A DNA stretch of 61,417 nucleotides, the filler included, from an uncultured bacterium (GTDB taxonomy: Bacteria > Hinthialibacterota > Hinthialibacteria > Hinthialibacterales > Hinthialibacteraceae), in the NCBI GenBank assembly GCA_964449065.1. It is 22 parts of 22 records of this genome, joined end to end, with 100 filler letters (N's around TTAATTAATTAA, not from the genome) between each part and the next. Parts side by side here need not be neighbours in the genome. Positions count along the whole stretch, not along the records: positions 14,533 to 17,309 come from CAYVAZ010000497.1; 21 more parts are not named here. One strand, 5' to 3'. The position numbers were made by a program, and so were the translations under genes. This document shows positions 1-61,417 of the stretch, in pieces. Positions within the stretch are counted from its first letter, which is position 1, and every line of letters begins with the position of its first letter. Below the pieces are notes generated by a model that worked only from the letters and a program-made list of their open reading frames with translations, ran no database searches and was not told the origin of the DNA.

Positions 1-2841
1 CTTGGTTTTTTAACGGAGCGCTTGCTTCCGGCGGTTCCTGGTCAAGCCTATATCACCAATGTGGTAGCCAGTGGAGGCCATTATCCCTACACCTATTTTT
101 TACGATCGGGACAGTTTCCGTCCGGAATCACGATGGATTCAGATGGGACTTTAAGCGGCACGCCGGAGAGTGGCACAGAAGGGACGTATTTTTTTACCCT
201 TGCTGTAAAAGACAGTGCGGAGATTGTTGCCGAACGAAATTTTGAATTAAAGGTGTCTCCAGAGTTACAAATATTAACTGAAACCCTTCCCTATGCGATG
301 GTTTATACAGGCTATGCACAGACCATTTATGTAACAGGAGGAAATGGAGTTTATACATTTTCATCAACCGGTTTGCCAACGGGATTCAATTTAGATTCTA
401 AGCTGGGTGTTCTATCCGGAAGTTCAGGGGATGCTGGTGAGCATACCGTTCAAGTTGTTGTTGAGGATTCTGATGGTCTTCGAGCGACAAAGAGCTTTGA
501 TTTTTTCATTACATCGACTCCAGAAATTACAACTAATTCTTTGGCCAATGCAGCGGCAGGAAATCCCTATTTGGCAGAGGTGAAGGGCACAGGGGGCAAA
601 GAGCCTTATGTGTTTTCACTGACATCAGGGAATATGCCGGATGGGTTAACGCTTTCAACATCGGGTGAGTTGTCTGGGACACCTGATTATGGAGACAACA
701 TTAAAGCGTCTCCAATCAGTTTAACATTTCAGTTAAAAGATGCATTAAATCAAACGGCAACTAAAACATTAACAATTTCTATTTCGTTGGGTCCACGAAT
801 TGTGGATGATCTTCATGCTCCTCTTCGTGTGGTTGGAGTGAATAAAATGTATGTTGATGCGATTAAGGTTAGAGGAGGAAAAGGACTTCGTTTATTTACC
901 TGCACGGGTTTGCCTCCAGGATTAACATGCAATACGGCTTCGGGTTTTGTTTCAGGAACTGTTGCTCCGGGTAATACGGGCAATTACAGTGTTTCGGTCA
1001 CCGTAAGAGACGAAAATGGTTTGGTGGATTCAGCAGTAAAAAGGATGAAGGTTGTAGCCAGTGGGTTATCGAATTTAAGTTTTGGTGCTCCTTTATTGAC
1101 TTCGGTTGGNNNNNNNNNNNNNNNNNNNNNNNNNNNNNNNNNNNNNNNNNNNNNNNNNNNNNNNNNNNNNNNNNNNNNNNNNNNNNNNNNNNNNNNNNNN
1201 NNNNNNNNNGGAGGGGGCAGTTTTGGGTCTCAAGTTTATACTCCTCTTGGCGCGTATTATCCTCGTCAAGTCATTGTTGTTGATATTTCAGGTGATGGCA
1301 AATTAGATGTCATTACTGTGGGCAACGAAACACTGACTGTGACTGAGGGGAATGGGGATGGCACTTGGGAAAGCACAGGTGTTTATTCCATCAATGATTT
1401 GGGTGGTGATACGGAATACATGGCTGTTGGTGATATTGATGGCGATGGTGATTTGGATGTGGTTGTGAGTCTTTGGGGAACAGACTCAGCCAATCTGTTT
1501 GTTTTTTATAATCAAGGTGGAGGAACACTAGGGAATCGACAATCCCTCACCGTTGGTTATCAATCTTATGGGGTCGCATTGGCTAAAATAATGGATACGA
1601 CTTCAACCGTTGATTTGCTTGTTGGTGTTGGCCAGTGGACGGGTTTATCTCGTTTGCTTGTGTTTAAAAACAATGGCACGTCTTCTCCCTTTGAGGGAGG
1701 GGACAAATATCGAATCAATCCTCCCAATAATCATACGGCCACTTATGGTGCGCCTGTAGTGGCCGATATAAACAGTGATGGTCACTTAGATATAATAACA
1801 AAAATTGGTGGAGCAGCATCTCTATTGATTAATGATGGACAAAGCAAATTTAATTTGTCCGATTTGACTATACCCACCGGTGATACGTCTGGAAATTCGT
1901 GGTTTGGAAGACAACTCATTGCCAGTGATTTTAATGGCGATGGCATTTCTGACATTGCCAGTGCGAATTGGAACGGTGGAGGATCAGGGAGCGTTTCTGT
2001 TGTTTTAGGCAATGGTGATGGAACCTTTGGAAGACAAACAACATTTAGTGCAAACACATCGGGGTGTTCAAGCAATTTGGGAGCACGTTCCATTGATAGT
2101 GCAGATATCAATCGAGATGGCATAATAGATCTTATTGTGGCTACGGGTTGCAATACGTCTCCTGGAAGCCAAGTTTACATTTATTATGGCTATGGCGATG
2201 GATCTTTTAATACATCTAGTCCAAAAGTGTTATCTGGTGAAGGCAACTATGCCGATCATGTGATTGCGCGTGATATGGATGGCGACGGGATTGCTGATGT
2301 TGTGATTGGAAATAACAACAGTTGGATTCAGTTTTACAAAGGCTACGGAGATGGCACATTTGCGACTCCGTCTAGAGCGGATTTGGTGATTGCCAATAAT
2401 ATTTCACAAATGGATGTGGGTGATTTAAATGGAGATGGAATGTTGGATGTGATTGCATCCAGTGTAAGTGGTCCAAATTGGGCGACTGTTTATTCAGGTC
2501 CATCGATGACCATCTCTTCTGTGTCAACGAATTCGGGATTGGGTGGAGTTGATCATGTTGGTCAATATCATGCTGCCCTTGGAATAGCCGATTGGGATCA
2601 TGATGGCGTTCTTGATGTGATTTCGATTCGAGAAGGTTATTATCCTAGAAATTATCAAGGGGGCGGTGGTGTTTATTTTTTTAAAGGCAATGGAGATGGA
2701 AGTTTCTCTATCGGAAGTATTCCGTATAACGTTCCAAATTTTTCGGCTTATTGTCAAAACATACTCACTCTTTTTGATTTAAACGGAAATGGACTGCCTG
2801 ATTTAATCAATGGTTCTCGTCGGTCTTCTACTGATTCAGGG
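1..2841 (+). CDS. Large surface protein, partial at both ends: tandem putative Ig (He_PIG-like) domains followed by FG-GAP/VCBS repeats
   Basis: Repeated GGxxPYxF...LPxGLTL...GxLSGTP units in the N-terminal half and many DxxGDGxxD motifs in the C-terminal half. Internal N gap at 1110-1209, so frame continuity across it is not proven. Confidence 0.8.
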
Positions 2842-2941
2842 NNNNNNNNNNNNNNNNNNNNNNNNNNNNNNNNNNNNNNNNNNNNTTAATTAATTAANNN
2901 NNNNNNNNNNNNNNNNNNNNNNNNNNNNNNNNNNNNNNNNN
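2842..2941. other. Artificial contig linker (N run + TTAATTAATTAA + N run), one of 21 in the window
   Basis: The same 100-nt structure with stops in all six frames recurs every 2.6-2.9 kb, and contig sizes decrease monotonically. Confidence 0.98.
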
Positions 2942-3159
2942 GCGTTGCCGATGTTGAAGTGGACCTCTTTGGATTCGGGCGCGTGGACGGCGGCGATATC
3001 GGTGTATTCTTGTATGGCTTCGCTGAACTTTTCTTGTTCGTAGAGTTGATTGGCACTTTTCATGCGTTCGCGGATGGGGTTAAAAAACGCGCTGAGCGAT
3101 GTTGTAAGCACAAGTAGAACAACTAGAAGCGGTATGTTCAAACGGTGAGAATGGATCAT
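2942..3159 (-). CDS. TPR protein, BatC-like (3' truncated)
   Basis: Signal peptide, then ANQLYEQEKFSEAIQEY...VHFNIGN TPR pattern. Start overlaps the stop of the upstream vWA gene. Confidence 0.75.
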
Positions 3160-4235
3160 TTTGTTCCTCCTTCTGCTGTTCTTTCTTGCGTAAGTTCTTC
3201 ATGCCGGTAGCCGCCGACCGACCGCGTGGGTGCTTTTTTGCGGTCGGACAAAAGCATTTCCAATAATAATAGTACGAGAGCGATGAATAAAAAGTATTGA
3301 TAGCGTTCTTCGTACTGTGAGAAGAACCGGGAGTTGAGCAGCTGCTCTTTGCGGCGTTCTTCCATGTGTTGGTAAATTTCCTGCAATTCGAACGAATCGG
3401 GACGGGCGGTGAAATAGGCGCCGCCGGTGGAGAGGCACATTTTGCGCAGGGTATCTTCATCCAAACGGCTGGTCACGATTTCGCCGGCATTGTCTTTGAC
3501 GTAATCCTCCAACCCGCCCTCTTCATTGCGGATGGGAATGGGCACGCCGGTGATGGGGTCGCCGATGCCGATGGCATAGATGAGGATGCCTTCTTGGGCG
3601 GCGCGTTCGGCGCTTTTGACGGGATCGTCTACCGTATCTTCACCATCGGTGATCAAGATGATGGCGCGGGATTCGCGCTCGCCGGGGGGAAAGGATTCGA
3701 TGGCTTTATCAATGGCGGTGGAGATGGCGGTGCCGGGGATGGGCACCGACCCGATTTCCACTTCGCTCAGCAAGATTTTGGCGGCGGAATAATCCAAGGT
3801 GAGCGGGCATTGCAGAAAGGCCTCTCCGGCGAAAATGACCAGGCCGATACGGCTGCCTTTCATGCGGTTAAAGAGCAGGCTGATTTCCTGCTTGGCTTTG
3901 ATGAGGCGGTTGGGTTTGATGTCTTCGGCGTACATGCTTTTGGAGACATCGAGGGCGATGATGATATCGTGGCCGCGGGAGAAGAGTTCTTGCTCTTTTT
4001 CTCCCCACAACGGGCGGGAAAGCGCGAACAGGCTCAGCGCAAACACACCGAAGAGCATGAAGAGTTTGGCACGCTGTTTTTTGCGGCTGACGCCTTCCAT
4101 GAGGCGTTCAATGAGTTCAAAGTTGCCGAATTGTTTCAACGCGTTGATGCGTTTTTTCCACGCCCAACGCAGGAAGAAGAAGAGCGGCACCAAGAGCCAC
4201 AATAAGTTTAAGAGTTCTGCCTGTCCGAATTTCAT
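3156..4235 (-). CDS. batB: vWA domain protein, BatB-like
   Basis: BatA-type N-terminus, MIDAS DVSKS, PNRL, CPLTLD, ITDGED; operon context. Confidence 0.85.
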   Translation of the reverse strand: MKFGQAELLNLLWLLVPLFFFLRWAWKKRINALKQFGNFELIERLMEGVSRKKQRAKLFMLFGVFALSLFALSRPLWGEKEQELFSRGHDIIIALDVSKSMYAEDIKPNRLIKAKQEISLLFNRMKGSRIGLVIFAGEAFLQCPLTLDYSAAKILLSEVEIGSVPIPGTAISTAIDKAIESFPPGERESRAIILITDGEDTVDDPVKSAERAAQEGILIYAIGIGDPITGVPIPIRNEEGGLEDYVKDNAGEIVTSRLDEDTLRKMCLSTGGAYFTARPDSFELQEIYQHMEERRKEQLLNSRFFSQYEERYQYFLFIALVLLLLEMLLSDRKKAPTRSVGGYRHEELTQERTAEGGTK

Positions 4236-4245
4236 AATCCATCCA

Positions 4246-5331
4246 TTACGGTAATTTTCGGAACCGGGTTTGCGATAAGAACACTTCCAGCAGCAAGAGA
4301 ATCAATGCCGGAACAAGTACATAGGGGAAGAGTTCACGGAAACGCCGGTGTCCTTCGGTTTTGATTTCGGTTTTTTCCAGTTCATCGATTTCGGTAAAAA
4401 TTTGATGCAGTTCTTCGGTGTTGGTTGCGCGGAAGTATTGGCCATTTGTCTTGTTGGCGATTTGTTTTAAGGTTTCTTCATCGATGCGTTCGGCGCCCTG
4501 TTGCTGCTGCAAGCGTTTGCCCAAAAAGTCTTCGACCAATACATAGGGCGCTTCATAGCCGCCCACACCGATGGTGTAAATGGTAACATCCAGCGCGGCG
4601 GCCATATCGGCGGCGGTAAGCGGGTCGATTTGGCCGGCGTTGTTCGCGCCATCCGTTAACAGCACAACCACTTTGCTTTTGGCTTCGGTATGCACCAAGC
4701 GGTTGAGGGATGATGCAATGGCGTTGCCGATGGCGGTGCTGGTTTGCGGCACCATACCGATTTTTACATTGTCTAAAAAGGTTTGGACAATGCCATAATC
4801 CACCGTTAAGGGGCATTGCAAATACGCTTCGGACGCGAACACCACCATGCCGATGCGGTCATTGCGGCGGCCTTGGATGAAGGATTCGACGGCTTCTTTG
4901 GTGACCTGCAAGCGGGTGCGGCGTTTGTTTACATCCAAGTCGATAAGGTTCATGCTGCCCGATACGTCCACGGTCAAGATGATATCCACTCCTTCGGTGT
5001 AGATATCGCTGGTGACGATTTCGGCCTGCGGCCGCGCCATGGCGATGATAAACAACGATAGCACAATCAGACGCAATCCGTACAACGCGTGCCGGATGGT
5101 GTGGGTGATCGGCGTGCGGACGCTGCGGACGTTGAGGGTTTCTTTCACGCGTTTGATATCCGAATAGCGCATGGGGGCCGCGGTGCGTTTGGAGGTGTAG
5201 TTGTAGATCAAATACGGGATGATAAAAAGGGCGAAGAGGTAGACCGGATAGGCCAACTGGTCGGCCACATACCACACCAATGCGGCAACGGCCGCGATGA
5301 TCAATAGGGTGAAAAAGAATATTGTTCTCAT
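4246..5331 (-). CDS. batA: vWA domain protein, BatA-like (likely start MRTIFF at 5331)
   Basis: AMARPQ, DVSGSM, DRIGMVVF, TAIGNA, LLTDGANNAG, IDELEKT motifs. Confidence 0.88.
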   Translation of the reverse strand: MRTIFFFTLLIIAAVAALVWYVADQLAYPVYLFALFIIPYLIYNYTSKRTAAPMRYSDIKRVKETLNVRSVRTPITHTIRHALYGLRLIVLSLFIIAMARPQAEIVTSDIYTEGVDIILTVDVSGSMNLIDLDVNKRRTRLQVTKEAVESFIQGRRNDRIGMVVFASEAYLQCPLTVDYGIVQTFLDNVKIGMVPQTSTAIGNAIASSLNRLVHTEAKSKVVVLLTDGANNAGQIDPLTAADMAAALDVTIYTIGVGGYEAPYVLVEDFLGKRLQQQQGAERIDEETLKQIANKTNGQYFRATNTEELHQIFTEIDELEKTEIKTEGHRRFRELFPYVLVPALILLLLEVFLSQTRFRKLP

Positions 5332-5332
5332 G

Positions 5333-5773
5333 TTACTGCTCTGCTTGGATTGTTGGTTTGGTATGATCGACAATTTCAACCCCGCGGTCAATCAGCGATA
5401 AAAAGATGCTGTCATCGGGCTCGTGTTTGGCAAATTTCATCAAGTCGCAATGTTCAAAGAACGAATTAAACTTTCGATTGATATCATCACCCAACGAGAG
5501 GGTTTTGATTTCTTGCATAATTTCATCCGATGTTTCATCCAGCGCATCGATGCCGTAGCGGTTGTATAGGTAAGCACGAATAATTTCGCTCACGGCGATG
5601 GAAAACGCTTTGTATTCTTTGCCGTCGATGAGATCGCGGCGGTTGCGCAGTTCTTCCAGGGCACGATAGGCTTTTTCGTGCGCGGGCAATGGCGGCGGGG
5701 CGTGTTTATCTTTTTTGCCATACTTACGGCGGCGGTACCACCAGAACCCAAGAATTGCTAAAAGAATCAATAC
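5333..5773 (-). CDS. Bat-operon membrane protein, C-terminal part (5' truncated)
   Basis: TM helix, then PPPLPAHEKAYRAL...IIRAYL...DLMKFAK, typical of the gene preceding batA. Confidence 0.7.
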   Translation of the reverse strand, partial: VLILLAILGFWWYRRRKYGKKDKHAPPPLPAHEKAYRALEELRNRRDLIDGKEYKAFSIAVSEIIRAYLYNRYGIDALDETSDEIMQEIKTLSLGDDINRKFNSFFEHCDLMKFAKHEPDDSIFLSLIDRGVEIVDHTKPTIQAEQ

Positions 5774-5873
5774 NNNNNNNNNNNNNNNNNNNNNNNNNNN
5801 NNNNNNNNNNNNNNNNNTTAATTAATTAANNNNNNNNNNNNNNNNNNNNNNNNNNNNNNNNNNNNNNNNNNNN

Positions 5874-6052
5874 TTGAAACAAAAAACAGAAAACAACTTC
5901 GAGACAATCCCGTTGCCCCTTGGGAAGTGCGTTCCGGTAAATACCGGATATTTTATGAAGTGGATGAAACCTCTAGAAAAGTTACAATTGTGGCTGTTGG
6001 ACATAAAGAACATAATATGCTATTGATAAGAGGAAAAGAGGTGAAGATATGA
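5874..6052 (+). CDS. RelE/ParE-family toxin, C-terminal part (not in the ORF track)
   Basis: Hand translation from 5876: ETKNRKQLRDNPVAPWEVRSGKYRIFYEVDETSRKVTIVAVGHK...; the stop overlaps the next start (ATGA at 6049-6052). Confidence 0.8.
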
Positions 6053-6306
6053 AAACGGTTGATTTAGAAAAAGATAAACTGGATGTAAAAGAAATAATCA
6101 AACTCGCCCGGAAAGAGCCCATATTGCTTTTAGCGCCTGATGGCAAGGAATTTCTTATTTCGGAAGCGGATAATTTTGAAAGGGAAGTTCAATCACTTCG
6201 GGAAAGCACTGCCTTTCAGAAATTCTTAGATGAAAGATCGGAGTGCACTCAAAAAACTCCTTTGGAAGAAATCGAAAAAGAGATTGAGAAGGAACTGGTA
6301 GAGTAA
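6049..6306 (+). CDS. Probable antitoxin (Phd/YefM-like), coupled to the RelE-like toxin
   Basis: 85 aa, acidic, IIKLARKEPILL N-terminus, translational coupling. Confidence 0.6.
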   Translation: MKTVDLEKDKLDVKEIIKLARKEPILLLAPDGKEFLISEADNFEREVQSLRESTAFQKFLDERSECTQKTPLEEIEKEIEKELVE

Positions 6307-6467
6307 CAAAAAACTGCCTAATACCATTTCGAATTTGAACGCTAAGTTCGCGTAGGATAAGCACGGTCTTTTTGTATCCATCATTCATGGATAAAGTATA
6401 ATCGGCGTGCAAAAAGAAACTTTGCCGGGGATGCAATCTTGGTGACAGACAAATAGGGCAAAGGTAT

Positions 6468-6806
6468 ATGACAAAAAACCCGAAGAGAAAATCCAAACAA
6501 CCAAAGTATCGAACGAAAAAAATTCGTGTCGGTGTGGCGTGGTATGAAACAGAATCAGAATGGGAAGAAGTTCGTGCGTTCGCTGCTGATCCCGACCGCC
6601 TGGAGGAGACGTATGAGGAATGGTTATCTGTGGCGGAAGATGCACTGAAAGAAGTCGCATCGACAGGTGTAGTGACTGAGAAAGTGTACTTGGACGCAAA
6701 GACACTGAAAGAATGGTGCCGGAATAATGATAAGAAAAACGATGGAAGCGCTCGAGCGGAATTGGCATCGCGATTAATTCAAGCAAAATATGAACAAAAT
6801 AAGTGA
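6468..6806 (+). CDS. Hypothetical protein
   Basis: 112-aa ORF with natural composition (VGVAWY...EW...LEETYEEW). Confidence 0.65.
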   Translation: MTKNPKRKSKQPKYRTKKIRVGVAWYETESEWEEVRAFAADPDRLEETYEEWLSVAEDALKEVASTGVVTEKVYLDAKTLKEWCRNNDKKNDGSARAELASRLIQAKYEQNK

Positions 6807-6953
6807 AAGTATGTGATTCGAGAATTACAGGTTCCTGGAGAATGAAATGTCCGAATCCGTTATACTACAAACATAATACGGCATTCTTACGTAATCTCAA
6901 AATCAACTCTCGGCGACCGGCCGGAACCTTCTTTTGCACATTCGCTACCGTGT

Positions 6954-7364
6954 TCAAGAAAGAACAATTTTGAACGTTTTTCTTCCTTTAATCCTGTAAA
7001 CCATAAAATCACGATCAATCGTTGCTATGGTATTTAGGTTAAGTTGTTCAGCCATATATACAAGACATGAATCCGCAAAATCCATTGGTAAATCACGGTA
7101 ATTTTCTGTCAGCTCTTTTAATCTGTGAAAATCGTTATTTTGGATATCATGAATCTCAACTCCTCCTCTGCTAATCCACTCTAAAAAATCAATCTGAGCG
7201 TTTCGGTTGAAATCCAATACGTGAAGTGTCTCTGTTATGGATGCTATTGTTGTGATAAGAGGATGTTTATTTCGTTTGATAAAATCAACCGATTCTTGAT
7301 GGTATCTATCGGATGAATCGAATAACGCAATTAAAGGGCCGGAGTCTATGAGAATTTTTTTCAT
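6954..7364 (-). CDS. vapC: PIN-domain (VapC-like) toxin
   Basis: ILIDSGPLIA, ITE, MDFADSCL, IATIDRDF. Confidence 0.9.
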   Translation of the reverse strand: MKKILIDSGPLIALFDSSDRYHQESVDFIKRNKHPLITTIASITETLHVLDFNRNAQIDFLEWISRGGVEIHDIQNNDFHRLKELTENYRDLPMDFADSCLVYMAEQLNLNTIATIDRDFMVYRIKGRKTFKIVLS

Positions 7365-7603
7365 CTTCTTTTAGCCCGAATTTTTTCTTGTACAATCGTT
7401 TTTCGATCGACCGACAAATTTGTTAAACCGCTTGCATATCTGCCAAAAATATCTTTCCCCAATTCCCAAGCATTAGGACTTTCCAGCTTTCCAAGATATT
7501 CAATTACACTTTTGCGAATCAACTCGGATTGGGTTAGACCAAGATTTTTGGCGGCGGTACGAATCTCTTTTTCTAAATTTGAATCGAGTCTTACTGTGAT
7601 CAT
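7361..7603 (-). CDS. Ribbon-helix-helix (CopG-like) antitoxin
   Basis: MITVRLD...LTQSELIRKSV; 4-nt overlap with the PIN gene; RBS GGAGGTG. Confidence 0.85.
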   Translation of the reverse strand: MITVRLDSNLEKEIRTAAKNLGLTQSELIRKSVIEYLGKLESPNAWELGKDIFGRYASGLTNLSVDRKTIVQEKIRAKRR

Positions 7604-7608
7604 ATTGT

Positions 7609-7653
7609 CACCTCCGTATTACGGATTGTAATACAATGACGTTGATAGGTCAA
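7609..7653 (-). promoter_or_regulatory. Sigma70 promoter with two palindromic operators for the RHH-PIN operon
   Basis: Minus strand TTGACC-17 nt-TACAAT. Palindromes TCCGTATTACGGA (7613-7625) and ATTGTAATACAAT (7625-7637). Confidence 0.7.
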
Positions 7654-7752
7654 TCGGCTTCCGCCACATGAGTGCATGTCATCTCTCCGGGAAAAGAAGT
7701 GATTGCTTGAAAGGTGGAATGATAGCAAGATAGAGGGATAGCACAAAATGGT

Positions 7753-7800
7753 GCGCTGGATCTGACGCGGGAGGTAGTCAGGTGCAGCGCCTTGTTAGCC
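7753..7800 (-). other. Degenerate attC-like hairpin after brnA
   Basis: Minus strand GGCTAAC overlaps the stop codon, followed by AAGGCGCTGCACCTGAC...GTCAGATCCAGCGC. No closing GTT core. Confidence 0.45.
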
Positions 7801-8076
7801 CTGCTTGCTTACGACCGTTTGCAATTCCTCACGCACCGCCTGACGCACCGCTTCCAGCATGGATTCTTGTTGGATGTATTCCATGAGTGCGTCGTTGATT
7901 AGGGTTTGGTAATTACCACCACCAGCCTTCTCAACAATGTTGCGAAAGTAATCCAACGCGCGGTTGTCGAGGCGAATAGAGATTTTGGTCTTTCCCGGCT
8001 CCGATGATACCACCGGACCACGTTTGGCGTTCGTAAAATCAATATCACGATACTGTTCAGCGATGGTCTTTTGCAT
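7795..8076 (-). CDS. brnA: BrnA-family antitoxin (likely start 8076)
   Basis: KTKISIRLD...LDYFR...GGNYQTLINDAL. Confidence 0.88.
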   Translation of the reverse strand: MQKTIAEQYRDIDFTNAKRGPVVSSEPGKTKISIRLDNRALDYFRNIVEKAGGGNYQTLINDALMEYIQQESMLEAVRQAVREELQTVVSKQG

Positions 8077-8335
8077 ATTGTATCCTTTGCCGCCGATTGG
8101 CTCTCCACGCCGAAATGATGCGGATGAACTCTGGCTCACGATAGGTGTAGACCACCACCAGCAATTTCGCGGCACTACTCATGCCCAACGTGACGAAGCG
8201 TTGCTCTCCTTCACTATCAGGGTCTTCGCGCGTCAGGGCGAAGTCGTCCTCTAAAACAGTGACGGCTTCGGCAAAACTTACCCCATGCGCGGCAAGGTTC
8301 GCTTCTGCTTTAGCGGGGTCCCATTCATATTGCAT
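8057..8335 (-). CDS. brnT: BrnT-family toxin
   Basis: YEWDPAKAEANLAAHGVSF...EQRFVTLG...RIISAWRA. Confidence 0.92.
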   Translation of the reverse strand: MQYEWDPAKAEANLAAHGVSFAEAVTVLEDDFALTREDPDSEGEQRFVTLGMSSAAKLLVVVYTYREPEFIRIISAWRANRRQRIQYAKDHR

Positions 8336-8341
8336 CTACAA

Positions 8342-8370
8342 AGTGTATGGACAATCGTATTCTTCGTCAA
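8342..8370 (-). promoter_or_regulatory. Sigma70 promoter for brnTA, probably leaderless
   Basis: TTGACG-17 nt-TACACT, 6 nt before the ATG, no SD. Confidence 0.65.
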
Positions 8371-8767
8371 GGGTTGGGAAAATCGTTGAAATGACGGGGT
8401 GGCCAAGCCAAATCCGGGAGTGAGAAATGGACACGTGGAAATTTGTACCGTGTCTAAAATCTTTCTTTCAGATATTGATTCATTAAAATTCTAAAGTGGA
8501 ATCCATCCATTAGTATTCGGTTATCACCGCTTGTTACCAAAGCGTTTTCCACCCGCCATTAAGTATAAAATAATCGACGAAACAGTTTATGCTTCATCTG
8601 TTTTGGATTGCAGTTATATTGGTAGGGTGGGCTCAACACTCTTACAACCTTGATTACGCTTTATGTCNNNNNNNNNNNNNNNNNNNNNNNNNNNNNNNNN
8701 NNNNNNNNNNNTTAATTAATTAANNNNNNNNNNNNNNNNNNNNNNNNNNNNNNNNNNNNNNNNNNNN

Positions 8768-9778
8768 GAATCCCATATCGTCATTCATACTTGGAGCGAA
8801 CACAGCCGCTTGGTTTTGGTGGAGCTTTCCATCTGCGATTTTACCCGCAATAACAAAGACAAAGCGCGGCAACTTGCGGATGAGATCAACAAAGTATTTC
8901 AACCGAAAAGAACCTTGCGCGAAGAAACCGGAATGATTCCGCGCTTGTCAAAACCATTGTCTACCGGGCATGGCTTTTATGTGGATATGAGTGATTTGCT
9001 GGATACCCGGCAATCCAAATGGCAGCAAATTTCTATCGCGCAAACGAAGGCGTATGGCAAAACATTGATCTTGGATGACGTGTTTCAAACCACGGAAAGC
9101 GATCATGCCTTTTATCATGAACCGCTGGTGCATGTGCCGATGCTGCATCACCCGCAACCCAAACGGGTTTTGATTTGCGGCGGGGGCGACGGCGGGGCCG
9201 CGTATGAAGTGTTAAAGCATCCCAGCGTGATTCAATGTGATGTTGTTGAGATTGATGAAGACGTGATAGAGATTTCGAAGAAGCACCTTTTTGAAGTACA
9301 TCAGGGAGCATTGGACGATAAGCGCGTGCATATTCACATCGGGGATGCCAACCGGTTTTTGCAGAAGCGAGAGAATTATTATGATGTAATCATAGTAGAT
9401 GCGACCAATCCAATCGAAGAAGAGAACTCTTTATTCGGGAAAGAGTTTTATGCCAACGTGAATACGAAAATTAATCCAAATGGTGTGATTGGATTACACG
9501 CGGGAACGCCCTATACCCATCCTAAAGAAATGCAGAACGTGGTGCAAAACGTTCAATCTGTTTTTGCCAACGCGATTCCCTACCTTGCGTTTGTGCCGTC
9601 ATTCGGGACGGTATCGTGCTTTTATCTGTGTCTTTATTCAAACGGGGGCCGTTTACAATCGAGCCAAATTTCTCAACGAATGAAAGAAAGAAACCTGGTT
9701 GATTTACAGCTGCTGTCTCCAGAAATGGTTCATGCATGGTTCAGCGTCCCTCCTAATTTGCGATTTATGCAACGTTAA
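8768..9778 (+). CDS. speE: Fused S-adenosylmethionine decarboxylase / polyamine aminopropyltransferase (5' truncated)
   Basis: Frame is open from the contig start and reads ESHIVIHTWSE...SIC (AdoMetDC cleavage motif), then YHEPLVH, VLICGGGDGG, VEID, DVIIVDAT. Confidence 0.88.
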   Translation, partial: ESHIVIHTWSEHSRLVLVELSICDFTRNNKDKARQLADEINKVFQPKRTLREETGMIPRLSKPLSTGHGFYVDMSDLLDTRQSKWQQISIAQTKAYGKTLILDDVFQTTESDHAFYHEPLVHVPMLHHPQPKRVLICGGGDGGAAYEVLKHPSVIQCDVVEIDEDVIEISKKHLFEVHQGALDDKRVHIHIGDANRFLQKRENYYDVIIVDATNPIEEENSLFGKEFYANVNTKINPNGVIGLHAGTPYTHPKEMQNVVQNVQSVFANAIPYLAFVPSFGTVSCFYLCLYSNGGRLQSSQISQRMKERNLVDLQLLSPEMVHAWFSVPPNLRFMQR

Positions 9779-9818
9779 CAACAACGCATTGGATTAAGCC
9801 AAACCATACATCCGTCCC

Positions 9819-9840
9819 GGCGGGAGCACCGCCCTCCCAA
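9819..9840. repeat. REP-like family GGCRGGAGCCTCGCCCTCCC
   Basis: Other copies near 13347-13373 (inverted), 48449-48502 (two), 51099-51124 and 51329-51420 (one good, two degenerate); all intergenic. Confidence 0.8.
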
Positions 9841-9856
9841 CAACGGACGACACAAA

Positions 9857-11482
9857 TCACGATTTTTCTTCTCCCCATGTCCATACGGTTAGGTTTTTCA
9901 ATTTATCCATTGAAGGCGCGGGGAAAGCAAGGCTCACAAAATAACCAATGATGAACGATACGATATTGCTGAAGACCGTGATCATGTTTTTATGGAACGG
10001 GCTGGATAACGATTCCGGCAAAAAGGGCATGACATTGCTGGTCATGTATAAGGTCACCAGTACAGCCAAAAGAATACCCGCCAAGGCGCCTTGCGCGTTG
10101 CTTCGTTTTGTGAACATCCCCAAGAAGAACAAGCCGCCGATACCGCCCGCCAACAGTGATGTAAAGAAAAAGTTAAAGCCCAATACGGTACTTAAATCCA
10201 TTACATCTTGATTGATGATATAGGCGATGTAGAGCGAAAACAAAATCATCCCCGCCCCGGCAAAAAAGGTGATCGATCTTGCGGCGAACAAATAATAACG
10301 GTCGTCTTTGTCTTTAATCATAAAGCGTTTGAAGATATCTGAAGTTAACACGGTCGCCACGCCGTTCATGCTGGAATCGATAGACGACATCGCGGCGGCG
10401 AGCACGGCCGCGATCACAAACCCGGCGATTCCGACCGGGAGTTCATTCAAAATAAAATAGGGAAATACTTCCGCGTTGCTGATAACATCCGGCAGTTGTT
10501 CCGGATACATTTGATAAAACACCCACAAGCAGGTTCCCACAAACATAAACAAAGCCCAAATGGGAATACATCCAACACCACCGATGACCAAAGACAACTT
10601 TGCGGCCCCATCGCTCTTGGCGGCACAATAGCGCTGCACTTTGGTTTGATCCGCAACAAATTCCTGCATATTCGCAAACAAGCCGTATAACAGCAGCACC
10701 CAAAGCGTTTCTTGAAATAGATTGAGGTCCATATTGCTGGTAATCGTCATTTTCTGTTCGGCACCGGCTTCTCTCATAATTGTGCTAAATCCTTCCGGAA
10801 TACCGTACGCCACGGTGAATATACAGATAATCCCACCAAAGATCAGAATGATGGTCTGCATCACGTCCGTCCATATAACCGCTTCAATTCCGCCCATAAC
10901 GGTGTAGATTGAGACTAAAATTCCCAGCACAATGATGATGAGATAGATGTCATATCCGGTCATGGCCCGAACCGCGGCGGAAAGAAGATAAAGGATCAAG
11001 CCCATGCGGGAAAACGAAAAAACCGACCACATAATGCAGCCATAAGCCCGTGCCCAGGGGGCATAGCGCATCTCTAAATATTGATTGACGCTCACCAAAC
11101 CGGCCCGGCGGTAATAAGGAACAAACACATAGATACCAAATAGCACGGCAATGGGCACCATAAATCCGGGGATGATTTTGCTCCAATCGGATTGAAAGGC
11201 CGCTTCCGGGTACGCGAGGAAAGAGACGGAACTAATTGCCGTGCCGAGCATGGATATCCCCACCGCCCAGCCGGGAATGCTTCGGCCGCCGACAAAATAG
11301 TTTTCGGTGCCTTTCATGCGGGTCGAACACCAATAGCCGATGCCCAGCATAATGACAAAGTATAAAATTAGAGTGAAAATGTCTCCGATTCGAATTCCGA
11401 TATCCGCTTCCACAATCGTTCTCCCCCATACTGAATGGTTCCTATTTTGGTAACAGGTCAGCGATATGAAGTGCATATTCAA
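9857..11482 (-). CDS. Sodium:solute symporter (SSS family); start uncertain
   Basis: YFVGGRSIPGW, GGIEAVIWTDVMQ, VQRY, AAAMSSIDS; many TM helices. Confidence 0.92.
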   Translation of the reverse strand: MNMHFISLTCYQNRNHSVWGRTIVEADIGIRIGDIFTLILYFVIMLGIGYWCSTRMKGTENYFVGGRSIPGWAVGISMLGTAISSVSFLAYPEAAFQSDWSKIIPGFMVPIAVLFGIYVFVPYYRRAGLVSVNQYLEMRYAPWARAYGCIMWSVFSFSRMGLILYLLSAAVRAMTGYDIYLIIIVLGILVSIYTVMGGIEAVIWTDVMQTIILIFGGIICIFTVAYGIPEGFSTIMREAGAEQKMTITSNMDLNLFQETLWVLLLYGLFANMQEFVADQTKVQRYCAAKSDGAAKLSLVIGGVGCIPIWALFMFVGTCLWVFYQMYPEQLPDVISNAEVFPYFILNELPVGIAGFVIAAVLAAAMSSIDSSMNGVATVLTSDIFKRFMIKDKDDRYYLFAARSITFFAGAGMILFSLYIAYIINQDVMDLSTVLGFNFFFTSLLAGGIGGLFFLGMFTKRSNAQGALAGILLAVLVTLYMTSNVMPFLPESLSSPFHKNMITVFSNIVSFIIGYFVSLAFPAPSMDKLKNLTVWTWGEEKS

Positions 11483-11654
11483 AAAATCGAATCGATTTTT
11501 TCATTCCTCCCCCAATGCAATGGGGGAGGCTAGGTGGGGGTTAAACGCTCAGTGNNNNNNNNNNNNNNNNNNNNNNNNNNNNNNNNNNNNNNNNNNNNTT
11601 AATTAATTAANNNNNNNNNNNNNNNNNNNNNNNNNNNNNNNNNNNNNNNNNNNN

Positions 11655-11772
11655 AACCATTTTTCAAGCAATCGTCAATCATTGATTGCGTAACATCAGT
11701 TATTTAGTGACTATCAAAACGGATTTAAATCTTGCAACAATACCTACCGTATAGAATTTTGCGTAACATGAG
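11655..11772. mobile_element. Two tandem MITE-like ends (arm A and arm B), each ending in TGCGTAACATSAG
   Basis: Arm A matches 31606-31687, 37018-37105 (inverted), 37206-37258 and 48289-48388. Arm B matches 34407-34458. Confidence 0.75.
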
Positions 11773-11785
11773 TATATAATATAAA

Positions 11786-12079
11786 ATGAAATTTGAATGG
11801 GATAAAAATAAACGGTTAGCGAATATCCATAAACACGGAGTGGACTTCATAGACGCGGAAGAAATTTTTTCCGGCTATACCGTAACAGTTGAAGATGACC
11901 GCTTTGAATATGATGAACAACGGTATGTGACATTGGGTTTGTTGTGAGAAAGGGTTGTAGCCATCGTACATACGGAAGGTAAAGATAAAACCCGTATCAT
12001 TTCTATCAGGAAAGCTTCCAAATAGGAAGAAAGAAAATACTTTGAACAAATCACGAACCGATTGGAATCGGATCGATAA
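11786..12079 (+). pseudogene. brnT: BrnT toxin pseudogene
   Basis: MKFEWDKNKRLANIHKHGVDF...QRYVTLGLL*ERVV...RIISIRKASK*EERKY, with in-frame TGA at 11945 and TAG at 12023. Confidence 0.88.
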
Positions 12080-12302
12080 TATGACCGACGCGGAGATTGA
12101 TTTTTCGGATAACCCGGAATTAACTTCTGAAATGTTTGAAAACGCTAGAGTCAGGTGTGGTCTAAAATCCGAACCGGGAAAGGTGCAGTTGTCCTTACAA
12201 ATGGATCGCGATGTCTTGGCGTGGTTTTAAATGCAAGGAAAAGGATATCAATCTAAAATCAACGCCCTTTTACGTGCTTATATGGAAAAGCATTCGCAAT
12301 AA
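12042..12302 (+). pseudogene. brnA: BrnA antitoxin pseudogene
   Basis: SRTDWNRI...DRDVLAWF*MQGKGYQSKINALLRAYM, with in-frame TAA at 12228. Confidence 0.85.
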
Positions 12303-12520
12303 TCCTAACTCATTTCTTCCGTTTAGATAAAATAATACCGCCCACGGGGCAGCAACGTATGGTTATTTTGCCCACCCAGTTTCTGGAGCATGTTGAGAGT
12401 ATCGATCGACAAACAAGATTTAAATCTGATCCGGAAACGCCTGCTTATGCGGAGGGAGTATTCGGTGTTCTCTGAGTCTCTGTGGTGAAATCATACAGAA
12501 GGGCAAAAGCAAGGTGCAAT

Positions 12521-13303
12521 ATGAACAAGCCTTTTTTTCGATTGGATGGAAAAACCGCTGTCATTACCGGCGCCGGTTCAGGCATCGGCAAAAGTATTGC
12601 CCAAATCTACGCCGCGGCCGGCGCGGATGTATGGATTGCGGAAATCAATCAATCCAGCGCAAATGAAACCGTCCAACTCATTCAAAATGACAACGGGCAA
12701 GCCCAAGCCGTGAGCTGTGATGTAACAGACACATCCTCAATAGAGACCGCGGTGAATCAAGTGTTACAACGCTCCGGCAAAATTGATATCCTGGTGAACA
12801 ATGCCGGAGTCGGATTCGTCGGCAATATTGAAAACACACCCGAAGAAGATTTTGACCGCTTGATGAACGTCAACGTGAAAGGCATCTACAACGTTACCAA
12901 AAATGTGCTGCCCCACATGCTAAAACAAAAACAAGGCAGTATCATCAACATGGCCTCAATCGCATCCATCATCGGTGTCAAAGACCGCTTTGCCTACTGC
13001 GCCACCAAAGGCGCTGTTCTTATGATGACCAAAAGCATCGCGCTGGATTATGTTGATCAGGGCATCCGCTGCAACTGCATTTGCCCGACCCGCATCCACA
13101 CCCCGTTTGTGGATGATTACCTCAAAAAGAACTATCCCGGACAAGAGCAGGAAATGTTTGACAAACTCTCTGCCTATCAACCCATCGGCCGCATGGGCAA
13201 ACCGGAAGAAGTCGGCTATCTTGCGCTTTATCTCGCCAGCGATGAAGGCTGCTTCCACACCGGAGACGCTTTCCCCATCGCCGGCGGTAAACTCATGGGG
13301 TGA
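12521..13303 (+). CDS. Short-chain dehydrogenase/reductase (sugar-acid catabolism type)
   Basis: TGAGSGIG, NNAG, YCATK, PIGRMG. Confidence 0.92.
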   Translation: MNKPFFRLDGKTAVITGAGSGIGKSIAQIYAAAGADVWIAEINQSSANETVQLIQNDNGQAQAVSCDVTDTSSIETAVNQVLQRSGKIDILVNNAGVGFVGNIENTPEEDFDRLMNVNVKGIYNVTKNVLPHMLKQKQGSIINMASIASIIGVKDRFAYCATKGAVLMMTKSIALDYVDQGIRCNCICPTRIHTPFVDDYLKKNYPGQEQEMFDKLSAYQPIGRMGKPEEVGYLALYLASDEGCFHTGDAFPIAGGKLMG

Positions 13304-13422
13304 AGATGTTCATAATCATGATTGTCTTGGGAGAGCGTGGTTATGTTGGAGGGCGAAGCTCCCGCCGAGCCGGAAGCACAAATAGGGATTCCTAATACTT
13401 TGATACGGAATGGGATAGAAAA

Positions 13423-14432
13423 ATGAAGATCACCAATGTTGAAACATACCTCCTTGATGTACCGCTTCAGCAGCGCACCATTACCGATTCGCAGAGCCGG
13501 GTGGATTCCGTGGAATTTGTGCAGGTTCGCATCGATACCGATGAGGGCATTAGCGGCTGGGGCTTCAATTGGAACTACAGCAAGGGCATGCGCGCCGTGC
13601 AGGCCATTATCGATGATACCTATATCCCCCATCTTATCGGCAAAGATCCGCTCGAACACAAAACCATTCTGCGTGATCTTTATTATACCAACCACTTTAT
13701 CGGCCGTGTCGGCATTACCCGTGTCGGTTTGTGCGCGGTGAATATGGCGTTGTGGGATATCCGCTTGCAGCAGGCAGGTATGCCGCTGTGGAAATATTTA
13801 GGAGCCTTTAAAAACAAAGTGAAAGCCTACAACACCGACGGCGGCTGGCTGGATTGGTCAATCGATGATCTGATCCGTGATATGAGCGCCATCATCGAAC
13901 GCGGCTTTGATGCCGTGAAAATGAAAGTCGGTTTGCCCGACCCGCGTGAAGACTACAAGCGCGTTAAAGCCGTGCGTGAAGCCATCGGCCCTGAGATCAA
14001 ACTGATGATCGACACCAACACGGTTTGGGATCTAAAAACCGCCAAGGTGTGGGGCAAACGCATGGAAGAATTTGACATCACCTGGCTGGAAGAACCCATG
14101 CATCCCTTCGACAAACGCGCCCATGCCGAACTTGCCAAAGCGATTAACATCCCCATCGCGGTGGGCGAAACCATCTACACCAAATACGATTTTCGCGATT
14201 ACATTGAAATGGGCGCGGTTGATTATGTGCAGGCCGACTGCACCAAACTGCTGGGGATTGACGAATGGTTGGATGTCGCGGCGTTAGCGCGTGCGTATAA
14301 TCTTGAAGTTATCCCCCACACCAACGTGCAGCAAAAACTCCACACGCAACTGGCCGCAATCAGCGAGAATGTCCCGATGGTGGAATACTGCTATGAATCG
14401 CTCAACGGAATTTGGGAAAACCCCATTAGCGT
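13423..14432 (+). CDS. Mandelate racemase/muconate lactonizing enzyme family protein (3' truncated)
   Basis: MALWDI, KMK, MIDTN, WLEEP, VGE. Confidence 0.92.
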
Positions 14433-14576
14433 NNNNNNNNNNNNNNNNNNNNNNNNNNNNNNNNNNNNNNNNNNNNTTAATTAATTAANNNNNNNNNNNN
14501 NNNNNNNNNNNNNNNNNNNNNNNNNNNNNNNNGTTCGTGGCCTTGCTCATTGGTTCTCAGGGTGCGGCCCTTCTGA

Positions 14577-17119
14577 CAGGGACTTCGGCCCAATCTGAAA
14601 GGCGCCGCGGCAGAGCCCAGACTGACGCGGGTGGCGGCCTGAAAATTAACCGATCCAACACCGGCATCCCTTGCATCGGTTCGTGAGCCGTGATCTACGA
14701 TTCCGGTGTACGAACCTACTTCTCCGCAGTTGTTGATCGTCAAGTCACGTCTTTCCAAAGAGTCGTGGGAGGAACGTGTTCGCACAGCAAAGCGCGAAGC
14801 GAAGCTGTTTGCCAAGATTGCGAAGCGGGTGGAGGCGGGAGACTCGTTGAACGAGTCGGTCGGCTCCGTGCTGCCAGGGTCGAGAAGAAGCTATGCGATC
14901 CGACACTGGCGCCGCTATCGGGAAATAGGATGGGAAGCGTTGATCGATCGCCGCCTTCCGAGGGAGCCTCGCGAGTCAAAGCGTGTCCGCGCCGAGATCG
15001 AAGCCTTGTGTGCCGGCAACCCGAAGCTCTCGATGCCCGAGGCCGTTGCAGCGCTCGAGAACAACAAGCCCGGTAGACCGCTGCCGTCCCCGGCGACGCT
15101 CAAGCGAGAGCTTCGACGAGCTCGGGCACGAGTCAAACGCGAGGATGACGCCGACCGGGTGGAGACGACAGAGTTGCCGCTCGCGGGCGGTGAGCTCTTG
15201 CTCGCCGCGGAGGTGGAGACTGGCGCAATCGCCGCTCTGCGCGACGAGGTGGTCGCCATCGGCAAAGAAGCGCTCGAAGCCTCGGCCGGTCAGGAGCCGC
15301 AAAAGGACGTAGGTCTTCGGGATCGCCGAGGACGTTTTACTGTCACCTACAATCGGAAGCGTCGGCGAAAGCGCGGCGAGAAGGTCGCATCGTATTTGCG
15401 AACGGCAGCCGAGAAGGCAGACGGTCGCGTGCCGAGCTGGCCGAGGTTTGTACGAGAGCAGCCGGAGACGATCGAAGCGAAGCTGCGGACGCTTGTGTTT
15501 GAACCGTTGGTTAGCCGCGTAAAGGGATGGGCCGGCCTTCGCTCGCCGGACGCGGCGGGGTTGGCGCCACTGACCGGTTACGCCTACATGCCGAGCACCT
15601 TGGCCAAGTTCACCTCGGCCCTGGCGATCTCGAACGCAGGCCCGCGCCTGCTGCGAGCGGCAGGTAGCACATGGCACGCCGTCGCCGAACAACGATGGGG
15701 TGAAGGTGGAGCGATGGCAGCGCTGTATGTAGACAACCACGCCAAGGAGGTGTGGACATCGCTGTTCACCCAGTCGGGAAAGGTGTCGAGTTTGAACCGG
15801 GTGATGCCGGCGATCACGACGACGTATGTGCACACCGGTGCGGGTACACCAGTGGTGATGGGTGTGCAGAGTGGCGGAGCTCCGCTGGCGCCGCAACTCG
15901 CCACGCTGGTGGAGCGAACAGAAAAACAGTTGGGCGACGATATCCGACGTGCTGTGGTAATCGACTCGGAAGGGAGCACGTTCGATATACTGAGTGGCTT
16001 TTCCGAAGCGAGACGTGTGATCGTGACGCCCCTGCGGCCTTCGCGGGCGCCGGCGCTGGAGTTGCGGCACGAGGCGGGGTCATATTTCCGACCGTACCGG
16101 GAGAAGGACGAGCTACGGATCGGGTCGGCGACGCTGTACCACCGGACGACGGGGCGGTCGCTGGAGGTGGGGGTACTCGAGGTCAGGCGTGAGCATCGTG
16201 ACGCGGACACGGTATTGCTGACAACGGGTCTCGCGTTGGGATTCGGAGGTCGCGAGTTGGCGGACCTGTACTTCGCTCGTTGGCCGATCCAGGAAAACTG
16301 GTTTCGCGACGGCGAGGTGGTCAGGCTCGACGAGCATCGTGGCAACTGTTCTCAGGTGGTGACGAACATCGCGGTGGTCGCGGAAGTGGAGCGCTTGGAG
16401 CGACAGCTCGACGGTTGGCATAAGGTCAGCGAGTTGGAGAAGAGTGCCAAGACAATAAAGAAGGAATTAGAGAAGACAACGAAAGACGAGAAAGCGAAGG
16501 CGCGTAGGCTAGCGACGCGGCGCCGACGTCTGGATCGAGAATCGGCGCAGGGCGAACCGATGAGGAAGGCATTTGTTCGAGCAGCCACAGAACATCATGC
16601 GGCCCTGGTGGAGTGGGAGCAGGCACAGCTCGCATCGCAGCAGGCCAAGACACGGCTGGAGCAGAATCAAGGTCATAGGGAGAAGTTGGAAACCCGACTA
16701 TTGAAGGCGGAAGCGCGGCTGAAGACGCTCAAACCTCGACAGAAGATCCGGCGATTGGACGTGGCTCTGGACTCAGTGTTGACCTCGACGAAGCTGACAG
16801 CCGCGCAGCTAATCTCGTTCGTGTTACGAGAGTACGTGCCGGAACAGCCGATGAGTCCTCAAACATTTGTGGCGCGAGTCCTGCCGATACGCGGACGCAA
16901 GCATGTCACGCGGGACAGCGAAACCATCATCTTCGATGAGAACCCTCGCGACCCGGATGTCACGAAGGCGCTTGTCGCTGCGTGCAAGTGTCTAAACAAG
17001 CGGAGGCTGACCCGGGATGACCGCCGTCTTCATTATAAGGTTGAGCTGTGTCCCGGCGATGGGTAGTCGGTGGTGCAGTTGATCTGATCCTGGCCTTCCC
17101 CCTCTGGCCGAATTCCCTG
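14577..17119 (+). mobile_element. Complete 2543-bp insertion sequence with 14-bp terminal inverted repeats
   Basis: IRL CAGGGACTTCGGCC (14577-14590) and IRR GGCCGAATTCCCTG (17106-17119), 13/14 complementary, enclosing one transposase ORF. Confidence 0.85.
14706..17066 (+). CDS. DDE transposase, 786 aa, IS4-clan-like with long coiled coil
   Basis: N-terminal HTH-like region; LYVDNH, VVIDSEG and YFARWPIQENWFR as probable D, D, E motifs. Confidence 0.8.
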   Translation: MYEPTSPQLLIVKSRLSKESWEERVRTAKREAKLFAKIAKRVEAGDSLNESVGSVLPGSRRSYAIRHWRRYREIGWEALIDRRLPREPRESKRVRAEIEALCAGNPKLSMPEAVAALENNKPGRPLPSPATLKRELRRARARVKREDDADRVETTELPLAGGELLLAAEVETGAIAALRDEVVAIGKEALEASAGQEPQKDVGLRDRRGRFTVTYNRKRRRKRGEKVASYLRTAAEKADGRVPSWPRFVREQPETIEAKLRTLVFEPLVSRVKGWAGLRSPDAAGLAPLTGYAYMPSTLAKFTSALAISNAGPRLLRAAGSTWHAVAEQRWGEGGAMAALYVDNHAKEVWTSLFTQSGKVSSLNRVMPAITTTYVHTGAGTPVVMGVQSGGAPLAPQLATLVERTEKQLGDDIRRAVVIDSEGSTFDILSGFSEARRVIVTPLRPSRAPALELRHEAGSYFRPYREKDELRIGSATLYHRTTGRSLEVGVLEVRREHRDADTVLLTTGLALGFGGRELADLYFARWPIQENWFRDGEVVRLDEHRGNCSQVVTNIAVVAEVERLERQLDGWHKVSELEKSAKTIKKELEKTTKDEKAKARRLATRRRRLDRESAQGEPMRKAFVRAATEHHAALVEWEQAQLASQQAKTRLEQNQGHREKLETRLLKAEARLKTLKPRQKIRRLDVALDSVLTSTKLTAAQLISFVLREYVPEQPMSPQTFVARVLPIRGRKHVTRDSETIIFDENPRDPDVTKALVAACKCLNKRRLTRDDRRLHYKVELCPGDG

Positions 17120-17309
17120 TCGGAGCTGATAACGTGCGTGCCCTCGGTCTCAAGTCCTGGGGCATTCAGATACGTAGCGCACACCGCGCCCACCTGGTTC
17201 TGGAACTCCTGTGGATCGGCTGGCTTGGGATTGAGCCAGTAGCGCGACATGTGCGGCCGTAACTGCGCCTCATTTTAAAAAACGACCGACATGACGCGGC
17301 GAGATCTCT
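17120..17309 (-). pseudogene. IS630-family transposase fragment cut at the first catalytic Asp
   Basis: EISPRHVGRFLK*, then in the +1 frame EAQLRPHMSRYWLNP...HVISSD, ending exactly at the IRR of the neighbouring IS. Confidence 0.8.
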
Positions 17310-17528
17310 NNNNNNNNNNNNNNNNNNNNNNNNNNNNNNNNNNNNNNNNNNNNTTAATTAATTAANNNNNNNNNNNNNNNNNNNNNNNNNNNNNNNNNNN
17401 NNNNNNNNNAGCATATCTTCCTTATTATAAAGTGAAGATACTTTCAACGTCAAGTTTTCAAACCGGCCCCATGAAACGTTGATCCCAAAATCATTGGAGT
17501 TCTATTAAAAACACAGGCGGGCGAAAAA

Positions 17529-18104
17529 ATGCGAAACCAGGGATTTACTCTTATAGAATTATTAATTGTTGTTGCCATCATTGGCATTTTGGCCGCTATC
17601 GCGGTTCCCAACTTTTTAAACGCGCAGACGCGTGCCAAACTGGCAAAAGTGCAGGGGGATTTTAAAAGTTACGGCACCGCTTTTGAGATGTACATTCTCG
17701 ATTGGAACGCCGCCCCGTGGGACAGCCCTTCTCCGGCAGGCGATCACGGCTGGGCCTCAAGCCTTTCCCGCGTGACCACACCCGTGGCCTATATGAACTC
17801 GCTGCAGCCGGATATCTTTCAAGCCTTGGATGTGATTGAGGCACTTTCACCCACTCACTTTGTCGGGTCAAAACTGTCCTACGATTACACCACCATTTAT
17901 TTCAACGGCGGTGTTGAGAATCCCTCCAAAATATGGAAAGATTTGTTTGGACGGTCTCTATGGCGCATTGCCAGCGCGGGACCCGATCAAGCCTTGATTA
18001 ATGTTCCGGGCAGAAATTGGCTGGCTCAGCCTTATCACGCATCCAACGGTTTGGTTTCGGATGGGGATATCCAATACTCGCAGCAGAGTTTTTTGGATAA
18101 GTAA
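17529..18104 (+). CDS. Prepilin-type N-terminal cleavage/methylation protein (GspG-like pseudopilin)
   Basis: GFTLIELLIVVAIIGILAAIAVPNF; SAGPD; YHASNGLVSDGDI. Confidence 0.88.
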   Translation: MRNQGFTLIELLIVVAIIGILAAIAVPNFLNAQTRAKLAKVQGDFKSYGTAFEMYILDWNAAPWDSPSPAGDHGWASSLSRVTTPVAYMNSLQPDIFQALDVIEALSPTHFVGSKLSYDYTTIYFNGGVENPSKIWKDLFGRSLWRIASAGPDQALINVPGRNWLAQPYHASNGLVSDGDIQYSQQSFLDK

Positions 18105-18118
18105 CTCCTAAGAGTGAA

Positions 18119-19105
18119 TTACCGAACGATCCTCAAATTGCCGCCGCCTTTGACCAGTGCGTCCGCTTCGGCGCGGGTGGCCCAATTTAAATCACCGGGG
18201 ATGGAATGCTTCAGCGCGGAAAACGCCACGCCCAATTTGACGGCGTAATCCAAATCACCCGATAGATAGCCGGTCAAAAATCCTGCCGAGAATGAATCGC
18301 CGCCACCGACCCGGTCCACGATTTCCACTTCATAAGTCGGGGCTTTGTAAATGCTGCCTTCATACAGCGCAATCGCGGTCCAGTTGTTTTTCCATACGCT
18401 GATATTCTCACGCAGGGTGATGGCAACCACATCAAAGTTGAACTGATCCTTCAATTGGCGCGCGACTTCTTCGTAATCATCGCCTTCGATCTTAAACACG
18501 CGTTTGGTGTCTTCTTCGGTCGTGATGAGGATATCGGTATATTCCATCAATTCGGTCATGCAGGCTTGTGCTTGTTCTTCGGTCCACAACCGGGCACGGT
18601 AGTTCAAGTCAACGCTGACGGTTACGCCGTGCTCTTTGGCCTTTTCCATCGACTCTTTGGTTGTTGCCGCCGCACTTACGGATAACGCGGGTGTAATCCC
18701 GCTGACATGATACGCCTTCGCTCCGGCAAAGACCGAATCCCAATCCACCATGCCCACATCAATCTTGCTGATGGCGGATTCTTTGCGGTCATACAATACG
18801 CTGCTGGCGCGCGGCTTGGCGCCAAACTCCACAAAATACAGTCCCGCCCGGTCGGTGTCGCTCCACAGGATGTGCGAGGTATCCACGCCATGCTCGCGGG
18901 CTTTGTTTTCGATCATTTTTCCCAGCGGATTGTTCGGCAGTCGCGAAACAAACGTGCTTTTCAATCCCAACCGGCTGGCACCGACCGAGACGTTGTATTC
19001 TCCCCCGCCGATTTTGACATCCAGCGAATGCGTTTGTTCCAACCGCATAAAATCGGGCGGGCTTAACCGCACCATCGCTTCTCCAAATGTGACGATATCA
19101 ACCAT
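18119..19105 (-). CDS. kdgK: 2-dehydro-3-deoxygluconokinase (PfkB family)
   Basis: TFGEAMVRLSP, GGGEYNV, DLNYR, DRVGGGDSF, LKHSIPGD; next to eda. Confidence 0.88.
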   Translation of the reverse strand: MVDIVTFGEAMVRLSPPDFMRLEQTHSLDVKIGGGEYNVSVGASRLGLKSTFVSRLPNNPLGKMIENKAREHGVDTSHILWSDTDRAGLYFVEFGAKPRASSVLYDRKESAISKIDVGMVDWDSVFAGAKAYHVSGITPALSVSAAATTKESMEKAKEHGVTVSVDLNYRARLWTEEQAQACMTELMEYTDILITTEEDTKRVFKIEGDDYEEVARQLKDQFNFDVVAITLRENISVWKNNWTAIALYEGSIYKAPTYEVEIVDRVGGGDSFSAGFLTGYLSGDLDYAVKLGVAFSALKHSIPGDLNWATRAEADALVKGGGNLRIVR

Positions 19106-19142
19106 GATGTACCCCTATGTTTGCGTTATTCTTTTGCGCGAG

Positions 19143-19808
19143 TTATTGTGCATTTTCATGCTTGAGTTCTTCTATTTTTTGAATGAACTGCCGGCCGGTT
19201 TCGGTAATCCGGCTCCAATTTTCTTCGGCGAGATATTGCGGATTGATCAAAGCCGCCCCGATAGACACGCAATCCACTCCCGCATTAAAATAATCCGAAA
19301 TATTCTCCAAGCTAACCCCCGTGGGCAGCAGCCTTACTTGCGGCAGTGGGGCCAATACATCCTTAAAATATCCAGGTCCCAACCGCGGTGCCGGGAAGAC
19401 CTTTACGATATCCGCCCCTGCTTCCCACGCGGTCAAAATCTCCGTCGGCGTAAATGTTCCGGGGATGGCGATAGCGGAATAGCGGCGGGTTAAATCCACT
19501 ACATCTCTATCAAAGACTGGAGAGACAATGAACCGCGCCCCGGCCAAAATCGCATTGCGTGCCGTAGTTGTATCGAGAACCGTACCGCAGCCGAACAGGC
19601 ATTGGTTTTGATAGGTTTGAGAAAGCTCCCGAATCGTTTCCAAGGCGTTCGGTGTTGTCATGGTAATCTCAACCGCTTTGATTCCGCCATCCACCAACGC
19701 GTTCACAAGCGGCTGAAGTTGATCGGCGCTTTGGATGCGGATCACGGCAATCAAACCGGTATCAATGATTGTTCGAAGATTTTGCTCACGCTGAGATGCT
19801 ATCGTCAT
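19143..19808 (-). CDS. eda: KDPG/KHG aldolase
   Basis: IAVIR, VEITMTTP, GCGTV, FIVSP, TPTEI, VKVFPA. Confidence 0.9.
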   Translation of the reverse strand: MTIASQREQNLRTIIDTGLIAVIRIQSADQLQPLVNALVDGGIKAVEITMTTPNALETIRELSQTYQNQCLFGCGTVLDTTTARNAILAGARFIVSPVFDRDVVDLTRRYSAIAIPGTFTPTEILTAWEAGADIVKVFPAPRLGPGYFKDVLAPLPQVRLLPTGVSLENISDYFNAGVDCVSIGAALINPQYLAEENWSRITETGRQFIQKIEELKHENAQ

Positions 19809-19817
19809 TTTATTTCA

Positions 19818-19952
19818 CTCATGTTACGCAACGAAGAGACTGTCGTTATTATCCCCCCTTATTAAGGGGGGAGTAGGGGGGGGATCGAAGCACGCTTTCA
19901 ACAACGCAAAATCCCCCGGAGCCTACGGCTCCACCCCCTTATGTAAGGGGGG
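19818..19952. repeat. Terminal motif CTCATGTTACGCA followed by CCCCCTTA..AAGGGGG REP-like hairpins
   Basis: The motif lies about 10 bp upstream of the eda start. The hairpin family recurs near 21267, 36915, 50940 and 53418. Confidence 0.7.
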
Positions 19953-20042
19953 TATTGTACTGCATTTCAAATTTTCAACTCAAAACGGCACTATTTTTAT
20001 TCAAACTGTCGGAGCCGCCTTCCCCGTGGCTTCCCTGCAGCC

Positions 20043-20123
20043 ACTCATCACTCATCACTCATCAATTATCAATTATCAATTATCAATTATCAATTATCAA
20101 TTATCAATTATCAATTATCAACT
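20043..20123. repeat. Heptamer tandem repeat: ATCACTC units, then (ATCAATT)x8
   Basis: Eight perfect ATCAATT copies at 20061-20116. Confidence 0.95.
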
Positions 20124-20174
20124 CACGTTACGCACTACATTATGATATGCCCATTTTTCTAATCGTTCGCTGAA
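20122..20174. mobile_element. MITE-like end (arm C) CTCACGTTACGCACTACATTATGATATGCCC...
   Basis: Near-identical copies at 20275-20325, 42586-42640, 56302-56354 and 58748-58800, all at contig ends. Confidence 0.8.
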
Positions 20175-20338
20175 NNNNNNNNNNNNNNNNNNNNNNNNNN
20201 NNNNNNNNNNNNNNNNNNTTAATTAATTAANNNNNNNNNNNNNNNNNNNNNNNNNNNNNNNNNNNNNNNNNNNNCAGCGAACGATTAGAAAAACGGGCAT
20301 ATCATAATGTAGTGCGTAACGTGAGTTATATAACTGCG

Positions 20339-21100
20339 TTATTTCCGGGTGCCAAACAATATCATTCGCGGGCTGTTTTTCTCATAGAACCTGCCGTCAA
20401 ATGAACCAAGGCACCCCAGCACATGCAAATCCGTGCTGGAAAGCATCTCGATCATATCATCATACGAATACAGCCGTACCGATTCATAAAACGTCCGGTC
20501 GGTGCCGCCCCAGTTTTTGATGATGATCTCTTTTTCTATCCGCTCTTGGTCTTCCGTAAATTTTCTCCGTTCAATCACTTGATATTCGCCGTGTTGTTTC
20601 ACTGTCTCCGGCTCGAAGTTTGCTTTCACATAATGAGGATTCAGATAATCGATTAAAAACCACCCTCCCGGTTTCAGCACGCTGGATATTTCATGCAGAA
20701 CTTGCAGATTCTCTGTATTATTCTGAAAGTAGCCGATGGTGGTGAAATAGGTCAGCAACCCGTCTTGTGAGGATTTCCGCAGCGGCAGCATCCGCATATC
20801 CGCGCGGATGAATTTGATGCGGCTGTTTTCGCCCTTGGCATGTTTTATAAGCGGGTAGGAATAATCGATTCCGGTTACCTTTTGGTATCCGACATCATAC
20901 AGCGCGCGGCTATGCCTGCCGTTGCCGCAGCAGAGATCGACGATCTTATGATGCTTTAACAATGGCAAAACGGAAAGCGTGGTTTGAACTTCTTCTTGGG
21001 CTTCTTCATCGCTGCGGTGCGCGTACACATCCATGTAGATGGTATTGAACCATGTTCGCCACCAATCTTCTTTAAATTCACTGCGGTTTGTTGTCGTCAT
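20339..21100 (-). CDS. Class I SAM-dependent methyltransferase
   Basis: VDLCCGNGRH, ADMR, FTTIGYF, LKPGG, ESVRLY. Confidence 0.9.
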   Translation of the reverse strand: MTTTNRSEFKEDWWRTWFNTIYMDVYAHRSDEEAQEEVQTTLSVLPLLKHHKIVDLCCGNGRHSRALYDVGYQKVTGIDYSYPLIKHAKGENSRIKFIRADMRMLPLRKSSQDGLLTYFTTIGYFQNNTENLQVLHEISSVLKPGGWFLIDYLNPHYVKANFEPETVKQHGEYQVIERRKFTEDQERIEKEIIIKNWGGTDRTFYESVRLYSYDDMIEMLSSTDLHVLGCLGSFDGRFYEKNSPRMILFGTRK

Positions 21101-21195
21101 TCCTTACGCATTTCTTACGGCCAATATATATACCTTTATTGTACCGAATCGATTACCTTCAGCCAACAGATACACCCGGATGAGAAGCATATTGT

Positions 21196-21293
21196 ATGGG
21201 TGATAACTTACCCATCCATATGAAATGAATGGGATCAGTCATTCACAAGCGAAGCGCAGTGCCACAACCCCCTTGCATAAGGGGGTGGAGCCG
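21196..21293. repeat. Intergenic repeat of about 100-120 bp
   Basis: ATGGGTGATAACTTA...GGGATCAGT.ATTCACAAGCGAAGCGCAGTGCCAC..CCCCCTTGCATAAGGGGG, also at 36845-36935 and inverted at 50931-51049. Confidence 0.88.
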
Positions 21294-21418
21294 CAGGCTC
21301 CGGGGGATTTGCGCCGTTGGGTTTCGTTTCGATCCCCACTGCTTCGCGAACCCAATCGGGAATCCGTTCCGCCGCATGACCGCCGGAAGAAGTGACATGC
21401 CCCCATGATAGAATTCAA

Positions 21419-22831
21419 TCAGCCCTGATACTGCGGATTCAGCTCCGAAGGTACAGGCGCGTTTAAATCCTTTCGCCACTGCCGCATCATTTGATGCAAT
21501 TCGTTCGCTTTTTGCGGCATGGCATCCACTAAATTTTTCGTTTCACCGGTATCCTCTTTGAGGTTGTAGAGTTCCAACTGGCCGTCTTCAAAAAATTCGA
21601 TGAGTTTAAAATCGCCCTTGCGAATGACACCCGCGGGGGTGGTTCGCCAAATATCTGTACTATCATGATACGCCTGCAAATAGGCGGGAAAGTGCCAATA
21701 CAATGCCTCACGGTCAAAATCGCCGGTTTGGGTTAACAGCGGCATCAAGCTTTCGCCATCCAGCGGATAATCTTCGCTTATGCTGCCCTGCGCCAGTTCC
21801 ATAAAGGTGGGGTAAAAATCCACGCCGGTGACCGCTTCATCGCATGTTGAACCGGCTTCAATGTGATTTGGATACTTTACGGTCAGAGGGACACGGATTC
21901 CGCCTTCGTACATCATTCCTTTTGCGCCGCGCAGCGGCTTCATCGTGGTGGCAGGGCCGTATCCACCGTTATCCGAGTAAAAAATGACCACCGTGTTTTC
22001 ACTTAGTTCCAGCTCATCCAATGTATCCAACACCCGGCCGATGTTCCAATCGGTATTTTCAACCATCGCGGCATACGTCGCGTGATTGTGCCGCTCTCCT
22101 TTCGGTTTTTCTTCATACCTTTCGATCAACTCTTCTTTCGCCCGCAATGGCGTATGAACGGCGTAAAAGGATAGGTATAAAAAAAAGGGATTCTGTTTGT
22201 TTTGCTCAATAAACCGGATCGATTCCGAGGTAATACGATCGGTTAGATGCTCCCCCTCCGGCCCGTCTTCCAAATAAGGGTTTTGGTAAGGACTAAAGTA
22301 ACTTCTGGGGCTTCCCGCTTGATAGCCGCCGATATTCACATCAAACCCCTGCGATTGAGGACCGGAATTTTCGCCTTCTCCCAAATGCCACTTCCCGGCG
22401 TGGGCGGTTTTATATCCGGCTTGTTTCAGCATTTCCGCGATGGTGATTTTATCCATCGGCAGGGTGGTGCGGTTGGGTGTGGGGATAAGTTTGCGGTCTT
22501 TGGCCTTACCGCGTTCGGATGACCCGACCGTATAGATACCGTGACGGGGTGAATATTGCCCCGACATTAAACAAGCACGCGAAGGCGCGCAGTTCGGTGC
22601 GCAGGCATACGCGTTGGTGAACACCATGCCTTCGGATGCCAGCCGGTCGACGTTGGGGGTTTCATAAAAATCGCTGCCCATAAAGCCTACATCGCGCCAG
22701 CCCAAATCATCCACATAAACCATCACGATGTTGGGTTTGTTTTGGTTTGGTTGGCTCCAAAGGGATGGCGCGCCAAGCAAACTTGTGGTGATTCCTCCCA
22801 AAATTTTCAACGAATCCCTGCGGTTTATCAT
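21419..22831 (-). CDS. Sulfatase (Cys-type), Tat-exported
   Basis: NRR signal, PNIV..DDLG, CAPSRA, GKWHLG, SDNGG, YEGGIRVP. Confidence 0.95.
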   Translation of the reverse strand: MINRRDSLKILGGITTSLLGAPSLWSQPNQNKPNIVMVYVDDLGWRDVGFMGSDFYETPNVDRLASEGMVFTNAYACAPNCAPSRACLMSGQYSPRHGIYTVGSSERGKAKDRKLIPTPNRTTLPMDKITIAEMLKQAGYKTAHAGKWHLGEGENSGPQSQGFDVNIGGYQAGSPRSYFSPYQNPYLEDGPEGEHLTDRITSESIRFIEQNKQNPFFLYLSFYAVHTPLRAKEELIERYEEKPKGERHNHATYAAMVENTDWNIGRVLDTLDELELSENTVVIFYSDNGGYGPATTMKPLRGAKGMMYEGGIRVPLTVKYPNHIEAGSTCDEAVTGVDFYPTFMELAQGSISEDYPLDGESLMPLLTQTGDFDREALYWHFPAYLQAYHDSTDIWRTTPAGVIRKGDFKLIEFFEDGQLELYNLKEDTGETKNLVDAMPQKANELHQMMRQWRKDLNAPVPSELNPQYQG

Positions 22832-23138
22832 GGTTATTTTCCTACCTATTATTTTCCTATTTGTGTTGCTATTCATTTGGCGATTGATCGGGGAGCATCG
22901 GCTTCCAGCCAGTGCGTATTATCAATAATTCCGATTAAACTGTAATGATAACATTCGCAATATTGAAGTGTTTATAGAGTGCATGTCATCTCTCTCAGTA
23001 AAAAAAGATTGGTCCAGAGAAGCAATGAAATTGNNNNNNNNNNNNNNNNNNNNNNNNNNNNNNNNNNNNNNNNNNNNTTAATTAATTAANNNNNNNNNNN
23101 NNNNNNNNNNNNNNNNNNNNNNNNNNNNNNNNNAACAT

Positions 23139-24830
23139 TTATTTCGCGTACAACTGCAAGAACCGGTTTTCCGCTTCATCGGTGCCGATCAGAACCAGTT
23201 CGGAACCGGGGTGCAAGACCACATGCGATTCCGGGTTGACATACGACTTCCCTTCCGCGTGAACCGCGATGATGTTGCAGCCGGTATCCTTGCGGATGGT
23301 GGTATCGCGGATCAGTTTGCCGGTTAATACTGTGGGTGTTTTAATGCGGAAGACATCCAGCCCTTCCGCCACCATCAGAATATCGCTGCGTTTGAGCAGG
23401 TTGAAGATTTTATCCGCGCCCATGGAGGCGTACGAAATCACAAAATCCGCCCCGGCGCGGTGCAGCGTGCCGATATTTCGTTTGAGACTGGTACGGCTGA
23501 TGATTTGAATATCCGGTGAGCGTTTGCGGCAATAGATGGTCAGGTAAATATTGGTATCGTCATCGCGCGTGGTGATGATAACGGCGGGGGCTTGGTCGAT
23601 CCCGGCTTTTTTGAGCACATCGGGATTGGCAGCGTTGCCGTTGACAAACTTGCGGGGGTCACGAAGCCTCTCGCGGTTTTGATCAATGATGCGGTAATCG
23701 ATGCCGCGTTCTTGCAGCGCGTTGGCGGCCGCTCGGCCCACTCTTCCCGCCCCGATAATCACAATGGGCGCGGTAAGAAATTCTTCGGTGTGGCATAAGT
23801 TTTCAAATTTATCTATTTGCTCGCGGGTACCGGACATCACCAACACGGTTTTGGATTTGATCACGGTATCGGCTTGCGCGTTTTCAAACTTCCCGCGTTC
23901 CCAAATACCAACGATGTTTACCCCGGTTTGTTCGCGCACTTTGCTTTCGAGTATGGTATGGCCGACCAGCGATGTGTCTTCCGCATTCGCTTCCGCAATG
24001 AGCAGGTCATCAAAGCGGCCGATCACATGAACCGCTTCCGTTCCGCCGTGCAAACGCCGGGCAAAGGCTTGGCCGGTCATATCGCCTAAATGCAGCAGGG
24101 TGGTGCAGCCCGCTTTTTTTAAAATATCGAACGAAAAATCCTCCCGCACAGTGGCGACAATCGGGATGGTCGCACTCACATCACGCACCGTGAAGGCAAT
24201 CGTGGTGTTGGCGATATCATTGCGGGTCGCTGCAACCAAAGTTGCATGTTGGATGTGCGCATTGCGGTAGGTTTCCGGATCGTCGTGATCGCCATAGACC
24301 ACGCGGATTCCTTCATCGTGCAAACGCAGGGCTTCATCAAAATCCGATATTACCAATACATACGGGTAGTGATACAGATTTAGCTTTTCGATCAGCGCGC
24401 TGGTGATTTGATCGTATTGAAAGAGGATCACGTGTCCTTGCAAATGATCCGGCGCATGGCGGGGAACGCGGGCGGAGGTTTGCGCTTTGATCCACGGTTC
24501 ATAGAAAAATTCGATTAAAATAAAAGGCAGCATCACCAGCAGCAATACAATCCCCGACAAAAGCACAATAATTGAAAAGATTCTTCCCAAATCGCTTTGA
24601 AAGGTAATATCACCAAACCCCAGCGTGGACATCACGGTAAGAGTCCAATAAATTCCGGTAATCCAGCTATACTGTTTTCCTTCCCATTCCATGATGTAAT
24701 GGAACAAAACACTGTAAATTAGCACCAACAAGACCAATACGGCTATAAAGGTTTGAATCACCTTGATGTTCCGCCGGTTGTTTTGGCTGCTCATGTATTT
24801 CAATAAAATGGTGGGTAAGAGCTTCATCAT
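23139..24830 (-). CDS. Potassium channel protein with TrkA-N/TrkA-C (RCK) domains
   Basis: Pore motif TVMSTLGFGDI; IIGAGRVG; two RCK repeats. Confidence 0.9.
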   Translation of the reverse strand: MMKLLPTILLKYMSSQNNRRNIKVIQTFIAVLVLLVLIYSVLFHYIMEWEGKQYSWITGIYWTLTVMSTLGFGDITFQSDLGRIFSIIVLLSGIVLLLVMLPFILIEFFYEPWIKAQTSARVPRHAPDHLQGHVILFQYDQITSALIEKLNLYHYPYVLVISDFDEALRLHDEGIRVVYGDHDDPETYRNAHIQHATLVAATRNDIANTTIAFTVRDVSATIPIVATVREDFSFDILKKAGCTTLLHLGDMTGQAFARRLHGGTEAVHVIGRFDDLLIAEANAEDTSLVGHTILESKVREQTGVNIVGIWERGKFENAQADTVIKSKTVLVMSGTREQIDKFENLCHTEEFLTAPIVIIGAGRVGRAAANALQERGIDYRIIDQNRERLRDPRKFVNGNAANPDVLKKAGIDQAPAVIITTRDDDTNIYLTIYCRKRSPDIQIISRTSLKRNIGTLHRAGADFVISYASMGADKIFNLLKRSDILMVAEGLDVFRIKTPTVLTGKLIRDTTIRKDTGCNIIAVHAEGKSYVNPESHVVLHPGSELVLIGTDEAENRFLQLYAK

Positions 24831-24879
24831 GAATGAGTTTCCGTTGTTGAATCAAAGATATTGTGCAGGAAGATAGCGG

Positions 24880-25491
24880 TTATTTTTTGACGTTCAATTC
24901 ATCCGGCAAAAACGCATGGATCGAAAAAATCGGTGAATATTGGATACCCATGTTCGTAAACGCTTCACGGCCGCCTTGCTCGCGGTCCACAATGCAAATG
25001 GTTTGCAGGATTTCCGCCCCCGCATTCCGCACAGCCTCAATGGCCTTAATTACCGACCCGCCCGTGGTAATCACATCTTCTACAATCACGACTTTTTTCC
25101 CTTCAACCGATACCCCATCGATCAAGTTATGCGTGCCATGCGCTTTGGCTTCTTTGCGTACCAGAAACAGGGGGACCGGGCACTTGGCGTGATGGCTCAA
25201 CGCGGATACAGCGCCAACGATAGGATCCGCGCCGATAACCGGACCGCCAATCGCATCCGCATTCAACCCATGAATTTGGTTGAGGATGTAAACCGCCAAG
25301 CAATACAGCCCTTCGGGATCGCTGGTGGTTTGCTTGCCATCCATGTAATAGGGAGAGGTCATGCCTGAAGTTAACACAAACGGTTGATCAGGCGGCGCAA
25401 GCTGAAACGATTTCTCTTTTAGGATCTCGAAAAGACGGTCTTTGGTTTGCCGCAGATGTTCACCGGGCAACGGGAACGAAAGGTTCATCAC
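24880..25491 (-). CDS. pyrE: Orotate phosphoribosyltransferase
   Basis: FVLTSG.SPYYMD, VRKEAKAHG, VEDVITTGGS, VDREQGG. Confidence 0.93.
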   Translation of the reverse strand: MMNLSFPLPGEHLRQTKDRLFEILKEKSFQLAPPDQPFVLTSGMTSPYYMDGKQTTSDPEGLYCLAVYILNQIHGLNADAIGGPVIGADPIVGAVSALSHHAKCPVPLFLVRKEAKAHGTHNLIDGVSVEGKKVVIVEDVITTGGSVIKAIEAVRNAGAEILQTICIVDREQGGREAFTNMGIQYSPIFSIHAFLPDELNVKK

Positions 25492-25634
25492 AATACTCCT
25501 GTCAGTTTAGAGGTATCGTACCGTAGGAATGAAACGGGCAGAAGAGAGAGGGATAGGCACACCAAAATATACACCATAATATATATCTTGGTATATATCG
25601 ATTGAGGTGATAGCATAAAAAAAGGGGTGGTGTT

Positions 25635-25879
25635 ATGTCACAAGTTGCAAAAGTATTTATGAATGGACGGTCACAAGCGGTTCGGCTTCCAATGAATTTC
25701 CGGTTTAAGGGAAAGGAGGTATTTATCCGAAAGGATGAAACAACCGGTGATGTAATATTGTCTGAAAAACCCGAAGATTGGGTCGATTTTTTTGCGTTAG
25801 CAAACTCAACTGATGAAAACAACGATTTTATGATTGACAGAAATACGAACCGGCGCAAGAAAGAGAATTGTTTTGATGA
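25635..25879 (+). CDS. vapB: VapB (AbrB-type) antitoxin with an apparent frameshift near its C-terminus
   Basis: AKVFMNGRSQAVRLP. The expected tail EPAQERELF* lies in another frame and ends in TGATG (25874-25878). Confidence 0.8.
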
Positions 25880-26021
25880 NNNNNNNNNNNNNNNNNNNNN
25901 NNNNNNNNNNNNNNNNNNNNNNNTTAATTAATTAANNNNNNNNNNNNNNNNNNNNNNNNNNNNNNNNNNNNNNNNNNNNCAAGAAACTGTCTGCCTTTCC
26001 TGCCCCATCTCCTTCAGATGG

Positions 26022-26174
26022 CTAAAGGGTTACGTATTTTTTTTTAATCTCTTTCGATGAACGTTCAAGATACTCAAGATATTCTTCATCACTCAAGTTT
26101 TTATATTTTTCTTGACATTTCCGTTTCCATTCACGAACTTCCAGTAATGATGGTTCTTCTTTATATTCACTCAT
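26022..26174 (-). CDS. Small 50-aa protein overlapping the PIN gene end; possible antitoxin
   Basis: MSEYKEEPSLLEVREWKRKCQEKYKNLSDEEYLEYL...; start overlaps the PIN stop. Confidence 0.5.
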   Translation of the reverse strand: MSEYKEEPSLLEVREWKRKCQEKYKNLSDEEYLEYLERSSKEIKKKYVTL

Positions 26175-26646
26175 GAGAAACCTCCAAAGGAGTGATTAGT
26201 TCTAGATGTTTCATATAACCGTTTTTCATGTTGGTTTTATTCACAGATTCCATTCGGTTTAAGTTGGCTATATGTCTTAAGTTCCAACTGATTATAGCAT
26301 CCATTTCCAGACATGTTGCAACCGCAACATGTCTGGAATCTAAATCGGCTTTTGCAGGCAATACCTTCAATTCTGTATATAGATTAGCCAATTTTATGCA
26401 CTCTTTGGTCACTGCTAATTCTTTAGGATTGTACCTTTCAATCAATTTGAATAGAGATAAGCTCTTTTCACTGTTTGCTTCTTCGAATTCTTGCAAAACA
26501 AGTTCAGAAAAATATATTTCAAATCTTCCAAGATTTATCTGCTCAAAAAATTGAGGCGTGATTGCTTTCTTTTCCGGCGCATCATCCGCGAATTAAAAGT
26601 TCCATACCGACGTTTCCAAATACAGTTTTAGGCGTTTCTCGGTCAT
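26167..26646 (-). pseudogene. PIN-domain protein with a premature stop
   Basis: MTEKRLKLYLETSVWNF*FADDAP...SELVLQE...DSRHVAVA...ISWNLRHI, with TAA at 26593-26595. Confidence 0.82.
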
Positions 26647-26647
26647 A

Positions 26648-28621
26648 CTAATTCCTTGGCCCCACCTTGCTCACATCGATCGGCTCAAAGCCTAACGCGA
26701 ACGCCGGTGAATTTTCTTGCAGCGTAAAGTTATAGTTTTCCGCATCGGCAAACTTCGGATCAGCTATCTTGGAATGCGCATCCTGCCCTTTCGCCTGCCA
26801 TTCCTCCCATGTCCAATCTTTGAACGTAATCTCTTCTCCCCGTGTATCCCAATACAGGTTGTAATCCAATTGATAGTTATCGCCTGACCAGTTGCTGCCC
26901 AGAAGTTCGCCCGAATCAAAGACTACAATATTCCGCTCAAACCGGAACGAGAGATGATCTTCCGCCCGTGTGCGCATGATTTGATATTCCTTCGCGAACG
27001 CGAAGATGTTATTGCGGATCAAATTGTTCTTGCCGTAATGCTGATGAAATCCCGCGGATTTTGTCCGGTAGGTGACATTGTTTTCCACTAAGATTTCCGT
27101 ACTGCCTTCGTCCGGATATATTCCCCATCCGCCATAACTGTATGAATCGATATGATGAAACACATTATTGCGGATCACCGTTCCCGGCTGCGTCCCCAGT
27201 GTGTAGATGCCGCCCATATCGCTCAACACGCCCTGTCCGATATCATGGACATGGTTGTATTCAATAATGTTGTGATGCGCGCCGGTTGGTCTGTATCCCC
27301 ATGTCCAGCCCACGGACAGCCCGGTGTAATAGGTGTGATGAATGTGGTTGTGCGCCAGCACATTATGATCGCTTTGCCCGACCCAGATCCCCACGGCCGC
27401 CGGATACATCACCCCGATATGATGGATGTGGTTATCGGTGATGTGATTGTTATGCGTGCGCAATAGTCCTTCCCGCATCACGCGTTCGCCGATTTTGACT
27501 CCACCCGCGCCGAGATCGAGCATTTCATTGGCAATAATGTGGTTGTTGCCGCACGCCTGCTCAAACGAGATCGCGTAATTCCCCAGCTGCGTGAATTCGC
27601 AGTTTTGCACCTTGCAGTCTTTCGCGCCGTTGGCGGAAAACGCCGCCGAGATATCATACGCTGCCTGCATATCGGGGTATCCCTCTTCTAATTTCGGCGC
27701 AATGGTGTGAGAAAAGGTTAAGCCCTTAAAGTGCAAATCATGCACAAACTCTTCCCGTTCCGCGTTTCCTTCAATGCGAATCAACTGCTCCAACTTCGGA
27801 GCGATGATTTGCATTTCGTTGGGATTCTGTCCCGGTTCAACCATGATGGAGAGAATGCCTGTCTGCTTATCCAAACGCCATTCACCGGGTTGATCCAATG
27901 CTTCCGGCGCGTTCTCAATCCAATAGCGCGGATTCTTCGCGTTGCGCCAGTTGCTGGGTGGTACTTGTTTGGTCAGCGTGGCGGTATGGTTTTCTTCATC
28001 CACTTTTACAATCGGCATCCGAATTTCCGCCCATTTCGCGAGACCGATGACATCCACATCACCGCGGCCCGCCCACGTTTTTTTGATGTCACCCTCTTGA
28101 AAGGTGAAATGGGCCGGTCCTTCCAGCTCCATCTCACCCACCATGTTAAAGTAACCTTCATTCGGAATCCGCGCGCGTGTCAATCGTTTTCCATCGGCGA
28201 ACAGTTGATAGAAAAACCAATCGCCGGTGGCAACTTCATCCAACGTAGCCTCAAACAATCCCGGTTTTACTTCTTTGAATTCAGCGTCGATTACCTCACC
28301 CCCGCTCACAACGGGCGTTTCATTTCCAAAAGCGGATAACGTTAGGGAGGCATTGGAGCGGTCTGTGTCTTCCGGCGTAAACACCAGCGGCTTACGCAAA
28401 AAAAACGTTCCACCCCGCAAATAAATTACTACTGATTTATCGAATTTGCGTGCTTCCATTTGCGCTTTTTGAATGGTCTGAAAAGGCGAATCCAGCGTCT
28501 CTCCGCTGTTCGCGTCATTCCCATCAGGGCTAACGTACAACGTCATCGCGTGACCGATTGACGCGGCAATAATAAACGTGAAAGCAATAAAACTGTGGAA
28601 TAGATAATTCGTTCGGTTCAT
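26648..28621 (-). CDS. Secreted right-handed parallel beta-helix protein (GH141-like)
   Basis: Signal peptide, YVSPDGND, RARIPN, LDQPGEW, DMGGIYTLG, IYPDEGS. Confidence 0.85.
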   Translation of the reverse strand: MNRTNYLFHSFIAFTFIIAASIGHAMTLYVSPDGNDANSGETLDSPFQTIQKAQMEARKFDKSVVIYLRGGTFFLRKPLVFTPEDTDRSNASLTLSAFGNETPVVSGGEVIDAEFKEVKPGLFEATLDEVATGDWFFYQLFADGKRLTRARIPNEGYFNMVGEMELEGPAHFTFQEGDIKKTWAGRGDVDVIGLAKWAEIRMPIVKVDEENHTATLTKQVPPSNWRNAKNPRYWIENAPEALDQPGEWRLDKQTGILSIMVEPGQNPNEMQIIAPKLEQLIRIEGNAEREEFVHDLHFKGLTFSHTIAPKLEEGYPDMQAAYDISAAFSANGAKDCKVQNCEFTQLGNYAISFEQACGNNHIIANEMLDLGAGGVKIGERVMREGLLRTHNNHITDNHIHHIGVMYPAAVGIWVGQSDHNVLAHNHIHHTYYTGLSVGWTWGYRPTGAHHNIIEYNHVHDIGQGVLSDMGGIYTLGTQPGTVIRNNVFHHIDSYSYGGWGIYPDEGSTEILVENNVTYRTKSAGFHQHYGKNNLIRNNIFAFAKEYQIMRTRAEDHLSFRFERNIVVFDSGELLGSNWSGDNYQLDYNLYWDTRGEEITFKDWTWEEWQAKGQDAHSKIADPKFADAENYNFTLQENSPAFALGFEPIDVSKVGPRN

Positions 28622-28800
28622 GAGGCAGTCTCCATGTTGATTTGATCTACCAACATGGTACTGGATAATTTGTTTAAGGAAAAGCAGGTAATCCTAAAAG
28701 NNNNNNNNNNNNNNNNNNNNNNNNNNNNNNNNNNNNNNNNNNNNTTAATTAATTAANNNNNNNNNNNNNNNNNNNNNNNNNNNNNNNNNNNNNNNNNNNN

Positions 28801-29283
28801 AGTCGCCCAGCACCAAACACATACTTAACTCAAAAATACATTGATGATCATTTAGACAAGTTTAATTCAGAGGGGGGTGCTTTTATAGTAGTAAAAAACT
28901 GGACGGAAAATGCTCGTTTCCCATCCTTGCCTCCTAGGAAATTCGTTGGTTTAAAATCAGAAATGGACGTAGTTATAAGGAAATATAAGGCTAGTGGTGA
29001 TTGGCGGATTCTTAGGGATGAACTTAACTTGGGTCCGAATACAGATTTATCAGGGGAAGATATCTTTTATGTTAAAATTTCGGGCAATGACTCCAGATTT
29101 AGTTTTGATATACCAGATGGTCGAGAAGCTGGTGTTATTGAAGGTGAATGGATTCCAGGTGGACTTACTAAAAATGGTGTTCCTGAAGCTGCATTGAAAG
29201 GTTCGGATAATATCATACATGATAATGATATCAATAAACTATTAGATTATTTTGGTTTAGATTCTTGGGAAAAAATAAAATAG
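28801..29283 (+). CDS. Polymorphic toxin C-terminal domain (5' truncated)
   Basis: Frame is open from the contig start: RPAPNTYL..YIDDHL.KF...IPDGREAG...WIPGGLTKNGVPEA; a small gene follows after 3 nt. Confidence 0.7.
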   Translation, partial: SRPAPNTYLTQKYIDDHLDKFNSEGGAFIVVKNWTENARFPSLPPRKFVGLKSEMDVVIRKYKASGDWRILRDELNLGPNTDLSGEDIFYVKISGNDSRFSFDIPDGREAGVIEGEWIPGGLTKNGVPEAALKGSDNIIHDNDINKLLDYFGLDSWEKIK

Positions 29284-29286
29284 GTA

Positions 29287-29805
29287 ATGGATGATAAGGT
29301 GTTTGAAGAAGTAATTGAAAAAAGGGATTATGAGAATTTTTTCCTTGGAAAAGGGAATTATTTTATTTTAGATAGAGAGTACGGCGAGCATTGGTTTTAT
29401 GGAGCTTTTAAACAAGTTCTTTGGCCATATGCGAGAAAAAACGGTGAGAAAAAATTTGAATTTGAATTTTGGAAAGGGATTTTGAATCTGTTAAAAAACT
29501 CCGTTGATGATAAAAATTTAATTTTAGATTCTATTGTCAACAATATTTTGGTGTTTTACCAGTTTTCAAATCCTTCAATTAGTACAAGAAGAATTACCTC
29601 TACACCAAAAGGTTTTCTTTCAATTTTCAAAAATAAATTTTTAGAAAACAGGCACTCCTTAAAAATAGATAAAAGGTCAGTGGGTGCTGATTGGAATTCA
29701 GTAAATAAAGGTGATGGCCTTAAGGGAGGGATATTATATAATCTTAAGATAATAGAAGAAAAGGGTGGGCCGAAAATTTTCAGTGAGATAATGAAAGATA
29801 TTTAA
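29287..29805 (+). CDS. Putative immunity protein
   Basis: AT-rich 172-aa ORF directly after the toxin tip. Confidence 0.6.
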   Translation: MDDKVFEEVIEKRDYENFFLGKGNYFILDREYGEHWFYGAFKQVLWPYARKNGEKKFEFEFWKGILNLLKNSVDDKNLILDSIVNNILVFYQFSNPSISTRRITSTPKGFLSIFKNKFLENRHSLKIDKRSVGADWNSVNKGDGLKGGILYNLKIIEEKGGPKIFSEIMKDI

Positions 29806-30226
29806 TTTTCACTTAGGCACAAAATTTAATTATAACCCTCCCAAAAGGTATAATACAGTTCGCTATGTGGTTCGGTTCTAATAAAATTAGATTAGCTGTT
29901 TTGTTTTTTGTAAATAGTTTCTAAGAAAACTTTATAAAGGCTTGGTTGATATTCTCTTGCAGCAATAACAGCTAGATAGTATTTACTTTCAAATATGTAA
30001 AGCTTTAAGCCTTCTATGTTTTTATAATTCAATAAGCTTTTTGTGATATTCAGATTACTTTTATCTGGGAGAAATATTCCGGAAAGGATTCTGCAAAGTC
30101 TAGAGGTGTTGGCAGCTTATTGATAATAAAATAGATTTTGGTGTTATTTTCATTGTGTATAATAATAGGTTTACTAAAAATTGATTCTTGATCTGAGCTA
30201 GACCGGATAAGTTTCTTTTCGACAAA

Positions 30227-30387
30227 TTTCATCCCCTCAGGGTTACCTCGAGCAGACCTGTGCGGCTTGCGGACGCTGAGGAATCAGGTAGTTTGCGAAG
30301 TGGTCACCTACCGTATACATGAGCGCAAGGATTCCTTTTAATTTGTCACCTGGGTATGCTTCAGCGTCCTCTACGAGTGACTCTGAG
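30227..30387 (+). repeat. Structured direct repeat, copy 1
   Basis: Aligns with 31119-31266; nested inverted repeats. Confidence 0.9.
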
Positions 30388-30604
30388 GGGGGAATACGCA
30401 TTAAGAGAATTTCAAAGAAGAACAAATGACTGGACAACTAGGCTATCTAATCAAGAATTATTACAATTAGATATGTACGCACTTAATAAGGAATGGGCTG
30501 AAATGCTCAAAGAACAGGGCTATACCATTTTAGATATGGGTGATTTTAATAATCAGGGCTTTAGTGCATTTTATGCCATGGAGAAAAGTATTTTATTTAA
30601 ATAA
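30388..30604 (+). pseudogene. Orphan polymorphic-toxin C-terminal fragment
   Basis: NKEWAEMLKEQGYTILDMGD...SAFYAMEK resembles Rhs-type toxin tips; it begins abruptly at the repeat edge. Confidence 0.6.
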
Positions 30605-31057
30605 ATGAATCAAGTTATTATTAAGAGTTTAAGAGAATCACTGACTGAGTTTATCAATATATCCTCTTATCAATATGTTGACGAGAGGATAGAAAAGAAT
30701 AAAAATGAAATACAATATACTTCTTATCAAGTACTTTATAAATCAAATGTTTGTAAAAGAGAGGTCCATTTTTCTTTGATAGATTATGGTAAGCATAATA
30801 GATTATTTACTAATCTTTATAATCGAGACGGTCAGGGGCATTATTCCATTTCCCTCACGGCATACTTAGAAGACTATTGTAATCTGTCAAATGCAAGTGA
30901 ATTAATGCTATTAGATCAATATGCCGGAGATTGTCTAAAGGAGAAGTTATTAAGTTTTTTCACCACAGTAAAATCCAAGTTAGATAATCGTTTTTTTGAA
31001 ATTTTGAAAGGAACAGACTGGATTGAAATACCTATTAACTGGCATGGATATAAATAA
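30605..31057 (+). CDS. Putative immunity protein
   Basis: ATG directly follows the toxin stop; AT-rich 150 aa ending WIEIPINWHGYK. Confidence 0.6.
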   Translation: MNQVIIKSLRESLTEFINISSYQYVDERIEKNKNEIQYTSYQVLYKSNVCKREVHFSLIDYGKHNRLFTNLYNRDGQGHYSISLTAYLEDYCNLSNASELMLLDQYAGDCLKEKLLSFFTTVKSKLDNRFFEILKGTDWIEIPINWHGYK

Positions 31058-31118
31058 AGCATCTCAATTGTGCAAGCTTCCTATTGATGCACGCACACGG
31101 CGTGTGCCAGCGTCTATG

Positions 31119-31266
31119 TTTCATCCCCTCAGCGTCACCTCAAATTAGCGGACGCTGAGGAACCAGGTAGTTTGCGAAGTGGCCACCTACCGTATCCATG
31201 AGCTCAAGGATTCCTTTTACTTTGTCACGTGGGTATGCCTCGGCGTCCTCTTCGAATGACGCTGAG
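31119..31266 (+). repeat. Structured direct repeat, copy 2
   Basis: Outer stem CTCAGCGTCA/TGACGCTGAG; inner stem GGACGCTGAGG/CCTCGGCGTCC. Confidence 0.9.
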
Positions 31267-31702
31267 TGTGGGCGGTCGGTAGAGGGTGTAGCCAATTACT
31301 GGGATGTCAGTTAGTTGACCTGATAAGCCTTATTCTTTCTTTTCTTTTCTTTTCCTTGATGAAAAGAAAGAAACAAAGAAAAATCAAGCCGAGCCAATCC
31401 TTCCCCCCGCTCTGTCCTTTTTTAACGGCATCGGCGTTACGGCCGCCTCTGCCTAAAAGGACATTCACGCCAGACGCAGGCCCGGTGTCTCGGCTGGCCC
31501 TCGCGNNNNNNNNNNNNNNNNNNNNNNNNNNNNNNNNNNNNNNNNNNNNTTAATTAATTAANNNNNNNNNNNNNNNNNNNNNNNNNNNNNNNNNNNNNNN
31601 NNNNNCAATGCGTTTGACTGAGAATAGTTGGCTCACAACAAAAACCATTTTTCAAGCAATCGTCAATCATGGATTGCGTAACATCAGTAACTAACATGAA
31701 AT

Positions 31703-32038
31703 TTAAACCGCAGTTTTTGGTGATTCGTCAACTTTCCCTTGAATTGCAGCCGAACGAAGGCGAAAACCAATCGTTGATTCAATCAGTCTGGAACGAATTT
31801 GATCTTTTGAATCATTCCTTTTTATATTGAGGTCAAGATATTTAGTTAATTCAATCAAATCATCTTTTGATGATAGTTTTTCTTTTAAAAGTTTTTCACC
31901 TTCTTGACGGGATGACAATGTTTTTAGGGAATTTGCTATTTGTTGAAGATCATCTTTTGAAATTTTATCTTTTTTTGTGCTGGAGTTTTGTTCTCTATTT
32001 TTTAATTGTTTGCGGCTCATGATAAATGTCTTTGCCAA
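31703..32038 (-). CDS. Hypothetical AT-rich protein or gene fragment
   Basis: 111-aa ORF ending LIESTIGFRLRSAAIQG; start uncertain. Confidence 0.5.
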   Translation of the reverse strand: MAKTFIMSRKQLKNREQNSSTKKDKISKDDLQQIANSLKTLSSRQEGEKLLKEKLSSKDDLIELTKYLDLNIKRNDSKDQIRSRLIESTIGFRLRSAAIQGKVDESPKTAV

Positions 32039-32096
32039 ATATTATTTTGTTATTTTTGTACTATATTCGATCTATAAAGTGAAGTCAATAATTCTA

Positions 32097-32846
32097 TCAA
32101 AACTCACCCGGTTTGCCGAATCGCTCTTTCACGTTTTGCCCGAATTGCTTTTGCGCCGCGTTCATGGCGTTCAATATCGGCTGTTTGTTGACCAAAGATG
32201 AATCTCTGGCGGCGGCGATGACGGTGTTGCATTCGTTTTGATCCATGTAGATGGAGGCTTCGAGCAAGCCATGTTCTTCTCCGCAGGGGATGGCTAAAAA
32301 GCCGTGTTTGTCGGCATGGATTAATTGCCCTGGCGCGATTTTTCTACCGAAGACTTCGACGTTGCATCCCCAGCGAACCGGGTGTGCGTGGGCGTGCCCT
32401 ACGCATAACCGGCGTGCTATGGCTTTAAAGCCCGCGTTGGTCATTTCATCCACATCGCGGATGGCGCCGTCGGTGATGGTGCCGATGCAGCCTAGGGCGC
32501 GGTGGGTGTTGCTATTCACTTCTCCCCAAAACGAGCCGATGACGCTGGGTTTGTCTAGATCCTGCACAACTACGATTTTGGGGCCGGGTTGATCCGCGAG
32601 GTATTGGCGATAATCCTGCCAGGCGTTGGGAATATTGCTTTTGTGGGCTTTGTTGCTGGGTTCGATCATGAGCGTGACTGCGTATCCCACCATTGGTCCC
32701 ATGTGCGGCATGAAGTCATAGGTTTCTTCCGGATTGAACCCATCGATGGCGGGATCCTGTTTGGTGATTTGTTCCCACCCGTTATAGATGGTGGGGGTGT
32801 TCCACCGTTTGAGTTGCAGCAATTCGTTGTGCGGCAGTTGAGGCAT
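32097..32846 (-). CDS. RraA family protein (HMG aldolase-like)
   Basis: MVGYAVT, FWGEVN, ITDGAIRD, LIHADKHG. Confidence 0.88.
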   Translation of the reverse strand: MPQLPHNELLQLKRWNTPTIYNGWEQITKQDPAIDGFNPEETYDFMPHMGPMVGYAVTLMIEPSNKAHKSNIPNAWQDYRQYLADQPGPKIVVVQDLDKPSVIGSFWGEVNSNTHRALGCIGTITDGAIRDVDEMTNAGFKAIARRLCVGHAHAHPVRWGCNVEVFGRKIAPGQLIHADKHGFLAIPCGEEHGLLEASIYMDQNECNTVIAAARDSSLVNKQPILNAMNAAQKQFGQNVKERFGKPGEF

Positions 32847-32992
32847 GGTCGATCTCCTGGATTGATTTCCCTGTTTAATTGCAACAAATTAGCATGGTTT
32901 TCATCCGGGGAAAATGTGTTTCCATGCCTAAACAGGAAAAAGCATATTCTGTATGATGGGAAATAAACTTTGTGATGAAGGGGAAACTCAAA

Positions 32993-33859
32993 ATGAAAAA
33001 CAACGTTTTTACCAGACGTGAATTTGCCGGATTGGGCGCCGCAGCCGCTGCTGCTCTTATTGTACCGGGGGCGATGGGGGCCGCGCATAAAAAGAAAATG
33101 CGGCTTGGCTTGGTGACCTATTTGTGGGGCAAGGAAATGACCTTACCCGAATTGATCGGTAACTGCGAAAAAGCCAAACTTGGCGGCGTAGAATTGCGGG
33201 TGGAGCACGCCCACGGTGTAATGCCGAACTTAAGCGCGGCCGAACGCAAAGACGTGAAAAAGCGTTTTGATGACAGCCCGGTTGTGAATGTGGGTATGGG
33301 CACCAACCAGGAATTTGACAGCCCTGATCCGGAAGTATTGAAGAAGAATATTGAAGGCGCCAAAGCGTTTATCAAACTCAGCCACGATACCGGCGGTTCG
33401 GGCGTGAAGGTGAAGCCGAATGATTTGCATGATGATGTGCCGAGAGAACAGACGATTGAGCAGATCGGCAAAAGCCTGAATGAAGTCGGCAAATATGCGG
33501 AAGATTATGGGCAGGAAATTCGGGTGGAAGTGCATGGCAGTTGTTCGCCCTTGCCGATTATGGACGCGATCTTCAATTTTGTCGAACAAAAAAATGTCGG
33601 CATGTGCTGGAACAGCAACGGCCAGGATTTAGAAGGCGCGGGATTGACCTACAACTTTAATCTGGTGAAAGATCACTTTGCCGATACCGTTCACATCCGG
33701 GAAATGAATGAGGGAAATTATCCCTATCCGAGATTGTTTGAGTTGTTTAAAGAGATGAACTATACCGGCTGGATATTGCTGGAATGCCGCACCAAGCAGG
33801 AAGATTATGTGAAGGCCATGATCGAACAACGGAAAACTTTCGAAAAATTGACGGCGTAA
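32993..33859 (+). CDS. Sugar phosphate isomerase/epimerase (TIM barrel), Tat-exported
   Basis: TRREF signal, VELR, EVHG, TVH, LLE. Confidence 0.82.
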   Translation: MKNNVFTRREFAGLGAAAAAALIVPGAMGAAHKKKMRLGLVTYLWGKEMTLPELIGNCEKAKLGGVELRVEHAHGVMPNLSAAERKDVKKRFDDSPVVNVGMGTNQEFDSPDPEVLKKNIEGAKAFIKLSHDTGGSGVKVKPNDLHDDVPREQTIEQIGKSLNEVGKYAEDYGQEIRVEVHGSCSPLPIMDAIFNFVEQKNVGMCWNSNGQDLEGAGLTYNFNLVKDHFADTVHIREMNEGNYPYPRLFELFKEMNYTGWILLECRTKQEDYVKAMIEQRKTFEKLTA

Positions 33860-34032
33860 AGTTTGATGTATGAATTGCAGGTTTTGGGGGCTTTGATACC
33901 TTCCCTCTTATGTCCCCGAACCATACACAGAAGGTAAGAAGGCAATGTCATTGATTTAAGCAAACAAACTTGAAAACGCAATATTTTCTCCCCCAAGTTT
34001 CTAAACTTAACCCACAAATCAGGGGTTAATAC

Positions 34033-34262
34033 ACCCCAACGAGGTGAAAGAAACTAGCCAGGGGCAGAGTGACCAACGGGAACGTCGCCCCTGGAATGAA
34101 GCTTCTTCCTTGTTTTCACCCTGAAAGGGTGACAGAAAGTTCTGAAAAGGATATGGATAATCATGCAGCAAAAGAAAGTAGTGATTCCATCGTTTCGTTT
34201 GTAAGGGTAACCTCCCCGTGGTTACCCCACAGCAGGGCAGCCACGGGGGCTGCCCCTACAAT
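34033..34262. repeat. Cluster of REP-like hairpins
   Basis: CCAGGGGC...GCCCCTGG, CACCCTGAAAGGGTG, GGGTAACC...GGTTACCC and GGGCAGCC...GGCTGCCCCTAC. Confidence 0.6.
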
Positions 34263-34458
34263 CGTATGGCAATGTATAAATACCATTTTCACTGCAACTT
34301 GGTATTNNNNNNNNNNNNNNNNNNNNNNNNNNNNNNNNNNNNNNNNNNNNTTAATTAATTAANNNNNNNNNNNNNNNNNNNNNNNNNNNNNNNNNNNNNN
34401 NNNNNNGGGTTTGAAGCTCGCAACAATACCTACCGTATAGAATTTTGCGTAACGTCAG

Positions 34459-35646
34459 TTACTTCAGTTCACGGATAAAGATGCTGCGCCAGCGCATGGC
34501 GGCTTGCCCCCCGCTGTGCAGTTGCAGAGCGATAATTCCATCCGTGTGTTTTTGCTCTTCATCCACTAAATCAACGGTTTTCCATCCATTTACATACGTT
34601 TTAATGTGATTGCCTTTGACTTTAAATTGCAAGTGATTCCATTCCGGAATTGGTTTCATCGCTTTATTGCCCAATTCATCGGGTTGCGCGATCCAGCCGC
34701 GTGCGCCGGGGCCGCTTTCGTATAAGCCGCCGGTGTTGTTGCCGATGGTGGGATCAATCTCGGCCTGCACGCCGGTAATATTAACGCCGTCAATCGAAGA
34801 ATGAAAAAAACAACCGCTGTTGCCGGTGCCTTCTGCTTGAAAGATCATTTGGATTTCAAAATCATCGAATGTTTCGGTTGTGCCCAAGTAACCGTATTTA
34901 TCGGTCACAGCTTGCCCGACGATCCAACCGTCTTGCACATACCACTTTTCTTCACCGTATTCTTTCCAACCATCCAGGGTTTTGCCGTCGAATAGCATTT
35001 CCCAACCGGGTCCGTGCCCCAAGTCGACGATGGTAATATCTTTCCAGCGAACGTTTACTTCCTCTTCCGCCGCATCGCTGCTGTGTACCTGCAATGCGAT
35101 GATACCGCGAATGGCGTTGTCATCATAAAAATCGGTCATGGGTTTATCGTTGATGTAGGTTTGGATGTGATTGCCGACGGCTTCAATGCGGTAGGTGTTC
35201 CAACTGTCAAAATCAATCGTGCGGTCCGAACCGGCTTTGGGTTTGGCGAGCCAGCCGCGTTTCTTTTCTTCATACACTCCGCCGGTTGAATCCACCAGGC
35301 GGGGAGCCAACTCGGCTTGATACCCGTACATTTTCCCATCAATCACATGCGAGCGGAACTGCACGCCGGAATTGCCCTTCTTTTCGGTTTTAAACTTGAA
35401 TTCCAACACAAAATCAGAATAGGCTTTGTCGGTAACCAGCCAGCCATAGTTCCCGTCGCCGGTTTCGCCGACGAGTTCCCCGTCATCAACATACCAATTT
35501 CCCCCGCCGATTTCATGCCAGCCGGATAAATCGTTCCCGTTGAATAACGGAATGGCGGCATCTTCTTGTGCCATTGCGACGGAAGCCAGTATCCCCAAAA
35601 CAAATCCGTATGTAATTTGACTGATCGGTTTCATGTTCATCTCCAT
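34459..35646 (-). CDS. Tandem DUF1080 (3-keto-disaccharide hydrolase-like) secreted protein
   Basis: LFNGNDLSGW / LFDGKTLDGW, two NSG motifs, IALQVH / IALQLH. Confidence 0.9.
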   Translation of the reverse strand: MEMNMKPISQITYGFVLGILASVAMAQEDAAIPLFNGNDLSGWHEIGGGNWYVDDGELVGETGDGNYGWLVTDKAYSDFVLEFKFKTEKKGNSGVQFRSHVIDGKMYGYQAELAPRLVDSTGGVYEEKKRGWLAKPKAGSDRTIDFDSWNTYRIEAVGNHIQTYINDKPMTDFYDDNAIRGIIALQVHSSDAAEEEVNVRWKDITIVDLGHGPGWEMLFDGKTLDGWKEYGEEKWYVQDGWIVGQAVTDKYGYLGTTETFDDFEIQMIFQAEGTGNSGCFFHSSIDGVNITGVQAEIDPTIGNNTGGLYESGPGARGWIAQPDELGNKAMKPIPEWNHLQFKVKGNHIKTYVNGWKTVDLVDEEQKHTDGIIALQLHSGGQAAMRWRSIFIRELK

Positions 35647-35731
35647 TTTGATTGAATTGCTTTTCTTATTCTAATCGGCAAAAAAAAGAAAATATATGGC
35701 AGGAGAACAATGTTTTGACCCTACGTCCGGG

Positions 35732-36703
35732 CTACATGCCGATCAATGCATCCTCGGTAACCGGTTCTTTGCCTTTGCGGGGATAGACAACATATCCAAC
35801 GCTCGCGATGATGATAACCGCGCCCACGCCTTGTATCCAACTGAGCGCTTCGCCCAAAAACAGCATGGCGAATAATACGCCGAATACGGGTAACAGCGTT
35901 AAGGTAAGAGCCACAACAGAAACCGGAAGACGCTTTAGCGCTTGAAAATAAAACACCATCCCCAAGCAGGAACCGAAAATTCCTAAATAGATGGTGCCCG
36001 CCCAAGCGGCAGGAGACATGGATAAAAGGCTGGTGAAATTTCCGGTGGGAATGCTGATAAGCAGCAGGGATAAAACCGAAAACACGGACACGTAGTACAG
36101 CGTATAGATCGGGTCGGAATGATTCAATACTTTTTTGCTGTAGATGTTATACAATCCCCAGCCAATCACCGAAAACAAGACCAAAATGTCCCCCAACAAG
36201 GCCAGGTTCCAATGAAATTCGGCTGCTCGAATATCCTGATAGACCACCATCATCACACCGCAGAAGGCGCAGATACCTCCGATAACAAGATGCTTTTGCA
36301 ATGGTTCTTTCAGCAATATGACGGCAAGAAATAACGAGAAAACCATCTCGGTGGAAACAATCAGCGAAACGTTGGACGCGCTGGTATAACGGGTTCCATA
36401 GTATTCCAGAATCATCCCTGTGGTATAGGCAACCCCGCCGATGAACATGACACGTTTCCAATCATCCCAAGTCCAAACCGTGCTGCCTTTGCATCGTCTT
36501 AGAAACGGAAACAAGCAAAAAATGACGAGAATGGTGCGGTTGTGCGCCATCACGATAGGATTCACGCCCTGGTTGTCTATTACAAACTTATTGACGGCAA
36601 AGGTGGTACCGAACAGAATTTGTGCGATTATGACAAAGACGATCCCCAAAATCCGCTCTTTGTTGAGATCCTTCATCGCCTCGACCGGATTTTCTTCGCG
36701 CAT
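35732..36703 (-). CDS. DMT/EamA family transporter (likely start 36703)
   Basis: About 10 TM helices in two EamA repeats; LLKE, FLGE. Confidence 0.88.
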   Translation of the reverse strand: MREENPVEAMKDLNKERILGIVFVIIAQILFGTTFAVNKFVIDNQGVNPIVMAHNRTILVIFCLFPFLRRCKGSTVWTWDDWKRVMFIGGVAYTTGMILEYYGTRYTSASNVSLIVSTEMVFSLFLAVILLKEPLQKHLVIGGICAFCGVMMVVYQDIRAAEFHWNLALLGDILVLFSVIGWGLYNIYSKKVLNHSDPIYTLYYVSVFSVLSLLLISIPTGNFTSLLSMSPAAWAGTIYLGIFGSCLGMVFYFQALKRLPVSVVALTLTLLPVFGVLFAMLFLGEALSWIQGVGAVIIIASVGYVVYPRKGKEPVTEDALIGM

Positions 36704-37420
36704 GGTTTTTAAAATCCATCTATAGGTATGATGATGCTGACAGGGTACTAGGATTTGAAAGAAACGTAAGCAGCCGGTTTTGTTCCTCAATCACGAGACA
36801 GGGTATTGCGCCCACCATACTAGTAGTTCATCAAGGCTGACATGATGGGTGATAACTTAGCCATCCACATAAAATGAATGGGATCAGTTATTCACAAGCG
36901 AAGCGCAGTGCCACACCCCCCCTTGCATAAGGGGGTTATTGCACTGCATTTCAAATTTCTCAACGTTATCATACGGGCATTACTGCCTCCATATTTTGTT
37001 GTATTTCTTCTTATTTAGTGATGTTACGCAATCCATGATTGACGTTTGCCTGAAAAATGGTTTTTGTTGTGAGCCAACTATTCTCAGTCAAACGCAGTGT
37101 CTATCNNNNNNNNNNNNNNNNNNNNNNNNNNNNNNNNNNNNNNNNNNNNTTAATTAATTAANNNNNNNNNNNNNNNNNNNNNNNNNNNNNNNNNNNNNNN
37201 NNNNNACAACAAAAACCATTTTTCAAGCAATCGTCAATCATGGATTGCGTAACATCAGTTCCTAATACTATTTCCAGTTTGGATAGTTAACCAAAATCGA
37301 AGTGGTTCAACAGATTGCTTCGATTGTATGCCAAGGAAGAGACCTCGAAATGACGGTTGGTCCAACAATATTTCGATGATACGTAGTGAACGGTTCTATT
37401 TGAAAAGGGTATAAAAAATA

Positions 37421-37448
37421 TTGACCGTTGTTTTTAATGGTATATACT
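37421..37448 (+). promoter_or_regulatory. Probable sigma70 promoter of vapBC
   Basis: TTGACC-16 nt-TATACT. Confidence 0.5.
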
Positions 37449-37479
37449 AATTGATATCTATTGAAGATAGGATATTGCC

Positions 37480-37731
37480 ATGGAAACAGCAAAGTTATTT
37501 ACGAATGGCCGAAGTCAAGCGGTTCGTCTTCCTAAAAAGTACCGCTTCGAAGGGGACGAAGTATTTATCAAAAAAACCCCGGAAGGAGTATTGCTAATCC
37601 CTAAAAATATATCCGTGTGGGATATTTGGGAAAAGTATTTACCGAAATATAAAGATATTCCATTCATGGAAGACCGGGAACAACCAAAGGAACAACAAAT
37701 AAGAGACGGTCTCGATGAAATATTTGATTGA
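37480..37731 (+). CDS. vapB: VapB antitoxin
   Basis: AKLFTNGRSQAVRLPK. Confidence 0.92.
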   Translation: METAKLFTNGRSQAVRLPKKYRFEGDEVFIKKTPEGVLLIPKNISVWDIWEKYLPKYKDIPFMEDREQPKEQQIRDGLDEIFD

Positions 37732-38113
37732 TACAGATATCTGCATTTACATCATAAATCAATTACCCCAAAACACTTATCAAAAATTCAAAACAATGTC
37801 GCCTGGTGACCTGGCTGTTTCTTCTATTACCGTTGCGGAATTACAATTCGGAGTGTCAAAGAGTTTGAATAAAAGGGAAAATCAATTCAAAGTAGACAAA
37901 TTTCTTTTACCTCTTCATATCGTGGACTTCAACTTTGATGCGGCTGAAATATATGGAAATATACGAGCGAGTTTAGAAAAAACAGGAAAATCAATTGGTC
38001 CTATGGATTTGCTGATTGCGGCAACGGCAAAACAGTATAACTTAATTTTAGTGACCAACAATGAAAGAGAATTTAGGAGAGTTAAAGGCTTAAAAATTGA
38101 AAATTGGTCCTAG
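37715..38113 (+). CDS. vapC: VapC toxin
   Basis: YLIDTDICI, ITVAEL, IGPMDLLIA, VTNNEREF. Confidence 0.93.
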   Translation: MKYLIDTDICIYIINQLPQNTYQKFKTMSPGDLAVSSITVAELQFGVSKSLNKRENQFKVDKFLLPLHIVDFNFDAAEIYGNIRASLEKTGKSIGPMDLLIAATAKQYNLILVTNNEREFRRVKGLKIENWS

Positions 38114-38192
38114 AGAATAGTCACGCACTCATCTTGTTTCCCCATAAAATAAAACTAAAGTGAAAACTCATTCTTGTATGAATAAATGAGGC

Positions 38193-39848
38193 ATGAATAC
38201 ACCCCTTTATCATTGCGGCGAATTCCGTTTGGTTTGGCTCTACCTTCCTGCTGTACTATTTCACGGCTGGTTTGCCACCAAAGACGTATTCATTATCGAT
38301 GTTTATTGGGACAGCATTTTTTACAAACAACTCGCCTTCGGTCTAGCCGATTGGAACACGTTTCACATTCAAAATCACTTTCCCGTGCCGCCGCTGTATT
38401 CGTTTTTTCTATCGTTTGCAGTCATGGATGGTGATTACATCCTGACCGAAACGCTCCAATCGTGGCTGAATCCCGCCATCTATTTTTTGGGACTGATTCC
38501 CACCTACAAACTTACGAGGTTATTTCTATCCCGCCATTATGGGATATTGGCTGCTGTCTTATTTATCGCGTACCCAACGGGGGTGTACACACAATGGACC
38601 TTGAGTGAAAATCTTTCCTTCCCTTTAAGCCTGTTTTGTTTTTATTTTGCTGCCAAATCCCTTAGCCAACCGTCATTCTCAAAAACAGATTCATTCTATT
38701 TCGGGTTGCTCTGCGCGGCCAATTTACTCACCCGTATCCAGTCCATCGCGTTTGTGTTTCCCTTGGCGTTGTGGTGTATTTTCAGGCGGTGGCGTAACCA
38801 CTCCAACGCAGCGGAGCTTTTCGAGGCATGTTCGGGTGGAGTCATTCTTTGGATTTTTATGTTGTTTTATTTAGGATACTTCGAAGCCAAGGGGGATTGG
38901 GTTCTGTATTCCACAACCGATGAACAGATAAAACGTTCTGTGGTGGACTATATTTTGGCTTTTCTCAACCGCTTCTACGCGCATTGGACGGCGTTGTGGA
39001 TTGAAGGGGCGCTTTTGCTGCCGACGATACCGTTAGCAGGACTGTTGGCATCAAAGTTTGGAGCCATCAAATTGAACTCCTCTCAACGCGAAATTCTTCA
39101 TTGCTGGTTTATTGTTTCGCTTTGTTTGGTCGGTTCCATCTCGTTTTACCGCTTGCTGCGTTTGGATGTGGAATATTGGTCGGTTTCTTTACGCCATCTA
39201 AGTTATGTGAATTTGCTGGCCATTCCACTCGCGTTTTTTGTTCTGGATTCGTTTGTTCATTCAACCAAAAAAGCGTACGCAATTCTTTGCTTTCTGACCG
39301 CCGCACTCATCCTTTGGGGTTCGATGTTTTTGCCGGAGGTCTGGCCGGGGCTTGTCCGGCCGGCTACGTATTTTTCCAACGCCCCCACGCTGGATTTTAT
39401 GGAACAACTGAAATCGACCGGGCCGCTGCTCTCCGGGATTATGTTTCTGGTTATATCGATTGCAGTGTTATCTCTGATGATCCGGTTTATGATTGCGGGA
39501 TTGATGGTTTGGATCGTGTTGTTGTTATACATATACGGCTGTTCGATGGATTATATCAATCAAGACAGGCGCTACGCGATAGAGCGGATGGGGTATGAAG
39601 ATATTCATCTGTTTTGCGCGCAGTTGGAAGAAGGACGCTGGAACGAGTATACGATCTATTGCATGGAAGACGAACGCGTGCAGTATCTTCGGCCCAATCT
39701 GCGCTATTGGATCAACCGCTACAGCGCGGTTCATGTTCAAAACAAACCCATGCCGGAACCGCCTTTTCTTTATCTTACCTTTCGGGATGACGCGAGCGGG
39801 GAGTTGGTGTTTTTATCCGGAGATTTGAAAGCGTATTTGTTTCGGTAG
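38193..39848 (+). CDS. Polytopic membrane protein, GT-C/ArnT-PMT-like glycosyltransferase
   Basis: D..FY near the N-terminus, PPLY, LSENL, LTR; many TM segments. Confidence 0.65.
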   Translation: MNTPLYHCGEFRLVWLYLPAVLFHGWFATKDVFIIDVYWDSIFYKQLAFGLADWNTFHIQNHFPVPPLYSFFLSFAVMDGDYILTETLQSWLNPAIYFLGLIPTYKLTRLFLSRHYGILAAVLFIAYPTGVYTQWTLSENLSFPLSLFCFYFAAKSLSQPSFSKTDSFYFGLLCAANLLTRIQSIAFVFPLALWCIFRRWRNHSNAAELFEACSGGVILWIFMLFYLGYFEAKGDWVLYSTTDEQIKRSVVDYILAFLNRFYAHWTALWIEGALLLPTIPLAGLLASKFGAIKLNSSQREILHCWFIVSLCLVGSISFYRLLRLDVEYWSVSLRHLSYVNLLAIPLAFFVLDSFVHSTKKAYAILCFLTAALILWGSMFLPEVWPGLVRPATYFSNAPTLDFMEQLKSTGPLLSGIMFLVISIAVLSLMIRFMIAGLMVWIVLLLYIYGCSMDYINQDRRYAIERMGYEDIHLFCAQLEEGRWNEYTIYCMEDERVQYLRPNLRYWINRYSAVHVQNKPMPEPPFLYLTFRDDASGELVFLSGDLKAYLFR

Positions 39849-40002
39849 TACATTGTCAACGTTTTATTGACGGGTATCGATCCCCCCTAGCCCCCCTTAA
39901 NNNNNNNNNNNNNNNNNNNNNNNNNNNNNNNNNNNNNNNNNNNNTTAATTAATTAANNNNNNNNNNNNNNNNNNNNNNNNNNNNNNNNNNNNNNNNNNNN
40001 AT

Positions 40003-41733
40003 ATGAATACAAAACGAATAATCCTTTGTATGGCGTTTTTGCCGCTTATTCTTCCTGCATATTCGTGGAGCGAATCGCTGCCTGACGATTGCGGAATTAT
40101 TGGATTGCAACCGGTTCAAATCCAATCGAACGATAATCAAAACGGCTATTGGTACCGGAAAAGATTTACCCCTCAAATCGATGGACCGCTGCGAGACAGC
40201 ATTCAAGTCTACGACGAAGCTCTTTCTTTCCGAAATTGGTCTTGCGAGTGGTGGATTGCAGAGAATGAATCATTCACGGGAAAGCGTTTGTCCAGCGAAG
40301 ATGAACTGGATAAGAGGGAACTTTACTATCTTCATGCGTGGATACGGTATTCGGGGGGCCTTGAGGTATCCAACGATCAATTGGAAGAAATCCGCCCGGC
40401 GGTGTTGCTGCTGCCGGTATCCGGAATTGAAGTAGACTCCAAAAAGCCATCACCATCGTGGTGGTCTTATCTATGGGGCAGCCGTTCCGGAACGCGTTTT
40501 GAAACAGAAAAGAAAGATAAGCCAACCAATTTGATTATCCTAATGATCGACACACTGCGTTCCGATCATAATCCTCCATACAATCACCCCTTTGTGATTG
40601 CCCCCCATATGGAAATGCTGGCAAATTTAGGGACTGTGTTTACCGAGTCGTATGGGGCATCGAGTTCAACACGTCCCAGTGTGGGTACGATGTTTACCGG
40701 CATTCAGCCGTACGCGCATGGGGCGGTTCGGCATTCGCTGACCAACGCGAATTTGTATTCCAGCGTGCCCATCCTGCCGGAGATCATGCGGAATAATGGC
40801 TATGAAACGGTGGGGATATCCAGCAACGCGCAGGTGACCTCGGCATTTGGTTTTGCCAGAGGATTTGATCATTACGAATGTCCGGTGGGTGAAAATCATG
40901 TCACTCCCAAGGCACTGCAATATCTGCAAACCTTGAGCGAACCGTTTTTTTTGTATCTACATTACATGGCACCGCATCACCCATACGAGCCGCCCGCGAT
41001 TTTGCACCGGTTGTATGAGGGACGGACAGAATACGAAGAGCAGGATCACTATTGCGCGGAAATCACATTGGATGACCACCGCATCGGCCTGGTACTGAAC
41101 GAACTGGTACAGCAGGGGCTGTTCGGGCGTTCTCTGATTTGGCTGGTATCCGATCATGGCGAAGAGTTTTGGGAACACGGCTGGAATGGCCATGGCGCGA
41201 AGTTGTATGAAGAATCGGTGAGGACGGTTTCGATTCTATCGGCACCGCAATGGCTGCCGGTAAACCAGCGGGTGGATGAGCCGGTAACTCATGCCGATAT
41301 GCTGCCGACAATTCATGAGATGTTCGGGTTTGATCTCCCGGAAATTCAGCAAGGCGTTAATCTGATTCCTCTCACTCATGGAGAGATCATGGATTCAACC
41401 CGGCCGGTATTATTGCATCACGGCGGGGGCTTGGAGCCGGAGGCGCATCCATCGGATAAAAACGCTGTTGTATCAGGAGATTACAAACTCATTTGGTGGA
41501 ACCAGAAGGATGAGTGGGAGTTGTATAATCTCAAGGACGATCCGTTGGAGCAAAATAATTTAGTTGCAAACGGTTTGCCTGCGATTATGGATTTAAAGCC
41601 TTTGTTGATGAGTCAATGGAGATCGACACGGGCGGTTGGAGACATGTACCGTTCCAAAAGCGGGGCGGATACGTATGATACATTAAGCGAAAGCGACTTG
41701 GAAAATTTACGGGCGAACGGATATATCGATTAG
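40003..41733 (+). CDS. Sulfatase-like hydrolase with N-terminal extension
   Basis: IDTLRSDH, STRPS, HYMAPHHPY, SDHGEEF, ELYNL..DP. Confidence 0.85.
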   Translation: MNTKRIILCMAFLPLILPAYSWSESLPDDCGIIGLQPVQIQSNDNQNGYWYRKRFTPQIDGPLRDSIQVYDEALSFRNWSCEWWIAENESFTGKRLSSEDELDKRELYYLHAWIRYSGGLEVSNDQLEEIRPAVLLLPVSGIEVDSKKPSPSWWSYLWGSRSGTRFETEKKDKPTNLIILMIDTLRSDHNPPYNHPFVIAPHMEMLANLGTVFTESYGASSSTRPSVGTMFTGIQPYAHGAVRHSLTNANLYSSVPILPEIMRNNGYETVGISSNAQVTSAFGFARGFDHYECPVGENHVTPKALQYLQTLSEPFFLYLHYMAPHHPYEPPAILHRLYEGRTEYEEQDHYCAEITLDDHRIGLVLNELVQQGLFGRSLIWLVSDHGEEFWEHGWNGHGAKLYEESVRTVSILSAPQWLPVNQRVDEPVTHADMLPTIHEMFGFDLPEIQQGVNLIPLTHGEIMDSTRPVLLHHGGGLEPEAHPSDKNAVVSGDYKLIWWNQKDEWELYNLKDDPLEQNNLVANGLPAIMDLKPLLMSQWRSTRAVGDMYRSKSGADTYDTLSESDLENLRANGYID

Positions 41734-41745
41734 AAAGAACCGTTT

Positions 41746-41790
41746 TGAATTTGACGAACTTGAATTTGACGAACCAAATTTGACGAACCT
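41746..41790. repeat. Short tandem repeat, AATTTGACGAAC core x3
   Basis: Read directly; 14-15 nt period. Confidence 0.8.
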
Positions 41791-41873
41791 TGAAAAAGTA
41801 ATGAGGCATGATTTAATCCTGTACCTAGAAAAAAATCAAACTCTTACCATATTAACTTCGTGGAGGCAATCGA

Positions 41874-42524
41874 ATGAAATCAGTACGTGTATTTAATTTT
41901 TGTGTTCTGGCAGCGGTTTTGACACTTTTCGCTTCAGCAGTGAAAGCGGAAGAAGGCTTTGAGCCGCTGTTTGACTCGTGGGACAATGATGGATGGACGA
42001 TCCAAGGACTGGAAAAAGCCGGCCCGGAAGTGACTGAAGAAGATGGCGAAAAGATATTAAAAGTCGGCGGTTGGGATTATTGGGCCGTGATTTCCAACAA
42101 GGAATATGAAAACTTTATCTTAAAATTTGATGTAAAATTTGAATCCAAGGGCAACAGCGGGGTTCTGCTTCATACGCCGGCGAAAAAAGATGTGTTTAAG
42201 AAAGACAGCCGTCTGGAAATCCAGTTGGAATCTGGCGATGACCCGAAACTTACCGATCCGGAAAGCAAAAACGGCGCGATTGAGCGTTTTGTAGCGCCGG
42301 CAGCCGACCCGGCCAAACCGGTCGGCGAGTGGAACAGCGTTGAGATTAAATATGACAGCGGCAAAGTATGGGTGACCATCAACGGCATGGTGGTTCAAGA
42401 CGGTGTGGATATCACCCAGATTGAAGAACTGAAGGATCATCCCAGCAAAGGGCATATCGCCTTGCAGCGCAATGACTTTAAAAAAGCGGTCTACTTTAAG
42501 AGTTTGATGGTCAAAGAATTATAA
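41874..42524 (+). CDS. DUF1080 secreted protein
   Basis: Signal peptide, GNSGV, EIQ, GEWN, GHIALQ. Confidence 0.88.
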   Translation: MKSVRVFNFCVLAAVLTLFASAVKAEEGFEPLFDSWDNDGWTIQGLEKAGPEVTEEDGEKILKVGGWDYWAVISNKEYENFILKFDVKFESKGNSGVLLHTPAKKDVFKKDSRLEIQLESGDDPKLTDPESKNGAIERFVAPAADPAKPVGEWNSVEIKYDSGKVWVTINGMVVQDGVDITQIEELKDHPSKGHIALQRNDFKKAVYFKSLMVKEL

Positions 42525-42545
42525 GTTTCATTTTCAGCGAATTTC

Positions 42546-42577
42546 AAAGCAGGCGGCTAATCAGCCGCCTGCTTTTT
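42546..42577 (+). terminator. Intrinsic terminator
   Basis: AAAGCAGGCGGCT-AATC-AGCCGCCTGCTTTTT. Confidence 0.85.
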
Positions 42578-42786
42578 AGTATTAGCTCACGTTACGCACT
42601 ACATTATGATATGCCCGTTTTTCTAATCGTCCGCTGAATCTATCACCCTCTCCCACCGGGAGAGGGCCGGGGTGAGGGTTCGGGAGNNNNNNNNNNNNNN
42701 NNNNNNNNNNNNNNNNNNNNNNNNNNNNNNTTAATTAATTAANNNNNNNNNNNNNNNNNNNNNNNNNNNNNNNNNNNNNNNNNNNN

Positions 42787-43100
42787 CTATCGGCCGCCGC
42801 CGCCAATTGATGTTTGAGTTCGACATTAATAGTGAGGTACCCCCGGTCCATTGCGATAAAAAAATCGTCGATCAAATCATCCATTCCGCAAAAGAATTGG
42901 ATATCCCCCATCATGTCATGCCAAGCGGCGCCGCCCATGATGCCCAAATCATGGCGCACATCACCAATGTCGGCATGATTTTCGTTCCCAGCAGAGGCGG
43001 CCGCAGCCACTCTCCCGCCGAATGGACACACTGGGAAGACATTCAAACCGGTGCTAATATTATGCTGCATTCAGCGTTAAGCCTCGCGGAATCTACATAA
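42787..43100 (+). CDS. M20-family Zn amidohydrolase (allantoate / N-carbamoyl-amino-acid type), C-terminal part
   Basis: MPSGAAHDAQ, GMIFVPS.GG.SHSPAE. Confidence 0.88.
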
Positions 43101-43156
43101 CATTTGCATGGTTTCTATTTCCAACTGTTACGTTACCATTTCATGAAGGAATACCT

Positions 43157-43891
43157 ATGGATATAAAAAAAGAAATTAAAGAAGAATTTATGAATCTGGA
43201 TCCGTTAAAGGATCGGTATCATGAAAACATCGCGGAAAATCCGGAACACTTCGAGCACGAGAAAAAGGGCGAAGTCGCCCTATTGTGCATCGATATGCAA
43301 TACCTGGATGCCGCACAGGGATACGGTGTGTTTAAAGATGTCTTAAATTCCGGCGTCCCCATCGAAGCGCAGGAATACTACTTCTGCACGTTAAAAGAAT
43401 GTGTGTTTCCCAATGTACGCAAACTGCAAGATACCTTCCGCCATCGAGGCTTGGAAGTCATCCACGTCCGCATCATGTCTTTAACCGAAGACGGCAGAGA
43501 CCGCAGCGCCAACCACAAAAACCTGAATCTTCACGCCTCCCCAAATTCCAAAGAGGCCGAATTCATCCCCGAAGTCGCCCCCATAGGGGATGAAATCATC
43601 ATCAGCAAAACCGCCAGCGGAGTCTTTAATTCCACCAATATTGAATACGTGCTGAAAAATATCGGAATCAACACTCTGTTTATCACCGGCGTATACACCA
43701 ACGAATGCGTCGAAACCACTGTCCGTGATGCCAGCGACAAAGGCTTTGGCGTCACGTTAATTGAAGACGGCTGCACCACCGTAACCCGCCAACTGCACGA
43801 ATTCTCCATTGCCACCCTGCGCGACCGCTACGCCCGCATCCTCAGCACCGAAGAAGCCGTCCAAGAAATCCTCGAATACGTCAAAGTTTAA
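43157..43891 (+). CDS. Isochorismatase-family cysteine hydrolase
   Basis: IDMQ, ISKTASGVF, GVYTNECVETT (D-K-C triad). Confidence 0.9.
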   Translation: MDIKKEIKEEFMNLDPLKDRYHENIAENPEHFEHEKKGEVALLCIDMQYLDAAQGYGVFKDVLNSGVPIEAQEYYFCTLKECVFPNVRKLQDTFRHRGLEVIHVRIMSLTEDGRDRSANHKNLNLHASPNSKEAEFIPEVAPIGDEIIISKTASGVFNSTNIEYVLKNIGINTLFITGVYTNECVETTVRDASDKGFGVTLIEDGCTTVTRQLHEFSIATLRDRYARILSTEEAVQEILEYVKV

Positions 43892-44159
43892 CCGCGGCTT
43901 GTATGCTGTAATAGGATGGTAGGAGACACTACATCCCTTGATTTATACAAGTTTCACGGAAAAAGTGAGGTATCTTTCACGCAACCATACGGGATAAAGA
44001 AACTGTAGGGTGAAACTGTAAGGCGGCTCAAATCGAAACGCAACCCATCATGACCATCTTTGCTCACTCGATTTGAACCAACATTCTGATTGCAACTTGA
44101 TTTAATTCGAATAACAGGCGTAACATATCGGATGCGTAACATAAGGTAAATACTTCTTC

Positions 44160-44363
44160 TCAAGACTCTTTCTTTCCTGTCAAACTTAAAGCAATCGATA
44201 GCAGTAAAACCGTATTGGAGAAGTTTAAGAAGCTTTGCGGTTTGATGGGGTAGTTCATACTGATGCCGTAGTAGGCAAAATCAAAACCAATGGCTTTAAT
44301 CAGAACTCCCAAGACCAGCGAGATTACGGCAATGTAGATCAAAACTTTCGGTGCGTTTGACAT
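44160..44363 (-). CDS. Small two-TM hypothetical protein
   Basis: SD-like GGAAG and two hydrophobic helices. Confidence 0.6.
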   Translation of the reverse strand: MSNAPKVLIYIAVISLVLGVLIKAIGFDFAYYGISMNYPIKPQSFLNFSNTVLLLSIALSLTGKKES

Positions 44364-44448
44364 GATTCACTTCCTTCCAAATATGGATCGCAACAATTTT
44401 ACAATAACAGAATGGAGTTCATTATTCCAGATTTTTGTATCACAACAA

Positions 44449-44673
44449 TTAAGAAATCTCCAATAATGGAGTTTGGTGAACTACATCAGGTATTTCTTCA
44501 CCATGCGCTATTAATGATTCTATAACCAACTCAGTGACTTCTTGAATGTTCTTTAATGCTTCTTGTTGAGTTTCGCCCCAAGTCGCTGCACCTTTGTCTA
44601 CTAATCCCGGAACATACGAACTCCACTTATCCTCATCAGGTTCAACAACAATTGGAAAAACAAATGACTTCAT
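44449..44673 (-). CDS. hicB: HicB-family antitoxin, solo
   Basis: FPIVVEPDE...VPGL...TWGETQQEALKNIQE...GEEIP. Confidence 0.88.
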   Translation of the reverse strand: MKSFVFPIVVEPDEDKWSSYVPGLVDKGAATWGETQQEALKNIQEVTELVIESLIAHGEEIPDVVHQTPLLEIS

Positions 44674-44723
44674 CTTTATTATCCTTTAAACATATTTGAT
44701 TTAATTATAACACTCAACAAAAC

Positions 44724-45470
44724 TTACTCCATCTCAATAATCCGCATGTTACGCCACCAGGTTTCCATCTCCAGGCCGGAGTGGATTTGGAAGGCGAAGA
44801 CGCCCGCTTTGATGCGGTTGGCTTCTTTTTCGGTATGTTCAATGGATTTCACTCCGTTGATATGCAGTTCGAGTTTGGGGCCGATGGCGGTGATTTCGTA
44901 GGTGTTCCAGCCGTCCCAATCGATCAACTTGCTAAAGTCTTGCTCGGGTTTGATGATAACTCCGCGTTCGCTTTGGTCGTAAAGGTGGCCGTTGATCCAA
45001 TCGCTGCGTGAATCAATATCCGCCTGGTAACCGTGCACCATGTTATCCACCACCCAGCTGCGGAATTGGATACCTGAATTGCCAAAGGGAACTTTGAAAC
45101 TGGTGACGAAGTAAAAGTCCTTGTATTCTTCTTCGGATACCAGCCAGCCGTAGCCTCCGTCTTTGGATTTGCCGTAATAGGCATCTTCCTGTGCATCCCA
45201 GGTGCTGTCGGCGTGCGGTTTCCAACCGTAGAATTCTTCCGGCTCGTAGAGGATTTCCCAATCGGCGCCATCGGGAAGCGGGAGGATGCGGATGCTGTCG
45301 AACTCGATGTGTCCGCCTTCTCCCGGTGACATTTGCAGGGCGATGACTCCCTCTTTCAGCCCTTCTCTGTCGGTCACATCGGCGCAGGCATAGCCGTTGA
45401 CGTAGGTGGTAACCCGGTTGCCGGATGCCATAATCTCATAGGTGTTCCAGCCGTCTTCGTTGAAGTACTC
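44724..45470 (-). CDS. DUF1080 multi-domain protein (5' truncated)
   Basis: GVIALQ, GNSGIQFRS, GYQADI, GWNTYEI, FAFQIH. Confidence 0.88.
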   Translation of the reverse strand, partial: EYFNEDGWNTYEIMASGNRVTTYVNGYACADVTDREGLKEGVIALQMSPGEGGHIEFDSIRILPLPDGADWEILYEPEEFYGWKPHADSTWDAQEDAYYGKSKDGGYGWLVSEEEYKDFYFVTSFKVPFGNSGIQFRSWVVDNMVHGYQADIDSRSDWINGHLYDQSERGVIIKPEQDFSKLIDWDGWNTYEITAIGPKLELHINGVKSIEHTEKEANRIKAGVFAFQIHSGLEMETWWRNMRIIEME

Positions 45471-45570
45471 NNNNNNNNNNNNNNNNNNNNNNNNNNNNNN
45501 NNNNNNNNNNNNNNTTAATTAATTAANNNNNNNNNNNNNNNNNNNNNNNNNNNNNNNNNNNNNNNNNNNN

Positions 45571-46100
45571 TTAAACCCCATTATCTCAAAAAGATTTGTG
45601 GAATTCCGGCATCTGAGATCATAAATAGGCAATGGGTTAACCCAAAGCTATTGGGCTTTGTACCTTACCTGGATAAAATCCTTGAAGCCCGAAATTTTGC
45701 TGAAAGAGTCTCCTATGCTCTTGAATGGATTGTCGAACGTACAGAAAATTCGAAACCTTCAGGACTCGTCCAATATATATCTTCAAGTCTGGACAAAAAT
45801 CCATTTATGCGTGTAAACAAGCTGGAAAGCTTGTCAGGATACAGCAGAAAATATCTTGCACGGATATTCAAGGAATCTACCGGTTATTCCATTTCAGCTT
45901 ATCGAAGACTTGTCCGCTTTGAGCATATATTGAATTCCTTAAAGCCAACCTCAGATGAGGATTGGCACGACCTTATCTACGGAGCGGAATATTACGATCA
46001 GAGTCATTTTATTCGGGATATTAAGGAAATCAGCGGGCTTACACCCACACTTCTTCTTGAAAAAGTAAAAAACAGAAATTACCGTACCCTGGTTTTATAG
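45571..46100 (+). CDS. AraC-family regulator (5' truncated)
   Basis: SRKYLARIFKESTG...YYDQSHFIRDIK. Confidence 0.88.
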
Positions 46101-46171
46101 GTGACATTTTTACAATCACTGGCTTTCTTCAATCGGTATTTTTGAACTTAATTTAAATAATCATCAGCATT

Positions 46172-47626
46172 ATGGAAAGCTACATCTATAAATCGGCCAT
46201 TGAATTAGCCTCATTGATTCGTGAGGGAGAGGCAAAAAGCCTTGATATTGTAGAAGAACATATTGATCGGATTAAAAAAATGAATCCGGATATTAACGCT
46301 TTGATAAGCCTTTTTGAAGAGGAAGCTATAAATGAAGCCAGGGAATGTGATAAGGAAGCATCCAGGGGGAGCTTCAGGGGGCCTCTACATGGAGTGCCCG
46401 TCACGATCAAAGAACAGTTTTGGATCAAAGGGAAGCCGGGCAATACCAATTCGACCCGCCTTAAGGATTTTGTAGCGCCCGAAAATGCTGTTATTGTCGA
46501 CAGGATCCTTGGGGCAGGAGCTATTATTCTGGGGCAGACCAATGTCTCCAAGAACCTTACTGATTACCAGGTTCAGGGTGATATCTACCCGGAAGGGAAA
46601 AATCCTTATCATACAGATTTCACCCCGGGCGGTAGTACTGGCGGAGGTGCCGCAGCACTTGCGGCTGGATTTACTCCACTGGAACTGGGAGGTGATTTCG
46701 GGGGTTCCATTCGCGTTCCGGCTGGTTTTTGTGGATTGTATGGATTAAAACCAAGCGAATATACTGTTCCCAGGCATGGGATGGTCCCATTGCCTAAAAA
46801 TGCGAACACCTTCCTTCTGCATATGGTTCAGCCAGGTCCCCTGGCCAGGAATATTGGCGACCTGGGACTGATGTGGAATATCATAAAGGGACCTCATCGG
46901 AGTGACCGCTCAACAGCAAATATTGATTGGAAAAATCCGGCTAAAAGAAATCTCGCAGACTACCGTATTGCCTGGACCGATGGATGGCCTGGTTATCAAC
47001 CAGGGCATCAGGTAAGCAATGGCATCAAGGAATTGATCAATGAATATATTAATAAAGGTGGTGCCGCTGAAAAGGCCATTCCGGAAGGCAACCTGCATGA
47101 TGACTCAATCAGTGTTTATGTGAGTTTATTTCCTTACATAGTTGCACAGGGAAATCCCTGGTTTGTACGACAGATTATTAAGAGTAGTTTCCGGAAAGGA
47201 TTACTCAAAGGGTTCAGAAAGCACAAATCAGAATTAAACAAGGGATTCCATATGAATACAAATCACTATGGGGAGGTTTTGCTTAGAAAAAACCAGATCA
47301 CAGAGCGTTGGGAACGATTCTTTGAAGATTACGATTTCCTGATTTGTCCGGTGAGCTATGGTCCTGCTTATAAAAGATGTCCGATTGGAACTCAACTGAA
47401 TCTTGAAGGGAATGAAATGCCGTATGTTGAATATGCCTGGCCTTATAATGCCTGTTTTAATGCTTCAGGCCATCCGGCAATTTCGGTACCCCTGGGCATG
47501 AGTGAGGATGGATTACCAATTGGGGTACAGATAGTTGGCCCTTACTGGTCTGAGCCGGAACTTTTCCATTTTGCCAAATTAATCTCAGAGTTAACCATAG
47601 GATTTGTGAAACCGGCAGGGTATTAA
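46172..47626 (+). CDS. Amidase (amidase signature family)
   Basis: GPLHGVPVTIKE, PGGSTGG, DFGGSIRVPA, GLPIGVQ. Confidence 0.93.
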   Translation: MESYIYKSAIELASLIREGEAKSLDIVEEHIDRIKKMNPDINALISLFEEEAINEARECDKEASRGSFRGPLHGVPVTIKEQFWIKGKPGNTNSTRLKDFVAPENAVIVDRILGAGAIILGQTNVSKNLTDYQVQGDIYPEGKNPYHTDFTPGGSTGGGAAALAAGFTPLELGGDFGGSIRVPAGFCGLYGLKPSEYTVPRHGMVPLPKNANTFLLHMVQPGPLARNIGDLGLMWNIIKGPHRSDRSTANIDWKNPAKRNLADYRIAWTDGWPGYQPGHQVSNGIKELINEYINKGGAAEKAIPEGNLHDDSISVYVSLFPYIVAQGNPWFVRQIIKSSFRKGLLKGFRKHKSELNKGFHMNTNHYGEVLLRKNQITERWERFFEDYDFLICPVSYGPAYKRCPIGTQLNLEGNEMPYVEYAWPYNACFNASGHPAISVPLGMSEDGLPIGVQIVGPYWSEPELFHFAKLISELTIGFVKPAGY

Positions 47627-47750
47627 CTCTTCGTGATGTGAAAATTTAGTGTCATACCAAAATATGGGCAGACCATACGATTGAATTACATGACCTCAAA
47701 TTATTCGGGGACTTTCGCGAATGTCTCAAGCAAGCTTGAGGCCATGAATG

Positions 47751-47797
47751 AAAAAAGCCCTGCGCGGATGCGCAAGGCTTCTTTTAGTAGCGGGGAC
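47751..47797 (-). other. tRNA-3'-end-like fragment plus terminator; possible island attachment site
   Basis: Minus strand GTCCCCGCTACTA, then the hairpin AGCCTTGCGC-ATCC-GCGCAGGGCT and a U-tract. Confidence 0.5.
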
Positions 47798-47987
47798 TGA
47801 CGAAATATCTAACTTGGATTTAGTAAAGGATTTGGCAGAAGTTGTTGATTTTGTTGAAGATATGAAAGCATTGGACTGGCAGAGAATTTGCTGATAAACT
47901 GAAACAATCACAAAAATTGCAAATTTTAACGATCCGGACCAATTTGGTGAGATATGAATTTCTTGACATTTTTTGTAGATTTACACA

Positions 47988-48152
47988 ATGGTAGAAAGGA
48001 TAAATATAGATGCAAATATGCTGACCTGGGCTATTACCCGGGCAGGGTATGATGTGTCTGAATTTACCCAAGCAAATCCCCGGATTCAAGATTGGATTGA
48101 CGGAACAAAACAACCAACAGTAAAACAGTTGGAAGATTTTTCTAAAAAAGTA
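47988..48152 (+). CDS. N-terminus of an XRE-HTH / ImmA-IrrE-type protein (3' truncated)
   Basis: MLTWAITRAG...W..G.KQPTVKQLEDFSKK. Confidence 0.72.
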
Positions 48153-48768
48153 NNNNNNNNNNNNNNNNNNNNNNNNNNNNNNNNNNNNNNNNNNNNTTAA
48201 TTAATTAANNNNNNNNNNNNNNNNNNNNNNNNNNNNNNNNNNNNNNNNNNNNCCCTCATCTCTTATCTTCTCCCAAAGGGAGAAGACGATAGACACTGCG
48301 TTTGACTTAGAATATTTGGCTTACAACAAAAACCATTTTCAAGAAATCGTCAATCATGGATTGCGTAATATGGATTGCATAACATCAGTTATTTAATGCG
48401 GTGTTGCTAAAAATGCGTTCGGATTGGAATGAACGGTGCTTCCGGCCCGGCGGGAGCCTTGCCCTCCCAAACCTGGCTCGGCGGGAGCCTCGCCCTCCCA
48501 AAAAACATTGTTTGAACAACTTTTTCCAAGTATATTCAAATTGAGTTGGACGGAATGACGCACCGGCTGGAAGCCGATGCTACCCACAATGAACATATCA
48601 TTGGCAAATAAATTTTTTAGGTAAACCTCAGTTTGATCAAGGGGGGGGCAACAACGACAGACTCCTTAACAATGGGGGTATGCATCCACCTACCATCATT
48701 TTATTGTTGACAGACTATTAGCCGTTTTGATCACAATCGCTTCAGACAACTGACATCTTACCGTGGGA

Positions 48769-49227
48769 TTAAAGTTGTTTGAGAATAAGGTGAAGTTCTT
48801 GTTTGATTTCATGAAGCAACTTTGAATGGTTGGCTTGTTGGGTAGATATTGGTTGATTGGCATGTGCCGTTTGGGTATCCGGATAGACGGAATCCTGCTG
48901 CTGCAATTCTTCCGCTTCCGCTTGCTGTTCGGCTTTGAGGGCTTGCAGTCCCATGCGAAGTTTGCGTTCCGCACCGTCAAGTGTAAACCCTTCATGATAG
49001 AGTAAACGGACTATCTCATATAACAACTCAAGATCGTTGCGGGTGTATTTACGCTGGTTACCGCTAACCCGCTTTGGATTCAGTTTAGAAAATTTGGTTT
49101 CCCAATAGCGCAGAACATGGGCTTCTACCCCGGTATACTCACTAGCCTCACTGATCGAGTAGTAAATCTTGTTGGGGATTTTATCAAGTTCTACTGGATT
49201 CGGCGCTTGACGGTTTGCATTTGCCAT
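48769..49227 (-). CDS. MerR-family regulator
   Basis: KIYYSISE...VLRYWE...QRKY...GFTLDGA. Confidence 0.9.
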   Translation of the reverse strand: MANANRQAPNPVELDKIPNKIYYSISEASEYTGVEAHVLRYWETKFSKLNPKRVSGNQRKYTRNDLELLYEIVRLLYHEGFTLDGAERKLRMGLQALKAEQQAEAEELQQQDSVYPDTQTAHANQPISTQQANHSKLLHEIKQELHLILKQL

Positions 49228-49392
49228 AATGTTTGTAATCGCCTCATAACAAATTGCTTATCCCAAATGGTTTCAAAGAATACTATAACACGATATAATG
49301 GAGTGGTAAATATGTTAGGGGAAAATAAATCCCTACAATTTACTTTATCCATTATACGGTAAATTCAATTCATACATTGGGTTATTTTTGAT

Positions 49393-50830
49393 ATGGAAAA
49401 ATATATTAAAACCAAGGCGGAAATGCAAGATCTAGCGGATCATTTAACTTCGATATCGAAGAAGATAGGGTATTCCGTATTGCGCTACCGTCAAACCATC
49501 TTCGATATCTTGTTTATGGACCGGGGGCGAAAAAACTCCAACAAGACGGCGTTTTCTTCCACCTACAATGTAGAAGACATCGGAAATCAACTGTATTCTT
49601 CCGTGCGGGGAGAGGAACTGTTTGCTTATAACTTGCCTGACTTTGAACTGTGGCGAGAGCGGACGGAGATTCCCTATATTTTTCAACCCAAAGATATTGA
49701 ACTTCCTGATGAGCGGTTTGTGCAGTGGAACAAGCCGCCTGGAAATTATGAAACGTGGGATGATGATCTGTTACAGTTCACCAAAGAGTATAACGATGTG
49801 CGTATCACTCGTGAATTGGGGGTTGAACAGGTTATTACGGTCAATTCAAAGGGGGGATTGGTTGTGGAATCCCGCCCGTTTTTTACTGTACATTACCGGC
49901 AGGGGTATCATCCATTTATGGTGACCCGAAGCGTAGGTGCGTATGTGAGCAGTGATGAAGATTTATTGAAAATCCCTAAACTCTTGCGATATATTTCCGA
50001 TCCAACGCCGGATAGAAGAATTCGTCAATCCGAGAGTTTTGTGGAAGCGTTTGCGAAACTTCATGCCGTCTCTAATGAGTTGAAATATGACGGTTTAGAA
50101 TCTGCCGGGTTAGGAAACACCTTAACCAACGATGCTATCGTTTTAAGCGGGGTGCCCGCGCATGAAATCTTTGGCCATCAGTTTGAGGAACCGGTTCATC
50201 CGTTGAGTGTGGGGCAACAGTCGCTGTTTCCGGTTGGGAAAGATGTGCAGAATGATCACTTGCTTTTGCAGGATAATCCCACACAGGAATTGGAAGGCTT
50301 GGAGGTGATGGGGTCGTATCATTATGATGCCTACAGCCGTCCATCCCGTATGACGACGCATATAGCCGAATCAAAGGTGAAGGAGCATTTGGGCGGTGAA
50401 TATATTGATCGCAAGAATGTGAAGAAGTTTTTAAACATAGAAGAGAGCCTTGCCTGCGGATGCTCACGGCAGGGGGATGATGGCGGGTTTCCGTCTCCCA
50501 GAATGTCATGCACGGTGCTGGATGGGGAGGAAGAAGACATTGATTGGGGCGGAAAGGTGATTATGGTACCGTTTGATGGGTATGTGTTGGATGGGAATTT
50601 TTTTAAGATTATGTCATCCGAATGTTATGTGCAGGACAGCAATGGAGAGCCGCAGCGGGTGGGGCCTTTGGAAGGCAGCCGGGCGATTTATGACGCGCTG
50701 AACGGCATGCACATCTTGCCGGAGAAGTGCTATCACATCGGCACGTGCAGCAAGCCGAATGTGTTGGATGACCGGATGGATTCGGAAGTAACGGTATCGT
50801 TTTTCACGAATCACCAGATGTGGGAGCATT
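49393..50830 (+). CDS. Divergent TldD-like metalloprotease (3' truncated)
   Basis: HEIFGHQFE (HExxxH), GSYHYD, PRMSCT, GTCSK. Confidence 0.7.
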
Positions 50831-51440
50831 NNNNNNNNNNNNNNNNNNNNNNNNNNNNNNNNNNNNNNNNNNNNTTAATTAATTAANNNNNNNNNNNNNN
50901 NNNNNNNNNNNNNNNNNNNNNNNNNNNNNNACGGCTCCACCCCCTTATGCAAGGGGGTTGTGGCACTGCGCTAACGCTTGTGAATAACTGATCCCACTCA
51001 TTTCATGTAGATGGTTAAATTATCACCCATCATGTCAGCCTTGATGAATTACAAGTGCACTGACAGGCAAAAAGTGTCGGGTAAGTTGAAAACCCTGTGG
51101 CTCGGCAGGAGCCTCGCCCTCCCAGGGCTTGTATCGTGAGTGGTGGGCTAGAACGGTGTGACTCACTTTACGAGATGAACAGTATATAGCAGCAGGCTGG
51201 AATCCTGCACCACATTTTTAAACCGCGAATACACGCCAATTCACGCGAATAACAACGTGGGCATTTCCAGATTTTAGAGTTTCATACCGATTTTATTTCG
51301 GGTTACCGGGGAAGAAAAGCGTGCTTCCGGCTCGGCAGGAGCCTCGCCCTCCCAAAAAGCCTGGCTGGAGCCTTGCTCTCCTAAAAAACCTGGCCCTGCG
51401 GGGGCCTTGCCCTTCCAAAAAACGATAATACTTTTTAACG

Positions 51441-53291
51441 CTACCTTAACTTAGACGCGGTTCTGGTGCAGACCCGTTTGACGTATTCATAGTTATCATT
51501 TTTGCCGGCGTGTTGAATAACATCCAACACCGGGCCGGCTTTTTCTCCCATGTTTTCGAGACCCATGGCCGCGTAGTGGCGGGTGGATTCATTGTTGGAA
51601 TGCTTCAGCAATGAGACGAATTTGTCCCGCGAAGGTTCATGCTTGCCGATGCCTTCAGCGGCCCAGGCTGCTGCCAGCTGCACCAGTTCGGAATCATCCT
51701 TTAACGCCCGCAGAATGCGTTCTTCTTCTTGGGCGGCTTCTTTTCCCATTTTGGCGAATTCCATCAGCGTTTGATAGCGGATCAACTCGCGTTCGTCATT
51801 CAGATGGTTTTGCAGCGATTCGAGGTAGAAGTTGCCGTAATTGCCTTTGCCCCATAGCGATTGAATATCTATTGCCAACTGCTGCTGTTTTTCATCCCGC
51901 ATGATGGCGTAAAAGCTGTCATAGTTGTTGTGGATTTCGGCTAAGTAGGGTTCCGGGAACCGCCCCATATCCAATGTGGTTTCTTCCCATTTCCGCAAGG
52001 TTTTTTGCAGGGAAAGCAGCGTGGTTTGATGATCCGGCGATTCGGCCAAGTTGTGCAGTTCGTAGGGATCGTTTTTCAGATCGTACAGTTCAATTTCCGG
52101 GCGTGTGGGTAAGAACGGTTTGGCCTGCGCTTCGTTGAGTTTACCTTCTTCATACAACTTGCGCATGGTTTGCATGATGGCTTTGCCGTCTTTGTAGCGG
52201 TTGGCCTGCGCGTGCGGACGTTCGTGATAGTAATTGCGGATATATTTGAAGCGCTTGGTGCGCACGGCGCGGATGCGTTCGACGGTTTCATCGCAGCGGT
52301 CGCGGGCGGAAACCACATAACCGCGCGGGGATTGGGTGGTGTTGACCAACGGGCGGCCTTGCAGATGTTCGGGCACGGGAATGCCGCAGAGTTGCAGGGA
52401 TGTGTAAGGGATATCGATGTGCTCGACCAAGTCATCTTTGACGAGGTTGGATTCGATTCCCGGCCCGCGAATGATCAGTGGGATGTGCATGCCTTCTTCG
52501 TAGACAAACTGTTTGCCGCGGACGTGGCTGATGCCGTGGTCGGTCCAAAAGAAGATGTAGGTGTTCCCGAGTTCTCCTTCGTCTTTCAGCGCTTGGATGA
52601 TGCCTTTGACTTCTTCATCCACATGCAAAACGGAATTGAGGTACTTCGCCCAATCTTCGCGCAGCACGGGGTGATCGGCGTAGTAGGGCGGCAGTTTGAC
52701 ATCGGCCGGATCGACGGGATTGTTTACCTTGGCGCCGCGGTTTTTGCCGCCGCGCAGTTGAAATTGTGCAAAGAAAGGCTGACCGGGTTGGCGGCCGCGC
52801 CAGTCGAAGCCGTGGTATACGTCGCGGTCGAATTCAAAGTTGTAATCGGTTTTTCCCTTTTTGGTCGGCTTGCCCGGGTTGAGTGAAAGCATGTCACCGT
52901 TGGAGACGTAATAGCCCGCTTCTTTAAAGTATTCGGGGATGAGGCGCATGTGCGACGGCAGTTTGATTTTGACATCATGCCGGGATGAACGGTGGTTGTG
53001 CGCGCCGATGGTGGTTTGGTACATGCCGGTGATCATGGCGCAACGGCTGGGCGAACACACCGGGCAGGTGACGACGGCGTTGGTGAAGCGGGTGCCGTCT
53101 TGGGCCAATTGATCGATGTTGGGGGTTTGGATGGTGGTCTCGCCGTAGCAGCTCATGTGGGCGGACATGTCTTCGACACATATCCAAACCACGTTGGGTT
53201 TCTTTTGGGCGGATGCATGGTTGGCAAGAAGCGCGGATGCCGATGCGGCGGCGGTGGATTTGATAAAGTTTCTGCGTGTGATATTGTTCAT
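51441..53291 (-). CDS. Sulfatase (Cys-type, Tat) with C-terminal HEAT repeats
   Basis: TRRNF, CSPSR, DHG, ARDRCDE, ELYDL..DP; helical repeat tail. Confidence 0.92.
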   Translation of the reverse strand: MNNITRRNFIKSTAAASASALLANHASAQKKPNVVWICVEDMSAHMSCYGETTIQTPNIDQLAQDGTRFTNAVVTCPVCSPSRCAMITGMYQTTIGAHNHRSSRHDVKIKLPSHMRLIPEYFKEAGYYVSNGDMLSLNPGKPTKKGKTDYNFEFDRDVYHGFDWRGRQPGQPFFAQFQLRGGKNRGAKVNNPVDPADVKLPPYYADHPVLREDWAKYLNSVLHVDEEVKGIIQALKDEGELGNTYIFFWTDHGISHVRGKQFVYEEGMHIPLIIRGPGIESNLVKDDLVEHIDIPYTSLQLCGIPVPEHLQGRPLVNTTQSPRGYVVSARDRCDETVERIRAVRTKRFKYIRNYYHERPHAQANRYKDGKAIMQTMRKLYEEGKLNEAQAKPFLPTRPEIELYDLKNDPYELHNLAESPDHQTTLLSLQKTLRKWEETTLDMGRFPEPYLAEIHNNYDSFYAIMRDEKQQQLAIDIQSLWGKGNYGNFYLESLQNHLNDERELIRYQTLMEFAKMGKEAAQEEERILRALKDDSELVQLAAAWAAEGIGKHEPSRDKFVSLLKHSNNESTRHYAAMGLENMGEKAGPVLDVIQHAGKNDNYEYVKRVCTRTASKLR

Positions 53292-53376
53292 GATGATGGT
53301 CCCCAATTTTGATTTCGATCTCTTAGGGTAAGGCAGAATGGGTGGTTTTTGAAGATGCAGATGCTATTCAAACTAA

Positions 53377-53479
53377 TACAGCGTCAACGTTTTATTGACG
53401 GGTGTCGATCCCCCCTACCCCCCTTATCAAGGGGGGGGAACAACGGATTGCCAGCCGTCATTCTTTGATTGACAGAGTA
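53377..53479. mobile_element. 103-bp MITE-like element with TAC...GTCAA ends and a central REP hairpin
   Basis: CTAA|TACAGCGTCAA ... TTGACAGAGTA|CTAG. The left arm recurs at 39849-39900 and a right end near 48707-48721. Confidence 0.6.
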
Positions 53480-53824
53480 CTAGAGATGATTACCCGGTCA
53501 TTTCTTCNNNNNNNNNNNNNNNNNNNNNNNNNNNNNNNNNNNNNNNNNNNNTTAATTAATTAANNNNNNNNNNNNNNNNNNNNNNNNNNNNNNNNNNNNN
53601 NNNNNNNTACAGTCGATGGCAAAACTTATACAGGATTTAATTCAGCTTATGATGCCAAATAACTTACTAAAAACAACGACCTTCTAAAAAGGATGAGTAG
53701 GTGACACTATACTAACTCGACTTGTATCAAGTTAAGACGCACAACAAACAATTAATATTCTTTTTTCTATCCTTGTGATAAAATAGAGATAGTCATTTAA
53801 CAGACAAACGTAGGGGGAAATAAT

Positions 53825-56104
53825 ATGAAATCTTTTTTAAATAGACAATATTTTTTTGTTTTACCTGTTTTCATTCTTGTTATGAGTTCCCTCTTTGTTT
53901 TTTATCAAAACTGTGGCTCTGCTTTTGAAGTGGCTGAACTCGATCTTGAAGAAAACTCCTTTGATTTTTTTGATCCTTCCAGCACAGCAGATCAAACCTT
54001 TTTACTCAATGAAGATTCTCTTTCATTATTTAAAGCTGAAAACCTTTTGTCTTCAAATTCATCTTTGTTAAACAACGTTAGCGATCTTAAAGCTCATGGA
54101 CAACAATCTGTTTTGCTCAGTCAAACAGCACACGAAAAATCAATTTTATCTTTACAGTTAGATAATAAAAATTTAATTCCCTTTTCTGTTTTTGTTCGAA
54201 TTAAAAACATTTACAACCAAGATTCAAAATTACGCCTTAATATTTACGAAGCTCAAAGTAAAAAACTCCTCAAAGAAGATGTATTCTCATTTCAGACCCA
54301 TCATTTATTTGAATGGTTTTTAATCGATGATTTAAATATCCAAGAAAGCCTAACTCCTCTACTGAAAGTCACGTCTTCTAGGTTTTTAATCGATGATTTA
54401 AATATCCAAAAAGGCCTTTTTGAAATTGAAATTGAACCTTTAACAGAAGGTTTAAGTATAGATCTAATTGCATTAAATAGTAAGATTGAATCTCAAAGTG
54501 AAACATTAAATCGACTTGACGCCATCGATAGCGCTTTTATTGAAAATCAAACGCCAGACACTTCTCCAACCATTGTCCCAACGTCAACGCCCATGCCGAC
54601 AGTCGCCCCGACACCAACCCCTAAACCGACAGTCGTCCCAACGTCAACGCCCATGCCAACAGTCGCCCCGACACCAACCCCTAAACCGACAGTCGTCCCA
54701 ACGTCAACGCCTACTACACAGCCAACCACGATTCCCACGGGAACGACAAAGATGAAGTCTGCACTTTATGAGGGACGAGTAAAAGGATACAGTAACTTAG
54801 TTAGAGGTGGAAATTACTTTTCATTCAAAACAAATGGAACTCAACCGGACTCTGCAAAACTTAGCATGAAGGTTCTATATAAAATACCCTTAAGTGGCGA
54901 TCCAACCGACAATGCGCGAGGTGAAGTAAAACCCATAGATGTTGATGGTGATGGAGTCAATGAGTTATTTCATTATTCGGCTCATAAAATTGCTAGAGTT
55001 TTTAAACTGAATGGTCAAAAACTTTGGGAAAAAACAGGACCTACTGGTGCCCACTATGAAAATAATTTTACTCATGCCTCAATACATGGTGTTTTTGATT
55101 TTAATAGAGATGGCAAAGAGGAAATTTTACAGTGTTGGGAAAATAAAGTTGGCCAAACCATGATTCAAATTCTTGAAGGAAAAACTGGAAAAATCATTAA
55201 AGAAGTCTTGAGTCAAACTGGAGTCAAAGGCGGTCGACAAGACGGATGTCATTTAGCAGTTTTTCAATTTGAAGACCAAATAGATCCCATTATTTTAGTT
55301 GCTGAACCAAACAAAAATACAACTTGTGGCCACAAATATATGGGCTACTTATCTAAAATTGCAGCCTATGACAAAAACCTAAAAAGACTTTGGGAAAAAG
55401 AAACTTGTGAGGCTGGACATTATTTTTGGCCACTTGATGAAAATCAAAATGGGAAACCCGAACTCGTGTTTGCTGGAAAATATGCTATAAGCTCAAATGG
55501 TCAGATTCAATGTACCCTGTCTGAATTTAAAGCGGATCATGTAGATTCTATGAATATAGCAGACATTGACACAGACAGAACAGGTCATGAATTAGTCGCG
55601 GTTGGTAACAGTGGTACCTATTTTTATACAGCTAAAAATTGTAAGCTTATTAAAAAAATCGATAAAAATATAGTTTATGATCCTCAAACTGTATCACTGG
55701 GAGACTTTGATCCCAGACGCAAGGGACTTGAAATTGCTATACGCCAAAGACCAAGCGCTCCAGATCGTTATTTGTACTTTTTAGATTCTTCTGGACGTAT
55801 TTTAAGTAAATTTTCGGAGTTTAAAAATAGAGCCGCAAAAATGCCTATTTTTAATGCTAATTTTGATGGGCGCGGTGGTGATGAACTTTTGACGAGACAT
55901 GGTTACGTGATTGGATTATTGGGAGAAATTCGATTGGATACTTCGTGGTATTGGAATATTGATTCGTTTGTCGGAGAAGAAGCAAAGCTTCATGATAACG
56001 ACAAATGGGCCACAGAACCTATTGCTTATGATATTGATAATGATGGAAAAGATGAACTGATCGTCTGGGGTCTACGTTGGTTGGTGGTCGGAAAAGCTCA
56101 GTAA
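53825..56104 (+). CDS. Secreted or lipoprotein with PT linker and FG-GAP-like beta-propeller (PL11-like C-terminus)
   Basis: FYQNCG leader, PTPT repeats, DVDGDG / DFNRDGK / DIDNDGKDEL, HVDS. Confidence 0.7.
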   Translation: MKSFLNRQYFFVLPVFILVMSSLFVFYQNCGSAFEVAELDLEENSFDFFDPSSTADQTFLLNEDSLSLFKAENLLSSNSSLLNNVSDLKAHGQQSVLLSQTAHEKSILSLQLDNKNLIPFSVFVRIKNIYNQDSKLRLNIYEAQSKKLLKEDVFSFQTHHLFEWFLIDDLNIQESLTPLLKVTSSRFLIDDLNIQKGLFEIEIEPLTEGLSIDLIALNSKIESQSETLNRLDAIDSAFIENQTPDTSPTIVPTSTPMPTVAPTPTPKPTVVPTSTPMPTVAPTPTPKPTVVPTSTPTTQPTTIPTGTTKMKSALYEGRVKGYSNLVRGGNYFSFKTNGTQPDSAKLSMKVLYKIPLSGDPTDNARGEVKPIDVDGDGVNELFHYSAHKIARVFKLNGQKLWEKTGPTGAHYENNFTHASIHGVFDFNRDGKEEILQCWENKVGQTMIQILEGKTGKIIKEVLSQTGVKGGRQDGCHLAVFQFEDQIDPIILVAEPNKNTTCGHKYMGYLSKIAAYDKNLKRLWEKETCEAGHYFWPLDENQNGKPELVFAGKYAISSNGQIQCTLSEFKADHVDSMNIADIDTDRTGHELVAVGNSGTYFYTAKNCKLIKKIDKNIVYDPQTVSLGDFDPRRKGLEIAIRQRPSAPDRYLYFLDSSGRILSKFSEFKNRAAKMPIFNANFDGRGGDELLTRHGYVIGLLGEIRLDTSWYWNIDSFVGEEAKLHDNDKWATEPIAYDIDNDGKDELIVWGLRWLVVGKAQ
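54571..54712 (+). repeat. Intragenic 60-bp tandem repeat encoding the Pro/Thr linker
   Basis: VPTSTPMPTVAPTPTPKPTV x2 plus a partial third unit. Confidence 0.9.
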
Positions 56105-56368
56105 TGTAAAGACGACTAAGTGTATTGGTTGATTTTGTAAGGCACTTTTTTACTGGTCTAGTTTATCTTTANNNNNNNNNNNNNNNNNNNNNNNNNNNNN
56201 NNNNNNNNNNNNNNNTTAATTAATTAANNNNNNNNNNNNNNNNNNNNNNNNNNNNNNNNNNNNNNNNNNNNGTCCCTCTCCCAGTGGGCGAGGGCGATAG
56301 TTTCAGCGAACGATTAGAAAAACGAGTATATCATAATGTAGTGCGTAACGTGAGCTCCTTAATTAACC

Positions 56369-58186
56369 TTATGGCGCGGTATCCCCAACGCCCAACTCTT
56401 CAACAGCAATGACCGTGCCCGGTGTCAGTTGGAAGAGTTCAAAGTTATCAAAATAAACCGTCACTTGTTGATCTCCGCTTGATGCCACTTGCAGCAACGG
56501 GAACAGTGAATTCGTCGGCGCTTTAAACACCAATGATAGCCGCTTATACGCCCCGGCAAATACGGAACTATCCGCCGGATTGGTGAGCGAAACCGTATTG
56601 TCCCCGGCGTCAATCCCCGCCAAGGCTATGGATGCTCCCGCCCCGGTCGAACGCACACTCACGCGCATCATCACCGGATAATTGCCTTCCAACGCGGTAA
56701 ACGGCCCCAAAAAGGTGATTGCTTCGCCTGCGTTAACCGTTGCCGCGATTCCCCTGCCGTTGGTTGCGCCGTCAAATGCGTTGTCAGTAGGTATTGTCCC
56801 GATGTTGAAATTCGCTTTGACAAAATCTCCAGAGAAGGGCAGCGAATCGGCAAAACCGTCGTTCGCCAGCAAGGGTCCGTCAAACCGCGCGGAAACCATC
56901 GGCACCAGCATATCCGCGGGCGGCAAAGTCGGCTGTGCCGATGCCGGCGTGTTGGTCGGGGTTGGCAGTGCCTGACGCGGGGTGTTGGTGGGCGGAACGG
57001 CGGGAACCGGGGTGTTGGTCGGAGGAACGGGTACAGGAGTGAATGTGTTGGTCGGCTGCTGTGGTCGCGGAGTGGCCTCTGCTAACAACGGCGGGGTATT
57101 GGTCGGTGTCGGGGTATTCGTAGGTGTCGGCGTGTTGGTCGGTACAATCGGTGTGGATGTCGGCCGGGCTTGTTCGCCTTTTGGCCCATGCTCAAACACC
57201 GCCAAACTGCCGCTTTCTGCAAGAAAGACGTATCCATCATACGCGATGACATCTTCAGCCGTTCCATTATCAATACCGGGAATCTCGTTCTCTAAAATTT
57301 GCCGGGGATTGTTGATATCTTCAATATCAACAATCCGCAAACCGCCGGGCTGAGGCAAATCAAAAATACTGAGCGATGGGAAATTTAAGGCCGCCAAATA
57401 GACAAACTTCTGCCGTAAATCCACGCCAAACATTTGATTGTCACCGGGCAAAAAGGTGCGGTTAATGAGTTCAGGCTGATCGGGATTGGATAGGTCATAC
57501 AGTGCCAGCCCTTCAATATCCTCCGCCACTGCCATGATTCCATCTTCAATGTCTAATCCGTTGTTAAAGTCTGGTGTTTCGAACTCTGTATTAATCGAGA
57601 TATTGGCCGGGTCGGTAATATCCAGGATGTAGATCACAAAATCACCTGCCGCATACAATCGGCTGCCCACATTGATCATTTCAAATATATCTGAATTTAA
57701 CTCCAATATGCCAACTTGCAGAGGCTCGTTGTTTGCATCGAGTTGAATGGAAATAATACGCTCACCCACCGCAGCAAAAGCGGTTTCACCAACAACATGA
57801 ATGTCATTTACCAAACCGCCATCTGCATCGGCCAGGCGCGCTACGATTTCAACCGGGTTGTTCTTATCGCTGATATCGACTGCAATCAAATTGGGTTCGG
57901 TGCCGCGGGTATCCAGCCCCAAAAGGGCTACATCCCCCATCACCGATATGGCCTGTACGCCTTTGTCGGTAGACAGCCGGCCTATTTGAACTGGATTGCC
58001 GCCATTGGTGATGTCATAAATCGTAAAGTTATCCTGGCCGCCGGTATAGAGATAAGGCGCTTCCAGATGCAGCACAAACACGCTGCGGCCGTCCAACCGC
58101 ACCTCCGGCTGAATCATTTGCGTTTGTGCCATGATTGGGGATAGCGACAAACACATAAGGCTTGCAAGTAATATGAAACGCTTCAT
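56369..58186 (-). CDS. Secreted LVIVD-repeat beta-propeller protein with PT linker and C-terminal beta domain
   Basis: Signal peptide; IYDIT, AVDIS, ILDIT, RIVDI repeats; PTNTP repeats. Confidence 0.82.
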   Translation of the reverse strand: MKRFILLASLMCLSLSPIMAQTQMIQPEVRLDGRSVFVLHLEAPYLYTGGQDNFTIYDITNGGNPVQIGRLSTDKGVQAISVMGDVALLGLDTRGTEPNLIAVDISDKNNPVEIVARLADADGGLVNDIHVVGETAFAAVGERIISIQLDANNEPLQVGILELNSDIFEMINVGSRLYAAGDFVIYILDITDPANISINTEFETPDFNNGLDIEDGIMAVAEDIEGLALYDLSNPDQPELINRTFLPGDNQMFGVDLRQKFVYLAALNFPSLSIFDLPQPGGLRIVDIEDINNPRQILENEIPGIDNGTAEDVIAYDGYVFLAESGSLAVFEHGPKGEQARPTSTPIVPTNTPTPTNTPTPTNTPPLLAEATPRPQQPTNTFTPVPVPPTNTPVPAVPPTNTPRQALPTPTNTPASAQPTLPPADMLVPMVSARFDGPLLANDGFADSLPFSGDFVKANFNIGTIPTDNAFDGATNGRGIAATVNAGEAITFLGPFTALEGNYPVMMRVSVRSTGAGASIALAGIDAGDNTVSLTNPADSSVFAGAYKRLSLVFKAPTNSLFPLLQVASSGDQQVTVYFDNFELFQLTPGTVIAVEELGVGDTAP

Positions 58187-58221
58187 TGTTTCCTCCTTCA
58201 GTTGAACACAACTCTACTATC

Positions 58222-58737
58222 TTACCTTGGATTCATCAGCATTTGAATCGGTTCGGTGGGGATTTTGATTTTATCCCCCGCTTTTACCCCGTTCTGTTCA
58301 AACCAACCCTGGTTCATTTCCAGCGCGTACAGCGATTTGTATTTGGATTGATAGTGTTTGGTTGGCGTGATATTGCCTTGCTGCGGCTGCATTTTTTCGA
58401 TATTGCCGATGACGCCGTCTTCACGGATAAACGCGATGGATAAGGGGATTGTGGTGTTCTTCATCCAAAAACTCATGTACTTGGGCTGGGAATACACAAA
58501 CAGCATCCCATGATTTTCCGGCATCGATTCACGGAACATCAGCCCCCGCGACTGCGCGGCGAATGAAACCGCCACTTCCGCTTTCACCTCCACCCCGTTG
58601 ATATTCAGCGTTATAGTAGGCAGAGATTCAATGGCGTTTTCCGGCATGGGGGATGACTGTTCACTCTCAGGCGAACAGGATAAGAAAATCAAAGGGAATA
58701 TGTAAATTAAAAGACAAATCCGTTTCATATCAATCAC
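58222..58737 (-). CDS. DUF192 lipoprotein
   Basis: FLSC lipobox, RGLMFR, GMLF, FWMKNT.IPL, ALE. Confidence 0.9.
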   Translation of the reverse strand: MIDMKRICLLIYIFPLIFLSCSPESEQSSPMPENAIESLPTITLNINGVEVKAEVAVSFAAQSRGLMFRESMPENHGMLFVYSQPKYMSFWMKNTTIPLSIAFIREDGVIGNIEKMQPQQGNITPTKHYQSKYKSLYALEMNQGWFEQNGVKAGDKIKIPTEPIQMLMNPR

Positions 58738-58900
58738 TTCTTATAATCTCACGTTACGCACTACATTATGATATGCCCGTTTTTCTCATCGTTCGCTGAA
58801 NNNNNNNNNNNNNNNNNNNNNNNNNNNNNNNNNNNNNNNNNNNNTTAATTAATTAANNNNNNNNNNNNNNNNNNNNNNNNNNNNNNNNNNNNNNNNNNNN

Positions 58901-60112
58901 TTGGCTATGACCATCATGCTTCGCGAGCGATCCGAGATTGATTTTGTTGATTTGAGGGGAAAGACAATTAACGAATTTTACTTGGACAACCTTGATCTAC
59001 CTCAAAATGATGTAGCTGCAAAAAGAGTAGTCGATTTGTTGGATCGAATTATCGACCTTCCGAAATTTGCGAGCCTTAAAGATGGGGGGCCGATGAATTT
59101 CCTATTAGCCTTTCACTTTGCGATGCTGGTAGACGCACTTGATCATGGAAATTATAAAAATGGATGGAAGAAATCCATCGTAGAAGCTTTTCTCGCATTC
59201 AAACAGGAGGTTACAGCCGCTCGCCAGCATCACCGTGATACCAGAGAGTCACTGCCTCATTATGAAAGATTCGCAAGGCTGCTGTCGGGCTCTGGCTCTG
59301 ACACTGCAGAAGTGATTAGGATCAGGCACGCTTTCATGCTCTCTGAGCTCTACCCAAAGATTCATGTTGTTCCCAAAGATCCGAATCGGGGATTTGATTC
59401 GCTTGAACGAGAGGTTATTTGGAACAGAGACAGAGGACAGTGCCAGAACCCCAATTGCAGTCGCCCGGAGCGGAAAGTGGCATTTAAGGAGGCACATCTC
59501 CATCATATCATCGAACATAGTTATGGTGGTAGGACGACGCTCAAAAACGGCGTATTGATGTGTCCAGAGTGTCATGTGAACCGTTCGTCTATGCAAGGTC
59601 TAACCCAGCATTTCCAAGACTATATCACCCGTGTTTATAGTAAGCTACAAGGGGACATATTTGAGACAAATTCGACTGATCAACCTACTGATGGTTCCGA
59701 GGATGAGTCATTGACCGGTAGAGATGGAATTAAGATCACAATTAATTGGGGAGCACTAGATATTGATCGGCCCATTGAAGTTATCCGAAAATCAAATGAC
59801 ACTGAAACAATTGTTGAGCTACTTCGGCTATTGCTTGAAGTATTTAAGAAGCCCATGCGCGACCAACTTACCGAGCTCCCGATAGTGAGATTTCCACTCT
59901 CCACCAATCCAATGACTGATTTTCTCAACAGAGCACAAAACAAACCCTATAGCTATACCCAGATTCCCGGAACGGATCTTTACTTTTGTCCACACTCGCA
60001 ACGCTCTCAGAAGGTGGAAAGGCTGCGAGCACTTTTATCTAGGCTTACCCTACCTGATGGAGGGGAGTTTCCTTATGACTGTGTCACTATAATGATTGAG
60101 AATACTGAGTGA
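58901..60112 (+). CDS. HNH endonuclease multidomain protein (5' truncated), integron cassette
   Basis: R.F...REVIWNRDRGQC..C...HHIIEHSYGGRT.LKNG.LMCPECH. Confidence 0.85.
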   Translation: MAMTIMLRERSEIDFVDLRGKTINEFYLDNLDLPQNDVAAKRVVDLLDRIIDLPKFASLKDGGPMNFLLAFHFAMLVDALDHGNYKNGWKKSIVEAFLAFKQEVTAARQHHRDTRESLPHYERFARLLSGSGSDTAEVIRIRHAFMLSELYPKIHVVPKDPNRGFDSLEREVIWNRDRGQCQNPNCSRPERKVAFKEAHLHHIIEHSYGGRTTLKNGVLMCPECHVNRSSMQGLTQHFQDYITRVYSKLQGDIFETNSTDQPTDGSEDESLTGRDGIKITINWGALDIDRPIEVIRKSNDTETIVELLRLLLEVFKKPMRDQLTELPIVRFPLSTNPMTDFLNRAQNKPYSYTQIPGTDLYFCPHSQRSQKVERLRALLSRLTLPDGGEFPYDCVTIMIENTE

Positions 60113-60135
60113 TACTGAAAGCTATAACACACAAT

Positions 60136-60197
<62 letters not shown>

Positions 60198-60205
60198 AAG
60201 AAAAA

Positions 60206-60239
60206 TTGACAATACGTGCACATTGACTAATTTACACGT
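60206..60239 (+). promoter_or_regulatory. Cassette-internal promoter/operator of the TA pair
   Basis: TTGACA-16 nt-TAATTT, 7 nt before ATG 60241; inverted repeat ACGTG...CACGT. Confidence 0.55.
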
Positions 60240-60240
60240 C

Positions 60241-60483
60241 ATGCAAACAAAACTTACTCTTCGAATGGAAGAAGCACTGATTCGCAAAGCGAAACGGCTT
60301 GCTCAGAGGAAAGGAACGTCGGTGTCGAAAATTTTTGGTGATTACATCAAGAATGAATTTGACGAAAGTTTAGACGAAGAACTTCCTCCGATAACACTGT
60401 CAATGATCGGAGTATTAAAAAATAGTCCTATCGAAATTAACGAAGAATCTTATCATAAACATCTGGAAGAAAAGTATTTATGA
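60241..60483 (+). CDS. RHH-type antitoxin (DUF6364-like); likely start 60241
   Basis: MQTKLTLRMEE.LI..AK..A...GTSVS...HLEEKY. Confidence 0.82.
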   Translation: MQTKLTLRMEEALIRKAKRLAQRKGTSVSKIFGDYIKNEFDESLDEELPPITLSMIGVLKNSPIEINEESYHKHLEEKYL

Positions 60484-60896
60484 AAGTATTAATTGATACC
60501 AATGTAATTCTGGATGTTTGGTTGGCTAGGGAACCATTCTGGAGAGATTCTGCATCGCTCATTGGAAAAATAGAAAAGAAAGAACTTGAAGGAATTGTAG
60601 CTCCTACCACGATCACAACGCTTCACTACCTCGGAAAGAAAGTATTGGGAGAAGATAAAGCACGTCAGTTATTGGAACGCCTTTTGGAGATTTGCAAAGT
60701 GGGCAGTATTTCCTCGAAGACGTTCAAGCAGGCACTCAAAAGCAAAATCACAGATTTTGAAGATGCCGTAATCGAAGCAGTTTCAGAATCAAGCAAAGTC
60801 GAGCTTATCGCGACGCGGAACATCAAAGATTTTAGACACTCAATAATTCCCGCAATGGAACCTTCTCAAATAATCAAAGGAGAACAAATCAGTTGA
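60480..60896 (+). CDS. PIN-domain toxin
   Basis: VLIDTNVILD, DFEDAV, ATRNIKDF. Confidence 0.9.
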   Translation: MKVLIDTNVILDVWLAREPFWRDSASLIGKIEKKELEGIVAPTTITTLHYLGKKVLGEDKARQLLERLLEICKVGSISSKTFKQALKSKITDFEDAVIEAVSESSKVELIATRNIKDFRHSIIPAMEPSQIIKGEQIS

Positions 60897-60947
60897 TGTA
60901 ACCGCTAATCGCTCCGCTCGTGACGGCACATCACTTCGACGTTCTGA
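60879..60947 (+). mobile_element. attC site 2 (69 bp)
   Basis: Inverse core GGAGAAC is the exact complement of the preceding core GTTCTCC. AG-T-TGATGT pairs with ACATCA-CT; core GTTCTGA. Confidence 0.82.
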
Positions 60948-61417
60948 TGGTCGACGGTATCGAAGAACCCCTTCAGATCGCAATCGACCATGTGGCATCT
61001 CTTGCCTTTCGGGATCATCACCCGCCGCACCGGTGAAGGGCTGTATGAGCCCTCTCTGAGTTTGGACAGGCTCTTCTCCCCGTGTTCAGCCCAGAAGTCG
61101 CGGAAATCCGCCACCTCCATGCCATCGACACCCGCCGCTCCTTTGTTGCCGCGAACTTGTTTCCAAGCCCACAACAAATTTTCGGAGTCGAGGATGTCTT
61201 CCAGTGTTACTCCACGGGAACTCTCTTGCTCTGCCTGCGTCCCATATCCATGTCTCACTTCACCTTGCGGTTTCGTTGTGGTGGATGGGTTGGCGGGTCG
61301 GCTGCCCGTATTGGTTCGGCCCTTCGTGGGATCTTGCTTGCGGGTTTCGTAGTTCATTAGGCATCTTTCATCCTCCCGGTTCTTGCTCCCATTACTATGG
61401 CCTCGGCTGACTCCTCG
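60941..61417 (-). pseudogene. Group II intron remnant (class C-like) with internally deleted, truncated RT/maturase
   Basis: NLLWAWKQVRGNKGAAGVDGM, YSPSPVRRVMIPK joined to VDCDLKGFFDTVDH; upstream intron RNA motif GAGTCAGCCGAGGCCATAGTA. Confidence 0.85.

Follow-up and report, generated by a model that had tools for sequence, protein, structure and literature searches.

The insertion sequence and its ends

The window analysed here spans 61,417 bp (filler included) and strings together 22 small contigs, one of which (2,777 bp, 14533-17309) is taken up by the element. At positions 14577-17119, on the plus strand, lies a complete insertion sequence (IS) of 2,543 bp, in which terminal inverted repeats (TIRs) flank a single transposase gene. 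The left TIR, CAGGGACTTCGGCC (14577-14590, plus strand), and the right TIR, CAGGGAATTCGGCC when read inward (17106-17119, minus strand), are both 14 bp long and differ by one mismatch; a pair this good was found in none of 200 shuffles of both non-coding margins. The consensus of 73 left ends, CAGGGAcTTCGGCC, is identical to that of 79 right ends. Other copies share these limits: 102 related loci carry elements of approximately 2.55 kb with the same ends, and 68 of the 69 two-ended elements (the window's included) measure 2,517-2,646 bp, the exception being one of 2,938 bp. Additionally, a contig assembled from sequencing run X2 diverges from the window sequence 2 bp beyond 17119. The complete IS, with its imperfect 14-bp TIRs around one open reading frame, had been proposed by an earlier reading of this DNA (hereafter the sequence-only reading), and both its content and its boundaries were recovered here.

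Two further motifs are conserved near the ends. The right-end consensus (79 ends) contains the subterminal motif GATCAGATCA (17080-17089, minus strand), possibly an extra binding site for the transposase. The left-end consensus (69 ends) contains a TGATCT motif just 5' of the start codon (14690-14697, plus strand), preceded by TTGAC in the left ends of the family; this region is a putative promoter or binding site. A sigma-70 scan gave no site at the TGATCT motif, and an Rfam search gave no match.

The transposase

The transposase gene (14706-17066, plus strand, as are all its domains below) starts with GTG and encodes 786 amino acids in a single reading frame, without the frameshift that the IS4 criteria also exclude. 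Its N-terminal region (residues 65-134; 14898-15107) resembles a helix-turn-helix (HTH), as had been noted from the sequence, by a Pfam HTH_32 match that is weak and below cut-off (E 6.6e-6). Among 50 distant members of the family HTH_32 is found in 30, an N-terminus resembling IS630 models in 22 and one resembling IS481 models in 19; the HTH is likely to bind the element ends. An Arg-rich segment, which the sequence-only reading had also noted, follows at about residues 205-224 (15318-15377), and R205, G209, Y215 and N216 are invariant in both alignments examined (A1 and A2).

The predicted RNase H-like catalytic core (15732-16295) is suggested by the DDE_Tnp_1 profile, which matches 16 of the 50 distant members, by structural similarity to Tn5 transposase, and by the expected D/D/E motifs, D343 (15732-15734), D420 (15963-15965) and E530 (16293-16295), none of which varies among 120 close, 21 mixed or 50 distant sequences. 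It holds a beta-rich insertion (residues 451-506, approximately) and the residues Y522-R525-W526-P527. The YREK-like motif of the sequence-only reading needs amending: YFARWPIQENWFR is indeed present, but the family motif is not YREK; it reads Y-(2)-R-W-P-(2)-E-(2)-F-K/R. Four residues separate R and E in 182 of 183 proteins, and a lysine occupies the expected YREK place in 8 of 182.

After the catalytic helix, AlphaFold2 predicts an antiparallel coiled-coil hairpin of approximately 150 residues (548-709; 16347-16832) with helices at 548-614 and 621-709, which gives shape to the heptad-rich stretch of over 100 residues previously noticed past the catalytic Glu. Its pLDDT is mostly above 80 from residue 561 on and approximately 55-63 at its start, and it shows weak SMC/Rad50-type matches. 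The model ends in a C-terminal alpha/beta domain (residues 718-780; 16857-17045). Tn5 transposase is the top match both in Foldseek (E 9.5e-4) and in VIA-align (Z 11.7, rmsd 5.3, 315 aligned residues; in a second comparison Z 12.1, rmsd 5.5, 317 aligned), with a superposition covering model residues 163-738 and so spanning the coiled coil. The match is modest, its Z lying within 1 of that of unrelated helical bundles, core residues 344-392 have a pLDDT below 50, and the absence of a given family from the fold-search lists does not exclude that family. Overall, a Tn5-like fold is predicted, in which the coiled-coil hairpin follows the catalytic helix and precedes the C-terminal domain; this outcome of the proposed AlphaFold and Foldseek check agrees with the architecture read from the sequence. 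Sequence searches of the PDB returned nothing at E 0.001; weaker matches to Ras and to coiled-coil proteins were rejected as chance.

Target site and duplication

The palindromic pentamer TCNGA adjoins 132 of 156 distinct ends, and 154 of the 156 lie within one mismatch of it, with no signal farther out. In a relative, the two flanks of one insertion overlap by exactly 5 bp when compared with uninterrupted paralogues (10/10). Direct 5-bp repeats also border four of five readable mini-elements, the off-consensus ACAGA and TCATA among them, while the fifth has unequal flanks. In genome G004 the left and right flank sets both hold the rare CCCGA in direct orientation. The 5-bp TCNGA preference first suggested by the flanks of the copy in the window is thus sustained, and the target duplication is now defined from other copies: the family inserts at TCNGA with a 5-bp direct duplication, as is shown in relatives rather than for the copy in the window.

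Since TCNGA is palindromic, both ends read TC-N-GA-CAGGG inward, and the true ends might be imagined as 5 bp longer, with TCNGA inside the inverted repeat and no target duplication at all. This is scarcely credible. The 5 bp occur once in all ten empty sites, which refutes the longer ends; the off-consensus pentamers TCAGT, TCCAA, ACAGA, TCATA and CCCGA are repeated directly rather than inverted; and the centre base of TCNGA differs among copies of one element.

Flanks are nevertheless unequal in 44 of 65 two-ended elements, among them some with long flanks as well as a distant copy (L272). The two flanks are directly identical in 21 of the 65, compared with an expectation of 14.3 (p 0.023), whereas inverted identity is at chance level. 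Codon phase continues across the junctions at two of three equal-flank loci versus two of nine unequal-flank loci, an uninformative comparison. At one further locus (L005) the flanks form a single reading frame with a 5-bp overlap; it was left out of the evidence because Pfam did not recognise its pieces. Assembly collapse or later rearrangement would account for the unequal flanks and for the solitary ends described below.

Flanks of the window's copy

Both TCTGA (14572-14576) and TCGGA (17120-17124), on the plus strand, fit the target consensus, yet they are unequal and the left flank does not continue the IS630 protein found on the right, just as the sequence-only reading had observed. TCGGA lies inside an interrupted IS630-family transposase fragment (17122-17250, minus strand), the target of insertion and itself outside the element, whose relatives carry Pfam DDE_3. 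This gene is cut at its S-D codons, and an uninterrupted protein 98% identical to it (P0303) reads on as SSDEKTG. Run X2 shows a second, alternative right flank, in which the element is followed by TCTGA; this and the left TCTGA make a candidate pair. The earlier view that the two flanks derive from different insertions is strengthened by both the intact IS630 protein and the X2 flank, and TCTGA and TCGGA would each be a duplication copy of a separate event. The alternative flank was absent from the element's own bin (completeness 86.7%), and no sequencing run among those used, from which X4-X12 with their small shares were excluded, spanned the left junction. A collapsed assembly appears to be the likeliest source of the unequal flanks here, the contig being likely a collapse of several copies.

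Distribution and probable host

The family is large and widespread: we found 440 close homologues, and 666 matches among 50%-identity representatives. G004 has 18 ends of near-identical copies and its contigs end at the element ends; 113 of 119 close homologues likewise have no contig of at least 5 kb. Many near-identical copies at different sites are indirect indications that the family is active. In the long-read genome G001 only remnants with solitary ends were present, and no intact copy was found. Natural mini-elements of 130-200 bp carry the family ends. A strict pattern for them returned none in 401 genomes, and a loose one returned one in 147 and one in 42, both being previously known carriers. 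The match at locus L173 was dropped as a chance pairing. The unpublished genome G444 contributes to no claim made here. Neither the plasmid nor the phage collection held a match to the element. We found no published description of the family in the literature covered, outside of which lie ISfinder, TnPedia and most subscription journals.

The GC content of the element contig (61%) departs from that of its bin (47%), and the contig ranks 9 of 515 by tetranucleotide composition. No other copy was detected in the same, 86.7% complete bin by blastn, tblastn or pattern search. The closest named homologue (85%) belongs to a Myxococcota bacterium. Composition and homology make it probable that the contig came from a myxobacterium and was put into this bin in error, and myxobacteria are likely hosts of the family.

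Relationship to known IS families

Judged by profile comparison, the nearest relative is the unclassified clade of Pfam PF21804 (Transposase_29). Its proteins share with the present one a size of 720-840 residues, an HTH N-terminus, a Y-x-D first aspartate, an R-W..E catalytic helix, behind which come a helical hairpin and a C-terminal alpha/beta domain, and Tn5 as top fold match; hhalign aligns the two groups over 646 columns at 99.6%, indicating full-length homology. They differ in sequence (19% identity), in their ends (CCAGA vs CAGGG), in the lack of TCNGA flanks, in the spacing R-(3)-E vs R-W-P-(2)-E, in a shorter hairpin and in forming a separate clade. The tree was built without IS1634, IS701, ISH3 and IS1182, its outgroup branches are long and two rows were dropped from it; in it PF21804 is not resolved as sister but sits at an open fork (82/25).

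The best structural match is with IS4/IS50 (Tn5), with which the element shares a single reading frame, the DDE core, Y-x-x-R-W before the Glu and the beta-rich insertion. According to PMC2266710, however, the IS4 motif is Y-(2)-R-(3)-E-(6)-K, the duplication 7-13 bp and the size, in most subgroups of its Table 1, 1.15-1.8 kb, against the altered motif, 5 bp, 2.5 kb and 786 codons here; relative to IS4/Tn5, the HTH and the coiled coil are additions. The NCBIfam IS4 models (cut-offs 115 and 152 bits) do not match the query and reach approximately 35 bits or less in distant members (best E 1.7e-9; IS4_1 weakly in 30 of 50). IS1634 resembles the element in being IS4-related and in its incomplete YREK, 5-6-bp duplication, 5'-C end and large transposase, but PMC2266710 describes this family as 1.5-2.0 kb long and inserting at AT-rich targets, with ends of poor conservation, a Glu preceded by a long spacer and, mostly, no Arg. 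Here the Arg is invariant, the added mass follows the Glu, the target is TCNGA and the length 2.5 kb; the NCBIfam model (cut-off 100 bits) scores approximately 30 bits or less, weakly in 7 of 50 distant members (best E 3.2e-7). In size (1.2-1.55 kb) and ends (YACT or CRGT), IS701 and ISH3, with 4-bp and 4-5-bp duplications respectively, are unlike the element (PMC2266710, Table 1), and the IS701 model matches weakly in 2 of 50 distant members. The IS1380 model (cut-off 180 bits) scores 22.9 bits in a single one of 11 distant members, and the profile probability is 2-20%. ISAs1 ends begin with CAGGG as here, as seen in two G001 copies, but these elements are 1.25-1.29 kb long with fewer than 400 residues, their profile probability is 1-2%, and the NCBIfam model matches neither the query nor distant members. 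The ISAs1 duplication is 8-10 bp. The ISNCY_2 match, seen in 4 of 50 members, is confined to the HTH.

The sequence-only reading had recognised no standard IS family in this size and architecture. That holds for the named IS models, since those NCBIfam models that score at all do so far below cut-off, and for the IS4-group table of PMC2266710, which has no matching entry; it needs qualifying for Pfam, in which PF21804 is a full-length distant homologue. The element might accordingly be a divergent member of a catalogued group (ISfinder IS4-like or ISNCY, or Transposase_29), given the profile match, the common domain order and fold, and the label 'transposase' that distant members carry in some sources. 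We hold this unlikely: the PF21804 model matches neither the query (E 1) nor any of the 50 distant members (E 0.01), its gathering score of 27 bits not being reached, the identity is low and the ends differ, and each group has a starred clade of its own (99/99 and 100/98). The element thus probably represents a new family of the IS4 superfamily, set apart by NCBIfam and Pfam models and that same table rather than by comparison with ISfinder.

Proposed mechanism

We put forward, as a rather likely explanation of the whole, that this is an IS of an unnamed family which inserts at TCNGA with a 5-bp duplication, moves by Tn5-like cut-and-paste and uses an HTH and a dimer-holding arm. A transposase dimer would bind the TIRs and the subterminal GATCA motifs; D343, D420 and E530 of the predicted RNase H (DDE) core would nick the 3' ends; Y522, R525 and W526, which by motif correspond to Tn5 Y319, R322 and W323, would process a hairpin; and the freed ends would attack at points 5 bp apart in the palindromic target. 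Tn5 Y319 and R322 have a role in hairpin resolution (PMC2566895). With one extra residue in the catalytic helix and no YREK lysine, the hairpin chemistry may differ here, the chemistry itself being probably ordinary DDE.

The same element and target could also be served by replicative or copy-out/paste-in movement, the unequal flanks then being real rearrangements between copies. The frequency of such flanks, the solitary ends in the long-read genome, an HTH like that of IS481/IS630 models and the altered YREK motif all suit this scheme, which we regard as quite improbable: the short contigs of close homologues and the G004 breaks at element ends are what collapsed repeats would give, the flank sets of G004 can be paired, the transposase retains Y, R and W, and its core is like Tn5 and DDE_Tnp_1, a cut-and-paste group (PMC2266710).

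Within the cut-and-paste scheme, the predicted arm likely helps to keep the transposase dimer together. There is a little less than an even chance that the coiled coil serves instead as a spacer the enzyme could do without, or as a surface on which target DNA or a host factor docks. In the monomer model the arm forms its hairpin within one molecule, few of its residues are invariant, and in 8 of 11 distant members it is shorter by 30-50 residues, length shifts that leave 5-bp TCNGA-like flanks unchanged (L176, L177, L181 and L184). Against this, all aligned full-length members possess it, PF21804 has a shorter form, and of the 277 proteins measured, most of them from two subgroups, 260 have an arm of 150-159 residues, a tightly kept length. 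More tentatively still, and on balance doubtful, the new family and PF21804 might make up a branch of the IS4 superfamily that has yet to be described, in which an IS630/IS481-type paired HTH is fused to a Tn5-type core and a 100-150-residue SMC/Rad50-like arm on the catalytic helix is a working part of the transpososome, in end pairing or target capture, with strict, programmable-free integration at TCNGA.

Significance

The products of an abundant IS family go under the annotation 'hypothetical protein', and assemblies leave the family on orphan contigs of 2.5-3 kb prone to misbinning. Enough is now known of the ends, target, duplication and mini-elements for the design of a mini-transposon assay; the specific 5-bp target, short 14-bp ends and natural mini-elements of 130-200 bp are useful components for work in GC-rich hosts, myxobacteria for example. 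None of the solved transposases matched by fold searches has a counterpart of the long coiled coil that immediately follows the catalytic glutamate. PMC2266710 leaves open the manner in which target attack proceeds in IS4-like enzymes with 5-bp duplications, and the present family offers a test of it.

The Element and Its Family

The contig at positions 14533-17309, one of the 22 small contigs of the window, is taken up by a 2,543-bp insertion sequence (14577-17119) bounded by 14-bp terminal inverted repeats (TIRs) with one mismatched position. A TIR-like pair arose in none of 200 shuffles of the margins. The only ORF of the element (14706-17066) encodes a 786-aa transposase, in which Pfam found HTH_32 alone, below its cut-off, and NCBIfam nothing but weak SMC-type matches in the helical region. 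Every feature listed by the sequence-only reading was recovered: TIRs, ORF, HTH-like N-terminus, Arg-rich segment, D/D/E residues, heptad-rich region and flanks.

A phmmer search among 7,992 candidates returned 440 homologues of the transposase. The 119 non-self homologues listed share 55-85% identity with it and measure approximately 750-815 aa; 113 of these lack any contig of at least 5 kb, the usual mark of a repeated, assembly-breaking element. A profile search of 1.84 billion representatives gave 666 matches at E 0.001 and 214 at 1e-30. In the sources these proteins are called "hypothetical protein", "helix-turn-helix domain-containing protein" or plain "transposase". We collected 22 loci from species-representative genomes, the confirmed share of 66 pattern matches; metagenomes supplied 80 more, the best of 138. 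The proposed boundaries hold in other copies: the 69 elements with both ends known, the window's included, share an end consensus and span 2,517-2,646 bp (median 2,549), with one exception of 2,938 bp. The consensus common to both ends is CAGGGAcTTCGGCC, and subterminal GATC(A) motifs are also conserved. Among five examined members at 25-30% identity, three keep CAGG..CGGC-type ends and a fourth keeps one end. The 2,938-bp copy (L101) and a locus whose transposase match covers 3.3 kb (L023) probably hold nested inserts. The long-read genome G001 (L289-L302) contains decayed remnants only, of several subtypes and with solitary ends.

Target Site and Duplication

TCNGA adjoins 132 of 156 distinct ends, 154 lie within one mismatch of it, and no sequence information was found past the 5 flanking bp, in agreement with the 5-bp TCNGA preference first proposed from the window. 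Since TCNGA is palindromic, a duplication was tested against a longer inverted repeat. Of 65 elements, 21 have flanks that are identical in direct orientation, against 14.3 expected (p 0.023), and 15 have flanks identical in inverted orientation, against 13.9. Direct identity is absent from 44, as it is from the window's copy. At any other length from 2 to 10 bp the flanks never match among 64 elements. In genome G004, 18 of 25 end matches belong to full-length, near-identical copies and lie where contigs break. Their left flanks (TCTGA 3, TCAGA 3, TCCGA and CCCGA; n = 8) agree in direct orientation with the right ones (TCTGA 4, TCAGA 4, TCCGA and CCCGA; n = 10). The CCCGA insertion sits inside a repeat of approximately 300 bp with at least 14 other copies in G004, at 70-89% identity (L144, L138, L229-L238); in 10 of 10 repeat copies compared, the sequences on the two sides of the insertion share an overlap of exactly 5 bp. 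The family's ends also bound six mini-elements, 126-205 bp long, in three genomes: L110, L142 and L151 in G004, L214 in G409, and L215 and L216 in G407. Flanks are readable for five of them: four are bordered by a direct 5-bp repeat, ACAGA and TCATA among them, and L214 has unequal flanks. L216 is cut off. The direct rather than inverted flank identity, the ten overlaps and the mini-element repeats counter a longer inverted repeat and, together with the G004 flank sets, indicate a duplication of 5 bp. We thus consider it virtually certain that this is an insertion sequence with a 5-bp TCNGA duplication. L110 has an additional left end 73 bp upstream, and three mini-elements plus duplication amount to a multiple of three bases (133 + 5, 133 + 5 and 205 + 5).

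Flanks and Host of the Window's Copy

The right flank codes for an IS630-type transposase interrupted at S-D codons. A 98%-identical protein, whose relatives contain Pfam DDE_3, reads on SSDEKTG, a continuation that the window's left flank does not supply. The D at the break we take to be the first catalytic aspartate, from the organisation of IS630 transposases and the start of the DDE_3 match there. A contig of sequencing run X1 passes from the element into the IS630 flank, while one of run X2 tracks the element to 17121 and then diverges, with the flank TCTGA, identical to the window's left flank. Both runs come from a single study and could represent the source. It follows that the host carries at least two insertions and that the element's contig combines flanks of two, as the sequence-only reading had supposed. 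Assembly collapse is the simplest cause of the unequal flanks; recombination between copies may also have produced them.

Insertions often lie in or beside other mobile genes, such as IS630 (17120-17309) and ISAs1 (L247); the gene struck at L005 is presumably IS3-like. At L062 and L075 insertion apparently occurred beside another copy's end.

At 61% GC, the element's contig departs from the bin (47%), and its tetranucleotide distance places it at rank 9 of 515. Neither a second copy nor the X2 flank sequence was found in the bin. Among the matches listed, the named homologue nearest in sequence (85%) comes from a 27-kb contig of a Myxococcota bacterium. Of the 22 loci from species-representative genomes, 5 lie on contigs longer than 20 kb, all of them titled Myxococcales or Kofleriaceae; other phyla appear only on contigs below 5 kb. 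In a sample of 401 genomes, drawn from the phylum to which a Kofleriaceae genome belongs, 23 contain family matches. We infer that the contig is misbinned and that the true host is a myxobacterium. Other foreign DNA is probably present in the bin too: the small contigs C403, C453, C410, C367, C451 and C480 combine 63-68% GC with outlying tetranucleotide use.

Transposase and Proposed Mechanism

All of the 120 close, 21 mixed and 50 distant sequences aligned keep D343, D420 and E530. The distant members match DDE_Tnp_1 in 16 cases, HTH_32 in 30, and the N-termini of the IS630 and IS481 models in 22 and 19, respectively. The catalytic helix follows the pattern Y-(2)-R-W-P-(2)-E-(2)-F-K/R. Four residues separate R from E in 182 of 183 proteins; 179 of 182 have the proline and 8 of 182 the YREK lysine.

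In the AlphaFold2 model (pLDDT 80, pTM 0.61; residues 344-392 poorly predicted), the N-terminus is helical and the alpha/beta core contains a beta-rich insertion; two long helices, 548-614 and 621-709, and a small alpha/beta domain at the C-terminus follow. Tn5 transposase is its best match in Foldseek (E 9.5e-4) and in VIA-align (model residues 163-738 against Tn5 5-471; 315 residues aligned at rmsd 5.3), the latter at Z 11.7 (12.1 in a second comparison), level with helical bundles that match the coiled coil only. As the Tn5 alignment covers both sides of the coiled coil, this predicted arm (548-709) resembles an insertion within a Tn5-like chain. Of 277 proteins with both anchors located, 260 have an arm of 150-159 residues. 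Eight of 11 distant members have one that is 30-50 residues shorter, and four of these still show 5-bp TCNGA-like flanks; thus, the arm does not set the duplication length.

IS4-group elements move by cut-and-paste (PMC2266710), and Tn5 Y319 and R322, adjoining W323, function in hairpin resolution (PMC2566895). By motif, these three residues correspond to Y522, R525 and W526. From both lines we infer that excision is likely to proceed by cut-and-paste via a hairpin intermediate. A two-fold symmetric complex would be in keeping with the palindromic target, and the HTH probably recognises the TIR and GATCA motifs. For the arm, a part in dimerisation or end pairing would be the most likely role, a tentative suggestion.

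Relation to Known Families

IS4/IS50 elements work similarly, but the present element differs in lacking YREK, in duplicating 5 rather than 7-13 bp and in its 2.5 kb (PMC2266710, Table 1); scores against the NCBIfam IS4 model are far under cut-off. It also falls outside IS1634, IS701, ISH3, IS1380 and ISAs1 on size, ends or score, CAGGG ends being the sole feature common with ISAs1. Against these six families, by size, ends, motif or score, the initial impression that no standard family fits is sustained. The nearest relative is PF21804 (Transposase_29), first indicated by the ESM Atlas and confirmed by hhalign (99.6%, 646 columns, 19% identity; 93-99% against single PF21804 proteins vs 8-80% against IS4). 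Tn5 is the best match of a PF21804 model too. Nevertheless, PF21804 elements have ends unlike the family's, the PF21804 HMM does not match the family, and the tree separates the two clades (56 rows, 99/99; 6 rows, 100/98).

The sister clade also looks unclassified. Its core elements L201, L202 and L203 have CCAGA-type ends and flanks compatible with a GANTC-like target, and L202 is compatible with a 3-bp duplication. Two PF21804-like elements of 2,290 bp (L207 and L210; G145:C3, ~2.231-2.259 Mb), 99.7% identical, lie 25 kb apart in the same orientation with AGTG as both outer flanks, an arrangement suggestive of a composite transposon that duplicated 4 bp.

No description of this family was found in the main texts of the full-text literature searched. 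In the text available, there is a single mention of PF21804, within a listing of transposase Pfams (PMC13639185), and the digIS paper (PMC8147514) mentions neither Myxococcota nor Sorangium. A prior ISfinder entry is rather improbable, at about one chance in four. On sequence grounds, this is a real, apparently active and probably new family inside the IS4 superfamily, set apart by NCBIfam and Pfam models and published IS descriptions, and it stands out by its clean target rule and its unusual arm.
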